Assembly: GCA_963678065.2 (NCBI GenBank)
Contig: CAXXVZ010000005.1
Span: 640,001-704,000 of the forward strand
DNA: 64,000 nt
Reading direction: 5' to 3'
Source: Treponemataceae bacterium
Lineage (GTDB): Bacteria; Spirochaetota; Spirochaetia; Treponematales; Rectinemataceae
Shown here: piece after piece, positions 1-64,000 of the stretch
How positions within the stretch are numbered: the stretch's first letter is position 1
How the letters are laid out: each line of letters opens with the position of its first letter
The notes under the pieces: generated by a model
What the model saw: only the letters and a program-made list of their open reading frames with translations
What the model was told of the DNA's origin: nothing
Database searches by the model: none
Translations under genes and position numbers: made by a program

Positions 1-593
1 GGAGAAGCCCCGTCGGCCCCGAAAAACGCCCGCGTGATGAAGAAATCAGAAAAAACGGGATGCCCGGAGGCCCCCGACGCGGTCATGGTGGCACAGTCCA
101 CCTTGCCTCCGGAGAGGTACACGGCGAGATCGCTGACACGCGCCAGCTTGTACGCGATCGCGACACTCGTCGTGACGACGACGACGTTCCGCATTTTCGC
201 GATATTCCCGGCCAGGAGCCGCGACTCGGGGCTGCCGTCAAGGAAGACAACATCGCCTTCCTTGACGAGGGACGAAGCGGCTCTGGCGATGGATCTGGCC
301 TCGAGAGGGGGAGGGTCGGCTTTGCCCGCATGGACGGACTTCGGCGCGGCGGAGTCCGGGGACTGTCCGAGTTTTTCCGGCACGAGGGATGCGCCGCCGT
401 ATTTCCTGATGACGAGTCCCTGGCGCTCGAGCCCGCCAAGATCCGCACGGACAGTAACCTTTGAGACCCCAAAAAGGATGGCGAGTTCATTGACCGAAAC
501 CGTTCCCCGTTTCTTGAGGACGAAAAGAATTTTCTGGAAGCGCTGTTCCTGGGTGAGTTCCTTTTCGGAAGCATTGCCGGTTCCGGAATCCAT
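1..593 (-). CDS. DeoR/GlpR-family transcriptional regulator (3' end beyond window edge)
   Basis: Not in the ORF track because it runs off the edge. ATG at 593 behind GAGG reads MDSGTGNASEKELTQEQRFQKILFVLKKRGTVSVNELAILFGVSKVTVRADLGGLERQGLVIRKYGGA (DeoR wHTH), then VKEGDVVFLDGS...VVTTS (DeoR-C). Confidence 0.9.
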   Translation of the reverse strand, partial: MDSGTGNASEKELTQEQRFQKILFVLKKRGTVSVNELAILFGVSKVTVRADLGGLERQGLVIRKYGGASLVPEKLGQSPDSAAPKSVHAGKADPPPLEARSIARAASSLVKEGDVVFLDGSPESRLLAGNIAKMRNVVVVTTSVAIAYKLARVSDLAVYLSGGKVDCATMTASGASGHPVFSDFFITRAFFGADGAS

Positions 594-760
594 TCACGCC
601 GCCTCGTCGTTCTTTCGTTTCCACAGCATGCTTTCGTTTATCTTGCGATTGGAAAGCATAGGAATTTTATCGCACGACTTTCCGGATCTGTAAAGGAAAA
701 AAATGCAAATCTTCCAAATTTTCTTACAGACAGGGCAGAGTGGCGGATGGCCGGAAAATT

Positions 761-793
761 GCGAACGGCCCGCCACAATGGCGGGCCGTTCGC
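761..793 (-). terminator. Perfect 15-bp stem-loop downstream of 874..1416
   Basis: GCGAACGGCCCGCCA-caa-TGGCGGGCCGTTCGC, followed on the minus strand by AATTTT. Confidence 0.65.
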
Positions 794-832
794 GCAGCGA
801 GAGAGACTGATGCCGGTTCGGACTGGAAGTTC

Positions 833-865
833 CGGATTTTCTCCGGTTTCCCCGGAGAAAATCCG
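833..865. terminator. Perfect 14-bp stem-loop immediately after the stop of 874..1416
   Basis: CGGATTTTCTCCGG-tttcc-CCGGAGAAAATCCG; no clear U-tract. Confidence 0.5.
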
Positions 866-873
866 TCCTGAAC

Positions 874-1416
874 TCACTTTCCGCCGACGGGCTTGCGCTT
901 GTTCCAGGCGTCACGGATAAGGCCGACCATGCTGCCGTGGGCATCGTTGAGGCTCATCGTCGCCCCGGTGCGGACATCGGCGAGCATCGCCTTCTCCTCG
1001 GCGGAGAGGGGGGCTACCTTCGCGGCATCCTTCGAATTAGTGCTGGCGGTGACGACGGGATTGAGGGGGCGGCCATTCACGTCGCTGAGATAGCGGGCAG
1101 CCCAGGCTTCGACTTCATCCACGGTCTTGCCGATGAAGGCTTTCTCGTAGTTGTCCATCTGATGGTACCAATCGTTCTTGGGATTCATGCCGTAGGAGTC
1201 GCCGCGGTCGCGCTTGGTCTTCCAGGATTCCACGGCGGCGGTCACGGATTCGACCGTCGTGGGCATGGTGCCTGCGACTTTCTTGGAATCATGGTCGGTA
1301 AAATTGTAGGGGGCGCTGCCCGGCCAACCGGGGAAATGGGGCATCGTCGGACCATCGTAGTTCGGGGTGGCGACTTCGAGCCCGTCGATTTCGAGGTCGA
1401 GGATCCTGCCTCCCAC
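874..1416 (-). pseudogene. N-terminally truncated extracytoplasmic FMN-binding/flavinylation-type protein
   Basis: Begins mid-domain (GRILDLEIDGLEVATPNYDG..MPHFPGWPG); contains WKTKRDRGDSYGM..WYHQMD and a C-terminal DVRTGAT ([S/T]GA[S/T]) motif. In-frame TGA at 1435-1437, so no signal peptide is possible. Confidence 0.55.
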
Positions 1417-1427
1417 ACGAGACCGAC

Positions 1428-1823
1428 TCAGTCGTCATCTTCGACATCGTCGCCCTTGTCTTTTTCCTCATTTTTTACCGTCGCATCATGACCGGAGGCT
1501 CCCGGAGTCGGTCTTCCCGAGGCGACGCTCGCCGAGGACGTGACATCGACCGGAGTGGACCCAGGGCCGGAAGGGCCTGAAACGGCAAGGCTGGCGCCTG
1601 AAGTCGCGTCGGAACCCAAGCCCGCGGCTGAACCCGAGGACATCGATTGACTCGCGCTGGCCCCGGATACCGAGTCGGCAGCGCTGGACGCCACGAGAGT
1701 GGTCGTGGCTTTCGCTGTCTTGCTCGCCGAACTCACGGCATCGGTCGCGCACGACGTTATGGCAAACAGCGAGACAAGAGCCAGACAGAGAATCCCGATT
1801 CCCGACGCGTTCTTTTTGTTCAT
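1428..1823 (-). CDS. Small Ser/Ala-rich lipoprotein with repeated DxxS(G/S)AS motifs
   Basis: ATG 1823 after AGGAGAAGAAGG; basic N-region, hydrophobic core, lipobox-like AITSC; motifs DAVSSAS, DSVSGAS, DATSGAS, DVTSSAS; acidic tail. Confidence 0.75.
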   Translation of the reverse strand: MNKKNASGIGILCLALVSLFAITSCATDAVSSASKTAKATTTLVASSAADSVSGASASQSMSSGSAAGLGSDATSGASLAVSGPSGPGSTPVDVTSSASVASGRPTPGASGHDATVKNEEKDKGDDVEDDD

Positions 1824-1935
1824 CCTTCTTCTCCTCATAATATTTGCAGTTTTCTATAAAACCAAAGTTTTATATATGGAAATAGTATCGCGTTTATCGA
1901 CGAATTCAATTTAAATAATTTTTATCTAAATTCCC

Positions 1936-1964
1936 TTGACACAGTTAGTAAATTTCGGTAAATA
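1936..1964 (+). promoter_or_regulatory. Putative sigma70 promoter of adhE
   Basis: Perfect TTGACA (1936-1941), 17 nt, weak -10 TAAATA, in an AT-rich intergenic region. Confidence 0.4.
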
Positions 1965-2000
1965 CATATCTATATTTTTTTATCTAAAGGAGTGATCATC

Positions 2001-4640
2001 ATGTTCTTCGAAAAGGACAGTGTGGCGGGAGGCTTCATACCGGCCGCAGGCCCGGACAATTCCGGGGATCTCGACGGCATTGTCGCGAAGACTCAGGCGG
2101 CGCAGGCACTGTTCGCCTCATTCGGTCAGGACAAGGTCGACGCCATATTCAAGGCCGCTGCCGCCGCCGCGAACCGCGAGAGGATCAGACTCGCAAAGAT
2201 GGCTGTCCTCGAAACGGGTATGGGAGTCGTCGAGGACAAGGTGATCAAAAATCACTTTGCCTCCGAAACAGTGTACAACAAATACCGGGACATGAAGACC
2301 TGCGGCGTAATTTCTCGCGATAGCGTGAACGGCATCATGAAGATCGCCGAGCCGGTCGGCGTCGTGGCTGGCGTCATTCCAACGACGAATCCCACCTCGA
2401 CGGCCATCTTCAAGTGCCTTCTCGCCCTGAAGACACGCAACGGCATCGTACTCTCCCCCCACCCCAGGGCCAGGATGTCCACGGTCGAAGCAGCGCGCGT
2501 CGTTCTCGCCGCCGCAGTGGCCGCCGGAGCTCCGGAAGGTATCATAGGCTGGATCGCCGACCCGAGCGTCGAAGACACGGACAGGCTCATGAAGCATCCG
2601 GGCATCGCCCTGATCCTCGCGACGGGCGGGCCGGGTATGGTCAAGGCGGCCTACAGCTCGGGCAAGCCGGCCCTCGGTGTCGGCGCGGGCAACACGCCCG
2701 CCATCATCGACGAGACCGCCGACATCGAGAGCGCAGTATCTTCCATCATTCTTTCGAAATCATTCGACAACGGCGTCATCTGCGCCTCCGAACAGTCAGT
2801 CATCGTCCACGAGGCGGTCTACGAGGCGGTGAAGGCCGAGTTCGCCCTGCGCGGCGGACACTTCGTGGCTGGCGGCGTGACCGATGGCGGGGACAGGGAG
2901 AAGCTCGGCGCCATCATCCTGAAGAACGGAAGAATCAACGCGGGCATCGTGGGACAGAGCGCGATGAAGATCGCGGCGATGGCGGGCATCAAGGCGCCGG
3001 AAGGTACAAAAGTCCTCATCGCGGAAACGACAGGAGTGGGACCGGCCGAGCCCTTCTCGTACGAGAAGCTCTCTCCCATCCTCGCCATGTACCGCACCGC
3101 GTCCTTCGAGGAGGGCTGCGAGATCGCAGGACGCCTCGTCGACTTCGCGGGGCTCGGACACACGGCGGTCCTCTACACGGCTCCGGAAAACCGGGATCGG
3201 ATCGAAGCCTATGCCTCGCGCGTCAAGACTGCCCGCGTTCTCGTCAACATGCCGAGCTCCCAGGGGGCGATCGGCGACCTCTACAACTTCCGTCTGGAGC
3301 CCTCGCTCACCCTCGGCTGCGGGAGCTGGGGAGGCAACGCAGTCAGCGAGAACGTAGGCCCGCGCCACCTCCTCAACATCAAGACTGTGGCCGACAGGAG
3401 GGACAACATGCTCTGGTTCCGTACGCCGCCGAAGGTCTACTTCAAGCCGGGAGTCCTCGATCCGGCCCTGCGCGAATGGGCGGGCAAGAAGCGTGTCGCC
3501 GTCGTCACCGACCGCTCCCTTTTCGAGCTCGGACTGGCGCGCCGCGTCACGGATGTGCTGGATTCGATGGGCATCGCCTGGGACATCATAAAGGAAGTCG
3601 ACCCCGACCCCACGCTCGACGACGCCCGCTCGGGAGCCGCGCGAATGCTCGCCTTCAGGCCCGACCTCATCGTCGCCGTCGGCGGAGGCTCGGCCATGGA
3701 CGCGGCCAAGATCATGTGGGTGCTCTACGAGTACCCCGGGACCGACTTTGCCGACCTGTCCATGCGCTTCATGGACATACGCAAGCGCGTCTGCCCCTTC
3801 CCCCCTCTCCGGAAGAAGGCGAACCTCGTCTGCGTGCCGACGACATCGGGCACGGGCTCGGAGGTGACACCCTTCGCCGTGATAACCGACGCGGCCACCG
3901 GCACCAAGTATCCCCTCGCCGACTACGAGCTCACGCCCGACATGGCCATCGTCGACTCCGACCTCGCGGTCGGGCAGCCCGCGGGACTCACGGCGGCCTC
4001 GGGCTACGACGTCCTGACCCACGCGGTGGAAGCCCTCGCCTCGACCTGCGCGAGCGAGTACTCCGACGCGATGGCCACGGAGGCTGCACGCCTCGTATTC
4101 GAATACCTGCCACGAGCGGTGCAAAACGGGCGCGACCTCGAGGCGAGAGAGAAGATGCACAACGCCGCGGCCATGGCCGGGATGGCCTTCGCGAACGCAT
4201 TTCTCGGACTCTGCCACTCGATGGCGCACAAACTCGGCTCGGCGCATCACATTCCGCACGGCGTCGCGAACGCCCTCCTTCTGGACCGGATCGTGCGCTA
4301 CAACGCGACGGAGAACCCGACCCGCCAGGCCGCCTTCTCCCAGTACGACCACCCGATGGCTATCGCGCGCTACGCGAGGCTCGCGGAGAGCCTGGGCATC
4401 GGTGGAAGCGACCCGGCCTCCAAGGTCGAGAGACTCATCGGGCGCTTCTGCGAACTCAGAACCGAGGTCGGCATCCCCTCGTCGATACGCGAGTGGGGCG
4501 TCGACGAGAGTGCCTTCCTCGCAGGGCTCGACGAGTTGTCGGAGAAGGCATTCGACGACCAGTGCACGGGCGCCAATCCCCGCTACCCGCTCATCGCGGA
4601 GATCAGGGAGCTCTACCTCGACGCGTACTACGGCCGTTGA
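2001..4640 (+). CDS. adhE: Bifunctional acetaldehyde-CoA/alcohol dehydrogenase
   Basis: ALDH part (PTTNPTST, ATGGPGMVKAAYSSGKP, DNGVICASEQ), linker GCGSWGGN, Fe-ADH part (GGGSAMDAAK, TTSGTGSEVT, HSMAH..HG); AAGGAG 8 nt before ATG 2001. Confidence 0.97.
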   Translation: MFFEKDSVAGGFIPAAGPDNSGDLDGIVAKTQAAQALFASFGQDKVDAIFKAAAAAANRERIRLAKMAVLETGMGVVEDKVIKNHFASETVYNKYRDMKTCGVISRDSVNGIMKIAEPVGVVAGVIPTTNPTSTAIFKCLLALKTRNGIVLSPHPRARMSTVEAARVVLAAAVAAGAPEGIIGWIADPSVEDTDRLMKHPGIALILATGGPGMVKAAYSSGKPALGVGAGNTPAIIDETADIESAVSSIILSKSFDNGVICASEQSVIVHEAVYEAVKAEFALRGGHFVAGGVTDGGDREKLGAIILKNGRINAGIVGQSAMKIAAMAGIKAPEGTKVLIAETTGVGPAEPFSYEKLSPILAMYRTASFEEGCEIAGRLVDFAGLGHTAVLYTAPENRDRIEAYASRVKTARVLVNMPSSQGAIGDLYNFRLEPSLTLGCGSWGGNAVSENVGPRHLLNIKTVADRRDNMLWFRTPPKVYFKPGVLDPALREWAGKKRVAVVTDRSLFELGLARRVTDVLDSMGIAWDIIKEVDPDPTLDDARSGAARMLAFRPDLIVAVGGGSAMDAAKIMWVLYEYPGTDFADLSMRFMDIRKRVCPFPPLRKKANLVCVPTTSGTGSEVTPFAVITDAATGTKYPLADYELTPDMAIVDSDLAVGQPAGLTAASGYDVLTHAVEALASTCASEYSDAMATEAARLVFEYLPRAVQNGRDLEAREKMHNAAAMAGMAFANAFLGLCHSMAHKLGSAHHIPHGVANALLLDRIVRYNATENPTRQAAFSQYDHPMAIARYARLAESLGIGGSDPASKVERLIGRFCELRTEVGIPSSIREWGVDESAFLAGLDELSEKAFDDQCTGANPRYPLIAEIRELYLDAYYGR

Positions 4641-4674
4641 CCGCAGGCTTCTGCGAGGCGTATATCTGTGAGGG

Positions 4675-5628
4675 ATGACTGTACTTCTGTCGATCCTCTC
4701 GGCCGCTCTGTTCGGGGCGGCCGATTTTTTGTGCGGGCTCTCCGCGCGCGGCTTTTCCACGCTCAGGGTGCTTCTGTACTCGCAGATAGTCGGGGGAGTC
4801 CTGGCGATCGCGCTCGCTCCGGTCCTGGGGCCGGGGCTGCCAGCCCTGGCCGATCTCGGCTGGGGAGCTCTCGCGGGACTCGCAGGTCTTTCGGGACTGG
4901 CGTTTCTCTACACAGGGCTCGCGAAAGGAAGGGTCGCCATCGTTTCGCCGCTGTCGGCCCTGGTTTCGGCCCTCATTCCGGCCTTGTACGGCGCGCTGAC
5001 CGGCGAGAGACCAGGCATTTTCGCCCTGGTCGGCGCGGCCCTCTGCATTCCGGCGATCTTGCTTCTCGCATGGGAGAGCGAGGGTGCCGACCGGCCGGTC
5101 AGGCGCTCGGCGGATGATTCGACCGACCAAGCGCCCAGGGACACGAAAACAGGACCGGCGAGCGCGCGCACGAGACTTTCGCTCGCGCTAGGGACGACCG
5201 CGGGCGCTTTCCTCGGGTGCTTCTACATTTTCATATCGAAGTGCGCAAAGGACTCGGGGCTCTGGCCGCTCGCGGGGGCGAGGATGGCGTCGCTCTTTGT
5301 CCTGGCCTGGATTTTCGCGCTGAGGCGCCCCGCGGGGCCGGGGAAAAGACCGAAGCCCGACGACGGGATTCCGAAAACCGGACCTGGCAGGAGGGCGGCG
5401 AGGGTCGCGGCCCTCGCCGGCGGATTTCTGGACATCTCTGCCAATTTCGCCTTCCTGTACGCCTCCCGCACGGGGCTCCTCATGATCGTGTCGGTGGTGA
5501 CCTCGCTGTATCCGGCGCCCACCGTCATCCTCGCGCGGGTTTTCCTCAAGGAAAAACTGCCGCCCCGCAGGATGGCGGGACTCGCGCTGGCGCTCGCGGG
5601 CATCGTCCTCGTCGGCTTGAAGGCATAA
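4675..5628 (+). CDS. DMT/EamA-family transporter
   Basis: About 10 hydrophobic helices in two repeats; FGAADF.CG, IVSPLSA and LYPAPTVILAR..LKEKL motifs. Confidence 0.88.
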   Translation: MTVLLSILSAALFGAADFLCGLSARGFSTLRVLLYSQIVGGVLAIALAPVLGPGLPALADLGWGALAGLAGLSGLAFLYTGLAKGRVAIVSPLSALVSALIPALYGALTGERPGIFALVGAALCIPAILLLAWESEGADRPVRRSADDSTDQAPRDTKTGPASARTRLSLALGTTAGAFLGCFYIFISKCAKDSGLWPLAGARMASLFVLAWIFALRRPAGPGKRPKPDDGIPKTGPGRRAARVAALAGGFLDISANFAFLYASRTGLLMIVSVVTSLYPAPTVILARVFLKEKLPPRRMAGLALALAGIVLVGLKA

Positions 5629-5731
5629 AGTGACAACACCGGCCGGAGCACCGACAAGGAAGGCCGGGCAGGCCGCCGGAAGCGATGAACGACCTCGCGG
5701 CGGGCCGCGGGGCATTCGACCCGCGTTCGAA

Positions 5732-6073
5732 TCAGGTCTTGGAGACTGGTTCGGGAACCGGCGCTCCATCAGCCGGAGCGCCCGGGGCAGCCGGAATGGC
5801 CAGGACTTTCGTCCGCAGGTCGGCAAGCTCCGTTTCCGCGGCGGCGAGCTGCTTCTCGAGCTCTTTCATCCGCTTCTTTCCCTTTCGCCTCGACATGAGG
5901 TCGAGGGTGTAGCCCGCCGCCGCGCCCAGAAAGAGCGGGAAGACGATGATGATCGCGAGGGAAACCTGCACGCTTCCAAACAGGAGATTGACGACGACCG
6001 GCGACGCGTTCAGCACTGCGAACAGCACAAACACGAGGGCTGTGAACAGCCAGATTATCAAAGTTTTCTGCAT
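5732..6073 (-). CDS. LapA (DUF1049)-family membrane protein
   Basis: Two TM helices with FAVLNASPVVVNLLF..VSLAIII followed by a coiled coil. Confidence 0.8.
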   Translation of the reverse strand: MQKTLIIWLFTALVFVLFAVLNASPVVVNLLFGSVQVSLAIIIVFPLFLGAAAGYTLDLMSRRKGKKRMKELEKQLAAAETELADLRTKVLAIPAAPGAPADGAPVPEPVSKT

Positions 6074-6178
6074 CGATTCCCGAAGCTCCTTTTTGCTCTA
6101 TGAGAATGGATCATCATAGCACAAAGCTTCAATCAACTACTTCGCAGCAGGCGGCGGGCTATGAAAACCATTTCCGGA

Positions 6179-7393
6179 TCAGAGGTACTTCTCGAGGCCG
6201 TCCGCCATGAGCTGGTCGAATTTGGGCACGCCCTCCATCATGATGGGCTTATCCGGGCTGTTGGCGTTGTTCGCGTCGAAGACCGCCATGATCGTCGAAG
6301 TGTGGCGCCCCACGCGCGCCTTGAGCGGCCAGCCGTTCTCGTCGTAGGGAACGAAGAGCCGGCCGAGCTTGACCGCCTTCAGGTACTTGTCATCCTTCCC
6401 CTCGATGACGAGCTTCTCGTCTGTCTTGCCGCGAAGCCGGCCCTGGCTCGGGTTCGGCGCCTCGAAGAGCAGCGCGAGCGTGTCGGTCGCGTCGCCGAGC
6501 TCGCGGTGGGTGAGGCCGCGCAGATTGACCGGCGAGGGCTCGAGGCCGATCTTGATGTTCTCGAACTCGAGGTTGAGGACGGCCTCGGAGGCCAGCGGCA
6601 TCGCGCGCTCGTGGGCGACGATGGCGTTGATGACGGGGTACTCGGGCGATGCCTCGTGGAGGTCCATCGTGATGCCGATCTTCTCTTTTTTGATGAGCTC
6701 GGTGATCGCGTAGGCGACCTTCTCGGTGAAGGTGCCGTCGGGCCTGCCGGGGTAGGCCCGGTTCAGGTTGCGCGTCTCGGAGCCCGACAGCCGCTGCCCC
6801 GAGGAGGCGTGGATGTAGATGTCCGGGTCCGGCCACTGGTCCGCGGGGCTTGTCGCCCTGGAGCCGTAGCGGAAGTGCCTGATCCCCGAGGCCGCGTTGA
6901 AGGTGAACGATCGCGGAGAACCTTCCATATAATCCGTGTGCGTGAGCCCCGAGGCGTTGGCGTAGGGGATGACAAAGAGCTTGCCCGCCGTGAGTTTCGC
7001 GTTCTCCACGAGGACGACGGCCGTCATGTAGCCGGCCGGCTCGTTTCCGTGCGTACCGCCGAGCACGAGGGCGCTCCCGCCGGGAACTCCCGAATCCAGA
7101 ATGTAGACCTCCGTGTCACCCCGAGTCCCCGCGATGCCGGGAAAGTAGTCGGAGAGCTTTTTGACCTCCGTGACGCCGGGGCCTTTTCGCACCGTGTCGG
7201 GGATCTCCTGCCTGAGGTAGCCGGGCACGACGATGGCGAAGACCACCGCGACCACGGCCAGGATGACGATCGACTGGATGAGACTCGTCTTTTTCTGCGC
7301 GGGCGTCAGGGCCGCGGATGTCGGCGCGGCGGAAGCAGGATTCTCGGGAGCACAGCCCGTCGCAGGGACTGGTTTCTTTTTCATGCCGGCCAC
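6179..7393 (-). CDS. Succinylglutamate desuccinylase/aspartoacylase (M14-like) deacylase, membrane-anchored
   Basis: GGTHGNEPAG zinc motif, NLNRAYPG, DLHE; N-terminal TM helix. Confidence 0.88.
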   Translation of the reverse strand: MAGMKKKPVPATGCAPENPASAAPTSAALTPAQKKTSLIQSIVILAVVAVVFAIVVPGYLRQEIPDTVRKGPGVTEVKKLSDYFPGIAGTRGDTEVYILDSGVPGGSALVLGGTHGNEPAGYMTAVVLVENAKLTAGKLFVIPYANASGLTHTDYMEGSPRSFTFNAASGIRHFRYGSRATSPADQWPDPDIYIHASSGQRLSGSETRNLNRAYPGRPDGTFTEKVAYAITELIKKEKIGITMDLHEASPEYPVINAIVAHERAMPLASEAVLNLEFENIKIGLEPSPVNLRGLTHRELGDATDTLALLFEAPNPSQGRLRGKTDEKLVIEGKDDKYLKAVKLGRLFVPYDENGWPLKARVGRHTSTIMAVFDANNANSPDKPIMMEGVPKFDQLMADGLEKYL

Positions 7394-7395
7394 CC

Positions 7396-7548
7396 TTACG
7401 CGATCATGAGCGCGCGCAGGACCAGAGGGATGAGAACCAGTCCCGCGTTGATCTTGAGCTTGAGGTTTTTCTGATGGAACAGCTCAACCGTCACGAGGAC
7501 GGCGGCCAGAGCGATCAGAAGTCTGTATATGATGGTGATCATGGTCAT
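7396..7548 (-). CDS. 50-aa two-helix membrane microprotein
   Basis: ATGA overlap with the TRAP permease stop (7545-7548); MTMITIIYRLLIALAAVLVTVELFHQKNLKLKINAGLVLIPLVLRALMIA; ends 2 nt before the deacylase start. Confidence 0.75.
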   Translation of the reverse strand: MTMITIIYRLLIALAAVLVTVELFHQKNLKLKINAGLVLIPLVLRALMIA

Positions 7549-8834
7549 ACTCCCAGGAATTTGGCGATCTGGTTGGGGAAGGCCAGCATGAGGACGCCGA
7601 CGGCGACAGCGAAGAGCGCGGGCACAAGACAGCGCTTCACGATCTCGAAGTAGTTCTTCTCTCCGATAAGCTGGGCCGTGACGACGGGCGTCAGGGCGAC
7701 AGGCGGCATGTAGCTTCCCATGGCCCCGATGAGCGAGAGCGCGGACAGGACGATGATCTGGTTGCCGCCGAGCAGGGCCAGGGCGAAGGGAACGCCGAGG
7801 ACGCTCGCGCCGCCGTAGACGGAAATCCCGCCGAAGAGCGGCATGATGACGGCGATGCCGAGAAGGATGAGGGCCTTGGGCAGGGAAAGGGCTCCGACCA
7901 CGATCGCTCCGCGGAGTCCGGTCAGGGTGAGTATCTCGATGAGCATTCCCACGCCGAAGAGAATGCCGATGACGGGCAGGATCTCGCTCACGGCATCCCG
8001 CGAGGCCTTCACGATATCGATCCTTTTGCCGGTCACGAGGCCGACGAGGGCGCCGATGAAGAAGGTGAGCGGGAGCCTCGGATCGGGGAACCACTTCGGG
8101 AAGGCCTTCGGCCCGATCATGAGCACGAACACGACGATGAGGGGCAGGTAGGAAATCCATCCGCCCTTCCAGCCTTCCGGAGGCCGGATCCTGCGGTTCG
8201 TGCTCACGACCACAGCCAGTTTGGACTTGTCGACCCACTTGGTCGCGAGGAAGAGCGTCGTCGCTATGGCGAGGGGGAATGTGATCAGGATGAGAATGAG
8301 GTCGAAGCCGATGTAGGGTAGATCGATGCCGCCGCCCATGATCATGACGAGGACGTTGACAGGCGGGGCTATCATGCCGTACACGGCCGAGCTCGAGATG
8401 ACGGCGCCGGCCACGGCGAGGGGCAGGCCCATCTGCATGAGGACGGGGGCGACCAGGGCGCCCGTTCCGAGCACCGATGCCGTGCAGGAACCCGTGATCA
8501 TGCCGGGGAACATGATGATGACGGTCAGGGCGACGAGGAGGAGGATGGGCGAGCCGCCCAGGGAGACGATGATACGGCGGGTCAGCTCGCCGAGGAGGCC
8601 GTTTGCCTCGATCACTTTCATGAAAATCATGGCCATGACGAGGACGAGGCCGACGTCGATGTAGCCGAACATGCCTTCGACGAGCTTGTCCACTGGCAAA
8701 CCATTGCCCGCGACCAGGGCGAGGAATATCGACGCGGCGGCGAGGCTCAGGGAGACGGGCATCTTGAGCCACACCACCAAGGCGACGAAGATGGCCACGA
8801 CGGCCGCGAGAAGCATTGCATCTATCGGAGTCAC
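7545..8834 (-). CDS. TRAP transporter large permease (DctM-like)
   Basis: About 12 TM helices, GMITGS and GMIAPPVN and YMPPV motifs; GTG 8834 behind GGAGG. Confidence 0.85.
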   Translation of the reverse strand: MTPIDAMLLAAVVAIFVALVVWLKMPVSLSLAAASIFLALVAGNGLPVDKLVEGMFGYIDVGLVLVMAMIFMKVIEANGLLGELTRRIIVSLGGSPILLLVALTVIIMFPGMITGSCTASVLGTGALVAPVLMQMGLPLAVAGAVISSSAVYGMIAPPVNVLVMIMGGGIDLPYIGFDLILILITFPLAIATTLFLATKWVDKSKLAVVVSTNRRIRPPEGWKGGWISYLPLIVVFVLMIGPKAFPKWFPDPRLPLTFFIGALVGLVTGKRIDIVKASRDAVSEILPVIGILFGVGMLIEILTLTGLRGAIVVGALSLPKALILLGIAVIMPLFGGISVYGGASVLGVPFALALLGGNQIIVLSALSLIGAMGSYMPPVALTPVVTAQLIGEKNYFEIVKRCLVPALFAVAVGVLMLAFPNQIAKFLGV

Positions 8835-8847
8835 GTCCGGCCTCCGC

Positions 8848-9426
8848 TCATTTAAGGAAGGCTGCGGCCAGGGGTGCGGCCCCGCCGGAAATCTTCTCGA
8901 CCTTGTCGAGGGGTATCTTCCCGCCGCAGAGTTTGTCGAAGAGTCCGTCCTTGTTGCCTTCCGAGACGACGATGACATAGTCGCAGGAGGCCACGGAGGC
9001 CACGATGAACTTGTCGGAGAGCTCGCCGCGGCGGGCCTCGCCGCCCACATGGAGCCCGATGATCTTCATGCCGAGCTTCTTCGCCTCGGCGATTACGGCC
9101 TTGGCCCTGTCGATTTCGGCTTCCGCCGAAATTCCCGCCGCGCCGAGGCCCTTGGAGGACCCACCGATGGCGAGGACGAGGGTCTTGACCCCGGAGGCTT
9201 TGAGCTTGTCGGCCTTGATCTGACCGTCGAGGGTGAACTGAAGTTTGGCGCGGGTCATGAGGACCTTGACCATCTCGACATCGGCGCTCTGTCCGACGGA
9301 GGTGAGGAGGGCGGGCTGGGCCGCGATAGGCGCCTTCAGCGCGGAGGCCGCGGTCTGAGCGAAAGAAGGGACTGCGATGGCAAGGAGTGCAAGGCATGCG
9401 ATGGAGAGGGAAAAGATGCGTTTCAT
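8848..9426 (-). CDS. Exported protein, DUF6305-like
   Basis: Sec signal (…PSFAQ); LTSVGQSAD, IGGSSKGLGAAG and HVGGEARRG motifs recalled from this family. Confidence 0.7.
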   Translation of the reverse strand: MKRIFSLSIACLALLAIAVPSFAQTAASALKAPIAAQPALLTSVGQSADVEMVKVLMTRAKLQFTLDGQIKADKLKASGVKTLVLAIGGSSKGLGAAGISAEAEIDRAKAVIAEAKKLGMKIIGLHVGGEARRGELSDKFIVASVASCDYVIVVSEGNKDGLFDKLCGGKIPLDKVEKISGGAAPLAAAFLK

Positions 9427-9480
9427 GTTCTGTTTCCTGGGGCCGCCGGAACGGCCGGTAATGAATTGATCGAGGGACCT

Positions 9481-9518
9481 GAAGCGACCGGCAGCACACC
9501 TGCGCTGCCGGCCGCTTC
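9481..9518. terminator. Intra-operon stem-loop after ggt copy 1
   Basis: GAAGCGaCCGGCAGC…GCTGCCGGcCGCTTC inverted repeat between ggt and the DUF6305-like gene. Confidence 0.45.
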
Positions 9519-9536
9519 GTCATTGGCAGAAAAAAA

Positions 9537-11258
9537 TCAATACGCGACGGCCTGTCCATCGCGGCGGGGATCGCCGCCGCCGTAGAGGATGCCCTTGTCG
9601 TAGTCGTACATACAGCCTTGGGTTACACCCTGCGAGGGATAGTAGTAGTCCTGGATCTGCACCTTGTGCCCCATCGCGATGAGGCCATTGATGGCCAGGA
9701 CGGGGATGCGTCCCTCGACGCCGTAGTCGGTGGTATTCGTTCTGTAAACGCGCGGAGAGCTTATCGCGTCCTGGATCAACATGCCGTGGTCGATCACACA
9801 GGATATTACCTGGGCGACGCCTGTGATGATGCGGGTTGCGCCCGCGGCGCCGACGGTCATGAAGGAGCGGCCCTGGGGGTCGAGAACGAGGGTCGGGCTC
9901 ATGGAGGAGAGGGGGCGCTTGCCGGGTTCGACGGAGTTGATCGAACCGGGCTTCGAAACGAAATCGTCCATGTGGTTGTTCATGATGATGCCGGTGCCGG
10001 GGATGATTACTCCGGAGCCGAAGTGGTAGTTGACGGACTTCGTGCAGGCCACCATGTTGCCATCCTTGTCCATCACGGAGAAGGAGGTCGTGTTGCCCGA
10101 CTCGTACTTCCAGGGATCGCCGGGGCCGACGGGCAGGGGAAGGATCTTGTCGAGCGAAATCTGGGAAGCGAGTTCCTTGGCGTAGGCCTTGGAGGTCAGA
10201 CCGGTGATGGGAACCTTCACGAAGCCTGTGTCGGCCATGTACTTGGAGCGATCCGCGTAGACGAACTTCATCGCCTCGCCCCAGAGGTGGAGGGACTTCG
10301 TCGTGTTCAGGCCGAGAGACTTCATGTCCCAGTTTTCGAGGATGTTGAGGAGCTCGATGATGTGGGTACCGCCGGAGGAGGCGGGGGGCGTGGAGAAGAT
10401 CGTGTAGCCGCGATAGGTTCCGACAGCGGGCGTGCGGGCTTCGGGCTTGTAGTTCTTGAGATCCTCCACGGTGATGATGCCGCCCTGGGCCTGGACTTCG
10501 GCGGCTATCTTCTTCGCTATGTCGCCCTCGTATATGGCTTTGGCTCCATCTTTGGCGATAGCTTTGAGTGTGGCCTGGAGATCCGGGTTCTGGATCGTGT
10601 CGCCCACCTCATAGGGAAGGCCGTCTTTCAGATAAATCTTGGCGGCCGCCGGGAACAGCATGATCTTGTCGAAATTATCCTTGATCATCCCGTTCAGATT
10701 GGTGGTGACCGGCACCTTCATCGTCCAGTCGATCGCGGGCTGGATTATCTGAGCGCGGGTAAGTTTGCCGGAACCGTAGTGCTCAAAGGCATAGAGAAGA
10801 CCGGCGACATCCCCGGGCACGCCCGACGCGAGGCCGCCGACCTGGCTGGCCGCGAAGGGGAAGGGCTTGCCGTCCGGGCCGACAGCGCCGAGCATCTTGC
10901 CTTTTGCGTCGAACTTGTACATGTCGGGTTTCGAAGCCGCGGGGGCTATCTCGCGGAAGTCGATGACAATGGCTTCCTTCATGTCGGCGAGCTTGATGGT
11001 CATGAAACCGCCGCCGCCAATACCGTTGGCGTTGGGCTCGAGAACTCCCTGCGCGAAACCGACAGCGACCGCGGCGTCGACGGCGTTTCCGCCCGCCTTC
11101 AGGATATCGATGCCCACCTGGGCAGAGTCGGGCTTGGCCGTGGCAACGACGCCGTTGGTGCCCTGAGCTCCGCGGCCGTAGAGATTGAACGGGACCTGTG
11201 CGGAAACAAGTCCGATCCCCGCTACGAACAATACCGCGAGGGCGAGAATTCGTTTCAT
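9537..11258 (-). CDS. ggt: Gamma-glutamyltransferase, exported (copy 1)
   Basis: GGNAVDAAVA, GIGGGGF, IDFRE, PPASSGG, autoprocessing site ESGN/TTSFS, PGKRPLSSMSP, DPRRDG; ATG 11258 behind GGAGG. Confidence 0.93.
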   Translation of the reverse strand: MKRILALAVLFVAGIGLVSAQVPFNLYGRGAQGTNGVVATAKPDSAQVGIDILKAGGNAVDAAVAVGFAQGVLEPNANGIGGGGFMTIKLADMKEAIVIDFREIAPAASKPDMYKFDAKGKMLGAVGPDGKPFPFAASQVGGLASGVPGDVAGLLYAFEHYGSGKLTRAQIIQPAIDWTMKVPVTTNLNGMIKDNFDKIMLFPAAAKIYLKDGLPYEVGDTIQNPDLQATLKAIAKDGAKAIYEGDIAKKIAAEVQAQGGIITVEDLKNYKPEARTPAVGTYRGYTIFSTPPASSGGTHIIELLNILENWDMKSLGLNTTKSLHLWGEAMKFVYADRSKYMADTGFVKVPITGLTSKAYAKELASQISLDKILPLPVGPGDPWKYESGNTTSFSVMDKDGNMVACTKSVNYHFGSGVIIPGTGIIMNNHMDDFVSKPGSINSVEPGKRPLSSMSPTLVLDPQGRSFMTVGAAGATRIITGVAQVISCVIDHGMLIQDAISSPRVYRTNTTDYGVEGRIPVLAINGLIAMGHKVQIQDYYYPSQGVTQGCMYDYDKGILYGGGDPRRDGQAVAY

Positions 11259-11289
11259 GAGTTCCTCCATTTCATACAAGATTTTGAAT

Positions 11290-11318
11290 ATTTTGAAACA
11301 ATATGCGAGATAAGTCAA
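11290..11318 (-). promoter_or_regulatory. Putative sigma70 promoter of ggt copy 1
   Basis: TTGACT-17 nt-CAAAAT on the minus strand; an equivalent TTGACT (13261-13266) lies upstream of copy 2. Confidence 0.45.
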
Positions 11319-11523
11319 GCTTAATGCATCAAATAATAAATATATTATAGTAATATTTTTATACAACCACATCGTTCGCATGGACGTATTCATGGCTGCC
11401 CGGGCGCCCACAGGGCGAGCCCTGAAGGCGCGTCCGCAGGGCGCTACGGTCAGTCAAGTCTGGAAGCGGGATCTGCCGCCCCGCGCGATCCGGCAAACCG
11501 GAACGCGCAGGACAGCGTGCAAG

Positions 11524-13209
11524 TCAGAACGCGGCGGCCTGGCCGTCGCGACGGGGATCGGCGCCGCCCATCAGCATTCCCTTTTCGTAATCGTAGAGAA
11601 TGGCGTGGACTCCGCCGAAGTAGGCATCGTAGTCGAGCTTGAGGGTGATCGTGTGGCCGAGCTTCTTGAGGGCTTCGTAGGAGTTGATGGAGTAGCGGCC
11701 TTCCATGTTGAGGGCGCCGGAGGCCATCTGGAAGAGACGGGGGGCCATGATCGCCTGCTGGATCGGCATGCCGTGATCGATGACGTTGGAGATGACCTGG
11801 GCGACCGTCGGGAAGATGCGGGTAGCTCCCGGGGATCCGATGGTCATGAAGGAACGACCCTGGGGATCGAGGACGAGGGCCGGACTCATGCTGGAGAGCG
11901 GGCGCTTGCCGGGCTCAACGGAGTTGACCGAGCCGGGAGTAGGAACGAAGTCATCCATCTCGTCGTTCATGATGATGCCGGTTCCCGGAACCACGACGCC
12001 GGAACCGAAGAAGTAGTTGATCGTCTTGGTGAGGGCGACCATGTTTCCGGCCTTGTCCATGACGGAGATGTGGGTGGTGGAGCCGGACTCGTACTTGGAG
12101 GGATCGCCGGCGGTGACGGAGGCCTTCGGTTTGTTCGGGTCGATCTTGGCGGCGAGGGTCTTGGCGTAGGCTTTGCTGGTGAGTCCCTCGATGGGAACCT
12201 TCACGAAGTCGGTGTCGCCCATGTACTTGGCGCGATCGGCGAAGGCGAGCTTGAAGGTCTCGGCCCAGAGGTGGGCTGTAGCGGGAGTGCCCTCGCCGGT
12301 CTTGGCGGGGTCGAAGTTCTCCATGATGTTGAGCATCTGGATGAGGTGGGTGCCGCCCGAGCTGGCGGGGGGAACGGACATGACGGTGTAGCCGCGGTAG
12401 GTCCCCACGACTGGTTTGCGGATCTTGATCTGATAGTTCGCGAGGTCGGCCATGGTCATGATGCCACCGCGTTTCCGGACTTCCGCGACGATCTTTTCGG
12501 CGATCGGGCCTTTATAGATGGCGTCGGCGCCCTGTTCCTGGATAGCGCGCAGCGTTCCCGCGTAGTCCGGCAACTTGATCACGTCGCCGATCTCGTAGGG
12601 CAGTCCGCCGTCGAGGTAGATCGTGGCGCCTTCCTCGAAATGAACGAGCTTGTCGAAGTTGTCCTTGATGATGCCAGCGAGATTGACGGTGACGGGGATG
12701 CCCTTCTCCGCCCAGTCGATGGCAGGCTGGATGATCTGGGCGCGGGTAAGCTTGCCGGAGCCGAAGTGGTCGAGAGCGTAGAGGAGGCCCATCGAGTCGC
12801 CGGGAACGCCGACGGCGAGTCCGCCTTCATAGGTCGATTTGGGGATAACCTTGCCGTCGGCGCCGAGGTACATGGTGGGCGTGGAGGCGCCGGGAGCCAT
12901 CTCGCGGAAGTCGATGACGACGGCTTCCTTCATGTCGGCCATCTTGATGATCATGAATCCGCCGCCGCCGACGCCGTTGGCGTTGGGCTCGAGGACTCCC
13001 TGCGCGAATCCGACCGCGACGGCCGCGTCCACCGCATTGCCGCCCGCCTTGAGTATGTCGATGCCGATCTGGGATGTTTCGGGCTTGGCCGCGGCCACGA
13101 CGCCGTTTGCGCCCTGGGCGGATCGGCCGTAAAGATTGAGCGGAACCTGGGCGGTCGCAAGACCGATCGCGGCCACAAACAATACCGCAATGGCAAGAAT
13201 TCGTTTCAT
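11524..13209 (-). CDS. ggt: Gamma-glutamyltransferase, exported (copy 2)
   Basis: Same motif set with canonical ESGS/TTHIS, MNDEMDDF, GSPG; ATG 13209 behind GGAGG. Confidence 0.95.
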   Translation of the reverse strand: MKRILAIAVLFVAAIGLATAQVPLNLYGRSAQGANGVVAAAKPETSQIGIDILKAGGNAVDAAVAVGFAQGVLEPNANGVGGGGFMIIKMADMKEAVVIDFREMAPGASTPTMYLGADGKVIPKSTYEGGLAVGVPGDSMGLLYALDHFGSGKLTRAQIIQPAIDWAEKGIPVTVNLAGIIKDNFDKLVHFEEGATIYLDGGLPYEIGDVIKLPDYAGTLRAIQEQGADAIYKGPIAEKIVAEVRKRGGIMTMADLANYQIKIRKPVVGTYRGYTVMSVPPASSGGTHLIQMLNIMENFDPAKTGEGTPATAHLWAETFKLAFADRAKYMGDTDFVKVPIEGLTSKAYAKTLAAKIDPNKPKASVTAGDPSKYESGSTTHISVMDKAGNMVALTKTINYFFGSGVVVPGTGIIMNDEMDDFVPTPGSVNSVEPGKRPLSSMSPALVLDPQGRSFMTIGSPGATRIFPTVAQVISNVIDHGMPIQQAIMAPRLFQMASGALNMEGRYSINSYEALKKLGHTITLKLDYDAYFGGVHAILYDYEKGMLMGGADPRRDGQAAAF

Positions 13210-13372
13210 GAGCTCCTCCATATAACAAGATTTCCACAGGATGAAACACTCCCCATGAAAAGTCAAGTTTACTATTTATAGTGCAAAGACATGTATAGCC
13301 GCAAAACAAACAGTGGCATACAGGCCTTTTCGGCAGGCTTGCGGGAGAACAGCGGCAGAACGCGGCAATGAC

Positions 13373-15034
<1,662 letters not shown>

Positions 15035-15151
15035 TCAGAAAACCGGGGCGCTGTCCAGGTTCACCTGCGGCATTCAGCCCAACTTTTGCCATTATATAAA
15101 ATTCTGATACTTCTCGCTTGACAGATCGGAGAAGTGGATCATTGATGGTAT

Positions 15152-15171
15152 CATATGGTACCTACCATATG
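15152..15171. promoter_or_regulatory. GntR-type operator palindrome
   Basis: Perfect CATATGGTA-cc-TACCATATG 14 nt before the regulator start; a related GTGGCCAAGACCAC at 15007-15020 lies before abfA. Confidence 0.7.
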
Positions 15172-15185
15172 AAGGAACAATCGAC

Positions 15186-16307
15186 ATGGGAACACTGGAC
15201 ACCATCAAACGGAACATACTGGATTCGATGCAGTCCCAGGTTGAGAATTTCATCCTCGGAAAGATCGAATCGGGGGAATGGCCGGCTGGTTCGAAAATTC
15301 CCTCGGAGCGCGAGCTGTCGACGAGGCTCGACCTGAGCCGCACGACGGTCAGGAACGCCGTCCAGGCCCTCACGAACAGGGGACTCTTCGACAGAAAGAT
15401 CGGCCAGGGCACCTTCGTCATGCGCCAGCCCGACAAATCCGAGGGGCCGAAGGCCTCGAAGGGCATGCTCGGCTATGTGATCTGCAAGGAAAGGTCGGCG
15501 CGCAAGCCTATCTCGTCTGAAGCCTTCTATTTCGACATATTCGCGGGCATCGAGGAAGAGACGGTCCGTTCAGGCCGGCACATGCTCTTCACCTACCTCG
15601 ATGACTCCAACGCCGAAGAAATCGCCGCGTTCCGCGGATTCATGGACAAAGTCGACGGAATCGTCGTGGAGGAGGCGAGGAACACCGGCCTCCTCGACAT
15701 GATCGTCTCAGACGGCACTCCGGCCGTGCTTCTCGCGCCCACGGCCACGCACGACCGCCTCGACTCGGTGACCATGGACCTCGCCTCGGGTGTCCGCAAG
15801 GCGGTCCGCAGTCTCGTCGCCCTGGGCCACAGGAAAATCGGCATCGTGAACGGACCCCTCCACCTTGAATCGGCTCGGATCAGATTCTCCGCCTGGAAGG
15901 AAACGATGGCCGAATCGGGCCTGGCGCCTGAGGCCGGCTGGTCGGAGGGCGGAGAAGGATGGTCGGCCGAGGCCGGATACGCGGCGACGGAGAAGCTGAT
16001 CGCGCAGAGCCCCGAACTCACCGCGATATTCTGCGCGAACGACCTGCTCGCCGTGGGGGCCCTCTCGGCGCTGGCACGGAATGGCCTGCGCGTGCCGGAA
16101 GACATCAGCGTCATCGGCTTCGACGATACCGAACTCGCGCGCCACACGTCGCCACCTCTCACCACCATGAAAATTTACTCCCGCGACATGGCCCGCTCGG
16201 CGGTCCGACGCCTCGTCGAGCGCATTGAAAACGAAAACCTGCCGCCGGTCAGACTGGAGTTTCCCATCGACCTGGTGACGAGAAATTCATGCAAGGAGGT
16301 GAACTAG
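15186..16307 (+). CDS. AraR-like repressor (GntR wHTH plus LacI-type sugar sensor)
   Basis: KIPSERELS..LSRTTVRNAV..GQGTFV, then AIFCANDLLAVG and PEDISVIGFDD..PPLTT; divergent from abfA. Confidence 0.9.
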   Translation: MGTLDTIKRNILDSMQSQVENFILGKIESGEWPAGSKIPSERELSTRLDLSRTTVRNAVQALTNRGLFDRKIGQGTFVMRQPDKSEGPKASKGMLGYVICKERSARKPISSEAFYFDIFAGIEEETVRSGRHMLFTYLDDSNAEEIAAFRGFMDKVDGIVVEEARNTGLLDMIVSDGTPAVLLAPTATHDRLDSVTMDLASGVRKAVRSLVALGHRKIGIVNGPLHLESARIRFSAWKETMAESGLAPEAGWSEGGEGWSAEAGYAATEKLIAQSPELTAIFCANDLLAVGALSALARNGLRVPEDISVIGFDDTELARHTSPPLTTMKIYSRDMARSAVRRLVERIENENLPPVRLEFPIDLVTRNSCKEVN

Positions 16308-16470
16308 GATTTTTTCGGCAGAAAAGGCCAACAGCCGCAGTCCCGGAGGGTAAGTGTGACGGCAATCCCCCGATACCGCAAGCCGCCGGGTGCGCCGATT
16401 ATTGCCAGAGAGGCGGTCGCGCGTACAGATATTCAGCGATCCTTCCCGATAAGGGTTGGCATAGCCGGTG

Positions 16471-17303
16471 CCGCGGCCGCGGAGAAAGTCGAAGTCACCT
16501 ACATGTGCTGGTACAACAACACCGAGTCCGAGGCGCAGACCAACCAAGCCCTCATCGACAAGTTCAACGCCTCGCAGGACAGGATCCACGTGACCATGAT
16601 GGCGATTCCGCGCGAAGGCTACGAGATGAAGGTCAACACGATGGCCGCTGCCGGCCAGCTTCCGGACTCGACACAGCTCTCCGAAGCAATGACGATAGAG
16701 TTCGCCGCCAACGACCTCCTCGCCGACGTGAGCACGATGTACCCGCCCACCGCGGCGCCCCTCAAGTCCCTGACTTTCACCTATAAAGGGAAGCCGGTCG
16801 GCTACAGCTCGGGCAACGAGGTCCTCCTCCTCTACTACAACAAGAAACTCTTCGACGCCGCGAAGCTCCCCTATCCTCCCGCCTCGGCCGACAAAGCATG
16901 GACCTGGAAGGAATTCGTCGAGGTCGCGAGGAAGCTCACGAAGGACAAGAACGGCAAGACCCCGAACGACAAGGGCTTTGACGCGAAGAACATCGTCACC
17001 TACGGCGTCGATTTCAACCGGCTCTGGTGGATGTGGCCCATCGTCACCTACTCCAACGGCGGCGGCTACATGAGCCCCGACGGCAAGGAACTCTGGATCA
17101 ACAAGCCCGAATCCACCGAGGCCATGCAGATGCTCGCCGACTCCCTGAAAGACAGCCTCGAGTACGGAATCGGTGTCCTCCCCAAGATGAAGAAGGCCGT
17201 GACCTACAACATCGGAGCGCCCTTCGGAATCTTCAAGAGCACCAAGCACCTCGCGGAGGCGATGGAGTGGATCAAGTGGTGGGCCGACGAGAAGAACCAG
17301 TGG
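16471..17303 (+). pseudogene. Sugar ABC solute-binding protein remnant
   Basis: SBP family-1 motifs (IDKFNASQ, AAGQLPD, LYYNKKLFD, WTWKEF) but no signal peptide or lipobox, an apparent internal gap near MLAD/SLKD, and a truncated C-terminus. Confidence 0.75.
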
Positions 17304-17878
17304 AGCCGGAGCGCGAGTGCGGGTTCCCTCTGAAGCTCAGGATTCCGGACTGGTGCGGGAAACAAAGCTGCGCGGTGAACGGCGAGGCTCCGGAAATCGT
17401 CCGTCTTGCCGCAGGCTATCTGGAAATCGCGAGAATATGGAGACCGGGCGACGTGGTCGAGCTGGACATGGAGATGCCTGTCCGCATCATGTTCCCGGAC
17501 CCGAGAATCCAGGAACTCGCGGGAAAGGCGGCGATCCAGCGCGGCCCCCTGGTCTACTGCGTCGAATCCGTCGACAACGGCGTGGGGCTTCACCGTCTCA
17601 TCCTCGACCCCGAAGTCCCGGCTAAGGCCGAGTTCGAGCCCGAACTCATGGGCGGCAGCGTGCGCATCACCCTGTCCGGCTTCAGAGACGAATCAGAGCT
17701 CCTGTTGCCAAGATCGGAGGGCGAGGGACGCGTGCCATACGGTTCGGGCTGGGGCGCGGCGCGCGGCCTCGTCCGTGCGAGCATCGTCACCGTGCCCTAC
17801 CACCAGTGGGGCAACCGCGAGCCGGGCGGCGAAATGCGTGTCTGGCTGAACTGCGCCCGGGCCATTCCGCGCGGGTGA
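17300..17878 (+). pseudogene. C-terminal fragment of GH127 beta-L-arabinofuranosidase
   Basis: In a different frame from the SBP: FPLKLRIPDWC..VNGE..GYLEIARIWRPGDVVEL..MPVR, AIQRGPLVYCVE..DN, VPYHQWGNREPGGEMRVWL; catalytic N-terminal domain absent. Confidence 0.85.
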
Positions 17879-17912
17879 GTCGTGCCCTGTGCCGACTCAT
17901 CCCGCACCGGGA

Positions 17913-20000
17913 TTACCCGCGCCGGCTCATCACGCGCGTCGAGTTCAGCACGGCGAGCAGAGCGACTCCCGTGTCGCCGAAAACAGCCTCCCACATCGAG
18001 GCCAGGCCCAGGAAACCGAGCACGATGAAGGCAGCCTTGACCGACAGGGCGAAGACGATGTTCTGGACCAGTATTTTCCGGGTCTTGCGCGCGATGCCGA
18101 TGGCCTCGGCCACTTTGGAGAGGGAGTCGTTCATGATGACGACGTCCGAGGTCTCGATGGCGGCCTGCGAACCGGCGCCGCCCATGGAGATTCCGATATC
18201 AGCCCGGGCGAGGACGGGAGCGTCGTTGATGCCGTCGCCCACGAAGGCGGTCTTGCGGCCGGCCTCCTCTTCCTCCGCTATCGTCTCAAAGAGGGAGACC
18301 TTGTCGTCGGGTAGAAGCCCTGAGTGGTATTCCGCGATCCCGACCCGGGCGGCGATATCGGCGGCCGAGCTTTCGTTGTCGCCCGTGAGCATGACTATGC
18401 GTCCGACGCCGGCGGCCTTCATCCCCGCGATCGCATCGGCGGAATCTTCCTTTATCATGTCCATGATCACGAGATAGCCTGAGTACAGTCCGTCCACGGC
18501 GACGTGGACGACGCTTCCGGGAATGTCGCAGCGATCGTGCGCGATGCCGTATTCGTGCAGCATGCGGTCGTTCCCGGCCAGCACGATTTTTTCGCCCACG
18601 CGGGCCCGCACGCCGAGACCGCCGAGCTCCTCGTACTCCGCGGCCTCGGGCAAAAGGCGGCAATCCTCGTCGGAATAGCAGCTCTGCCGTATGGAGAGGG
18701 CGATGGGATGGTTCGAGTGGGCCTCGGCCTGCGCCGCCATCTCGAGGAGATCTTCCTTGGAGAAACCGTTGGAAGTCACTATCTCGGCGACGCGGAATTT
18801 ACCCGAGGTTATTGTCCCTGTCTTGTCCATGACGACCGTGCCCACGCGGCCGAGAGCGTCGAGATAGTCCGAGCCTTTGATCAGGATGCCGCGGTGCGAG
18901 GCCGCGCCGATTCCTCCGAAATACGCGAGCGGAATGCTCACGACCAGAGCGCAGGGGCAGGAGATGACGAGCATGATGAGGGCACGGTAGACCCAGTCGG
19001 CGAGGCTCTGTCCCGGGATGAGAAGCGGGGGCAGGATGGCGGTCGCGAGGGCGATGCCGACCACGGCGGGGGTGTAGTACCGGGCGAAGGTCGAGAAGAA
19101 GCGCTCGGTCCTGGCCTTGCGGTTGGTCGCGTTCTCGACGAGGTCGAGGATTCTGGCCACCGAAGACTCGCCGTAGCTGCGGGTGGTCCTGATGACAAGG
19201 AGCCCCGAGATGCTGATCATGCCCGCCAGCACGGCATCGCCGCCTGTCTCGGCGCATCCTGAGCATTCGGAGCGGTCCGTGTCGCCCTGGGCGCCGGAAG
19301 GGATGGCGGGGAGATCGGCAATCATGGATGTCCCCGCGGTTCCGTCGTCTACAGCGCGCGGCATCGATTCGCCGGTCAGCGCCGATGTGTCGACGAGAGA
19401 ATTCCCCGCGACGATCACTCCGTCCAGCGGGATTTTTTCGCCGGGCCGCACGACGATCGTCGAGCCGACGGCGACTTCCTCGGGCGCAACCCTGATGAGG
19501 CCCGAGCCCGTGTCGAGCGTCGCGAATTCTGGTCTGATGTCGAGCAGCGCCTTGACTCTCGCCCGCGAACTGTTCACCGCTCTGTCCTGGAAATACTCGC
19601 CTATCCTGAAAAAGATCATGACCCCGGCGGCTTCCGGCAGGGCATGGACGGCGATAGCCCCGACCGTCGCGATGGCCATCAGGAAATTCTCGTCGAAAAC
19701 CCTGCCCCGGACGATATTGCGGAGCGCGGAAGCCAGCACGTTCCGTCCCGCGAAGAACCAGAGCGAGAGGAAGAGCGCGTATTCGGCGAGATGCCAGGGA
19801 GTCCTTTCGAGCGCGGGCTGGAAAATGATCCCAAGGAGCAGGAGGACGAAGCCCGCGCCCATGACGAGGACTTCGCGGCTGAAAATTCCGGGCCCGGCAG
19901 AGGCTCCGGCCGATTCCGCATGAGCGGTCGGTTCAGCATGCGTGGCCTTGTCCGCGCAGGAATCGCAGCAGTGATCGACGGGGTCGTATTTGCGAGTCAT
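17913..20000 (-). CDS. cadA: Cd/Zn/Pb-translocating P1B-type ATPase (CadA/ZntA-like)
   Basis: FDENFLM, TGES, ISCPCAL, DKTGT, SNHPIA, GDGINDAP; N-terminal HCCDSC/His stretch; ATGA-coupled to the ArsR gene. Confidence 0.92.
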   Translation of the reverse strand: MTRKYDPVDHCCDSCADKATHAEPTAHAESAGASAGPGIFSREVLVMGAGFVLLLLGIIFQPALERTPWHLAEYALFLSLWFFAGRNVLASALRNIVRGRVFDENFLMAIATVGAIAVHALPEAAGVMIFFRIGEYFQDRAVNSSRARVKALLDIRPEFATLDTGSGLIRVAPEEVAVGSTIVVRPGEKIPLDGVIVAGNSLVDTSALTGESMPRAVDDGTAGTSMIADLPAIPSGAQGDTDRSECSGCAETGGDAVLAGMISISGLLVIRTTRSYGESSVARILDLVENATNRKARTERFFSTFARYYTPAVVGIALATAILPPLLIPGQSLADWVYRALIMLVISCPCALVVSIPLAYFGGIGAASHRGILIKGSDYLDALGRVGTVVMDKTGTITSGKFRVAEIVTSNGFSKEDLLEMAAQAEAHSNHPIALSIRQSCYSDEDCRLLPEAAEYEELGGLGVRARVGEKIVLAGNDRMLHEYGIAHDRCDIPGSVVHVAVDGLYSGYLVIMDMIKEDSADAIAGMKAAGVGRIVMLTGDNESSAADIAARVGIAEYHSGLLPDDKVSLFETIAEEEEAGRKTAFVGDGINDAPVLARADIGISMGGAGSQAAIETSDVVIMNDSLSKVAEAIGIARKTRKILVQNIVFALSVKAAFIVLGFLGLASMWEAVFGDTGVALLAVLNSTRVMSRRG

Positions 20001-20383
20001 TTGCCGGCCTCCATCTCCCTGAGATGACCGAGGCCCGATTCGTAGATGGCTGCGACGTGATCGTCGTCGAGACGGTAATAGACCACCTTGCCCTCTTTTC
20101 GGTAACGGACCATCCGGGCCTGTTTGAGTATCCGGAGCTGATGGGAAACCGCGGACTGGCTCATGTCGAGGACCGCGCAGATATCGCAGACGCACATCTC
20201 ATCTCCGGCCAGCGTGTTGATGATCCGGATGCGCGTCGGATCCCCGAGAACCTTGAAGAAATCGGCGACATCCCGCAGGAGTCTTTCGTCCGGAAGCCGC
20301 GCGCGGGCCGCTTCCACCTTTTGGGGATGGATGACGAGAACCTGGCAGTCGCCCGAACAGAGCTCGATATCGTTTGTGCCCAT
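19997..20383 (-). CDS. ArsR/SmtB-family metal-sensing repressor
   Basis: FKVLGDPTRIRI, EMCVCDI, SQSAVSHQLR, alpha5 site DDHVAAIYESGLGHLRE (DxHx10Hx2E); N-terminal Cys residues. Confidence 0.93.
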   Translation of the reverse strand: MGTNDIELCSGDCQVLVIHPQKVEAARARLPDERLLRDVADFFKVLGDPTRIRIINTLAGDEMCVCDICAVLDMSQSAVSHQLRILKQARMVRYRKEGKVVYYRLDDDHVAAIYESGLGHLREMEAGK

Positions 20384-20407
20384 AGAACATCCTTCAATCA
20401 AAGTATC

Positions 20408-20427
20408 ATATGAACATGTATTCATAT
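20408..20427. promoter_or_regulatory. SmtB/CzrA-type operator
   Basis: ATATGAACA-tg-TATTCATAT (8 of 9 symmetric, TGAA-N6-TTCA core) just upstream of the repressor start. Confidence 0.85.
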
Positions 20428-20472
20428 ATACCATAATCCGGCCTTGATCAAGTGCCACCTGGCCCACCGCCG

Positions 20473-20515
20473 CGAAAATCTTAACGCCTTTTTAATACCC
20501 TGCCCGAAAATCTTA
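20473..20515 (+). repeat. 11-bp direct repeat upstream of the trk operon (candidate response-regulator site)
   Basis: CGAAAATCTTA at 20473-20483 and 20505-20515 (32-bp spacing). Confidence 0.5.
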
Positions 20516-20535
20516 GCGGCTTCCGAATTGGCCAC

Positions 20536-20596
20536 GGTGGCCTCTCCGTGGGATCTTCTGTCTGTAGTCCGAATGCTGCCTGACAGGGGCGAACAG
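20536..20596 (+). ncRNA. Probable Na+-I (DUF1646-motif) riboswitch aptamer
   Basis: P1 GGTGGC/GCTGCC, P2 GGAT/GTCC, loop TCTGTC able to pseudoknot with downstream GACAGG, 3' tail AACAG; in the 5' UTR of a cation-transport operon. Family match is from memory. Confidence 0.65.
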
Positions 20597-20652
20597 CTCT
20601 GTCGGCGAAGCTCTCCGCCGCGTATCCGACGGAAATGGAAACAGGAGTCAAA

Positions 20653-21057
20653 ATGTTCATGATGGTTGCGGGTTGCGGGAAACTCGGCGCGGGCCTCGCG
20701 CGTGTCCTTTCCGCCCAGGGCCACGATGTCGTCGTTGTCGCCGAAGAAATCGATCCCAAACGGCTCGGAGGAGAGTTCGACGGAGTGACCGTCGCCGGAA
20801 GCCCGATAGATGAAGACGTTCTCGAGTCGGCCGGGGTGAAAAAAGCCGACATGTTCGTCGCGGCCACCGCAGATGACGCCGTGAACGCGATGGCGGTCCA
20901 GATGGCCAGGGAACTATTCCACGTTCCCGTGACCCTCGCGCGCATCACCGATCCGGGTATGGAAGCATTTTACAGAGAGCTCGGGCTCGACACGGTGTGC
21001 CCGACCTCGACTTCCATAGCCCAGATCCTCGCGCTGATCGAGAGGAGGTCGGCATGA
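20653..21057 (+). CDS. trkA: TrkA/KtrA-family regulatory subunit (RCK-N only)
   Basis: VAGCGKLG Rossmann motif, AATADDAVN, ARITDP; ATG 20653 behind CAGGAG. Confidence 0.88.
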   Translation: MFMMVAGCGKLGAGLARVLSAQGHDVVVVAEEIDPKRLGGEFDGVTVAGSPIDEDVLESAGVKKADMFVAATADDAVNAMAVQMARELFHVPVTLARITDPGMEAFYRELGLDTVCPTSTSIAQILALIERRSA

Positions 21058-21722
21058 CCTACGTACTCATCATCGGCGGGGGGAAAATCGGCTATTACCT
21101 GGCCAGGACCCTGCAGAAATCGGGCTACCTCATAGGCATCGTGGAGGCCGACGCGGGCCGGAGCGCGCGGATCGCCGAGGACCTGGGCATCACCGTGATC
21201 AACGGCGACGGCACGGATATCGACATTCTCCACGACGCGAACGCCGAAGCGGCGAAGTACTTCGTCGCAGCGACAGGCAGGGACGAAGTGAACCTCGCCC
21301 TCTGCCAGATGGCCAAGCGGCATTTCAAAGTGCCGGTCACCGTGGCCCGGGTCATCAACCCGAAGAACGAGGGAATATTCAAGACGCTCGGCATCGACGC
21401 GACGATCAGCACGACGGCGATGGCCGCCCAGATGATCGAGAACGTCCTTCCGGCCAACGGGATGCGACTTTTCACCCTGTTCAGCGGGGGGGACGTGGAG
21501 CTCGCCGAAGTCGAGCTCCACAAAGGCGGGCCCGTGACCGGCCTGGCCGTGTCGGAACTCAGGCTTCCGGAGGAGTGCCTCCTCATTTCCATCATGCGGG
21601 AGGGAAAGATCTCCTTTCCCCGGGGCAAAACGGTCCTGCGCGAAGGAGACCGCGTCTTCGCGCTCGCACGGCGCGGTTCCGTCGATGCGCTCAAACACGT
21701 CCTCATCGGGGGCAGATCATGA
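21054..21722 (+). CDS. trkA: TrkA-family regulatory subunit (RCK-N plus RCK-C)
   Basis: IIGGGKIG, GDGTD, ATGRDEVN, ARVINPKN, C-terminal PRGKTVLREGD; ATGA overlap. Confidence 0.9.
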   Translation: MTYVLIIGGGKIGYYLARTLQKSGYLIGIVEADAGRSARIAEDLGITVINGDGTDIDILHDANAEAAKYFVAATGRDEVNLALCQMAKRHFKVPVTVARVINPKNEGIFKTLGIDATISTTAMAAQMIENVLPANGMRLFTLFSGGDVELAEVELHKGGPVTGLAVSELRLPEECLLISIMREGKISFPRGKTVLREGDRVFALARRGSVDALKHVLIGGRS

Positions 21723-21850
21723 GTCCCATTCTGCCCGACCGCACAGGCGTGGGATTGAAAACGCTCAGGGGCATCCTCGCGGAGGCGGGATTCGTGATGG
21801 CGATCATCGGGTTCAGCTATCTCATCTGTATCGCCGTCGTCGCGGTGTAA
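21719..21850 (+). CDS. 43-aa single-TM microprotein
   Basis: ATGA overlap with trkA; MSPILPDRTGVGLKTLRGILAEAGFVMAIIGFSYLICIAVVAV; stop 3 nt before trkH. Confidence 0.7.
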   Translation: MSPILPDRTGVGLKTLRGILAEAGFVMAIIGFSYLICIAVVAV

Positions 21851-21853
21851 ATC

Positions 21854-23359
21854 ATGATCGTCAAACCGGGAATCGAAGACCTCAAACTGATCTGCTCGTA
21901 CACGGGCAAGGTCGTCATCGGTGTGGGGATGCTCCTCCTCGTGCCCATCGCGACGGCAGCCGTCTGCGGCGAGTGGGCCGCAGCGGCGGATTTTGTCCTC
22001 TCCCTCGGGGCCTCGCTCTGCGTCGGCTTCCTTCTGACGCTGTTCGGAACCACATCGCGCCGGGCAACCTGGATGCACGGGATGGTCACGGCCGGCGTTT
22101 CCTGGCTCGTCGTCATGGCCGTCGCGGCCCTTCCCTACTGGCTCTCGGGCAATTACCGGAGCTACCTCGACAGCATGTTCGACGTGATGTCGGGTTTCAC
22201 GACCACGGGCCTCACCCTCATCCAGAACCTCGACCACGCCTCGAACAGCCTCAACATGTGGCGCCACCTCCTGACATTCGTGGGCGGCCAGGGCGTGATA
22301 GTCCTCGCCCTCAGCTTCCTCGTGAAGGACTCGGCCGGCGGCTACAAGCTTTATGTCGGAGAGGGCAAGGACGAACGCCTCTTCCCCAGCGTCTTCCACA
22401 CCGCGAAGGCGATCTGGAGAATCAGCCTCATATATCTCGTCGTCGGAACGACGGTCTTCTTCTTCGCCGGTCTCGCGATCGGACTTCCGGCCGGCCACGC
22501 CTTCCTCCACGGCCTGTGGATCTACATGGCAGCATGGAGCACGGGCGGCTTCGCCCCCATGTCCCAGAATGTCCTGTATTACCACTCGAGCCTCTACGAG
22601 GCTGTCACCCTCGTCTTCTTCATCATCGGCTCCTTCAACTTCGCCCTCCACCACGCAGTCTGGAGCGGCAACCGCAAGGAAGTGTTCAAGAACATAGAGA
22701 ACGTCTCCTTCGCGACCACCCTGAGCGTCCTGACCCTCCTCGCCTGCTGGGGGCTCATGAAGCTGCACGTCTACCCCGGAGCTGTCGCGCTTTTCAGAAA
22801 AGGTTTTTACCAACTGGCCTCGGCGCACACGACCACCGGCTTCATGACTCTCTACCCGCGCCAGCTCGCCCTCGAGTGGGGCGATGCGGCCCTCCTCGCG
22901 ATGATAATCGCCATGCTGATCGGCGGTGGGGCCTGTTCGACGGCCGGTGGCTTCAAGGGTCTGCGCGTCGGCATTCTCTGGAAAGCCGTCGTCCAGGAGA
23001 CGAAAAAGATGCTCAAGCCGGGCTCTGCCGTCTTTGTCCAGCGCTTCCACTACCTCGAGGACAGGACGCTCGGAGAGCAGCAGGTCAGGAGCGCCGCCCT
23101 CATAGTCCTCATGTATGTCGCCATATTCGCCATCGCGACCATGGCGGGAACGCTCTGCGGATATCCGCTTCTCGACTCGGCCTTCGAGTCCGCCTCCGTC
23201 ACGGGCAATGTCGGGTTCTCGATCGGCATCACGGCGGCCTCGATGCCCGACCCCCTCAAACTTGTCTACATATTCAACATGTGGGCGGGAAGGCTCGAAT
23301 TCATGGCCGTCCTCGCGACCTTCGGCTTCGTCGCGGCCTTTTTCAGGAAAAAACGATGA
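21854..23359 (+). CDS. trkH: TrkH/KtrB-family cation uptake membrane protein
   Basis: Pore motifs SGFTTTG, STGGF, TTTGF, GNVG; GACSTAGGFKG; WAGRLE. Confidence 0.93.
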   Translation: MIVKPGIEDLKLICSYTGKVVIGVGMLLLVPIATAAVCGEWAAAADFVLSLGASLCVGFLLTLFGTTSRRATWMHGMVTAGVSWLVVMAVAALPYWLSGNYRSYLDSMFDVMSGFTTTGLTLIQNLDHASNSLNMWRHLLTFVGGQGVIVLALSFLVKDSAGGYKLYVGEGKDERLFPSVFHTAKAIWRISLIYLVVGTTVFFFAGLAIGLPAGHAFLHGLWIYMAAWSTGGFAPMSQNVLYYHSSLYEAVTLVFFIIGSFNFALHHAVWSGNRKEVFKNIENVSFATTLSVLTLLACWGLMKLHVYPGAVALFRKGFYQLASAHTTTGFMTLYPRQLALEWGDAALLAMIIAMLIGGGACSTAGGFKGLRVGILWKAVVQETKKMLKPGSAVFVQRFHYLEDRTLGEQQVRSAALIVLMYVAIFAIATMAGTLCGYPLLDSAFESASVTGNVGFSIGITAASMPDPLKLVYIFNMWAGRLEFMAVLATFGFVAAFFRKKR

Positions 23360-23952
23360 AATACTCACTGTCTCTCCTGCTGATCATTCTTTTCGTCCCG
23401 GCTGGCCTGGCCTCTGGCCAGACAGCTAGTCTGCCTTCCGGTCCGCCAGCTGATCTTCAGACCCCGGCGGCGACGGGGCAGGCGGTCCCCCAGGCGACAC
23501 AGGCGGTCGCCGTACAGAGCGCGGATCTCGTCGAGAAAGCGAAGCTCTACGACGGAAAAGAAGTCCTTTTCGAGGGGGAAGCCATCGGCGATCCCCTGGC
23601 CCGGGGCGATCACGCCTGGGTCAATTTCCTCGGGGAGAACTACGCCATCGGTGTCTGGATGAGCGAGAAGGACAGAGCGACAATCCTCCGCTACGGGTCC
23701 TACGCCTCGGACGGCGACCGCGTCGCGATCCGGGGAACCTTCCACCGCGCCTGCCCGGAGCACGGAGGCGACATGGACATCCACGCGGACTTTGCCTCGA
23801 TCATCAGCCGCGGAAAGTCAGTCACCCACGCGAGCCCGGCCGCACGGTTGGTCATCGCTCCGCTTTTGCTTGTCCTCGCGGCTTTTCTTTACCGTCTGTG
23901 GAAAAAACGCGAATCGCTCCTGCATCAGGAAAACGGGAGGAGGCCGATATGA
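23356..23952 (+). CDS. Exported OB-fold-like protein with C-terminal TM anchor
   Basis: ATGA-coupled to trkH; signal peptide MKYSLSLLLIILF; YDGKEVLFEGEAIGD..HAWVN..GDRVAIRGTFHRACPEHGGDMDIHA; C-terminal TM. Confidence 0.8.
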   Translation: MKYSLSLLLIILFVPAGLASGQTASLPSGPPADLQTPAATGQAVPQATQAVAVQSADLVEKAKLYDGKEVLFEGEAIGDPLARGDHAWVNFLGENYAIGVWMSEKDRATILRYGSYASDGDRVAIRGTFHRACPEHGGDMDIHADFASIISRGKSVTHASPAARLVIAPLLLVLAAFLYRLWKKRESLLHQENGRRPI

Positions 23953-24143
23953 CGATAGACTCGGAAAAACTGGAGGCCCGCATCGATGAGGCAGTCCTCC
24001 AGGCGAGGCGATTTGCCAGGGAGAGCGGGAAAAACGTCGACTATGAGAATGGGCGAGCTTCCGGTCTTGAACTGGCCAAATACTATCTCGAGGATCTGGC
24101 CGACCACGAGCGCGAGATGAAGAGGGTCAGGAACGGAGTTTGA
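23949..24143 (+). CDS. 64-aa hypothetical protein
   Basis: ATGA overlap, GGGAGGAGG RBS, charged helical sequence. Confidence 0.7.
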   Translation: MTIDSEKLEARIDEAVLQARRFARESGKNVDYENGRASGLELAKYYLEDLADHEREMKRVRNGV

Positions 24144-24147
24144 GGCT

Positions 24148-24849
24148 TCACGGGGAATCGGAGTCCTGCGCAGGAGCGGGAGACAGAAGCCGGTATCCGA
24201 CTCCAGGTTCGGTCAGAAGGAGCTCGGGGTTGACGGGATCGGACTCTATTTTCTTTCGCAAGGAACTGATGTAGACGCGGAGGTTCCCCTCCTCGGCATC
24301 TCCCGAAGGTCCCCAGACTTCCCGGAGTATGCGATCCCGCGTCACGATCTTTCCCGAATTCCGGGCGAGCAGTTCCAGAATGGCATACTCCGTCGGCGTC
24401 AATCTGACGGGCGATTCGCCGATGGCGACCTCGTGCGACTCCCTGTCGATCCGGAGACGGCCGCACACGAAGACGATTTCCCTCTCGGGAGCGCGCCGCC
24501 GGTGAACAGCCTCGATCCGGGCGATCAGTTCGCCGGTATGGAAGGGTTTGGTCACAAAGTCATCGGCGCCGCGGTTCAAAAGCGCCACAATGACATCCTG
24601 GGCGTTCCGGACGGAAATCACGATCACGGGCACGGTGCTCCATTCCCTGAGCCTCAGAAGGACCTCCTCTCCCGTCATGTCCGGCAGATTGAGGTCGAGC
24701 AGCACGACATCGGGTTTGGACCCTTGAGCTGTCTGCAGCCCTTCGTACCCGTCCTCGGCAAGAAATACTTCCCAACCGCGACTCGCGAAGGTAATTTCGA
24801 GAAGTCGCCTGATCTGTGCTTCGTCGTCGATGACAAGAATGCGCATCAT
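24148..24849 (-). CDS. kdpE: KdpE-like OmpR-family response regulator
   Basis: ILVIDDE, LLDLNLPD, GADDFVTKPF, LTPTEY, LRVYISSLRKKIE..TEPGVGYR; ATGA overlap with kdpD. Confidence 0.9.
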   Translation of the reverse strand: MMRILVIDDEAQIRRLLEITFASRGWEVFLAEDGYEGLQTAQGSKPDVVLLDLNLPDMTGEEVLLRLREWSTVPVIVISVRNAQDVIVALLNRGADDFVTKPFHTGELIARIEAVHRRRAPEREIVFVCGRLRIDRESHEVAIGESPVRLTPTEYAILELLARNSGKIVTRDRILREVWGPSGDAEEGNLRVYISSLRKKIESDPVNPELLLTEPGVGYRLLSPAPAQDSDSP

Positions 24850-27515
24850 TCCTTTCCTTTTATGCAATCGGGAAAGACGACGGTGATCTCCAATCCGCCG
24901 TCCTGTGCGTTGCGGGCGGCGATCGTTCCGCCGTGCGCTTCGGCTATACCTCTGCAGATCGCGAGACCGAGGCCCAGTCCCCTGCCCGGCGCGGCGGCCC
25001 CCCTCCGGAATTTGCCAAAAAGAGAAGCCATCTGACCGTCCGGAATCCCCGGGCCATGGTCCCGGACCGTAATCACGAGGTCCTTTCCGGAAATTTCGAA
25101 ACCGAAGGCGATCTCCGTTCCGGCCGGAGAGTACTGCCCGGCGTTCCGGAGGAGATTCGCGGCAAGCTTCGTCGCCAGGGCGACATCGAGCTCGGGAGAA
25201 GCCGCGTCGTTTTCGATCATGACGCGGATCGGATGAGCTTTGATTTCCGGACCTGCCTGATCCATCGAGGCCCGGGCGATCTCCTGGATATCGGAGGGCT
25301 CGCGCTTCAATCTGAGCATGCCGGCCTCGATCCTGCTTATCGAAAGAAGGTCCTCCACGATGCGGTTGAGGCGCTCCGCCGCGCCCAGGGCCCCCGCGAG
25401 AAGATCGTGGCGCGCCGCGGGATTGCCGGCGAGCAGATCGTCTCCGAGAGCCGAAACGGAGCCGACGATTGTCGTGAGCGGAGTGCGGAGTTCGTGGGAG
25501 ACGGAATCGAGGAGAACCCGCGCCAGACGGTCGGATTCGAGCTCGCGGGCGATGCGCCGGCTTTTCGCCTCGACGGCGGCGCGGCTTATGGTGAGGGCGA
25601 GCGTATGCCCGAGGGAGAGGACCAGATCGTCGTCGCCGCGAGTCCAGGTTTTCCCTTCGGGAACGCGAACGCCTATGACCGCCGCCGTCTTGCCACCCGC
25701 AGATGCCGGAAAATAGCGCAAGGCGCAGCCGGACATGGAGCCCGTGGCTCTCCCGCAGATCGTGCCTGAGGTCCAGGCGTAAGTCGCGGCCTCGAATTCC
25801 ACCGATGAATGGGCAGATGATTCTCCGTACGGCCTCTCTCCCGGCCGGCCTGTTCCTGAATCGACATATACGACGGCTCCGGGCGCGAAATGCTTTTCCA
25901 CCATACCGGCGGCGACAGCCGCCGCCTCCGCGATTGTCGAACACTCGGCGAGTTGCTCCGCCGCGTTGAACAGGAAATCGGTCCGCCTCTCCCGCTCGGT
26001 CACCATCCGCTCGCTGGCTTTCAGCCGCGAGACAAGGGATCCCGTGACGAAGGCGACAAGAAAGTAGACGGCGAAGAGTATCCAGTCCTCAGGAGTGCCT
26101 ATGGTGAAGGTAAAAAGGGGCGGTATGAAAAGGAAGTTGAAGGTGAGGGCCGACAGGACGGCGAAGCCCGCGACGGCGGCCGGGCTCGTAAAAAAGGACA
26201 GAACCAGGACGACCGCGAGATACATGAAGGCGATCGACCTGTATCCGAAAACGGGGACCACGGCTTTCCCGACAGCCGTGACCGCGAGGAAGGCGGCGAT
26301 GAAGACGAAGTACGGCCGGGGCCAGGTCGGAAGAGATATCCGTGGCCCCGGACCGGCAGCGGAAGGGGTAGTGGCCGCGTCCTGCACGACCGTGACGTCG
26401 ATGGGACCGGCGTCGCGGACGATCCTGTCCGAAACGGTGAGACGGCCTGGTAGTGAATTCCGCGAAGAGAGGCCGGAACGACCGATCACGATCATCGAGA
26501 CATTCCTCGATCGGGCCGCCTCGAGAATCGTGGCGGCGATGTCCAGTCCCTGAATCACCTGAGTCTCGGCCCCGAGACGCCGGGCCAGGTCGAGGTTGGC
26601 CTCCAGCCGGGACAACTCGGGTGCGGAAAGTTCGGCGCCCGAATCGATGTGGACGGCCGTCCAGTCGGCCCGGAGCGCGTAGGCTGTCCGCCGCGCCCAG
26701 CGAATAAGGTGAGCGGAGCTGGGAGACGGTCCGACAGCCACCAGGATCCGTCCTCCGAGCGCAGGCCTTGGCGGCGAACCGTTCTCGGCCCGGACATAGG
26801 CGGTCAGATTGCGTTCGGCCTTCCCCGCCGCGTACCGGAGCGAAAGCTCCCGGAGAGCCCCCAGATTGCGCCTGTTGAAAAAACCTTCCACGGTCAGGTT
26901 CGGGATGCCGGGAACGAAAACCTTCCCGGCCTTCAGCCTGTCGAGGAGGTCGTCGGGATCGAGGTCGATGAGCCGCAAGTCGTCGATCCGGTCGAAAACC
27001 GAATCGGGCACCCGATCGGGGATGCCGACTCCGGTCAGATCCTCCACCACTTCCGCGAGGCTCTCCATGTGCTGGATGTTGACGGAAGTCCAGACCGGGA
27101 TGCCCCGGTCCAGCAACTCGATGACATCCTGCCATCGCTTCGCGTGCCGTGAGCCGGAACGATTGGTGTGGGCCAGATCGTCGACCACGACAATGGCCGG
27201 TTTCCGCTCCACTATGGCGTCGACATCGAGTTCGCCGGCATGGGAGAGGCCGTATCCGGACTCTCCGCGCGACAGCGTCTCCAGGCCTTCGAGCAAGGCT
27301 TCGGTCTCCGCCTGCCCGTGTGTATCGACGACAGCGACGAGGACTTCGATCCCTTGCGCCCGCAAGGCGCGCGCGTCCTGGAGCATGGCGTGGGTCTTTC
27401 CCACGCCGGCGCACATCCCGAGGAAGGCTTTAAATTGCGGACGGACAGTCGAACGCTCTTCTTCCTTTATCAATTCGACCAGCCGATCGGTATCGGAACC
27501 GGTTTTCGCATCCAT
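24846..27515 (-). CDS. kdpD: KdpD-like sensor histidine kinase
   Basis: KdpD domain (GMCAGVGKT, DDLAHTN, KRWQDV, NIQHMESL), Usp domain, 4 TM, SHELRTPL, GLGLGLAIC. Confidence 0.93.
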   Translation of the reverse strand: MDAKTGSDTDRLVELIKEEERSTVRPQFKAFLGMCAGVGKTHAMLQDARALRAQGIEVLVAVVDTHGQAETEALLEGLETLSRGESGYGLSHAGELDVDAIVERKPAIVVVDDLAHTNRSGSRHAKRWQDVIELLDRGIPVWTSVNIQHMESLAEVVEDLTGVGIPDRVPDSVFDRIDDLRLIDLDPDDLLDRLKAGKVFVPGIPNLTVEGFFNRRNLGALRELSLRYAAGKAERNLTAYVRAENGSPPRPALGGRILVAVGPSPSSAHLIRWARRTAYALRADWTAVHIDSGAELSAPELSRLEANLDLARRLGAETQVIQGLDIAATILEAARSRNVSMIVIGRSGLSSRNSLPGRLTVSDRIVRDAGPIDVTVVQDAATTPSAAGPGPRISLPTWPRPYFVFIAAFLAVTAVGKAVVPVFGYRSIAFMYLAVVLVLSFFTSPAAVAGFAVLSALTFNFLFIPPLFTFTIGTPEDWILFAVYFLVAFVTGSLVSRLKASERMVTERERRTDFLFNAAEQLAECSTIAEAAAVAAGMVEKHFAPGAVVYVDSGTGRPGERPYGESSAHSSVEFEAATYAWTSGTICGRATGSMSGCALRYFPASAGGKTAAVIGVRVPEGKTWTRGDDDLVLSLGHTLALTISRAAVEAKSRRIARELESDRLARVLLDSVSHELRTPLTTIVGSVSALGDDLLAGNPAARHDLLAGALGAAERLNRIVEDLLSISRIEAGMLRLKREPSDIQEIARASMDQAGPEIKAHPIRVMIENDAASPELDVALATKLAANLLRNAGQYSPAGTEIAFGFEISGKDLVITVRDHGPGIPDGQMASLFGKFRRGAAAPGRGLGLGLAICRGIAEAHGGTIAARNAQDGGLEITVVFPDCIKGKE

Positions 27516-27634
27516 CGTACACTCCCTCTGCCAGGACCCGGGATTTCATTGTACCGCGCTGGCCTTTTTTAGCACAGCTCTTCGCCGCCCAGGGCGTTAT
27601 TGACAGGATAGCGCGTCAGTACGGAAATCAGATT

Positions 27635-28012
27635 ATGAGCGCATGGACGCGGACCCTGAAATTCATCGCGACCGGAACGATTTCCCTCCTTCTTACCTCA
27701 TGCTACGGGACCATACAGGCCATGTATGGGGTGCCGTTCCGCCTGCGCGAAGCCACGATCCGCGCGAGGACGGGGGACAATCGCCCGATTCCGGGGCTCT
27801 CTGTCGTGATTCACGGAGACCATTTCCTGGAATCGGGCAAGACCGACGCTTCAGGCGAGGCGGTCCTCACAGCAGACCCCGACGTCGATCTTTCGTTGCT
27901 CATACGGGATATCGACGGCGCGGCCAACCTCGGCGAGTTCGCCGACCAGGAAGAGCCCGTTCCCAAAATCGGTGGCGATATCGAGATGAACGTGACAATG
28001 ATTTCCAAGTGA
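27635..28012 (+). CDS. Radical-SAM-associated putative lipoprotein (TIGR04134-like)
   Basis: Lipobox LLTSC then YG..AMYGVP; TDASG and DIDGAANLGEF segments; GTGA-coupled to an rSAM gene. Confidence 0.78.
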   Translation: MSAWTRTLKFIATGTISLLLTSCYGTIQAMYGVPFRLREATIRARTGDNRPIPGLSVVIHGDHFLESGKTDASGEAVLTADPDVDLSLLIRDIDGAANLGEFADQEEPVPKIGGDIEMNVTMISK

Positions 28013-29088
28013 ATCTGTTCCCCGTTTCCTTCAGGCAGAAGGCCTATGACCGTCACAGGGAAATCGAGACGGATCGGCATATCCTCCTCTACCTCTTCTT
28101 CGAACTCACGCGGCGATGCAATCTCCGCTGCCGGCACTGCGGTTCGGACTGTTCGAGCGAAACGGCGCGTGGAGAACTCGACACGGCGAGCTGGCTCAAA
28201 ATCGTCGATTACCTCGCGAAGAATGCTTCGCCGAAACCCGCGATCGTGCTGACTGGAGGCGAACCGCTCGTCCATCCCGGATTTTTCGACATCGAGCTCG
28301 CCCTGCGCGACACAGGGTTCACGTGGGGCATGGTCACGAACGGATTCTCCCTCAACGAGGACAGACTCGCGCGCATCACCGAGGCGGGCATCTCGAGCAT
28401 CACGGTCTCCTATGACGGTACAGAGGAAGCCCACAGCTGGCTGCGCAATCACCCCCATGCCCATGAAAGAGCGATCGCGGCCATGAGGCTCATCGGAAAA
28501 TCATCGATCCCGACGCGTGACGCGGTCACCTGCGTCTTCCCCGCCAATCTGGACCGCCTCGACGAAACGGCCGAGCGCCTGGCTGGACTCGGCATGAACA
28601 GCTGGCGACTCTTCCGCATCTTCCCGAAGGGGCGCGCAGCGGAGGAACCGGAGCTCTCGCTGTCGCGAGGACAGAGTCTCGAACTCGTCGATTGGATAGC
28701 GGGAGCACGGACACGCTGGGCTCCGAAGGGATTCGACATTTCCTTCAGCTGCGAAGGCTATCTACCCTTCGCCATCGACCGGAAAGTCAGGGCCGAACCC
28801 TTTTTCTGCCGCTCGGGCATCAGTATAGCCTCCATTCTCTGCGATGGAATCGTATCGGGCTGCAACAACAACGGCCCCGAGTATGCCCAGGGCAACCTCC
28901 TCGAACGGGACTTCTTCGACATATGGGAGCGGGGCTTTGCAGAATATCGCGGCCGCGAATGGATGCGAACCGGCATTTGCGCGGACTGCGACGAGTGGAA
29001 GCACTGCCGCGGCGGATCCATTCATTTGCGGAGGAAAAACCTTCCGGGCCCCGGCTTCTGCTATATCAAGGACTGCCCTTCGGGCTAG
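28009..29088 (+). CDS. Radical SAM/SPASM enzyme (TIGR04133-like, rSAM/lipoprotein system)
   Basis: ELTRRCNLRCRHCGSDC, TGGEPL, WGMVTNG, WRLFRIFPKGRA, FFCRSG, SPASM cysteines CADC..CRGG..C. Confidence 0.88.
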   Translation: MNLFPVSFRQKAYDRHREIETDRHILLYLFFELTRRCNLRCRHCGSDCSSETARGELDTASWLKIVDYLAKNASPKPAIVLTGGEPLVHPGFFDIELALRDTGFTWGMVTNGFSLNEDRLARITEAGISSITVSYDGTEEAHSWLRNHPHAHERAIAAMRLIGKSSIPTRDAVTCVFPANLDRLDETAERLAGLGMNSWRLFRIFPKGRAAEEPELSLSRGQSLELVDWIAGARTRWAPKGFDISFSCEGYLPFAIDRKVRAEPFFCRSGISIASILCDGIVSGCNNNGPEYAQGNLLERDFFDIWERGFAEYRGREWMRTGICADCDEWKHCRGGSIHLRRKNLPGPGFCYIKDCPSG

Positions 29089-29141
29089 AATCTCCGCAGG
29101 TCCGGCAGGACACAAACCTCCCGCACTGAAGGCGGCTCGAC

Positions 29142-29957
29142 ATGGCATTCGGCATTCCACCGAGAAAACCGGAAAAACACATGCCCTTCTACAAGATGCT
29201 CGACATCTTCGACGAGGAGGGGTGCCCCGTCTGCAATCTCGTGAACCGCGCGGTGGAAGGCTACTTTGCCGATCTCCTCTACGAAAACGTGAATGACAGG
29301 ACGCTCAGGGCGCGCTTCGCGCGCGACGTCGGACTGTGCAACCGACACGTCCACCAGCTCGGCGGGTACAATGACGGGCTCGCCATCGGGATTCTCTACA
29401 GAGACATCATCGCGAAGACAATCCGCGCGCTCGGCGGCCCCGACGGCGGCGCGGCTTCGGACATGGTCACGGAGCTGCCGCTCCACCGGGGGCACTGCCT
29501 TGTCTGCGACTACGAGCGGGATACCGAATCCCGCATGATCGGCATCATCGCCGATTTCGCCTGCGATGATGAGTTCCGCGCGCGGTTTCTCCGATCGCGG
29601 GGCCTCTGCATTCCCCATCTCGCGCGCATCGCTTCCGCTCTGCCAGGAAAGACTCTCCCCGCATGGCTGGCCGATTTCCACCGGGAAAAATACGCGACTC
29701 TCCTCTCCGACCTCGACGTCTACCTCGAATCGTGCAACTTCACGCGGGACAGGAGCAGGCCGCAGCCGGACAGCGCTCAGAGCCGCGTCTGGAAGAAAAT
29801 TCCGGACCGCGTCGCGGGGTATGCGGGGCTGCCGAGGTACACCGACGCGAGAGTGAAAAAGGGGATCGCCCACGCGCTGTTCGGGACGAAGCGTGGAACA
29901 GGACTAAGCGGCAACTCCGGGGGCTCCGATTCCGGAGACAAGGATGGACAGCGATGA
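29142..29957 (+). CDS. DUF6062-like Cys/His-rich protein
   Basis: CPVC, GLCNRH, CLVC and GLCIPH in two internal repeats. Confidence 0.72.
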   Translation: MAFGIPPRKPEKHMPFYKMLDIFDEEGCPVCNLVNRAVEGYFADLLYENVNDRTLRARFARDVGLCNRHVHQLGGYNDGLAIGILYRDIIAKTIRALGGPDGGAASDMVTELPLHRGHCLVCDYERDTESRMIGIIADFACDDEFRARFLRSRGLCIPHLARIASALPGKTLPAWLADFHREKYATLLSDLDVYLESCNFTRDRSRPQPDSAQSRVWKKIPDRVAGYAGLPRYTDARVKKGIAHALFGTKRGTGLSGNSGGSDSGDKDGQR

Positions 29958-31180
29958 AGCATGCTGAAATCGTCTATTACACCGGCACGGGCAACACGCT
30001 CCGCGCACTCACAATTGTCGCGCAGGAACTCGAAAAAAACGGATGGACCGTCTGTATGACGGACATCGGGACAGGCCAAGTCCCCGCCGCCCTGACGCGC
30101 ACTCCCGGATGGGCGCCGGACTCAGGCGACATGCTCATCGTCGGCTTCCCGACTCTGGGATTCTCGGCTCCGGCTTCGCTATTCCCGTATCTGGGACGTC
30201 TTTTGTGCGCAGGATCGGCCGCGGCGGCCCATGTGGCGTCTGAAGCGGCGATGCGGGCCGAATCGCCTGAGGCAGGTCCGCCGCAGACGGCGCTGCCTCA
30301 GGTGGCACTGCCGCAGGCAGCCATCCTCTGCGCCTGCGGATCGAGCGCGACGAAAGGCGGCAGGATAGTGAACGGATGGAGCGGAACCGCGTCACAGAAA
30401 GTGGCGTCCGAACTCTCGCGACTGGGTTACCAGACCGTCGCGAGCGCCGACATCTCCTACACGGAAAACTGGACTCAGGTCACCAGTCCGCAGGATGGAA
30501 AAATCCGCGAAGCCATGACTGCCAGGGGCGACGCCCAGGCGGCGGCATTCGGCGCCGATCTGGCCGCAGGACGATTTTGCAGGCTGAAGCGCGGACTCGC
30601 GGCAAAGGCCTTCGGGCAGCCGGTCGGATGGATATTCCGCACTCTCGCCCGCAAGGCCCTCGCGAGGATGTTCGGCGCCGACTCCTCGTGCACCGGCTGC
30701 GGCCTGTGCGCGCGCACCTGCCCCGCGGGCGGCATCGACATGAAGGGCGAAAGGCCGGCCTGGAATCTGAACTGCACTGCCTGCAACCGCTGCATCAACG
30801 CCTGCCCCACGCACTCCATACAGACCACGACCGCGCGGCTCGTCCTCATGGCGGGGCTCAACATATTCTTCTTGATAGCGTCCTGGCCTGCCGCGAAGGC
30901 CATCCTGCGGGCGCTGCTTCCCGCTCTCATGGGACAGCTCTCCGCGGGCGCCCCACCGGCGTTCCCGGGCGCAGGTCTCGCGGCATTCCTCCTCACCTTC
31001 GCGCTCGCCTTCGCCCTCTTCGCGCTCGCCACACTCTTCCAGGTCGGCCCCCTGGACGGGGTCCTGCGAGGCCTGGAGCGCAACTCCGTCACAGCCCGTC
31101 TCTTCGAAGCCTCGTACACGAAGAAATTCAGGCGATACCTCGCCCCCGGATTCAGGCCGGGCGAGAAACCCTACAGATAA
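29954..31180 (+). CDS. EFR1-family flavodoxin/ferredoxin fusion with C-terminal TM helices
   Basis: YYTGTGNT, GFPT, CTGCGLCARTCP and CTACNRCINACP (two 4Fe-4S); ATGA overlap. Confidence 0.85.
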   Translation: MKHAEIVYYTGTGNTLRALTIVAQELEKNGWTVCMTDIGTGQVPAALTRTPGWAPDSGDMLIVGFPTLGFSAPASLFPYLGRLLCAGSAAAAHVASEAAMRAESPEAGPPQTALPQVALPQAAILCACGSSATKGGRIVNGWSGTASQKVASELSRLGYQTVASADISYTENWTQVTSPQDGKIREAMTARGDAQAAAFGADLAAGRFCRLKRGLAAKAFGQPVGWIFRTLARKALARMFGADSSCTGCGLCARTCPAGGIDMKGERPAWNLNCTACNRCINACPTHSIQTTTARLVLMAGLNIFFLIASWPAAKAILRALLPALMGQLSAGAPPAFPGAGLAAFLLTFALAFALFALATLFQVGPLDGVLRGLERNSVTARLFEASYTKKFRRYLAPGFRPGEKPYR

Positions 31181-31328
31181 TCAGGATCAGAGTTCCGGAA
31201 ACTTTGCGAGTTCAGTGTCGCCCAACTCTGTCAGCTTGGAATACCTCATTTGTGGCATCTTCTGTTTACAATAGAGTTTCTATGGCATAGACTATAAAAA
31301 ACTAAACGCCGTCAGGAGGATTAAAGTT

Positions 31329-33146
31329 ATGAGAAAGACAATATTATTTATTATCTCATGCTTTATGCTGCTGTACGGAGCCATCGCCCAGACGAATGAC
31401 GAAAAAGCGCGAACTGCGTACATGTCCGCCATGGAATTGGTAAAAAACGCGAAGCATACAGAGGCGATCGCAAAATTCGACGAGACAATCCGTCTCCTCG
31501 GATCAACGAATGTCAAAATCCAGCCACAGCTTATCCGCTCGCTCGTGGCGATCAAGGATTTCCAGCGAGCCCGCGCGGAAATCGATATTTTCTTCGGCCT
31601 GAAACCGAATAAGTCCCTCGCCGATTACGCCGAGATAACTACTCTGTGCGATTCGCTCGACGCGATCCTTGCCAAAGAAGAATTGGCGTATAGAGCGGCG
31701 ATGGCTCAGAATGACGACAACCTGTACGCCGAATACCTCTCCGCCTATCCTTTCGGGCACTATGTTGAAGATGCAAAACAGAAACGCGACGACGCGGCCT
31801 TCTCTCGCGCAGCGGTCGATGCCTCAAGGAATTCTCTGACAGGGTATCTCGCAGCCTATCCTGCCGGTCTTCACGCACAGGAGGCGAAGGACAAAATCAC
31901 GGCCATTGAAAACGCCGCCTTCGATCGCGCCTCGGCTGAGAATACGTCCGTCGCGTGGGAGTTGTATATCAGGGAATACGCCGGCGGGTCGAGAATCGAC
32001 GATGCGAAGGTTCAGCTCGCCAAATCAAAAGAAGACGCCGCCTACCAGGCTGTGATCGGCAAGACGGAGGACAAGCCCTACGCCGACTATCTCGCCGCCT
32101 ATCCTGCGGGCCGTTATGCGATGGAAATAAAGAGCCTGCGGGACGATGCCGCGTTTTCCCGTGCATCGTACACGGGCACCTGGGAAGGGCTCTGGGCTTA
32201 CGTCGATGTGTACCCCGCAGGTCGTCATATCGGCGACGCAAAAGCCAGGATTGGCAACTTGGAGACCGCCGCCTTCGCCTCGGCAACCTCGGCCAACACC
32301 CCTCAAGCCTGGGAAACGTTCATTAGTAAATATGCACGGGGCGCAAAACTCGCCGAAGCGAAAAAAAAATTGGCTGAAGCGAAGGAATACTCGCTCTATA
32401 AGCTGACGCTGAACCAGACCGAGGACAAGCCCTTCGCCGACTACTTGTCATCATATCCGAACGGGAGATACGCGCAGGACTCGAGAAACGGCAGAGACGA
32501 CGCCGCGTACGCCCGAGCGAGAAAACCGAACACCTGGGAATCGATATGGGCCTACATCGACGCGTTTCCTTCGGGCCGCCACGCGAATGAGGCTCGCGAG
32601 ATCATACGTTTATCCGATAATCGCTTTTTTTCTGAGGCAACCACCACGAACACTCTCTTTTCCTATGACTACTATATAAAAACGTACTGGAGAGGCCAGC
32701 ATGTGACCGAGGCTCGCGCGAAACAGGAACAACTGCGCGCGACGCTCGCCGCGATGGAGAAACAGAAAAAAACCGAGGAACTGAACGCGGAAATCTCAAA
32801 GTATTCATCGACGGCATCCGGAAAATATTTCCTCGGCGGAATCGAGCTTGTCGGAGGTCTCGGACTGGTCTACGCACTATACGAGATGAGCTTCGGCTCG
32901 CTCAGCACCAGCGATTCAGTTTTAAAATACCCCGCGATGGGTGCAGCCGTCGGATTCGCTCCGTTTCTTTTCATAAAGGCTTCCCACAACTTCAAAGATG
33001 GAGCAGCCTATTCGCGGCTGGCTAAGGAATCGAAAGACAAACTGAGCCGCCTGTCGTTTTCCATCGACGTCTCGAACCATGGAAACAGAAACTCCCCGAA
33101 GAATGTCGATGTGGGCTTCTCCATCGTGGTGCCTCTGGAATATTGA
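31329..33146 (+). CDS. Exported alpha-helical repeat protein
   Basis: AGGAGG RBS, Sec signal, TPR-like N-terminus, nine Y..YL..YP.G.H/Y-type repeats, C-terminal hydrophobic segments ending in Tyr. Confidence 0.85.
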   Translation: MRKTILFIISCFMLLYGAIAQTNDEKARTAYMSAMELVKNAKHTEAIAKFDETIRLLGSTNVKIQPQLIRSLVAIKDFQRARAEIDIFFGLKPNKSLADYAEITTLCDSLDAILAKEELAYRAAMAQNDDNLYAEYLSAYPFGHYVEDAKQKRDDAAFSRAAVDASRNSLTGYLAAYPAGLHAQEAKDKITAIENAAFDRASAENTSVAWELYIREYAGGSRIDDAKVQLAKSKEDAAYQAVIGKTEDKPYADYLAAYPAGRYAMEIKSLRDDAAFSRASYTGTWEGLWAYVDVYPAGRHIGDAKARIGNLETAAFASATSANTPQAWETFISKYARGAKLAEAKKKLAEAKEYSLYKLTLNQTEDKPFADYLSSYPNGRYAQDSRNGRDDAAYARARKPNTWESIWAYIDAFPSGRHANEAREIIRLSDNRFFSEATTTNTLFSYDYYIKTYWRGQHVTEARAKQEQLRATLAAMEKQKKTEELNAEISKYSSTASGKYFLGGIELVGGLGLVYALYEMSFGSLSTSDSVLKYPAMGAAVGFAPFLFIKASHNFKDGAAYSRLAKESKDKLSRLSFSIDVSNHGNRNSPKNVDVGFSIVVPLEY

Positions 33147-33249
33147 TGCGGCGCCTCCTTCCAAGAGCGCCGCATCATGGCATGGCCCGCGATATCACCA
33201 CAGGCTGTCGCACCCGTGACAGGGAAGATTTCCCTCGCAGCCTGCCGCT

Positions 33250-33314
33250 CCGCTCAAGACCTTCGATATGGAAACGAACAAGCGCGACGAGCCGGTCCGC
33301 GCGCAGTCGGGCGG
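33250..33314. repeat. 65-bp element downstream of the FGE-like gene, repeated at 39334-39398
   Basis: CCGCTCAAGACCTTCGATATGGAAACGA(a/t)CAAGCG(c/a)GACGAGCCGGTCCGCGCGCAGTCGGGCGG; 2 mismatches between copies. Confidence 0.9.
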
Positions 33315-33373
33315 GCCTCCCCTGCCTCTTCGGACCTCATCCTTCGGTCCTCTCAGGCAGGTTCTGCCCGCCC
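33309..33373 (-). other. Long GC hairpin/cruciform 3' of the variable repeat (candidate DGR target-recognition element)
   Basis: Three stacked perfect stems GGGCGGGC/GCCCGCCC, CCTGCCT/AGGCAGG and GGACC/GGTCC separated by 4x4 internal loops; starts about 32 nt after the stop; no U-tract. Confidence 0.65.
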
Positions 33374-33405
33374 TCCACCCCCTTCCTTGAGCCCGCACCC
33401 GAACT

Positions 33406-35223
33406 TCAGGGACGACGGGCCAGGCGGAACCCCAGAATATTGCACCTGTAGTCCGGGTAGTAGTAGTTCCGATAGGCCGACCGGCAGCACTCAGCACTGC
33501 CGTACCAGTTGCCGCCGCGATACACGCGGTAGTCGCCAGAGGACGCGCCCATGGGGTCGGTCTGGGCGCCTGATCCATATCTTCCATACCAGTCATGGCA
33601 CCACTCATATACATTCCCGCTCATGTCGTAGAGCCCAAGCTCGTTCGGCGCCTTCGTTCCCACAGCATGCGTCGTTCTCCCCGAATTGCCATTGTACCAA
33701 GCCACCGGGCCAGAATCGTTCGACCCCGCATAGGTATATCCTTTCGACAGCTTCCCCCCGCGGGCCGCGTACTCCCACTCCGCCTCCGTAGGCAGCCGGT
33801 ACCCCTTCCTCGTGAAGTCCGCGTTTACGCTTCCGCCATATATTGTGTATACTTTCTCCAGACCTTTCTTCTCCGATAGCCAGTTGCAGTATGCCACCGC
33901 GTCGTTCCAACTCACGCATACGATCGGGCTTGTCTCCCCCTGCTCAAAGTACGGATTCTTCCATGTTGCGTCCTTTTGCTTCTCCCATCTAGATCCTGTC
34001 AACACATATGAACCATCCCCCCGCTCTGCCTCCGTCCGATAGCCAGTCGCCTCCACAAACTTCCGGAAATTCCCCACTTTCACCTCGTATTTTCCCATAT
34101 AGAACGGCGATACCGTCACCTGATGCGCTTGCTCATCCGAGCCGCCGGATACCGATCCCATCTGGAAAGTACCACCCTCCACGAACACCTCATCCGCGGC
34201 CGCGCGTTCCTCAGGCTTCGGCGTCTTCGCAAGCGCGTCCCGCTTCTTCCCGATCGCCAGATCCACCTTCTTCCTCTCCGCCGCGATCGTCTGTCTCGCC
34301 GCTTCCAGCTCCTTCTCCGCCTTCTCGATCCCGTGCTTCTCTCCCTCCACCCACTCGCGCTTCGTCCTGTCTTCTCCCGTGTCCGTATTCGCCGGCGTCC
34401 CCCAGAAGTCCGCTTCTTCCGCCTTCTTCCTCTCTTCCTCCTTCGCCGCCAATACGCTCTCTTCCTTCCTCACCTCCGCTTTCCACTCCTCGATCGCTTT
34501 CTGCTCCAAGCCCCACAGCCACTCGTGCACCGCGCTCAGGTCAAAGCTCACCTTGCGCACCTTCAGTTTCCCATCATAGTCACCGATCCTGAATCCCTTC
34601 TTTACCAGCGCCTTTGCGTCCTCTATCCTCACCCCCAACACCCCAACTCCCCCGCTTCCCCCATCTCCTGTCTTGAACAACTCCGACCACTCCGGTCTTC
34701 CGGGTACATTGAAGCTGAAGTATTCCTTCTGCTGACCAGCGTTCTTTTCCTTGAACGTTCTCCATTCAGGCGTTTCTGTCCCCCCTGATCCTGTCGAGTG
34801 CAGCAATGGTTTCGCGAACACTCCAGGATCGAGCATCAATCCTTCGCGACTCCACACTTCCCCATAGAGTTCCACGTTGTATACCCTGATCTTTTCCAAC
34901 ACCTCCACCGGGACCTCAGGGCTCCCCGTGTAGCGCTTGATCCATTTCGGCAATCGCACTACCGAGGTTCCCTTCCACTCATTCCACGCAGCGGTGCTGT
35001 CCACGACCGGTTCGCCCATCAGCGTCCACACCTTCCAGTTCACCAGAAATGTTGCACCCCTGTCGAGATTCAATCCTGTACCATCTTCCAAAGACTCTAC
35101 TCTCGCCCATGAAGTCCCTGACACCTCTTCCGCTCCGGCGATCGCCACCCTTGCCATAGTCATTGTCAGGGCCAGCAGCACCACCACCCCCCTCGTCGAT
35201 CGTTTTGACTTCATCGCTTCCAT
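33406..35223 (-). CDS. Exported FGE-sulfatase (SUMF1)-domain, CLec-fold protein; probable DGR target
   Basis: Signal peptide, coiled coil, then GGTFQMGS, VSWNDAVAYCNWLS, YRLPTEAEWEYAARGG, NELGLYDMSGNVYEWC, RGG.W, GFR at the extreme C-terminus; ATG 35223 behind GGGGAGG. Confidence 0.9.
   Translation of the reverse strand: MEAMKSKRSTRGVVVLLALTMTMARVAIAGAEEVSGTSWARVESLEDGTGLNLDRGATFLVNWKVWTLMGEPVVDSTAAWNEWKGTSVVRLPKWIKRYTGSPEVPVEVLEKIRVYNVELYGEVWSREGLMLDPGVFAKPLLHSTGSGGTETPEWRTFKEKNAGQQKEYFSFNVPGRPEWSELFKTGDGGSGGVGVLGVRIEDAKALVKKGFRIGDYDGKLKVRKVSFDLSAVHEWLWGLEQKAIEEWKAEVRKEESVLAAKEEERKKAEEADFWGTPANTDTGEDRTKREWVEGEKHGIEKAEKELEAARQTIAAERKKVDLAIGKKRDALAKTPKPEERAAADEVFVEGGTFQMGSVSGGSDEQAHQVTVSPFYMGKYEVKVGNFRKFVEATGYRTEAERGDGSYVLTGSRWEKQKDATWKNPYFEQGETSPIVCVSWNDAVAYCNWLSEKKGLEKVYTIYGGSVNADFTRKGYRLPTEAEWEYAARGGKLSKGYTYAGSNDSGPVAWYNGNSGRTTHAVGTKAPNELGLYDMSGNVYEWCHDWYGRYGSGAQTDPMGASSGDYRVYRGGNWYGSAECCRSAYRNYYYPDYRCNILGFRLARRP
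33423..33565 (-). repeat. DGR-like variable repeat VR1
   Basis: Ungapped match to 39394-39536 with 20 substitutions, 19 of them at codon positions 1-2. Confidence 0.85.
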
Positions 35224-35312
35224 GCCGGCCTCCCCCAATCCCTTGTTGACTGTTTGTGTCACTACTCAAGCATCATTCTTATTGTTCATTTTTATTGACA
35301 ATATGCACGTTA

Positions 35313-36620
35313 GGCATCGCGCCAAAATAATTTGACTGCTTTTATTCTTTAGTCGGAAGCAAAGCATAGTTCCAATCGCCATGGAATTTTGCCTGCTTAA
35401 TGTTCAGGGCAGCAAGTTCTTCATCACTAACCTTGATCCCGAGTGGATACGAACCTGAATCCAATTCTGCGCATATTTTCAGTCCCGCTGCAGTGGTTGT
35501 ATTTGCAATCAATTGAATAATTACCTCGTGGCTAATCAACGGTCGGCCTCGCCAGTTCTGAGTGATATGGCAAAACATTCGGTGCTCGATTTTATTCCAT
35601 TTGCTGGTACCTGGTGGAAAGTGACACACGTGAATTGACATTCCAAGCTGATTCGCTAATTCGTGCAATGCAAGTTTCCAGAGCCGACATCGACTACCGT
35701 TGCTGCCACCACCATCAGCGGTAATCAGCAATTCTTTTGCAGTACGATACCGTTTCACACCCATTTTTTCCCACCAACGTCGGATGGCTTCGGCAGCAAA
35801 ATGTGCGGTATCGTGGTCGATTCCTACACTGACCCAGCCCTTGTTTTCGCTTATATCGAAGACTCCGTATGGTATGGCCTTGCCCAGCTCTGTATCAATG
35901 AAGTCATGAACCATTACAGATTCCGGTTCACCTTTGGGACGCCATTCTCGTCCTCCATTTCGAAATTCCCCAATCAATTCTTTCTTTTTCGTATCTACCG
36001 AGATAACTGGATTCCCTTTACGCTGAAACCGCTTGACCATGGTGTTGATATACTCAAACTGCGCATTTCGATCCGGATGCGACGTTCCTTCTTTGGTCTT
36101 CCGATTGCTCTGTAGACTGTAGCCTTCCGCGTTCAGTAGCCGTCCAACCGTGCGCGGGCTTACTGTGTGCCCTTGTCGTGTAAGCGTATCTGCAAGATTA
36201 CTGGTGCTCAGGCACGTCCACTGTAGTGGCGACTCTGGATCACCCCGTGTCATTGGTTCAATTAAGCTCGTAAGTTTTTCCCTTAACTCGGGATCGTTTT
36301 CACTGCATCGTTTTCTTCCACCGCCTGGGAAACGTACGCGAGTGCGTATCTTCTCGTGCGGATTACTTTCGCGTAATGCCAGCTCATTCATTCCTTTGCG
36401 TATTGTGTTCGGCGACATCTTAATCGCGGTATTGACTGCCTGTATCCCACCACGACCATACGCTCTTGCTTCAGCCGCCGCCCATTGACGTCGCATTCGT
36501 TCATCCATCATGGGCACAAGTGCGTTGTACTTGGAAGCTATTTGTTTTACCGTTGCCTGATCTTGCATACTTCATTATAATATAATCAATATATTAGTCA
36601 AGTTATTTTGACGCATTGCC
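35313..36620 (-). mobile_element. ISAzo13-family insertion sequence (1308 bp)
   Basis: 25-bp terminal IRs GGCATCGCGCCAAAATAATTTGACT / GGCAATGCGTCAAAATAACTTGACT (4 mismatches), flanked by TTA duplication (35310-35312, 36621-36623). Confidence 0.9.
35342..36568 (-). CDS. ISAzo13-family DDE transposase
   Basis: TRGDPESPLQWT, HPDRNAQF, ISVDTKKKE, ADGGGSN, PPGTSKWNKIEHR, FHGDWNY. Confidence 0.95.
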   Translation of the reverse strand: MQDQATVKQIASKYNALVPMMDERMRRQWAAAEARAYGRGGIQAVNTAIKMSPNTIRKGMNELALRESNPHEKIRTRVRFPGGGRKRCSENDPELREKLTSLIEPMTRGDPESPLQWTCLSTSNLADTLTRQGHTVSPRTVGRLLNAEGYSLQSNRKTKEGTSHPDRNAQFEYINTMVKRFQRKGNPVISVDTKKKELIGEFRNGGREWRPKGEPESVMVHDFIDTELGKAIPYGVFDISENKGWVSVGIDHDTAHFAAEAIRRWWEKMGVKRYRTAKELLITADGGGSNGSRCRLWKLALHELANQLGMSIHVCHFPPGTSKWNKIEHRMFCHITQNWRGRPLISHEVIIQLIANTTTAAGLKICAELDSGSYPLGIKVSDEELAALNIKQAKFHGDWNYALLPTKE

Positions 36621-36730
36621 TTAGTATGTCGATGCCCAGACAAACGACGAAACGATATATAAATATGAACCTTCCATCGGAGACGAGATCGGCTGCCAGG
36701 CAATCGCTTGTGGTACTTCGTGACGATCCG

Positions 36731-36766
36731 CAGGATGTGAGGTCTCGAAGGAGGCCTCACATCCTG
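36731..36766. terminator. 16-bp stem-loop downstream of the C45 peptidase gene
   Basis: CAGGATGTGAGGTCTC-gaag-GAGGCCTCACATCCTG. Confidence 0.5.
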
Positions 36767-36858
36767 TTCTCTGATTCATGGACGCTTCACGAGGATACTC
36801 GTCAGATGAATGGGTTCTTTCCCTCCAACCTGTCATCTATCGGGCTCCTGTTCCGGAC

Positions 36859-38538
36859 TCAGATATAGTTGGAAAGATGAATTGTGACCCAATCATCAGA
36901 GTAGTATCCAAAGTGACTGGTCATTATCTTGTCTGTTAAATCACATAGACTGACACTGCCCTTGATTTCTTTCTCAGATCCGCCGTAGTAGGCTCCATAT
37001 TTGCCCTGAGGGTTTAAAAAATCGATCAGTGTTTTCGCCGCATCCCAATCGATTTCTCCATATACCTCCAAGCATTCTCTGTTCAATGTATCATACCTCC
37101 AGATGATATCTGCCATATTTTCTACGGCAAGTTCATTGGTATAGCGGTGCATCGCGCAGATACGCATTTCAGGTATTAAAAACATATTACTAACAACTAC
37201 AAGATCATCATACTGCTCGCGTTGTGGATGGAAGTATAAACCCTCATGCACATTATCGTCCTTTATCCAGGACTTGTTGATCATATCATTGACTCCAAAC
37301 ATATTCTCATTATATATATATCCAAATATATTAAATAAATCCTTATTGCAGTTCAAATATGCAGAAGGATATTTCCAGTCATTCCATCGTTCATACAATC
37401 CCTGATTTGAAGGGACTATTTCAGGAAGTCGAGCTTTCTCAAGAATGTTTTCCACTTTACCATGGCGTGGTATACGTGCTAAATAATCATGCGGATCGAG
37501 CTCGGCATCTTTTTGACCAGACTCAACGATGACCGCAGTATTTGTCGATCCGTCTCCTACCGGATATAGCCAGGATGCACCTCGCTGTGAGTCGACAATC
37601 GCGTCAACAACAGATTGCGCATTTTTCCCGACTGACAAGGCATGCCTTACCATAAGTAATGATCCTATTCCGGGCCTCATGGGATCACACAAAACAGAGG
37701 GAACCATATCGACTCCCATTGCGACACCGCTCCTGTTCATACCCGTGATACTGCCAACGAATCCAGGAGCTGTCTGGCTCACAAGTGGAATTTGATCCCC
37801 TTGGGGATTATATATTATTATGCAAGCTAAATCCTGGAACACCTTGGCATTGCTGAATTGAAAATCTCTGCCAAAATAGAAATGCTTGTTTTTTGTCGCA
37901 TTTTTGAACGCCGCAAAGGCGTTACATCCAAGGGGTAAACGAAAATTGTTTGGACCTGTCTCTATCCGGCAATCTCTCTCGCCAGGTGGAAGCATGTCTA
38001 CATAATCTTTTCGAATTCGAGCCAACCCCGCGTTCGTGTAAACCACAGCGACAAGAAAATCAATTCCAACATTTAGTAAGAACAGATTTTCGTAGCTTAC
38101 TCTTGTGTGAGGATTAATCTCCTTGCAGCCAGCAGCCATCCCGCGCATCTCATCATGAAGCTCTTGTGGAATATCTCCCATGTTTTCATTTAAACTGTAA
38201 GTATTCCAACAACTATTTTTAACCGCCCATAAAAGCATTTTGAAAATAAAATCATTTTCTTTCCGTAAAAAATCAGGGATTATATTTTCCATGTATGTAC
38301 TCGTCATTATGCTGATTTCTTTTTCGAGTAATTCACCGATAAGAAATCCCATTTGATAGTTTGTCCCTTCCACATAGATGACTTTCTTTTCTACCTGTTC
38401 GCCATCCCTGGTTCTGTTAGTAGTGGTTTTCGCCAATATTCCCCTTCCCTGATTCCCATTGCAGAAAACAGTTTTCACACCAACAGGCGTCAACCCATCA
38501 GCTCTAAACGCATCATAAATCTCATCATTTGTTTTCAT
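36859..38538 (-). CDS. C45-family autoproteolytic Ntn-hydrolase (acyltransferase/peptidase)
   Basis: EMRGMAAG, G|CNAFAA..AT....YFGRDF, PGFVGSITGMNRSGV; CAGGAGG RBS; visibly AT-rich. Confidence 0.8.
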   Translation of the reverse strand: MKTNDEIYDAFRADGLTPVGVKTVFCNGNQGRGILAKTTTNRTRDGEQVEKKVIYVEGTNYQMGFLIGELLEKEISIMTSTYMENIIPDFLRKENDFIFKMLLWAVKNSCWNTYSLNENMGDIPQELHDEMRGMAAGCKEINPHTRVSYENLFLLNVGIDFLVAVVYTNAGLARIRKDYVDMLPPGERDCRIETGPNNFRLPLGCNAFAAFKNATKNKHFYFGRDFQFSNAKVFQDLACIIIYNPQGDQIPLVSQTAPGFVGSITGMNRSGVAMGVDMVPSVLCDPMRPGIGSLLMVRHALSVGKNAQSVVDAIVDSQRGASWLYPVGDGSTNTAVIVESGQKDAELDPHDYLARIPRHGKVENILEKARLPEIVPSNQGLYERWNDWKYPSAYLNCNKDLFNIFGYIYNENMFGVNDMINKSWIKDDNVHEGLYFHPQREQYDDLVVVSNMFLIPEMRICAMHRYTNELAVENMADIIWRYDTLNRECLEVYGEIDWDAAKTLIDFLNPQGKYGAYYGGSEKEIKGSVSLCDLTDKIMTSHFGYYSDDWVTIHLSNYI

Positions 38539-39333
38539 GTGAACCTCCTGAAACAGGTAAAGCATCCCACTGACCACTCAACCGCAGACCCACATAATTC
38601 GTGACAAAAAATAAATACACTTTCCGGAACTGCAATCATGCTCACAAGTCTCACGACGGGGTACTGCGTTTCACATCGTGGAGTAAAACTAGGAAGTTTT
38701 TGAAATGCTTGAGTTCGCTTTTCAAAGCTGCGTTTTATCAGAGAAACAGTATTCCTGCAAGAAATTATCCGATGCAAAACATCAACCCGCTCATCGGAGT
38801 GAACCCATGTTTGATTATCAATCCTAATTTAACTTAAGTAAATGATTATATTTTATATTTACATATCACAGGATAGTGGTTTAGGACAAGTCTTCGCCAG
38901 AGTCTTTATCTCTGCTTCAGAGCGCGCGCACTAGACGAAATCCGATATAGCCTCGCCGGTACGATAAGATCATGTGGTGCCGATCACTGCTCCATATAAA
39001 CAGCACCATGCCGTCAGATGCCTCTCCGATACAAGATTGATGTCACGGGACGCCAAATCACTGTAGCGTCAGCCGCAATAAAACGCGCACCGCTACTTGC
39101 CCCTTCCTTATATCAGCCTGGCAAGCGCTTCCGGTCTATCCCGCACCGACGCTGGCAAATTGACTGGCTTCCAGTCTACAAGGCAAATCCCATTCACTAC
39201 GGTGCGCCCGTTACGGAGTGCGGCGGGGCAGACAAGAGCGCGGGTGAAACCTGCTCCATCCTTCACGACGGCTATCTCGTTGGCTACATGGCCACGAAGC
39301 GTCAAATCGATCGTTTTAAAGAAGTGTATCGTC

Positions 39334-39398
39334 CCGCTCAAGACCTTCGATATGGAAACGATCAAGCGAGACGAGCCGGTCCGCGCGCAGTCGGGCGG
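39334..39398. repeat. Second copy of the 65-bp downstream element
   Basis: Matches 33250-33314 and joins directly onto VR2 through GGCGG. Confidence 0.9.
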
Positions 39399-39738
39399 AA
39401 CCCCAGATTACTGCACCTGATGACCGGGTAGTAGTTGCCCCGATAGGCCGACCGGCAGTACACGGCATTGTTGTACCAGCTGCCGCCGCGAAGCACGCGG
39501 AGGTCGCCACAGGACGCGCCCATGGGGTCGGTCTGGACCCTAATCCATAGCCTCCATACCGGTCATGGCACCACTCCCACACATTGCCGTTCATGTCATA
39601 CAACCCCAGTTCGTTCGGCGCCTTCGCCCCCCGGCATGCGTCGTTCTCCCCGAATTGCCATTGTACCAAGCCACTGGGCCAAGATCGTTCGATCCCTCAT
39701 AGGTATATTCCCTCGACAGCTTCCCCCGCGGGACGCGT
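39394..39738 (-). pseudogene. Remnant of a second FGE/CLec-domain gene including variable repeat VR2
   Basis: Collinear with 33423-33770; encodes [21 protein letters not shown] and, after a frameshift, [42 protein letters not shown]. Confidence 0.9.
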
Positions 39739-40865
39739 CGATCGTGTCCGTATCCCAGGAGAGGACGACGCGCAATCCCGATTCCGGATTGCGGATGAGT
39801 CGCGGATCGAACTCCGGTAGCACGGACGAGCTGGCCCAGGCCTCGCAGCTTTGTAGGGTGATCAAGGCGTTGAGCTCCTCAAGCGCGACCATCGTGACGA
39901 TAACGCCGGCTCCCGGCGCGGTTCCTCATTCATGATCACATCACGGAGAAGAGACATGGCCTCGGCGAGGTCAGCCGCGGAACGCAGCGATTTTGCCCTT
40001 CCGGCAAGGGCCAGGGCGAGATCCCGAGCCGCGGGGCAGATGGTCAGATGATGCCGAGTCTCGCTCGTGGACGATCGGGGCTGCCCGCGTAGCGCGTTCG
40101 CCCAAGAAAAAATATTGCCCCCCAGCAGTCCTCTCGACGGAAACAATTCGCTCGGGGAGGCTGGAAAGGGATATCCACAGATCATCGTCCGGATCGACAT
40201 CGTGCAACTCTACTTCGGCAATCCACCCATCGCCGGAGGGCGAAAACTCCGCCCTCCCGTGTCCTCCGACTCGGGGCGCCACATCGACACCAGCCACCTG
40301 TGCGTGGAGCGTCAGCTTCCCGATCCGTTCCCTGGCGGGAAATGTAATCGCCGCCGTGCATTGCCCGCAGCGAATGTCGCAAACTTCTCGACATAACGAA
40401 TCTTGGCCGTCCGCGTTCCCAACGCCGGAAAAGGATAAATCCTTGTCCGGTACACGTGCCAGCGACCTGTTCCACGAATCCGGGGTCGGTGACGACTGGC
40501 CGATAAACCTGGGTCTCGAAGGCGATGCGAGCCTTGTCCTTTTTTATGATGGCCCCATCGGTCAGAAGGCCGTTCACATCAAGCGCGTATCCCGTGACTG
40601 CGGCCCCATCCGGCAAAGGGATGGTGAGTTCCCCCTCCATCACCCATCTGTTGGGATTGCGCAATATCAACGTCGCCTCTGTTTCGGCGAAGACGCCGAC
40701 GATTCTCGTCCTCACGTCCATGGACGCTATGCTGATCGACTCCGTGCCCGCGTACAGCAGCCCAGCGGCGGTCGAGGAGGTTGCGAGGTTTTCCCCACCT
40801 GATAAATTCTGCGCTTGTATCCCTGCCGTCTGGATTAAGAAGAAAAAGCATTGTGATGCCGACAC
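39735..40865 (-). pseudogene. Degraded VIT-domain/DUF2135-type exported protein
   Basis: VIT-like segment (AETEATLILRNPNRWVMEGELTIPLPDGAAVTGYALDVNG..ARIAFE..DPG) and C-terminal ARDLALAL..ALEELN..LRVVLSWDTD in different frames, far shorter than an intact gene. Confidence 0.75.
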
Positions 40866-41165
40866 ACGTCGCGTGTGTCGTAACCGAGCCCTTCCTGTTA
40901 CCCCTCAATAATTGATTATCCATTTCTGTCGGAGAAAAAGCGTAAAAATCTCCTGGCCTCGGCAACCACCACCCACAAAGGAGATCATGCCGGATTTCTG
41001 TTCATTATAATATTTTTTTAACAGTGTGTAAAATTTTAAAGTGGTTCATTCCAAACCTCTTTATGCAAAGCTCGGAAGAACAGAAAGTCGAAAAGGCAGA
41101 ATTGGGTGATGAAAAAAATTTGATCAGCAACAAGTTTTTGTTAGTACCTGTTTTCTGATTTGGTG

Positions 41166-41198
41166 AATAAAAAGGCTCCCGGCTTGATCCCGGGAGCC
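41166..41198 (-). terminator. Rho-independent terminator of the sugar operon
   Basis: GGCTCCCGG/CCGGGAGCC 9-bp stem followed on the minus strand by TTTTTATT. Confidence 0.8.
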
Positions 41199-41248
41199 GA
41201 TTCACAAGATCTGGGAACCCTCGATCCAGGAGAAGTTCCAGTCTTTTC

Positions 41249-41755
41249 TCAGAACTCCACGGCCCAGGCCAATCCGAAATCCTTCGCGGTATCGATCACG
41301 AGCATGTCTTTCTCCGGTGTGTCCCGGTCGAAAACCACGAAGGTCCGCGCCCGCGCGGCTCCCGTGAGGGGAGCGTAGTGCCAGGTGCCCGGAGCGAGGA
41401 TGGCCGCCTCCCCCTGGCGCAGGCGGAAGGCCCTCACGCTCGCAGGATCTATCGTATCCTTCCCGCCGGGCGCGTCCAGGGCGAGCACCAGCACCACCTC
41501 GCCGTCCACAGGAATGAGGGTTTCGGCGGTATCGCCGTGCCGCTCGAATATCGTGGACTTTGCGTTCGGCGTCGCATAACTCTCCACGATGCAAACGGAG
41601 GGCGCGCCCGCCATTTCGGGCAGCCCCAGGCGGTTCCAGAACGAGAAGCCGGGGCAGGCCGCGTCGGCCTTCTTCCCCTCAGCCGTCGCGAGGACGCCGT
41701 AGCGCAGGAATTCTTCCGATCCCGCGTCGAGAATATCGAGTTTCAGTGTCTTCAT
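41249..41755 (-). CDS. Ureidoglycolate-lyase (AllA)-like cupin
   Basis: F..YG, FERHGDTAETLIP, VRAF..GEA..LAPGTWHYAP. Confidence 0.75.
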   Translation of the reverse strand: MKTLKLDILDAGSEEFLRYGVLATAEGKKADAACPGFSFWNRLGLPEMAGAPSVCIVESYATPNAKSTIFERHGDTAETLIPVDGEVVLVLALDAPGGKDTIDPASVRAFRLRQGEAAILAPGTWHYAPLTGAARARTFVVFDRDTPEKDMLVIDTAKDFGLAWAVEF

Positions 41756-41768
41756 GATTCGCGACTCC

Positions 41769-42725
41769 TCAAACCTGCCGCGCGGTGCCGGCCATCTCTT
41801 CGAAGAGCTTGAATATCGCCGAGGCGTTCAGATCGCCCCAGCCCTTGTTCTGCGCCACTTTGTTGAGCTCGTGGACCATGTTGGAGAGCATGACGGGGAC
41901 GCCGATTGTCTCGGAGTAATTCCGGATGAGCTCGGTGTCCTTGACCATGGTCCGGAGGTGGAAGGAGACGCCGAAATCGTGATCGAGCATGGACCTGCCG
42001 GCCCCACCGATGATGGGAGAACGGAAATCCGACTCGCCCCAGAGCTTGATGAGCTCGTAGCCGTCGATGCCGGCTTTTTCGGCCATGGCGAGGGACTCGG
42101 CGAGTGAGGCGAGGACGGCCGACACAAGGTGGTTGCCGCAGAGCTTGGCGACGCAGCCCGATCCTGTCTTTCCCATGTAGTGGGTCGTGGCGCCGATCTC
42201 GGACAGGAGGGGAAGCGCGGCCTCCCAGGCCGTCTTTTCGCCGCCGACCATGATCCAGAGGCCTCCCGAACGGGCTTCTGCCTTGCTGCCGTGCACGGGG
42301 GCGTCGACAAAGAGAGCGCCTTTTTCGGCGAAGCGGGCGGCTTCCGCGATGGCGGTTGCCGGAAGCTGTGTGCTCATGTCGACGAAGACCTGGCCGGGCG
42401 CCGCGCAGGCGTAGAGGCCGTCTTCGCCTGCAGCGCCGGTCATGCCGGCAGCGCTGGCCGAGCCTGCAACACCGGAAGCGCCGTTCAAGCCGGCAGTGCC
42501 GTTCAGCACGGCGCGAAGGGCCTCCTCGTTCCAGACGAGGATGACGACGTGACTCGCCTTTTCGGCCGCCTCTCGCGGCGTCGCGCAATATACGGCTCCC
42601 GCGCGCACCAGCTCCTGGGCGTTTGCCCGAGTCCTGTTGTAGCAGAATACTTCGTGTCCCTTTCTGAGAAGAGTCAGCCCGACTCCGGTTCCCATGATTC
42701 CCGTTCCGATGACAGCGACGCGCAT
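41769..42725 (-). CDS. NAD(P)-dependent beta-hydroxyacid dehydrogenase (3-HIBADH/GarR family)
   Basis: IGTGIMG, FVDMST, FVDAPVHG, GCVAKLCGN, KD. Confidence 0.9.
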   Translation of the reverse strand: MRVAVIGTGIMGTGVGLTLLRKGHEVFCYNRTRANAQELVRAGAVYCATPREAAEKASHVVILVWNEEALRAVLNGTAGLNGASGVAGSASAAGMTGAAGEDGLYACAAPGQVFVDMSTQLPATAIAEAARFAEKGALFVDAPVHGSKAEARSGGLWIMVGGEKTAWEAALPLLSEIGATTHYMGKTGSGCVAKLCGNHLVSAVLASLAESLAMAEKAGIDGYELIKLWGESDFRSPIIGGAGRSMLDHDFGVSFHLRTMVKDTELIRNYSETIGVPVMLSNMVHELNKVAQNKGWGDLNASAIFKLFEEMAGTARQV

Positions 42726-42740
42726 TGTGACCTCCCGGCC

Positions 42741-43373
42741 TTATCCGGCGAACACCCTGAAGGTGTCGGCGAGTATGAATCCGACCGTGGCTCCGGCATC
42801 CTGGAGCCCGATCGTTTTTTCCTGAAAACAGGCAGCCTTTCCGTGCTGCGCAATCATTCCCTTCGTGGCTTCGAGCCCCTCCGCGGCCGCCGCGGCGCCG
42901 GCGGCCAGGGCCGCGGGAAGGGATTCCCCCCTCTGCGCCGAGACGGCGAATGACTCCGCGATGGGCGCGACCACGTCGACGAGGGTCTTGTCCCCGCGCT
43001 TTGCCTTGCCGCGCTCCAGTATCCCGGTGAGGAATGCCTCCCAGAACCTGGCTATCTCGGGCGTGCCTATGGCCGCGACCCCTTCGAGGGCCTTTCCTCC
43101 GCGCATGAAACCCGTCGCCATGAGGGTGCCCATCGTCGAGGGCGCCGCCTTGGAGATGGCCATTCCCGCGAGCTGGATCGTCCGCGCTATGGGGTCGGAG
43201 ACATTGGCGTTCACGGAGTCGGAGGCTGCCGCGAAGGCTTTGGCCATGGTCAGTCCGAGATCGCTGTCGCCGACCTTCCCGTCGAGTTCGATGAGATAGT
43301 CGCGCTTGGCCGCGAAGACTTCCTTGAACGCGGCGAAGAGGCCGCCGAGATCTTCCTTCCGGATCGATTCCAT
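42741..43373 (-). CDS. dhaL: Dihydroxyacetone kinase-family subunit L
   Basis: LDGKVGDSDLG, RGKAKRGDKTLVD, A.HGKA, DAGA. Confidence 0.9.
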   Translation of the reverse strand: MESIRKEDLGGLFAAFKEVFAAKRDYLIELDGKVGDSDLGLTMAKAFAAASDSVNANVSDPIARTIQLAGMAISKAAPSTMGTLMATGFMRGGKALEGVAAIGTPEIARFWEAFLTGILERGKAKRGDKTLVDVVAPIAESFAVSAQRGESLPAALAAGAAAAAEGLEATKGMIAQHGKAACFQEKTIGLQDAGATVGFILADTFRVFAG

Positions 43374-43374
43374 A

Positions 43375-44388
43375 TCAGTCTCCCTTCAGCTGTCTCTGCT
43401 CGAAGAAAGGCGTCGAGGCGGGTCGACCCATGAGGCGTTTCAGTTCGCCGTCCAGCTTGCACAGCGAGATGGAGGCTCCGGCCATCTCCATGGACGTGGC
43501 GTATTCGCCGACGTAGACATGGAAGACGGAAATCCCTTTCTCCTTCAGCGTGGAGAGCAGGCGGCGGGCGAGGACATAGAGTTCCTCTTTCGGCGTGGCA
43601 CCGAGTCCGTTCACGAGAACCGCGACCTCGTCTGTGGCCAGGAATGGCAGATCGGCGAGGATGGGGCCGAGCATCTCGTCGACGATTTCGTCGGCGTTTC
43701 TGATCGCGCCGCGCCTGATTCCCGGCTCACCGTGGATGCCCATGCCGATTTCCATCTCGTTCTCGCCGAGGGTGAAGGAGGGGTGTCCAACCTCGGGGAC
43801 GATGCAGGGCGAGAAGGCGACGCCCATGGTCCTCACGGAAGCCTTCGCCTTCTCGGCGACGCGTTTCACCTCGTCGAGGTTCATGCCCTCGGCGGCGGCA
43901 GCTCCAGCCGCTTTGTAGACGAAAAAGATGCCGGCCACGCCGCGCCTCTTGTCCTCCCGGCCCTTGGGGGAGGAGGCCGCGTCGTCGTTGCCCACGACCG
44001 ACAGGACGCGGATGCCTTCGAGATCGGCCATCTCGGTCGCCATGTCGAAGTTCATGATGTCGCCTGAATAGTTGCCGTAGATGTAGAGGACGCCGGCTCC
44101 CTGGTCGATGACCTTGGTCACCTCGAGCATCTGGTCGGCGCTCGGAGACTGGAAGACGCCGCCCACGGCGCAGCCATCGAGCATGCCCTCGCCCACGTAG
44201 CCGAGGAAGAGGGGCAGATGTCCGGAACCGCCGCCCGTCGCGATGCCGACCTTGCCCGCCACGGGTCCGGCGGTGACGAGGCAGCGGGGATCGCCCGCCG
44301 CGAAAGTCACCTGGTCGGGGTGAGCGGCGTAGATGCCCTCGAGCATCTCGTCGACGAAGGTCTCGGGCTTATTGAGGAATTTTTTCAT
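43375..44388 (-). CDS. dhaK: Dihydroxyacetone kinase-family subunit K
   Basis: GGGSGHLP, NYSGD, RRGVAG, GMGIHGEPG, VNGLGATP, TSMEMAG. Confidence 0.92.
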   Translation of the reverse strand: MKKFLNKPETFVDEMLEGIYAAHPDQVTFAAGDPRCLVTAGPVAGKVGIATGGGSGHLPLFLGYVGEGMLDGCAVGGVFQSPSADQMLEVTKVIDQGAGVLYIYGNYSGDIMNFDMATEMADLEGIRVLSVVGNDDAASSPKGREDKRRGVAGIFFVYKAAGAAAAEGMNLDEVKRVAEKAKASVRTMGVAFSPCIVPEVGHPSFTLGENEMEIGMGIHGEPGIRRGAIRNADEIVDEMLGPILADLPFLATDEVAVLVNGLGATPKEELYVLARRLLSTLKEKGISVFHVYVGEYATSMEMAGASISLCKLDGELKRLMGRPASTPFFEQRQLKGD

Positions 44389-44417
44389 AGTGATGCTCCT
44401 TGTTCGCCTGCTCTGTG

Positions 44418-45479
44418 TCAGGCTTTTTTTGCTGCGACCGCGCCGGTCTTCGCTGCGGCTTTGCCCGCTTTTATTTTCAGACTGCGCTTATTCTGGACGA
44501 AGTTGAGCGCCATTATGGCGAGGAGGAAAAGGCCCCAGGTGAATTCCTTGGCGAAGTTGCTGAAGCGGAGCATGTTGAAGCCGCTCGAGAGGAACTGGAG
44601 CGAGAGGACGGCTATGGTTATGCCGAGAACGGTCCCGAAGCCGCCCGCCGGATTCACGCCGCCGAGAACCGCGACGAGGACGGCCTGCAGGACGTAGGAC
44701 TCGCCGTAATCCGCCTTGGCCGAATTGGTCCGCGCTATCATGACGATGCCGGTTACGCTCGCGAGAATCCCCGAGAGCATATAACTCTTGAAGAGCATCG
44801 CCTGGGTCTTGATTCCCGAGAAGACGGAGGCCTTCATGTTGGTGCCGATCATGTAGAGGTTGATCCCGAAGCTGGTCTTGGAGAGCATGAGCGCGATGAA
44901 GCCGGCGCAGAAGGCGAAGATCACGAAGGGCAAAGGGAAGATCCAGAGCTTGCCGTTTCCGAGGAAGAGGAAGGTCTCGGGGAAACCCGGTACCGCATAA
45001 CCTTTCGTGATGACGATGGCGATGCCGGTGAAGACCTGCCAGGTGCCGAGCGTGGCGAGGATGGGCGGGATGCCCACCTTGGCTATCAGGAATCCGTTGG
45101 TCAGGCCCGCGACGGCGCCCGTCACGAGTGCCACGGAAAGAGAGAGCGCCATGTAGAGCCCCGTCGTCGACGCGTCGGAGCCGGCCGGGAGCAGTTTCGT
45201 GAAAATCAGGGCGACGAAAATTCCGGACAGGTTGGCGATGCCGACGATGGACAGGTCGATGCCGCCCGTCAGCATCGCGATCATCATGCCGAGCGCGATG
45301 ATGCCGAGTTCAGGGAACTGGGAGGCCATCGACTCGATGTTGAGGGCAGTCACGAAGACGCCGGGGTTGAGAAAGGCCATCACGGCGAAGACAGCGACGG
45401 CGATCAGGATCAGCCTGAGGAGATTGGAGTCCTTGCCCGCGAAGGCTGCCAGTGAACCCAGGGGATTTTTCTTTTCCAT
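44418..45479 (-). CDS. Sugar ABC transporter permease (CUT2)
   Basis: GGIDLS, IPPILATLGT, AVLGGVNPAGG. Confidence 0.92.
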   Translation of the reverse strand: MEKKNPLGSLAAFAGKDSNLLRLILIAVAVFAVMAFLNPGVFVTALNIESMASQFPELGIIALGMMIAMLTGGIDLSIVGIANLSGIFVALIFTKLLPAGSDASTTGLYMALSLSVALVTGAVAGLTNGFLIAKVGIPPILATLGTWQVFTGIAIVITKGYAVPGFPETFLFLGNGKLWIFPLPFVIFAFCAGFIALMLSKTSFGINLYMIGTNMKASVFSGIKTQAMLFKSYMLSGILASVTGIVMIARTNSAKADYGESYVLQAVLVAVLGGVNPAGGFGTVLGITIAVLSLQFLSSGFNMLRFSNFAKEFTWGLFLLAIMALNFVQNKRSLKIKAGKAAAKTGAVAAKKA

Positions 45480-45494
45480 TTTTTCCTTGCCCCC

Positions 45495-46481
45495 TCACGC
45501 GTTGGCTTTCGCTTCGGCCTTGTACCGCAGCGCCGAGGCTCCGGTAGAGGCGATGATGATGAGACCCGTCACGATCTTCTGCCAGTACGAGGGAATGCCG
45601 ATGATGATGAGGCTGTTCTCCATGAGGACGAGGAAGGCGACGCCGATCATGGTGCCGTAGACTGTGCCCTTGCCGCCCGTGATGCTCGCGCCTCCGAGAA
45701 CGACGGCGGCTATGACCGTCATCTCCGTCCCGACAAGGTCGAAGGGATTCGCGTTGCGCATGTAGGCGGAGTGCAGGACGCCCGCTATCCCCGAGAGGAA
45801 GCCGACGAAGCCATAGATGAAGAACTGGATGCCGGCGATGTTGAATCCGGCCCGCTCGGTCGCGACGGGATCGCCGCCGAGGGCGTAGATTCCGCGGCCG
45901 AGCATCGTGTACTTGAGGAGGAACCACACGGCGAGCGCCGCGACGACGAGGATGAGGAAGGCAGAGGGCAGGCCCACGATTTTTCCGGATGAGTCCGTGA
46001 ACCTGATCAGATTGGACTTGGAAAAGTCGATGAGGGATTGCGGAAGATTGTTGATGATCTTTACGCCGATGAAGGCGAGCATAAAGCCGCGGATGGCGCT
46101 CGCGGTCCCGAGGGAGACGATGAGGGCCGGCAGCTTGAAGCGCGCGACAAAGGACGCGTTGACGAAGCCGAGGAGGATTCCGATGGCGCCCGCGATCGCA
46201 AAGGCGACGAGAAGTCCGCCCTCGGGAAAGAGCGCGAGCATGATCTTGCCCGTCGTGTACATCGCGAAGGCGCTTATGGCCGTGAAGGAAATGTCGGTGT
46301 TCCCCGAAACGATCACGATGAGGACGCCCAAGGCGAAAATACCCATGATGACAGTGCTTTTCAGAAGGCTGAAGATATTTCCGAATGAATAGAAGGCCGG
46401 ATTTATGGCCCCGATGACGATGACCATCGCGATGAAGGCGATGGTCACGACGAACTCGTGTGTCTGTACCAGCTTTTTCAT
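45495..46481 (-). CDS. Sugar ABC transporter permease (CUT2)
   Basis: Real start MKKLVQTHEF at 46481; SGNTDIS, GRGIYALGG, AAVVLGGASITGGKG. Confidence 0.92.
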   Translation of the reverse strand: MKKLVQTHEFVVTIAFIAMVIVIGAINPAFYSFGNIFSLLKSTVIMGIFALGVLIVIVSGNTDISFTAISAFAMYTTGKIMLALFPEGGLLVAFAIAGAIGILLGFVNASFVARFKLPALIVSLGTASAIRGFMLAFIGVKIINNLPQSLIDFSKSNLIRFTDSSGKIVGLPSAFLILVVAALAVWFLLKYTMLGRGIYALGGDPVATERAGFNIAGIQFFIYGFVGFLSGIAGVLHSAYMRNANPFDLVGTEMTVIAAVVLGGASITGGKGTVYGTMIGVAFLVLMENSLIIIGIPSYWQKIVTGLIIIASTGASALRYKAEAKANA

Positions 46482-46498
46482 ACTGTTCCCGTCCTGCC

Positions 46499-47992
46499 TC
46501 AATCCAGTCCGTTGAGGATGTCGATAAGGCTGTTTTCGCCGAGGGCCCCGCCCCGGACTTCGCGGACCATCGATCCCTTGTGCATGACGAGAACGCGGTT
46601 GCAGTTCTGGACCAGCTCGGGGATGTCGTCGGAGATGACGATCACGCCGAGGCCCTTTTTCGCGAGCTGTTTCAGCTTCTCGTGGATGTCGGCCTTGGAA
46701 CCGATGTCGACTCCGACGGTCGGACCGTTCAGGATGAGGATTTTCGCGTTCGTGGAGAGCCATTTCGCGAGCACGACGCGCTGCTGGTTGCCGCCGGACA
46801 GGGTCTGCACGGGCCGCGCCGTGTCGGGAGTGGCGATACTGAGCGTCTTTATCCACTCCGCGACAATGTCGTTGGCCTTCCTGAAATCGAGGAGACCGGT
46901 GGGCTTTCGCAGACGGGGAAGGATGCTGACGAAGATGTTCCGCGCTATCGACTGCTTGAGGAAGAGCCCCTCCGACACGCGGTCCTCGGGAACGTAGGCG
47001 ATGCCCGCCTTGATTCCATGCTGGATCGACCGGATCTTCCGCTCTTTCCCCTCGACGAGGATCTTCCCGGATTCGGCGGGCCGCGCACCGAAAATCGAGA
47101 GCGCGAGCTCCGTGCGGCCCGAGCCGAGAAGCCCGGTGATTCCGAGAATTTCCCCGGGATACAGGGAAAAACCGATATTCCGGAAATCCGACTTGCGGGA
47201 AAGGTCGCGCAGTTCGAGAAGCGGCGATTTCCCCTTCGGATCGAAACCGAAGCGGGAATCGGTGACGGCCCTTCCTGTCATGTGGTAGACGATCTTCGGT
47301 TCGTCGAACTCGCTCACCGCTCCGTCGATCACCTTCTGCCCGTTTCGCAGGATGGTTATGCGCTCGCTGATCTCGAGGACCTCGCGCAGCTTGTGGCTCA
47401 CGAAGAGGGTCGCGATGCCCCGCGCCTGCATGCCCTTTATGATGCCGAATAACCGATCCACTTCCTTCTGGGTCAGCGCCGTCGTCGGCTCGTCCATGAT
47501 GACGAGGCGCGCGTTGTGCAGAAGGGCCCGCGAAATCGCGACGAGCTGCTTGTCGGCGACGGGGAGCCTCTCGACGGGCATGTCGAGATCGAGCTTTATT
47601 CCGATCTGATCGAGGGCCTCGCGCGCCGTCTTCCGGGTTTCCCTCCAGTTGACCAGTTTCCGGCCGAGCTCCAGCTGGCTGTTGATGGCCAGGTTCTCCG
47701 CGACGGTCAGATTGGGAAAGAGGGAAAAGTCCTGGTAGATGACCTGTATCCCCGCGTGGATCGCGTCGATGGGGTGCAGTGTCGCATAACTCTTCCCATC
47801 GATCGCGATTTTTCCCGAGTCGGGTTTGTGGACTCCGGCTATGACCTTGATGAGGGTCGACTTGCCGCAGCCATTTTCTCCCGCGAGACAGTGGATTTCC
47901 CCTCTGTTGATCGAGAGGGATACTCTGTTGAGGGCGTGGACACCCGCGAATCGCTTGTCGATTTCCTCGACAACAAGAAATCTGTCTGTCAT
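46499..47992 (-). CDS. Sugar ABC transporter ATP-binding protein (two NBDs)
   Basis: GENGCGKST, MDEPT, GLLGSGRTE, LSGGNQQ. Confidence 0.95.
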   Translation of the reverse strand: MTDRFLVVEEIDKRFAGVHALNRVSLSINRGEIHCLAGENGCGKSTLIKVIAGVHKPDSGKIAIDGKSYATLHPIDAIHAGIQVIYQDFSLFPNLTVAENLAINSQLELGRKLVNWRETRKTAREALDQIGIKLDLDMPVERLPVADKQLVAISRALLHNARLVIMDEPTTALTQKEVDRLFGIIKGMQARGIATLFVSHKLREVLEISERITILRNGQKVIDGAVSEFDEPKIVYHMTGRAVTDSRFGFDPKGKSPLLELRDLSRKSDFRNIGFSLYPGEILGITGLLGSGRTELALSIFGARPAESGKILVEGKERKIRSIQHGIKAGIAYVPEDRVSEGLFLKQSIARNIFVSILPRLRKPTGLLDFRKANDIVAEWIKTLSIATPDTARPVQTLSGGNQQRVVLAKWLSTNAKILILNGPTVGVDIGSKADIHEKLKQLAKKGLGVIVISDDIPELVQNCNRVLVMHKGSMVREVRGGALGENSLIDILNGLD

Positions 47993-48042
47993 GACTATCC
48001 CGCGCTTGCAGTTGGAATGTGCCGATGCCGATTCTATGGATA

Positions 48043-48073
48043 TGCCGGGCGGTTTCCGAAAAACCGCCCGGCA
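48043..48073. terminator. 13-bp stem-loop between SBP and ATPase genes
   Basis: TGCCGGGCGGTTT-ccgaa-AAACCGCCCGGCA; typical position for differential mRNA stability or partial termination. Confidence 0.65.
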
Positions 48074-48099
48074 AACGCTGATTCAGGCGAAAGGGAAGA

Positions 48100-49107
48100 T
48101 CAGAAGTTGAACTGCCCCATGTTTTCCTTGCCGACGTCGACCCAGGCCGCGCCGTAGAAGACCTTCGGGTTCTTCGGATCGACCTTGATCTTGTTGTAGC
48201 CCTTCACGCCGAGGTCCATGCCGCTCGAAATCTTTCCGCCCGTGAGGAGGGTGACGGCCATCTTGTTCATGACATAGCCTGCGTCGGCGGGGTCCCAGAA
48301 GAAGATCATCTTGGTGCCGCCGGACTTGAGGTACTGGCCGCAGCTGGAGACGAGGCTGGTGCCGACGACGGCGACCTTGTTCTGCAGCCCTGCTTCCTCG
48401 ACCGCGAGGCCGGCGCCGGGGGCCGTGGTGGAGGCTGAGCCGAGGATTCCCTTCAGGTTGGGATACGTCGTGAGGAGTTCCTTGGACTTCTGGTAGGCCT
48501 TGTTCTGGTCGTCGTAGTCCTCGTTGCGGCGGGAAACGAGCTTCATCTTGGGATATTTCTCTTTCTGGCGGGCTTCCGCTCCGTCCATCCACTGGTTGTG
48601 CGACTTCGAGGTGAGGCTTCCGACGAAGTTGGTGTACTCGCCCTCGTAGTTCATGAACTTGGCGAGGTTGTCCATCATGTGGGCGCCGTAGTCTTCGTTC
48701 ACGAAGGCTTCGATGTCGAAGTCGACGTTCTGCTGGTTGGTCGCCTCGTGGCTGATGACGACGATGCCGGCGTCGCGGGCTTTCTTGAGGACGGGCTCGA
48801 GGGCTTCCGGCGAGAAGGGGACGACGCAGATGGCGTCGACTTTCTGCGCGATGAGTCCTTCGATGATCTTGACCTGCTCGGCGGCGTCGGCTTTGGCCGG
48901 CCCGAGGAGGAAGGTGGTGTAGCCGGTGTCCTTGCCGTATTTCACGACGCCCTCGCGCATGCGGTCGAACCAGGCGATTCCGTCGATCTTGACGACGGTG
49001 GCGATGGTGAATTTCTTTCCGGCGGCGGCTTTGCCCGTGCCCTGGGCGAAGGCGAATCCGGCGACGATGATGGTCAGCATGAGGATCAGAGACAGTGAAC
49101 GTTTCAT
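48100..49107 (-). CDS. Sugar ABC periplasmic binding protein (LsrB/RhaS-like subfamily)
   Basis: Signal peptide; VVKIDGIAWFDRM, QVKIIEGLIAQKVDAI, WDPADAG. Confidence 0.92.
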   Translation of the reverse strand: MKRSLSLILMLTIIVAGFAFAQGTGKAAAGKKFTIATVVKIDGIAWFDRMREGVVKYGKDTGYTTFLLGPAKADAAEQVKIIEGLIAQKVDAICVVPFSPEALEPVLKKARDAGIVVISHEATNQQNVDFDIEAFVNEDYGAHMMDNLAKFMNYEGEYTNFVGSLTSKSHNQWMDGAEARQKEKYPKMKLVSRRNEDYDDQNKAYQKSKELLTTYPNLKGILGSASTTAPGAGLAVEEAGLQNKVAVVGTSLVSSCGQYLKSGGTKMIFFWDPADAGYVMNKMAVTLLTGGKISSGMDLGVKGYNKIKVDPKNPKVFYGAAWVDVGKENMGQFNF

Positions 49108-49416
49108 TAAAACCCCCTTGAAGATTTTAGTAGACAGTTGATTATTTTCCGGGTTTTTAAACCTGTCAAGTAAAATATTGTAAAATTGTTAAATCAGGCA
49201 TAATGAATTCAGTGATTATGATTTTACATATTCTTCATTATAAAAGGATTTAGGTTGAAATTACATGCTTTTGGCACAATAATTCATTCAATGCCGTTGA
49301 ATGGAATAGTTTTTCAATAAACAAATTGCAGCATCTTTAACAGTTTTCAATGAATTTTAATGAATTATGTTTGACATATTTAAAAACACGGACTACTATC
49401 GCTGGGAGGAGCACGC

Positions 49417-50454
49417 ATGGCTGTCACTGTAAGGGATATAGCGCAGAAGGCGAATGTGTCCGCGGCAACCGTATCCCTCGTTCTCAACGGGAAACCGGGA
49501 ATCTCGGAAGACACCCGGACCCGCGTGATGCAGGCGGCTATCGATCTCAACTATTCCCTCATCTCGGCCAAAGGCCCGAAGAGCGGCAAGAACGGGACGA
49601 TCAGGTTTCTCAAAATCGCGAAGCACGGGCACACCGTCAACAGGGACCACAACGTATTCATATCCGACTACATCGACGGGATGTCCACTGAGGCCGGGCA
49701 GCGGGGTTACAAGCTCGAGATCGTCACCTTCCACGGCGCCCCGATCGAGGAGGTCGCGCAGAGCCTCCCGGGGAGCGGCCTCGACGGCGCCATAATCCTC
49801 GGCACCGAACTATCCGAGACCGACATCCAGCTCTTCCAGGGACCGAACTTCCCTCCCCTCGTGGTGATCGACACTTCTTACGACTTCCTGGACTTCAATT
49901 TCGTCAACATGAACAACAAGGATGCCGTCTTCAAAATCGTGTCGCACTTCCACGACAGGGGTTTCCGGAAGATAGGACTCATCTCCAGCAACGTGAAGAC
50001 GCGCAATTTCCAGCTCAGGAAGGACGCGTTCATCCAGACGGTGCGCGAGTTCGGTCTCGACTTCAACGAGAAGGACATCATCCTCGTCGACTCGACCTAC
50101 CATGGCGCCTACGAGGACATGCTTTGCATCCTCAAGGACGGAATCGAACTGCCTGAGTGCTTCTTCTGCACGAACGATATCATCACGTACGGCTGCATCA
50201 AGGCGCTGAGGGAGTCGGGGGTGCAGATACCCCGGGATCTCTCCATCATCGGATTCGACAACCTCCCCATGAGCTCGACGATGGACCCGCCTCTCACGAC
50301 CATCGATGTGTCGAAGCAGAAAATCGGCCACTTCGCCATCACCCTCCTCGATGAGCTCATCGGGGCGCCCGAAAAACAGCCTGCCGTCAAGGTCCTCGTC
50401 GGGGCTAATCTCATCGTCCGCAAGAGCGTCAGTTCCAGGTCCGATCAGGGCTAG
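49417..50454 (+). CDS. LacI-family transcriptional regulator
   Basis: TVRDIAQKANVSAATVSLVLN; IPRDLSIIGFDN..PPLTT. Confidence 0.95.
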   Translation: MAVTVRDIAQKANVSAATVSLVLNGKPGISEDTRTRVMQAAIDLNYSLISAKGPKSGKNGTIRFLKIAKHGHTVNRDHNVFISDYIDGMSTEAGQRGYKLEIVTFHGAPIEEVAQSLPGSGLDGAIILGTELSETDIQLFQGPNFPPLVVIDTSYDFLDFNFVNMNNKDAVFKIVSHFHDRGFRKIGLISSNVKTRNFQLRKDAFIQTVREFGLDFNEKDIILVDSTYHGAYEDMLCILKDGIELPECFFCTNDIITYGCIKALRESGVQIPRDLSIIGFDNLPMSSTMDPPLTTIDVSKQKIGHFAITLLDELIGAPEKQPAVKVLVGANLIVRKSVSSRSDQG

Positions 50455-50502
50455 AAGCGAAACCACACAGGCGCCGGCCTTGCGCCGGCCAGGGAGAAAA
50501 CA

Positions 50503-51480
50503 ATGCCAAACTATTCGGTGATCCTCGGGAATCTGGGCAATACCTGCGACCGCTTCCTCTCGAGCGGGTACAAAGAACAGCCCGACAAGGAGACCATGAT
50601 CCGCCAGGCGGCGGAAATAGAGGGCGTGAAAGGCATCGAGCTCGTCGGAAGCTGGGACATAACGGAAGAGAACGCCGACGAAGTGGGCGACTGGCTGGTC
50701 AAGTATGGCCTCGAGTGCGTCTCCATCATTCCGGACCTTTTTTCCCAGAAGCGCTGGGGGTCGGGCTCGATAGCGTCGAAAGATCCTTCAATCAGAGCCC
50801 AGGCCGTGGAGTATATCGACTCCATGGCCGGACTGGCCAAAAAACTCGGCTGCGCCACGCTCAACATCTGGCCCGGCCAGGACGGATACGACTACTCGCT
50901 GCAGTCCGATTTCCGGCGCGAACGCCAGTGGCTCTCGCAGAGCATCGTCGCCGCGGCTTCGGCCCATCCGGAGATCCGATTCGCCCTCGAGTACAAAATG
51001 AAGGAGCCGCGCACCCACTCCTTCCTCGCCCGCGCGGCGGACACCCTGGTCGTCGCGCAGTCCACGGGGCTCGACAACGTGGGCGTCACGATCGATACGG
51101 GGCACTCCTTCCTCGCCTACGAAAACGTGGCGGAGGCCGCCGTCATGCTCGACATGTACGGCAAGAAGCTCTTCCACCTCCACTTCAACGACAACTACCG
51201 CTACTGGGACGACGACATGATCGTCGGCTCCGTCCACCTCGTCGAATACCTCGAACTCCTATTCTGGCTGAAGGAGATCGGCTACGCGGGCTGGTACTCG
51301 ATGGACCAGTACCCCTACCGCGAGGACGGGCAAAAGGCCATCCGCGAGAGCGTGCGCTTCGTGGCGGCCCTCGATGCCATGCTCGACGAGACGGCCATGG
51401 CGGAGATCCGCGGACTGCTCGCACAGGGGAAGGCTGTCGAGTCGCAGGCCTGGTTCAGGCGGAAGATATTCGGGCGCTAG
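50503..51480 (+). CDS. Xylose-isomerase-like TIM-barrel sugar isomerase (resembles the D-apiose isomerase subfamily)
   Basis: IWPGQDGYDY, LEYK.KEPR, DTGH, HFNDN..WDDDMIVG, DQYPYRED. Confidence 0.85.
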   Translation: MPNYSVILGNLGNTCDRFLSSGYKEQPDKETMIRQAAEIEGVKGIELVGSWDITEENADEVGDWLVKYGLECVSIIPDLFSQKRWGSGSIASKDPSIRAQAVEYIDSMAGLAKKLGCATLNIWPGQDGYDYSLQSDFRRERQWLSQSIVAAASAHPEIRFALEYKMKEPRTHSFLARAADTLVVAQSTGLDNVGVTIDTGHSFLAYENVAEAAVMLDMYGKKLFHLHFNDNYRYWDDDMIVGSVHLVEYLELLFWLKEIGYAGWYSMDQYPYREDGQKAIRESVRFVAALDAMLDETAMAEIRGLLAQGKAVESQAWFRRKIFGR

Positions 51481-51530
51481 AGGGGAATGCGGGGGATGAC
51501 GGCATCTGCGCCGTTCATTCCCCTTTTTTT
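51481..51530 (+). terminator. Terminator after the isomerase gene
   Basis: AGGGGAATG…CATTCCCCT followed by a T run; overlaps the end of the convergent GNAT gene. Confidence 0.5.
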
Positions 51531-52261
51531 CTGTACCAATATCTGTACGATTCTCCGAACCCGATTTTCCGATAGAGATTCATCGCCGCCGCGTTGTTCA
51601 CCATCACCTGCAAATACGCGGTCTTCGCGCCTTGTTCCCGCGCTCTTTCAAGGATTCCCCGCACTATGCCTTCCCCTATTCCCCTCCTCCGCATCGATTC
51701 CTCGACGACGATATCGAATATTCCCACACACCCCCGCTCCTGTGCGCCGAATCCACAAGCGATCATCTTGCCGTCGATTCTTTTGCTCGCCACGACTTTA
51801 TTCAGGTCGATGTTGCGCAGCATCGCTTTCATGACAGCGTGATACCGCCCGGCGATTTTGTTGCACTCGATGAATCCCTTTTCCCACTCTTCGGAAAAAT
51901 CGCTTTCACGATCGATCTGAAACTCAATTCCATGCTCTGTCGGACCGAGCGGCATCGTCATCACGATTGTTTCGTCGAGACGGGCGTAGGCCCGCGCGTC
52001 GAGCACGCTTTCAATTCCCCGCTGCTCTTCGCCATCGATCAATTTGAACACAACGGGGAGACCCCGTCGCCGATAGATTCGTTCGCAGCTGTCTATTTTT
52101 TCTTCGATGTCGATATGCGAACGGTAAATCGGGTTTATCGAGTTGGCCCGCTTCGTGTACCCCTCCGAAAACCGGAGAATCCACCCGTCATACAGTCTGG
52201 TCTGAAGCGAGGGCCACGCGTTCATGGATAATTCCTCGATCATCTGGCTCATGCACATCAT
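51515..52261 (-). CDS. GNAT-family acetyltransferase
   Basis: NAWP..YDGWILRF..GYTKRANS, RRRGIG, AYLQV..N..A..LYRKIGF; GGGAGG RBS. Confidence 0.9.
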   Translation of the reverse strand: MMCMSQMIEELSMNAWPSLQTRLYDGWILRFSEGYTKRANSINPIYRSHIDIEEKIDSCERIYRRRGLPVVFKLIDGEEQRGIESVLDARAYARLDETIVMTMPLGPTEHGIEFQIDRESDFSEEWEKGFIECNKIAGRYHAVMKAMLRNIDLNKVVASKRIDGKMIACGFGAQERGCVGIFDIVVEESMRRRGIGEGIVRGILERAREQGAKTAYLQVMVNNAAAMNLYRKIGFGESYRYWYRKKGE

Positions 52262-52358
52262 CCGGCCTCCCTGATTCCGAGTGTCCTTTTTTGTCCGACA
52301 CACTTTCTCGGTGCCGCCCGGTCTGACGGCGCCCCCGTCCGGGTCGGACGGCGCCCTT

Positions 52359-52907
52359 TCAGCCGACATTCTTTCCTGGCGCGAACCAGACACCATCGCG
52401 CACATAGTGCAGCCGCTCGCGCCATGCCTCGTGCCGCGCGCAGGCGCGGAGCACTTCGCCCGCGACGATCGCAGATGTCCCTTCTACTGCGACGCTGGCG
52501 AGTCTGCACTCGAGCCATCCCGCGACGCCTTCGGGGACGAGCGCGTCGACCCGCAGCGCGCCGAACGCGGGGATGCCGAAGCGGGCGTACTTGTCGACGT
52601 CGCGTCCCGACACGGAGCCGGTTTTCTCGACGAGCTCTTTCTGCCGGAAAGAGGGCAGAGCCAGGACGAATTCGCCCGAGGCACAGAGATCCTCGTAGGT
52701 TCGGTGGCCCGTGTCGCAGACAAAGAGAATTCTGGACACGGGTTCGTAGTCGAGCGGACAGCACCAGGCCACAGGGGCGAGGTCGTAGCGGGCCTTCCCG
52801 CCCTCTTCGTTCCCCTCCGCGCGTCCCTTCGTGCAGACAAGGACGAGTCCGCCAGCGTTCTGCAGGGTGTATGCCTCGCCGACCGCGATTTCCTCATATT
52901 CTTCCAC
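52359..52907 (-). CDS. Flavin reductase-like FMN-binding protein
   Basis: APVAW, GSVSGRDVDK, GWLECR, GEV, LHY. Confidence 0.85.
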   Translation of the reverse strand: MEEYEEIAVGEAYTLQNAGGLVLVCTKGRAEGNEEGGKARYDLAPVAWCCPLDYEPVSRILFVCDTGHRTYEDLCASGEFVLALPSFRQKELVEKTGSVSGRDVDKYARFGIPAFGALRVDALVPEGVAGWLECRLASVAVEGTSAIVAGEVLRACARHEAWRERLHYVRDGVWFAPGKNVG

Positions 52908-52961
52908 GCTTCCGCCTCCTTGGCATTTCCGTTCAGGATGCCCGGAGCCATACTATCATGA

Positions 52962-53579
52962 TCAGGGACTGAACTGCGCGAGAAAATCCGCCAAGGCTGT
53001 TTCGTCGCCATTCAGGGCTTCTGCCGGCGAGCGGCCATGGGCCACGACGGCGGCGACCGCATCGCGGGGGGAGTAAGCTCGCGCGGCGACGAGCCAGGCG
53101 GCGAGGACATGGCCTGTTCTTCCATAGCCGCCCGAGCAGTGGACGAGGACGCGTTCGCCGGCTTCGTCGGCGTCGCGCAGGAAGGGCAGGATCGAGCCCC
53201 TGAATACCTGCGGATCGACGAGGGTGTAGTCTTCGATAGGAGCGAAGAGGACATGTTGCCCGCCGAAAGCGCGGCGGTAGCTGCCCGGAAGGTCATCGTA
53301 GTAGTCGAGCTGTCTTCCGTCGAGGAGACAGCAGAGGCGCGACACGCCGACGCGGCGCAGGTCCCCGATCCAGTCCTCCACTGTCTCGGAAGGCACCATG
53401 GAGGAAGGATAGCCCGGCCGGGACGCCCCGAACACTGTCCTCTCCGTGTCCGAAGCGCTGTCGAAACGGTACAGGGTGAACAGGTCTTTGGGGCCGCAAG
53501 GGTCCATGCACCGTCTCCATTCCGGGAGGGGCGATACGGCATCGCGCGCGGCGGAATCAGTCAATCCAGTCGGTGTCAT
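52962..53579 (-). CDS. Dual-specificity/tyrosine phosphatase-family protein
   Basis: P-loop VHCSGGYGRTG (CX5R) and PIEDY acid loop; start uncertain. Confidence 0.85.
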   Translation of the reverse strand: MTPTGLTDSAARDAVSPLPEWRRCMDPCGPKDLFTLYRFDSASDTERTVFGASRPGYPSSMVPSETVEDWIGDLRRVGVSRLCCLLDGRQLDYYDDLPGSYRRAFGGQHVLFAPIEDYTLVDPQVFRGSILPFLRDADEAGERVLVHCSGGYGRTGHVLAAWLVAARAYSPRDAVAAVVAHGRSPAEALNGDETALADFLAQFSP

Positions 53580-54012
53580 TGTCCTTTTGCCTGGGAATGG
53601 TCGTGACGGGTGGGAAGTCCGGGTCCTCCGGAATCGTGCCCTGCACGGTTCCGAGCTCCGGGTCGGGGATATCCGTCTGGAACGGTCCGGAAAGGTCCTC
53701 GCGGAATTGGCGCCAGGATGGGTATGCCGCGACAGCCAAGGCGGCGAGAAGGATGGCCGCGACGATGGGAGCGGCGGGCGACCGCCGTGCGGAGCCCGGC
53801 CCGAAGAGGCGGGCGCGAACCGTGCATGTCACTCCTGCGGCCAAAAAGCAGGCGAGGGTCGAGAACGGTACGAAGGAACAGATCGATCGGTACCCGAACA
53901 TGTTGAGTGTGTATGTGAAAGGGTTCGGCACAAGGGTGACGGCGCCTGCGGCCGTGAACACGAAGCTGGCCCCGAGAAGGAGCCGGTAGAAGGTCTCTCT
54001 CCTGATCTTCAT
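53557..54012 (-). CDS. Hypothetical 3-TM membrane protein
   Basis: Hydrophobic helices around GYRSICSFVPFST; GGAAGG RBS. Confidence 0.7.
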   Translation of the reverse strand: MKIRRETFYRLLLGASFVFTAAGAVTLVPNPFTYTLNMFGYRSICSFVPFSTLACFLAAGVTCTVRARLFGPGSARRSPAAPIVAAILLAALAVAAYPSWRQFREDLSGPFQTDIPDPELGTVQGTIPEDPDFPPVTTIPRQKDNDTDWID

Positions 54013-54224
54013 TTCCTTCCATGAACACGAAGCGGGCCGGTCTTGTCAACGGAGGCGGAGCATGGCCCCCCTTGCGTGAGATATATTTATTATAGTTTGC
54101 CAGCGATCCGGCTTCACGGGAATTTGTTTGATCAGTCTAACTCTTTTCCATATAAGTAAGTGTATTCGAACTTTTTCCGTCGGACGATTGGTTCCGGATC
54201 CCATATCGCGTATTATTTCCCTCC

Positions 54225-56774
54225 ATGAAAACCATCAATGACCCCGAGGAACTCTTCGGGCTGACCGACGAAGACGTCATCGCCCGGATTTCTTCCGAGG
54301 GCTACAACGAGCTGCCACAGGCAAAGCAGCGAAGTGTCTTTCACATAGCTCTGGAAGTCATCAAGGAACCGATGTTCATCCTTCTTCTGCTCTGCGGCCT
54401 CCTCTACCTCATGCTTGGAGACGCCGGGGAAGCCCTCATGCTGCTCGGCTTCGTCGCCGTAGTCATGGGCATCACGCTTTACCAGGAGAACAAGACGGAG
54501 AAGGCGCTCGAGGCGCTGCGCAACCTCTCGAGCCCGCGGGCGCTCGTCGTCAGGAACGGCGAGAAGATCAGGATCGCGGGACGGGATGTCGTCCGCGACG
54601 ACACCGTCCTCCTCTCCGAGGGAGACAGGGTGCCCGCGGACGCTCTGCTCCTGCGGGCGACCAATCTCAAGGCCGACGAGTCGCTCCTGACCGGCGAATC
54701 CGTGCCTGTCCGCAAGAAGGCATGGGACGGCATCTCGGAATCCGGCAGGCCGGGCGGAGACGATCTCCCGACAGTGTATTCAGGATCCATGGTTGTCTCG
54801 GGTCAGGGTATAGCCCGCGTCATCGCGACGGGTCCGCGGACCGAGATCGGCAAGATCGGTACGGCGCTGCAGACGCTGGAAATCGAGAGCACCGGACTGC
54901 AGAAACAGACCGCCGCCATCGTGAAGACCTTCGGAGCCGTCGGCGCGGTACTCTGCGTCACCGTCATCGTCCTTTTCGGACTGACAAGGGGAAACTGGAT
55001 CGAGGGAATCCTGGCCGGACTCTCGCTGGCCATGGCGACTCTGCCCGAAGAATTCCCCGTCGTCATGACGATCTTCCTCGCGCTGGGAGCATGGCGGATT
55101 TCAAAGCGGAACGTGCTCACGCGGAGAGTTGCGGCGATCGAGACCCTCGGCGCGGCGACGGTCCTGTGCACGGACAAGACCGGCACGCTGACCATGAACC
55201 GCATGACTGTGGCCAGACTGGGATACGAGGGCGATTTTTCCGAAGTGAAGGAAGGACTCGCTTCCCTGCCCGAGCACCTGCACGAGATAGTCGAATACGC
55301 CGTCCTCGCGAGTCCGGCAGATCCCTTCGACCCGATGGAGAAGGCCATGCGCGAGCTCGCCGCCCGCACTCTGTCCGGAACCGAACACGTGCACGCCGAC
55401 TGGAAGCTCGTGCGCGAGTACCCTCTGTCGGACAAGCTCCTCGCCATGTCCCATGTCTGGGAGTCTCCCGACCACGAACACTATGTCATCGCGGCCAAGG
55501 GCGCCCCGGAAGCGATCGCCGGACTCTGTCACTTCGACGAGAGGCGGGTGGCCGGGCTTCGGGCCGACATCGAGTGTCTGGCCGCCGATGGCCTGCGCGT
55601 ACTCGGCGTCGCCTCCGCTACCTTCGACCGGCTGAGCCTTCCCGAGGCCCAGCACGACTTCGTGTTCCGCTTCATCGGCCTCATGGGTTTGCACGATCCT
55701 GTGCGGCCCGGCGTTCCGGAGGCCGTCACGATGTGCAGGACAGCCGGCATCCGCGTCGTCATGATCACCGGCGACTATCCGGGAACCGCGATCTCCATCG
55801 CGAAGCAGATCGGGCTCGACGGGCCCGGGAATGTCATAACCGGTCCCGAACTGGAGAAAATGGACGACGCAGAACTCGCGAAACGCATCGCGCACACGTC
55901 GGTATTCGCGAGGGCGGTGCCGGAACAGAAACTCAGGATCGTGTCGGCGCTCAAGGCGAACGACGACATCGTCGCCATGACAGGCGACGGAGTCAACGAC
56001 GCACCGGCGCTGAAGGCCGCGCACATCGGCGTGGCCATGGGCGGCCGCGGCACGGATGTCGCGAGAGAGTCGGGCGCCCTCGTCCTCCTCGACGACGATT
56101 TCGGGTCCATCGTGCAGGCGGCGCGCGTCGGCAGGCGGATCTTCGACAACATGCAGAAGGCGATGACTTTCATTTTTTCGGTTCACCTGCCGATCGCGGG
56201 CATGTCCTTCCTGCCCGTCCTCTTCGGGTGGCCACTCGCCCTCATGCCTGTCCACATCCTCTTCCTCGAGCTGATCATCGACCCGGCCTGCTCCGTCATC
56301 TTTGAGATGGAGGAGGAAGAGGCCGACATCATGATGAGGAAACCCCGCAGATCCGACGAGCCGCTTTTCGGCAAGCGGATGATCCGGACGGGGCTGGTCC
56401 AGGGTCTCGGCGTGCTGGCCCTGGTTGTCGGCATCTACGCCTGGGCGCTCGGTGCCGGACTCGGCGAGGGAGAGGCACGGGCCCTCGCCTTCGTCAACCT
56501 GGTATTCGGCAACCTGGGCATGATCATGTCGAACCGCTCCTGGACCCGCTCCATCTTCGAGACCCTCAGGATTCCCAATCCAGCGGTGAAGTGGGTCTGC
56601 GGCGGCGCCCTCGCCTTTCTCGCGCTCGTAGTGTTCGTCCCCGCCCTCAACTCGCTCTTCGGATTCGCCCCTCTGCACGGCTGGGAAATCGCGCTCTGTC
56701 TCGGGACGGGAGCCCTCACAATCCTTATAAACGAGGCTATGAAGCTGCCGGGCTTTCTGCGGGCGCGGGTTTGA
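54225..56774 (+). CDS. P2-type cation-translocating ATPase (Ca2+-ATPase-like)
   Basis: TGES, PEEFP, DKTGT, KGAPE, MITGD, GDGVNDAP. Confidence 0.93.
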   Translation: MKTINDPEELFGLTDEDVIARISSEGYNELPQAKQRSVFHIALEVIKEPMFILLLLCGLLYLMLGDAGEALMLLGFVAVVMGITLYQENKTEKALEALRNLSSPRALVVRNGEKIRIAGRDVVRDDTVLLSEGDRVPADALLLRATNLKADESLLTGESVPVRKKAWDGISESGRPGGDDLPTVYSGSMVVSGQGIARVIATGPRTEIGKIGTALQTLEIESTGLQKQTAAIVKTFGAVGAVLCVTVIVLFGLTRGNWIEGILAGLSLAMATLPEEFPVVMTIFLALGAWRISKRNVLTRRVAAIETLGAATVLCTDKTGTLTMNRMTVARLGYEGDFSEVKEGLASLPEHLHEIVEYAVLASPADPFDPMEKAMRELAARTLSGTEHVHADWKLVREYPLSDKLLAMSHVWESPDHEHYVIAAKGAPEAIAGLCHFDERRVAGLRADIECLAADGLRVLGVASATFDRLSLPEAQHDFVFRFIGLMGLHDPVRPGVPEAVTMCRTAGIRVVMITGDYPGTAISIAKQIGLDGPGNVITGPELEKMDDAELAKRIAHTSVFARAVPEQKLRIVSALKANDDIVAMTGDGVNDAPALKAAHIGVAMGGRGTDVARESGALVLLDDDFGSIVQAARVGRRIFDNMQKAMTFIFSVHLPIAGMSFLPVLFGWPLALMPVHILFLELIIDPACSVIFEMEEEEADIMMRKPRRSDEPLFGKRMIRTGLVQGLGVLALVVGIYAWALGAGLGEGEARALAFVNLVFGNLGMIMSNRSWTRSIFETLRIPNPAVKWVCGGALAFLALVVFVPALNSLFGFAPLHGWEIALCLGTGALTILINEAMKLPGFLRARV

Positions 56775-56789
56775 GCGCGGAGCTCCGGT

Positions 56790-58172
56790 TCAGTTCGGGC
56801 AGAATCCCCGGGCGGCCGCGCGGGCGCGTTTGTTCTCGTACATGGTCGAATCGGCGCGCTTCAGGACCTCGTCGAGAGACTCCTTCTTCTCCGGATCGTA
56901 GACTTCGACTCCGGCGCTTATGGAGAGTTGATAGTTCCTCGATCCGAGGGCGTTGAAGCTCTCCACGTTTTCCTCGAGACGGCACTGGAGCTCGCCGGGA
57001 CCCGCATCGGGATTCAGCGCGCCGAGAACGGCGAATTCGTCGCCGCCCATCCGGGCGATGATGTCCGAATTGCGGAAGCTCAGGCGGAGCATTCCCGCGG
57101 TGTCGACGATGGCGAGATCGCCCACCTCGTGGCCGTGGGTGTCGTTGATGTGTTTCATCCCGTCGAGGTCGGCGAAGAGGACGAAAAGCCGCGCGCCCGT
57201 CCTTTCGGCCCGAAGGATTTCCCTCTCCGCGAGGAGCGTGAATCCGCGCCTGTTGTAGAGGCCGGAGAGTTCGTCGGTCAGCGAGAGCTGCTGCAGTTCC
57301 CTGCGCATCCGCACCGCCTCGGTGACGTCGCGCAGGATGGCAAGGGACATTCTGCGGCCGTCCCAGTCCGTTTCCGATACCCTGGCGTCGACATTGATGA
57401 GTCTCCCGTCGGTCGTTTCCATCTCCAGTTCGCGAGTCTCTCCAGGCAGGATGGGAACTCTGTTCGCGTACTCTTTCAGGCTGTAGATCCGCGGTCCGAA
57501 CATGATCTGCGCCGCTTTGTTCGCGTAGTGGACGGTGTGATCCTGGTCGAGGACGACGATGGCGTCCTGGTTCGTTTCGAGGAGTCTGAGATAATTGGCT
57601 TCCAGGGCCTTGATGCTGGCGAGCGCCTCTTTGAGCTGGCGGATGGCGTCGAAAAGTTCCTTGTTCTTCTGGATCGCGCTCTCGTAGGTCGAGAGGAGAA
57701 GGTCGATCATCTGGATGCGCGACGAATTGAGGAAATACTTCTGGCCCGCGAAATAGACCTCGACGCCCATCTCCGCGGTCTGATTCTTGCGCAGTTCAAG
57801 GTTGGCCGAGGTGTAGCGGATGCGCGAGACCAGGACCTCGTCCTCGTAGGGTTTGGTGAGGAAGTTGTCGGCGCCGACCTTGAGCGCCTCGATGACGTCG
57901 GTGGGATCGGAGAGCGTGGTCACGAGAATGACGGGAATATCCTTGAATTCCGGGTCTGTCTTGATGGCCTCACAGAGTTCGTAGCCACCCATCTCGGGCA
58001 TCATGACGTCGGAGATGACGATGGTGGGCTTGGCCTGCCTGATCATGGCGAGGGCCTCGAGCCCATTCACGGCCGCACGGACCTCGTAGCCCTCACGCTC
58101 GAGGATGTGCCGGAGCCTCATGGCCTGGGTCTTGGAATCCTCGACGATGAGGATGTCCAGTTTCAACGGCAT
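56790..58172 (-). CDS. REC-PAS-GGDEF diguanylate cyclase (WspR-like output)
   Basis: IVEDS..DVMMP..TKP receiver; INDTHGH; RNSD I-site; MGGDEF; ATG 58172 behind GGAGG. Confidence 0.92.
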   Translation of the reverse strand: MPLKLDILIVEDSKTQAMRLRHILEREGYEVRAAVNGLEALAMIRQAKPTIVISDVMMPEMGGYELCEAIKTDPEFKDIPVILVTTLSDPTDVIEALKVGADNFLTKPYEDEVLVSRIRYTSANLELRKNQTAEMGVEVYFAGQKYFLNSSRIQMIDLLLSTYESAIQKNKELFDAIRQLKEALASIKALEANYLRLLETNQDAIVVLDQDHTVHYANKAAQIMFGPRIYSLKEYANRVPILPGETRELEMETTDGRLINVDARVSETDWDGRRMSLAILRDVTEAVRMRRELQQLSLTDELSGLYNRRGFTLLAEREILRAERTGARLFVLFADLDGMKHINDTHGHEVGDLAIVDTAGMLRLSFRNSDIIARMGGDEFAVLGALNPDAGPGELQCRLEENVESFNALGSRNYQLSISAGVEVYDPEKKESLDEVLKRADSTMYENKRARAAARGFCPN

Positions 58173-58194
58173 AATAGCCTCCACTGCAAGAGTA

Positions 58195-59262
58195 TCATTG
58201 CGTAAGCGCGAACAGAAGTTCCGCGATCGACGATGGCGGCAGGATATGGCGAGCGGCTTTTCGCCGGACCGCCTCCCCCGGCATGCCGAAGACGACCGAA
58301 CTCTCCTCGTCCTGCGCGATGGTTTCGGCGCCTCGCGAGCGCATGAGTCCGAGCTCTTCCGCCCCGTCCTGCCCCATTCCGGAGAGGAGCACGCCTATGG
58401 ACCGCGGCCCGAAGGCCTCCGCGGCCGAGGCGAAGAGCCTCGCGACGGAGGGGCGCAGTCCCGAATCGGGCGGCTCGTCCACAAGGCGGATACGCCCGTC
58501 CTTCCCGACAGTCATGTGCAGGGCGTCCGGCGCGAGGTAGACCTGGCCGGGTTTCGGGGTTTCGCCGTCCGAGGCGATGAAGACAGGCATTCCCGCGGCC
58601 GCGCCCAGCCACCCCGCCATGCCCGCGAGGAAGCCAGCGGCTATGTGCTGGACGATGAGGATGGGCAAGGGGAAGGGCTTGGGCAGACGGGAGAGCATTT
58701 CCGTGATCGCGGCGGGCCCTCCCGTCGAGGCGCCGACGACGACGATCTCCCGTTTGAGCGCCGGAACCGCGGGAACCGGCCAGGGATGGGGCTGTCCGGC
58801 CGGACGCCTGTCCTTCAGGTCCTGGTCGGAGGCGGCCGGGCGGAAGCGCCTGCGCACGACGGGGAGTCCGGCCATCGCCTTCACCGTGCGCACGAGTTCT
58901 TCCTTCATGGACATGAAGGCCGGATTCGCCGGCCCGACGGGCTTGGCCATGACGGCCACGGCGCCGGCCTGCAGGGCGCGGAAGGTCTTGTCCGCCGCAG
59001 ACGGATCCCAGGCGGCGCTCACGACCACGATTGGCAGGGGGTAGGACTCCATGATGCGCTGTGTCGTCTCGTACCCGTCCAGGCCGGGCATCTCTATATC
59101 CATGGTCACAACGTCGACCGTGTTCCGGGACAGGAAAGCGAGAGCAAGTTCCCCCGAGGCGACGGTTCCCGCGATATGTATCCCGGAATCGGAGGAGAGG
59201 ATGTAGGCGAGAAGTTCCCGGGAAATCCGGGAGTCGTCGACAATAAGAACGCGTACCACCAT
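58195..59262 (-). CDS. cheB: Chemotaxis methylesterase CheB/WspF-like
   Basis: Receiver domain plus GASTGG, VQHI, RPSV, GMGQDG, VFGMP. Confidence 0.93.
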   Translation of the reverse strand: MVVRVLIVDDSRISRELLAYILSSDSGIHIAGTVASGELALAFLSRNTVDVVTMDIEMPGLDGYETTQRIMESYPLPIVVVSAAWDPSAADKTFRALQAGAVAVMAKPVGPANPAFMSMKEELVRTVKAMAGLPVVRRRFRPAASDQDLKDRRPAGQPHPWPVPAVPALKREIVVVGASTGGPAAITEMLSRLPKPFPLPILIVQHIAAGFLAGMAGWLGAAAGMPVFIASDGETPKPGQVYLAPDALHMTVGKDGRIRLVDEPPDSGLRPSVARLFASAAEAFGPRSIGVLLSGMGQDGAEELGLMRSRGAETIAQDEESSVVFGMPGEAVRRKAARHILPPSSIAELLFALTQ

Positions 59263-59276
59263 TCCTCCAACCATGA

Positions 59277-61652
59277 CTACAAGAGACGATGTATCGTGTC
59301 GAGCAGGACACCCTGCTCGAAGCCGCTTTTCACTATGTACGCGTCAGCCCCCGCATCGACGCCGCGTTCGCGGTGCTCGCGCGACTCGAGGCTCGTCACG
59401 AGGACGACGGGTGTCTTCGACACCGCCTCATCGGCGCGTATTTTCTCGGTGAGGCGGAAGCCGTCCATTCTCGGCATCTCGACGTCGGACACGACAAGAT
59501 CGAAGCGGCCAGTCTTCAACGCCGTGAAACCTTCCTGCCCGTCGACGGCGGTCGATACCGAATAACCCGCGGCCTCGAGGATGTTCTTGAGCAGGAGCCG
59601 CGAGGTGATCGAATCTTCGACGACGAGGATGGAACGCGGGCCGGCCCTGTTCCCGGACCTGGCTCCGCCTCCGGTTTCGGCCGCCGAAGGTGGATTCGCC
59701 TCGGGAGCCGGGCGCGAGGCGGCGCCTCCCCGCGTCGCCCCGAGAACGAGATTCCTCCCATCGAGTATCGGCACGAGTTCGCCCGTTCCGAGGATCGCGA
59801 GTCCGGAAATGTATTTGAGGCCGCGGAGCCGCGGGCCGAGAGGTTTGACGAGGACTTCCAGCTCGTCGACGACTTCGTCCACGAGGAAGGCGACGCGGAT
59901 TCCGGCCGCCTCCATGGCGACGAAACGGATTTTTTCGTCCCCATCGGAAGAGAGGGCGCGCCCGATTCCGAGGATGTCCGCGAGATGCACGAGGCCGCAG
60001 GGAACGCCGTCCAGCCGGATGATCTTTCTGCTTTCCGCCTTGCCGACCTCGGCGATTCCCGCCCTGGAGACGAGCCAGACCGCGGCCGTGGGAATGACGA
60101 ACAGTCTGCCGGAAATCCGGACGAGCACGCCGCGGAATGTCGCCTTGGTGACCGGAACCATCATGCGGACGGTCATTCCGGCCCCCGCGCGGGATTCGAT
60201 GCCGATGGTGCCGCCGAGGCCTTCGACCGCCTCCTGGACGATGGACATCCCGAGACCCCGCCCGGATATTTCGGTGACCTTCCCGCTCGTCGAAATGCCG
60301 GGCCTGAATATCATGGACACGAGGCTTTCTCCCTCAAGGGCGGCGGCGGCCTCAGGTTCGAACTGTCCCGCCTCCACGAGGGCTTTCCTGAGCCGGGCCG
60401 GATCGACGCCCGCGCCATCGTCCGAGAGGACCAGCTCGACCCTGTCGCCCCCGAGCCGCGAGACGGAGAGGCCGATTGTCCCTTTTGGTGCCTTGCCGCG
60501 GAGGCCGCGCTCTTCCGGCGATTCGATGCCGTGGTCGACGGCGTTGCGCAGGAGGTGGATGAGAGGATCCTTGAGCCTTTCGAGGATGCGCTTTTCGAGT
60601 TCGACATCGTCGCCCGACATCCTGAGTTCGACGTCTTTTCCGAGATCGCGGGAGAGGTCCCTGACCATCTTCGGGAATCCTCCCGAGATAGACGACATGG
60701 GCATGAGAAGAAGTTTCTTCGTGTCGTCGAGGAGGTCGTCCACCATGGTGCCTATGATCCGCGAATCGTTTTCCGCCGACCGGACGAGAGCGTCCTGTTC
60801 GAGAAAGCCGCGTTTGAGGCTGCCGCGCTGCCAGGCGATGAACTCGTCGATCGCGTTCGCGTCGACGGGATTGTCCGCCTTCACCGCGGAGATGACCCGG
60901 TCGAAGACCGGAGCGATCCGGGACCAGGCCGATTCGAGTTCGGACCCGCGCTCCCTGGATGCCTTGAGTTCGGCTACCTGCCGGGAGAGGGAGAGCTTGA
61001 CGGAGAGCATCTCCTCTGCCTGGAACAATACTTTGTCGAGTCTTTCGGCGGGAATGCGGATCGTGGCCGCGCGGGCGCGGGGTTCAGGAGAAGGGGGGGC
61101 TTCGGTGCGGGAGGGTACAGGCTCTGGCGGCGGGGAAAGCTCCGCGAAAGGAGCCGCGCCGGGCGCATCCCGGGCCGTGTCTCCCTCATCCAGGCGAAGC
61201 GGGGGCGAGGGCGGGTCCTGACAGAAGGCGCGCGCGGGTTTCTCCTCGCGTGGCGACTGTGTCATCGCGCGCAAGGCGAGAACACAGTCGGAGACGAGAT
61301 TTGTCCGTTCGCCGCAGGGATCGGCGAGCACCTTGTCCACGGCGTCGAGGGTTTTGTGAACGGCGTCGAAGATGGCGGGGGACAGAAGCAGTTTGCCTTT
61401 CTGCATGGCCTGGAAGAGACTTTCGAGTGCCTGGCAGAGGGTCTCGACCTCCGGCACGTCCACCGCGCGGGAGGCCCCCTTCAGGCTGTGTGCGGCCCGG
61501 TAGATGGTAGTTATCAGCTTGAAACGCTCTTCGTCCTCCATGTCCCCTTCGAGCTGGAGAAGGCCGGAGCGCATGGCGGTCAGGTGCTCGTCGGCCTCGT
61601 CGCGGAAGGTCTCGCGAAGGAGGTCCAGAAAATCGTCGTGCGTCTCCATCAT
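59277..61652 (-). CDS. cheA: Hybrid CheA-REC kinase (WspE-like)
   Basis: Hpt AHSLKG, HLLRNAVDHG, SGRGLGM, CheW domain, C-terminal receiver. Confidence 0.93.
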   Translation of the reverse strand: MMETHDDFLDLLRETFRDEADEHLTAMRSGLLQLEGDMEDEERFKLITTIYRAAHSLKGASRAVDVPEVETLCQALESLFQAMQKGKLLLSPAIFDAVHKTLDAVDKVLADPCGERTNLVSDCVLALRAMTQSPREEKPARAFCQDPPSPPLRLDEGDTARDAPGAAPFAELSPPPEPVPSRTEAPPSPEPRARAATIRIPAERLDKVLFQAEEMLSVKLSLSRQVAELKASRERGSELESAWSRIAPVFDRVISAVKADNPVDANAIDEFIAWQRGSLKRGFLEQDALVRSAENDSRIIGTMVDDLLDDTKKLLLMPMSSISGGFPKMVRDLSRDLGKDVELRMSGDDVELEKRILERLKDPLIHLLRNAVDHGIESPEERGLRGKAPKGTIGLSVSRLGGDRVELVLSDDGAGVDPARLRKALVEAGQFEPEAAAALEGESLVSMIFRPGISTSGKVTEISGRGLGMSIVQEAVEGLGGTIGIESRAGAGMTVRMMVPVTKATFRGVLVRISGRLFVIPTAAVWLVSRAGIAEVGKAESRKIIRLDGVPCGLVHLADILGIGRALSSDGDEKIRFVAMEAAGIRVAFLVDEVVDELEVLVKPLGPRLRGLKYISGLAILGTGELVPILDGRNLVLGATRGGAASRPAPEANPPSAAETGGGARSGNRAGPRSILVVEDSITSRLLLKNILEAAGYSVSTAVDGQEGFTALKTGRFDLVVSDVEMPRMDGFRLTEKIRADEAVSKTPVVLVTSLESREHRERGVDAGADAYIVKSGFEQGVLLDTIHRLL

Positions 61653-61661
61653 CCCATCCTG

Positions 61662-63281
61662 TCAGAGCTTGTACTTGCTCGTTGTTTCCTGCAAGCGGCG
61701 GCTCAGGGAGTCGATGTCCCGCGCCGCGTCCTCGAGCTGACGCGCCGCGTCGACATTCTGGCGGCTGGCCTCGCGGATGTTTTCCATCGCCTGCGTCACC
61801 TGGTCGACCCCCGCGTACTGCTGCTGGTTCGCGGCGGTGATCTGGATGACCATCTGAGTGGCTTCGGCTACGCTTGCGGCGAGGCTCTTGAGCGCTTCGC
61901 GCACTTCCCCTGCCTGGACTATTCCGGAGTCGACGGCCTTGTTGCCCTGCTCTGTGGCCATGACGGCGTTGCCCGTCGCCTTCTGTATGTCGCCCAGGAT
62001 GGTCCTGACCTGCCTCGTGGCCTGCCTCGATCCTTCCGCGAGGGTCCTGACTTCCCTGGCGACTACGGCGAACCCCTTGCCCTGCTCGCCCGCCTTGGCG
62101 GCTTCTATCGCCGCGTTGACGGCGAGGAGGTTGGACTGCTCGGCGATGTCGTCGACGGAGGAAATGATCTCGCCGATTGTCCTGCTCTGTTCGCTTAAGG
62201 ACAGGATGCTGCGGGCAATGCGCTCCATCTGCTCGTGGATGTTCTGCATGCCGGCGGCGGTTGCCTCGACGGTCTGCTCGCCCGAGCGGGCGACGACCAG
62301 TGTCCTCTGCGCGCTGCTGGAGACTTCGCGCGCCTTTTCCATGGAAACCTGGGCTGTCTGCTTCACTTCCTCGACGGTGACCGTGGTTTCGCTGACGGAG
62401 GAGGCCGTCTCGGAGGCCGATGAGGCGAGCTCGGACGCGGTCGCCGAGATCTGGCTCGATGAGCTGGCGAGGAGGTTGACCCCATCCCGCAGCTCCTGAG
62501 TCTGATTTCTGAAACCCTCCACCATGAATGCGCAGGTTCTCGACAGGATGCCGACCTCGTCCGGGGAAGAATCCTCGGCGAACACGACACCGAGATTGCC
62601 TTCCGCGACTTTTTCGGCGACCTTGATCAGCGCGGTGAGGGGCCTCACGATGCTTCTCGAGAGGAGCCAGGCGACGATGGCGGCCGTGAGGATGGCGGCC
62701 GCCGCGAATACGCGCAGGAAGAGAAGGGACGTGGTGGCGATGGAACCTGCTTTTGCCTTGAGCGACTCGGCGCTGCCGAGGGCCTCGGAGAGGAGTTCGC
62801 CCATGCGTTTTTCGACTCCGGCTATCGCCGCGAGGGTCTGGTCCCGGTACAGGGCCTCCGCCTGGCTCTGCCGCCCCGCGTTGACATAGGCGATCTCTTT
62901 TTTCCTGAGCTCATCCCAGACACTGTCGGCGGCCAACAGGGCGGAAACCTTGTCCTTCACGCCGGGGAAATATCCTTCCATGAGGGCGAGGTTGGATGTA
63001 GCCGTCTTTTCCGAATCCTCGATCTTTTTCGTGGCTTCGGCGACCTCGGCGGGATTGCGGGCCTGCAGCAGCTCCTTTTCATGGAGCTCAATGTAGACAA
63101 ACTGTGTCCTTGTATCGAGGACCAGATTGCTCCCCTTGAAAGGTTTATCGTAGAGTTCGGTCGCGGCGACACCGATATCCTGGACACGGGCGATCGACGT
63201 CAACTCCATGGCGAACAGCAGGGCGAGAATGAGCCCGAACCCGGCGACGAGCCGGTAGCCGACCTTCAGCTTGCGTATCAT
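61662..63281 (-). CDS. Methyl-accepting chemotaxis protein (WspA-like)
   Basis: Start MIRKLKVG at 63281 behind GGAGG; 2 TM, four-helix sensor, [31 protein letters not shown]. Confidence 0.93.
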
Positions 63282-63384
63282 GTATAGCCTCCTTGTCCTG
63301 TCGCGGAACCGATTGTGACCCGACCGCGAAAAATGAACGAACCCCGGAGCAGCTTCGAGGTATGGACCTGCATGCGAATCAGCT

Positions 63385-63924
63385 TCAGCCGGCCCGGACC
63401 GACAGCGCTTCATCGGCCCGTATCGCCGTCTCGTCGAGGATGACGCAATGGCCCGGAGCCATTCCCCGTATATAATTGCCTTTCTCGTTCACGATAGTGG
63501 CCGGAGCGGGATGGATGTCGGCCCGGTCCAGAATTTCGATGCCCGTCACGGTCTCGGCAAGAATTCCGAGGCGGGACTGTCGGTCGTCCAGAAGTATGAC
63601 TCTGGCGGCCTTCCCCGGGCCCGGCGAAGGAAGGCCGAACAGGGGCCTCAAGTCGACGATGGGGACTATTTCGCCCCGGAAATTCGTCACGCCGAGTATG
63701 CAGGAGGGAGTCCCGGGCAGGGAGGTCCAGGAGTCCGCAGGAAAAACCTCGCCCGCAACCTTCGTTTCGAAGGCATAGCGCTCGCCCGCGAGAGTGAAGC
63801 AGATCACCTCCAGAGTGCTGTCCGGGCTCGCGCGCTCTTCGAGGGGCACGCGGAGGCGGGCGGCCCGCGTCTGGAGAATTTCTTTTGCGCTACGGGGATT
63901 CCGGTCTGTACCGATATCGCTCAT
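63385..63924 (-). CDS. cheW: CheW-family adaptor (WspD-like)
   Basis: IL..RA..L leader, [31 protein letters not shown]. Confidence 0.9.
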
Positions 63925-63927
63925 CGT

Positions 63928-64000
63928 TCAATCCTCCCGGTTCAGCGTGCGCGAAATAGTCAGGGCGAGTCTTCCCGCCGGAATGCCGTCCGATTCCGGC
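63928..64000 (-). CDS. C-terminal tail of upstream gene, probably CheR-TPR (WspC-like); partial
   Basis: Reads PESDGIPAGRLALTISRTLNRED* and stops 3 nt before cheW; assignment rests on gene order and the DG..AGRL tail. Confidence 0.5.
   Translation of the reverse strand, partial: PESDGIPAGRLALTISRTLNRED

Follow-up and report, generated by a model that had tools for sequence, protein, structure and literature searches.

Two stretches of the 64,000-nt piece of a Treponemataceae genome analysed here (the window) resemble the variable repeats (VRs) of a diversity-generating retroelement (DGR), and the question they raise is what wrote them, and when, if neither a template nor a DGR reverse transcriptase (RT) lies nearby. 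The preliminary description had found no template or RT in the window, which our window searches confirmed, and had proposed a template elsewhere in the genome. The locus is laid out as follows.

33250..33314 (−): 65-nt downstream segment common to the target and the remnant (39334-39398, 97%)
33310..33372 (−): candidate target hairpin past the stop codon, formed by a GC-rich inverted repeat with an interruption
33406..35223 (−): target gene, 605 aa from the ATG at 35223 (the ORF-finder start is the GTG at 35262)
33406..33436 (−): constant 3' end of the target gene, putatively IMH-like in function by its position
33415..34197 (−): FGE-sulfatase-like (CLec) domain; among solved structures TvpA is the best match (PDB 2Y3C, E 6e-37)
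33437..33565 (−): VR1, variable repeat, with variable sites between 33437 and 33539
34384..35133 (−): N-terminal domain without a family name and start of the stalk (aa 31-280), common to 57 relatives
35134..35223 (−): probable Sec signal peptide, read from the sequence, which starts with basic residues, continues with a hydrophobic run, has small residues at the cleavage site and lacks Cys
35310..36620 (−): ISAzo13-type insertion sequence directly upstream of the target, which the X5 strain lacks (joint 35309-36621)
36859..38577 (−): C45-family peptidase-like gene, AT-rich, which separates target from remnant and is no component of a DGR
39394..39738 (−): what is left of a paralogous target (the remnant); upstream of VR2 it has three one-base gaps
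39394..39536 (−): VR2, frozen variable repeat, backbone as in VR1
39739..40865 (−): piece of a VIT-domain gene, frameshifted, that abuts the remnant

The target encodes, in order, a signal peptide, the N-terminal domain without a family name, a helical stalk and the FGE/CLec domain, and its exact 605-aa product was matched in a protein collection (P0010). That it is an exported FGE/CLec protein like TvpA, as had been proposed, is supported by a PF03781 match running to the last residues, by TvpA as the best PDB match and by the probable Sec signal. The protein is most likely a secreted or surface ligand binder, in which a conserved N-terminal module would bear the helical stalk and its variable tip. 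No difference was listed in any allele at 33408-33436, and in relatives this is where VR and template diverge. The candidate hairpin has a z of −3.1 on 111 nt and of −5.5 on a segment chosen around it; two neighbouring stretches gave −0.2 and −0.6. The second copy is a dead paralogue, a pseudogene without stop codon, hairpin or target signals: 113 nt (last codons, stop and hairpin) were deleted between 5-nt direct repeats, a loss by which VR2 would have died earlier. No decayed HRDC or RT piece was found between target and remnant.

The two repeats, 33423-33565 and 39394-39536, align without gaps and differ at 20 of 143 nt, with 19 of the 20 differences at codon positions 1-2 and 16 having A in one copy; here the preliminary description held in full, down to all 12 codon pairs that it listed. 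Composition alone predicts an A share of 0.37, and the observed share is higher (binomial p=1e-4). The codon-position bias, too, is unlike that further upstream in this pair (Fisher p=0.001); when the A share is compared with that upstream part (16/20 vs 14/27), the difference is not significant (p=0.07). Four of the 20 differences lack A in either copy and one site (33493) falls on a third position, which counts against a DGR reading. The upstream part had been said to differ largely by third-position changes and indels; the indels are there, as three one-base gaps, but only 13 of the 27 substitutions (∼205 nt) are at third positions. Set against these 13, the single third-position difference in the 143 nt of the VRs (33493) points to one backbone copied into two diverged genes, and the proposal that both VRs were written from one AAY-rich DGR template is supported by the pair statistics and the shared backbone. 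A paralogue at C2:145955-146995 was considered as a product of the same template and rejected, as it differs at 22 of 97 sites at which VR1 and VR2 agree, 13 of them without A.

A sister protein, P0001, is identical in residues 1-563 and then carries 15 substitutions and one deletion in residues 564-596. In sequencing run X5, the contig over 33408-33694 has 19 substitutions and a 3-nt deletion; 15 of the substitutions are listed, all in 33438-33534 and 14 of them at codon positions 1-2, and the other four were deduced from P0001. This allele is shared by P0001 and X5, which may stem from a single sample. The X5 flanks show 11 differences in 5,050 nt over four contigs (VR vs flanks, Fisher p=1e-17), so that change in the VR contig is ∼30-fold above the flanks, and ∼90-fold over the variable stretch alone. 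The flank count excludes a short, divergent contig of X5 that lies right after the stop and has 6 substitutions and one insertion; X5 also has a second FGE-type sequence (depth 6) with the 3' end of VR1. Five of the 19 X5 differences have A in neither partner, which again counts against a DGR reading; X5 does have A at 33522, one of the four sites without A in either window copy. Over 33535-33694 the VR contig has no listed difference, in a stretch in which the remnant differs from the target by 13%. The codon-sized deletion of the sister allele is of the type of indels next to AAC runs, which PMC5758913 describes as a DGR product. Runs X1 and X4 have contigs with an unaltered VR1, and so has X6 over the part that it covers; because Logan contigs drop rare variants, they argue only weakly for a frozen VR1. 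The expectation of a hypervariable tail was borne out between strains, with 16 of the final 42 residues different in the sister allele. The allele contrast shows at least one rewriting after the split of this strain and a ∼99.8%-identical strain.

The machinery was sought in the whole assembly (five contigs, 99.94% marker completeness, gaps of unspecified size), whose contig ends lie in unique sequence. Neither blastn at word size 7, an AAY-run scan nor an all-against-all A-bias scan found a template repeat in the window or assembly, and none of 37,447 self-matches was a one-sided A-rich repeat pair of DGR type. The assembly gave six RT matches, all group II intron-like and none a DGR RT: of four that were scanned, three pass TIGR04416 and one scores 271 of 300, and a profile of five DGR RTs gave at most 80 bits. 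Group II intron RTs are not known for errors specific to A, and they were rejected as the mutator on established knowledge. There were no PF22296 (bAvd) matches in the assembly and no small HRDC gene of DGR type, the one clear HRDC match lying at the end of a 745-aa ORF. The idea of a template elsewhere in this genome was therefore not borne out, and the proposed whole-assembly BLASTN for an A-rich non-coding copy beside a DGR RT or avd, when run, found none.

Outside this genome, DNA searches of 61 relatives and of 69 family, 401 order and 401 phylum genomes (overlapping sets) found no cognate template, the best identity over the full VR being 70-75%. Phages and plasmids gave no match, and a backbone motif scan returned nothing from viral contigs, five Thermoguttaceae loci from GTDB and two metagenome contigs, one with a complete non-cognate cassette (L041). 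Relatives in the family carry complete target-HRDC-RT-template cassettes, with mismatches at template A in 18/20, 16/16 and 25/25 cases and a VR-to-template spacing of 1,768-1,812, and these cassettes are patchy (5 of 69 genomes match a DGR RT at E≤1e-40). Seven non-cognate templates from relatives' HRDC-type cassettes were placed in gap-free register; A occupies 18-22 of the 27 variable sites in them and 10-19 of the 90 other sites.

We consider it probable (about 0.7) that the locus is a TvpA-like target of an HRDC-type DGR that was rewritten after the strain split, with the cassette now missing and VR1 apparently frozen; the sister allele contrast, the X5 excess in the VR and the adenines of relatives' templates all point this way. 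The CLec C-terminal domain of an exported protein would be the target of a Treponema-like, HRDC-type DGR, whose template RNA, by the mechanism in the literature, would be reverse-transcribed with random bases opposite adenines. The cDNA would then have taken the place of the last ∼130 nt, presumably by retrohoming in place, with new codons for surface residues and the scaffold codons kept; the footprint of such a process is seen here. One template would have written VR1, VR2 and the sister allele. The cassette would have been lost from this lineage, or only the sister lineage would have gained one, and its absence would leave VR1 frozen even though the IMH-like end and hairpin look intact.

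That intactness, the very recent rewriting and an assembly in five contigs, all ending in unique sequence, would also suit a target still active, its cassette hidden in a gap of the assembly or on a replicon that was not assembled, and remote targets are typical of this DGR type according to PMC5758913. We regard this as unlikely, given the marker completeness of the assembly and one unbroken X1 contig that spans VR1 with no differences, at a depth of 28-34 that, in the rows listed, would leave no room for a second full-depth copy at VR1. A shade less probable is an allele swap, in which recombination or gene conversion, rather than retrohoming in place, brought the sister tail from a different target written by this template; DGR activity could then be older. 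The second FGE-type sequence in X5 and the divergent contig downstream of the stop would fit such a swap; however, a paralogue like the remnant would differ by 13% over 33535-33694, where no difference is listed, and the breakpoint would need to fall exactly at the start of the template-matched part.

Less probable again is a passing cassette, on a mobile element or in a minority of cells, that rewrites resident targets in trans. An 8,918-nt X1 contig at depth 4.7 (host 27-31) carries an FGE piece and two VR-like pieces ∼1,804 nt apart, which is the VR-to-template spacing of relatives, and the cassettes are patchy in the family; trans action from a plasmid has been shown in the laboratory, according to PMC5758913. 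However, the FGE piece is only 84% like the target and may be another organism's, and phages, plasmids and viral contigs gave no match. The absence of a template or RT from the genome would fit ordinary paralogue divergence and diversifying selection on a binding tip with no DGR at all, yet the excess of change in the VR contig over its flanks, the near lack of third-position change and the match to relatives' template adenines make this very improbable.

The target belongs to the fold family of the formylglycine-generating enzyme (SUMF1/FGE; PF03781, PDB matches at E 1e-25). The FGE active-site part presumably corresponds to the hypervariable part of the target, and two cysteines in that part vary: Cys579 is Tyr in two other alleles and Cys594 is Ile in one. 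Because the active-site part would be hypervariable and the cysteines are not kept between alleles, an FGE enzyme role appears unlikely.

The closest known systems are Treponema denticola TvpA and the HRDC-type "Architecture C" DGRs, with targets of CLec1/FGE category b (Wu et al. 2018, PMC5758913). They share with our target the C-terminal FGE-type CLec domain, a VR that takes up the final ∼43 codons and varies at codon positions 1-2, several targets at dispersed sites and, in this genome's family relatives, target-HRDC-RT-template cassettes. Unlike them, this genome has no cassette, and its target has a probable Sec signal without a lipoprotein Cys and a 340-residue N-terminal module and stalk without a family name. 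VR-bearing genes with neither RT nor template have likewise been reported from a T. denticola genome and read as remains of cassette loss (2016, PMC4891356). In that case other isolates have the cognate template, whereas none was found here, and in our case two near-identical strains place the last rewriting within ∼0.2% divergence.

As the preliminary description had noted, the N-terminal domain is unrecognised: it matches no family in Pfam, NCBIfam or PHROGs, gave a best E of 0.055 in a profile search of PDB and had no usable match in the ESM Atlas. Among 201 genomes of the order only this one has it. Its 57 relatives carry different C-terminal domains (WG repeat, vWA, three CLec types), and by sequence it qualifies as a family without a name that bears swappable binding tips. 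This conserved carrier of interchangeable binding domains is a separate small lead. It is an unlikely proposition that the target is kept retrohoming-ready and renewed in bursts, strain by strain, only on visits of a mobile DGR cassette (perhaps the low-depth 8.9-kb contig), with the N-terminal module as a general display scaffold whose tip changes on two time scales, through domain swapping and through DGR mutagenesis.

With the machinery missing from the genome, the tail is a known kind of leftover, and the locus is a known type of orphan target, here on a protein whose front end comes from a family without a name. RT-anchored surveys miss targets far from the RT (PMC8144416), so orphan targets are undercounted. 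The locus also offers a rare internal clock: at only ∼0.2% divergence two strains already differ in 16 of the final 42 residues, and one of them is without a cassette, which means that chromosomal DGR gain or loss can outpace strain divergence.

The target gene, its paralogous remnant and an ISAzo13-type element lie as follows.

33406-35223, minus strand: target gene, 605 aa, with a C-terminal FGE-sulfatase-like domain (PF03781, E 3e-61)
39394-39738, minus strand: repeat of the target gene's 3' part (remnant)
35310-36620: ISAzo13-type element, 87 nt upstream of the target start codon

Among solved structures, the target's FGE domain comes closest to Treponema denticola TvpA (2Y3C, E 6e-37), in agreement with the preliminary description of an FGE-type target of the TvpA kind. 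Convergent with the gene, 31329-33146 (plus strand) encodes a 605-aa exported protein with internal repeats of ~118 aa and no Pfam family. The variable repeat (VR) pair was reproduced as first described: 33423-33565 and 39394-39536 form a gap-free alignment of 143 nt with 20 differences, 19 of them at codon positions 1-2 and 16 with A in one copy (p=1e-4 for the A share against base composition). With the pair's upstream part as reference, p was 0.001 for the codon-position bias and 0.07 for the A share. The upstream divergence had been called largely synonymous, which is only half right: 13 of its 27 substitutions are at third positions, the other 14 are not, and there are three one-base gaps besides. 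One third-position change in the VRs as against 13 upstream shows that the same backbone was put into the 3' ends of two diverged paralogues.

A sister allele shows that the hypervariability of the target tail is real. P0001, a protein from a ~99.8%-identical strain recovered by homologue search, has target residues 1-563 unchanged, while residues 564-596 contain 15 substituted residues and a one-residue deletion. Contigs from 4 of 16 sequencing runs (X1, X4, X5, and X6) were compared with the window, and X5, a groundwater metagenome, matches the P0001 allele; the two may come from one sample and were counted as one allele. The X5 contig spanning 33408-33694 carries 19 substitutions and lacks 3 nt; among the 15 substitutions listed, all fall in 33438-33534 and 14 are at codon positions 1-2, the other four being deduced from P0001. 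Across the gene body (33676-35313; 1,638 nt) X5 departs from the window twice, and four flanking contigs have 11 differences in 5,050 nt (VR contig versus flanks, p=1e-17), a count that left out insertion-sequence contigs, one difference-free 553-nt contig, and a short contig 3' of the stop. In that short contig 6 bases are substituted and 1 is inserted, the changes including the final base of the stop codon; because P0001 retains its stop, the contig may come from a second FGE-type locus that shares the 3' end of the VR. At window 33321-33458, X5 has a second FGE-type sequence with the VR 3' end in common, possibly another target that this genome lacks. The remnant's VR2 has no change among the X5 differences listed. 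In contigs from X1 and X4, and over the part covered in X6, the target's VR1 is identical to the window, which points weakly to a frozen state, as contigs drop rare variants.

The preliminary description had both VRs rewritten from one AAY-rich template elsewhere in the genome, to be found beside an RT or avd gene of a diversity-generating retroelement (DGR). No template, DGR RT, or accessory gene was found in the assembly (5 contigs, 5.27 Mb, completeness 99.94%, contamination 6.7%), so this expectation fails for this genome. VR matches (blastn, word 7) were confined to the two window copies, a third FGE gene on contig C2 (75–79%), and one 52-nt piece on C3. The six PF00078 RT matches resemble group II intron maturases in translation; three of four scanned passed TIGR04416 (the fourth scored 271 versus 300), and a profile of five DGR RTs gave them at most 80 bits. 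There were 0 bAvd matches, the sole clear HRDC match was the end of a 745-aa ORF, and 37,447 ungapped self-matches included 12 with one-sided A/T bias of at least 0.75, 11 of these in a repeat array, and 0 DGR pairs. A group II intron RT at C5:773956 lies inside an array resembling a large sedentary integron (C5:754674-931303, ~50 kb past the window end), where a ~160-nt repeat with attC-like ends drew 176 blast hits, all on the same strand; a tyrosine integrase (C5:931946-932416) sits next to the end of the array. The third FGE gene (C2:145955-146995; loci L009/L024) is lipoprotein-like, with a Thr-rich linker, a VR-like end, and a similar post-stop motif; given 13 non-A backbone sites at which that end departs from VR1/VR2, it is probably an orphan of another template.

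DGR RTs were matched at E<=1e-40 in 5 of 69 family genomes. Three family loci comprise a target-HRDC-RT-template cassette; 18/20, 16/16, and 25/25 of their VR mismatches coincide with template adenines, and VR and template lie 1,768-1,812 nt apart. For the cassette on metagenome contig UMKN01065669.1 (L041) the figures are 19/19 and 1,782 nt. This last cassette (377-5847) is a complete two-target HRDC-type DGR near a mobilisation-like gene, its targets, judged by eye, being fimbrillin-like lipoproteins with FGE tips. None of these cassettes has the cognate template (best identity to VR1, 93/133 nt). Seven templates placed in register have A at 18-22 of the 27 known variable sites; at the 90 other sites the number is 10-19 (p between 6e-6 and 9e-11, the tests not being independent for related templates). 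Variable codons sit over template AAC/AAT codons, and the codon deleted in the sister allele sits over a tandem AAC run, where codon-sized indels are reported by Wu et al. (PMC5758913). Two family relatives with fragmented assemblies, G020 (L028, L031) and G083 (L026), have VR-like FGE gene ends, but a DGR RT was matched in neither at E<=1e-40. Run X1 includes a contig of 8,918 nt (depth 4.7, host 27-31), probably from another organism. It carries an FGE piece 84% like the target gene and two VR-like pieces ~1,804 nt apart, and by shape and spacing would be a complete HRDC-type cassette; for its second VR-like piece, only 3 other letters are listed versus VR2, fewer than a template should show.

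Beyond VR1 lie a constant 3' end and an interrupted, GC-rich inverted repeat (33310-33372; z −3.1 over 111 nt, versus −0.2 and −0.6 in two adjoining stretches). Efficient homing in BPP-1 requires a hairpin 3' of the VR (PMC3240598), and one is present downstream of the VR in 34% of DGRs (PMC5758913). The remnant has lost 113 nt (last codons, stop, and hairpin) between 5-nt direct repeats, retains the 65 nt beyond, and is fused upstream to a frameshifted VIT-domain gene; as it is present nearly unchanged in X5, its death predates the strain split. The ISAzo13-type element, of which the genome has 7 near-identical copies, is absent from X5.

Residues 31-280, the N-terminal domain that went unrecognised in the preliminary description, drew no match among Pfam, NCBIfam, or PHROGs families, none in a PDB profile search, and none of use in the Atlas. 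HMMER at E<=0.001 yielded 57 representatives, in which a clear set of motifs stands out. Of the 59 relatives scanned, 15 carried WG repeats (one under the cut-off), 4 vWA, 3 Fib_succ_major, and 2 FGE (one being P0001); Lcl_C (which we take to be DUF1566), carboxypeptidase-regulatory, Sel1, and cadherin domains occurred once each, and 31 relatives had no other domain. Known DGR target classes include Fib_succ_major and DUF1566 domains (PMC5758913). Of 201 genomes of the order, only this one yielded the module, which lies here in a lower-GC stretch; this suggests recent acquisition. The module is a putative exported carrier that would have a helical stalk and present an exchangeable binding tip.

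Literature searches, which did not extend to the N-terminal domain, listed no paper on this gene. In behaviour the gene resembles a remote target of the TvpA type, and it passes those VR tests that were feasible; it does not belong to a complete DGR in this genome. T. denticola isolates without RT or template also carry targets, described as leftovers of cassette loss (PMC4891356). We consider it likely (probability about 0.7) that the gene is an orphan target of a DGR, that its rewriting falls within ~0.2% strain divergence, and that its cassette is now missing.
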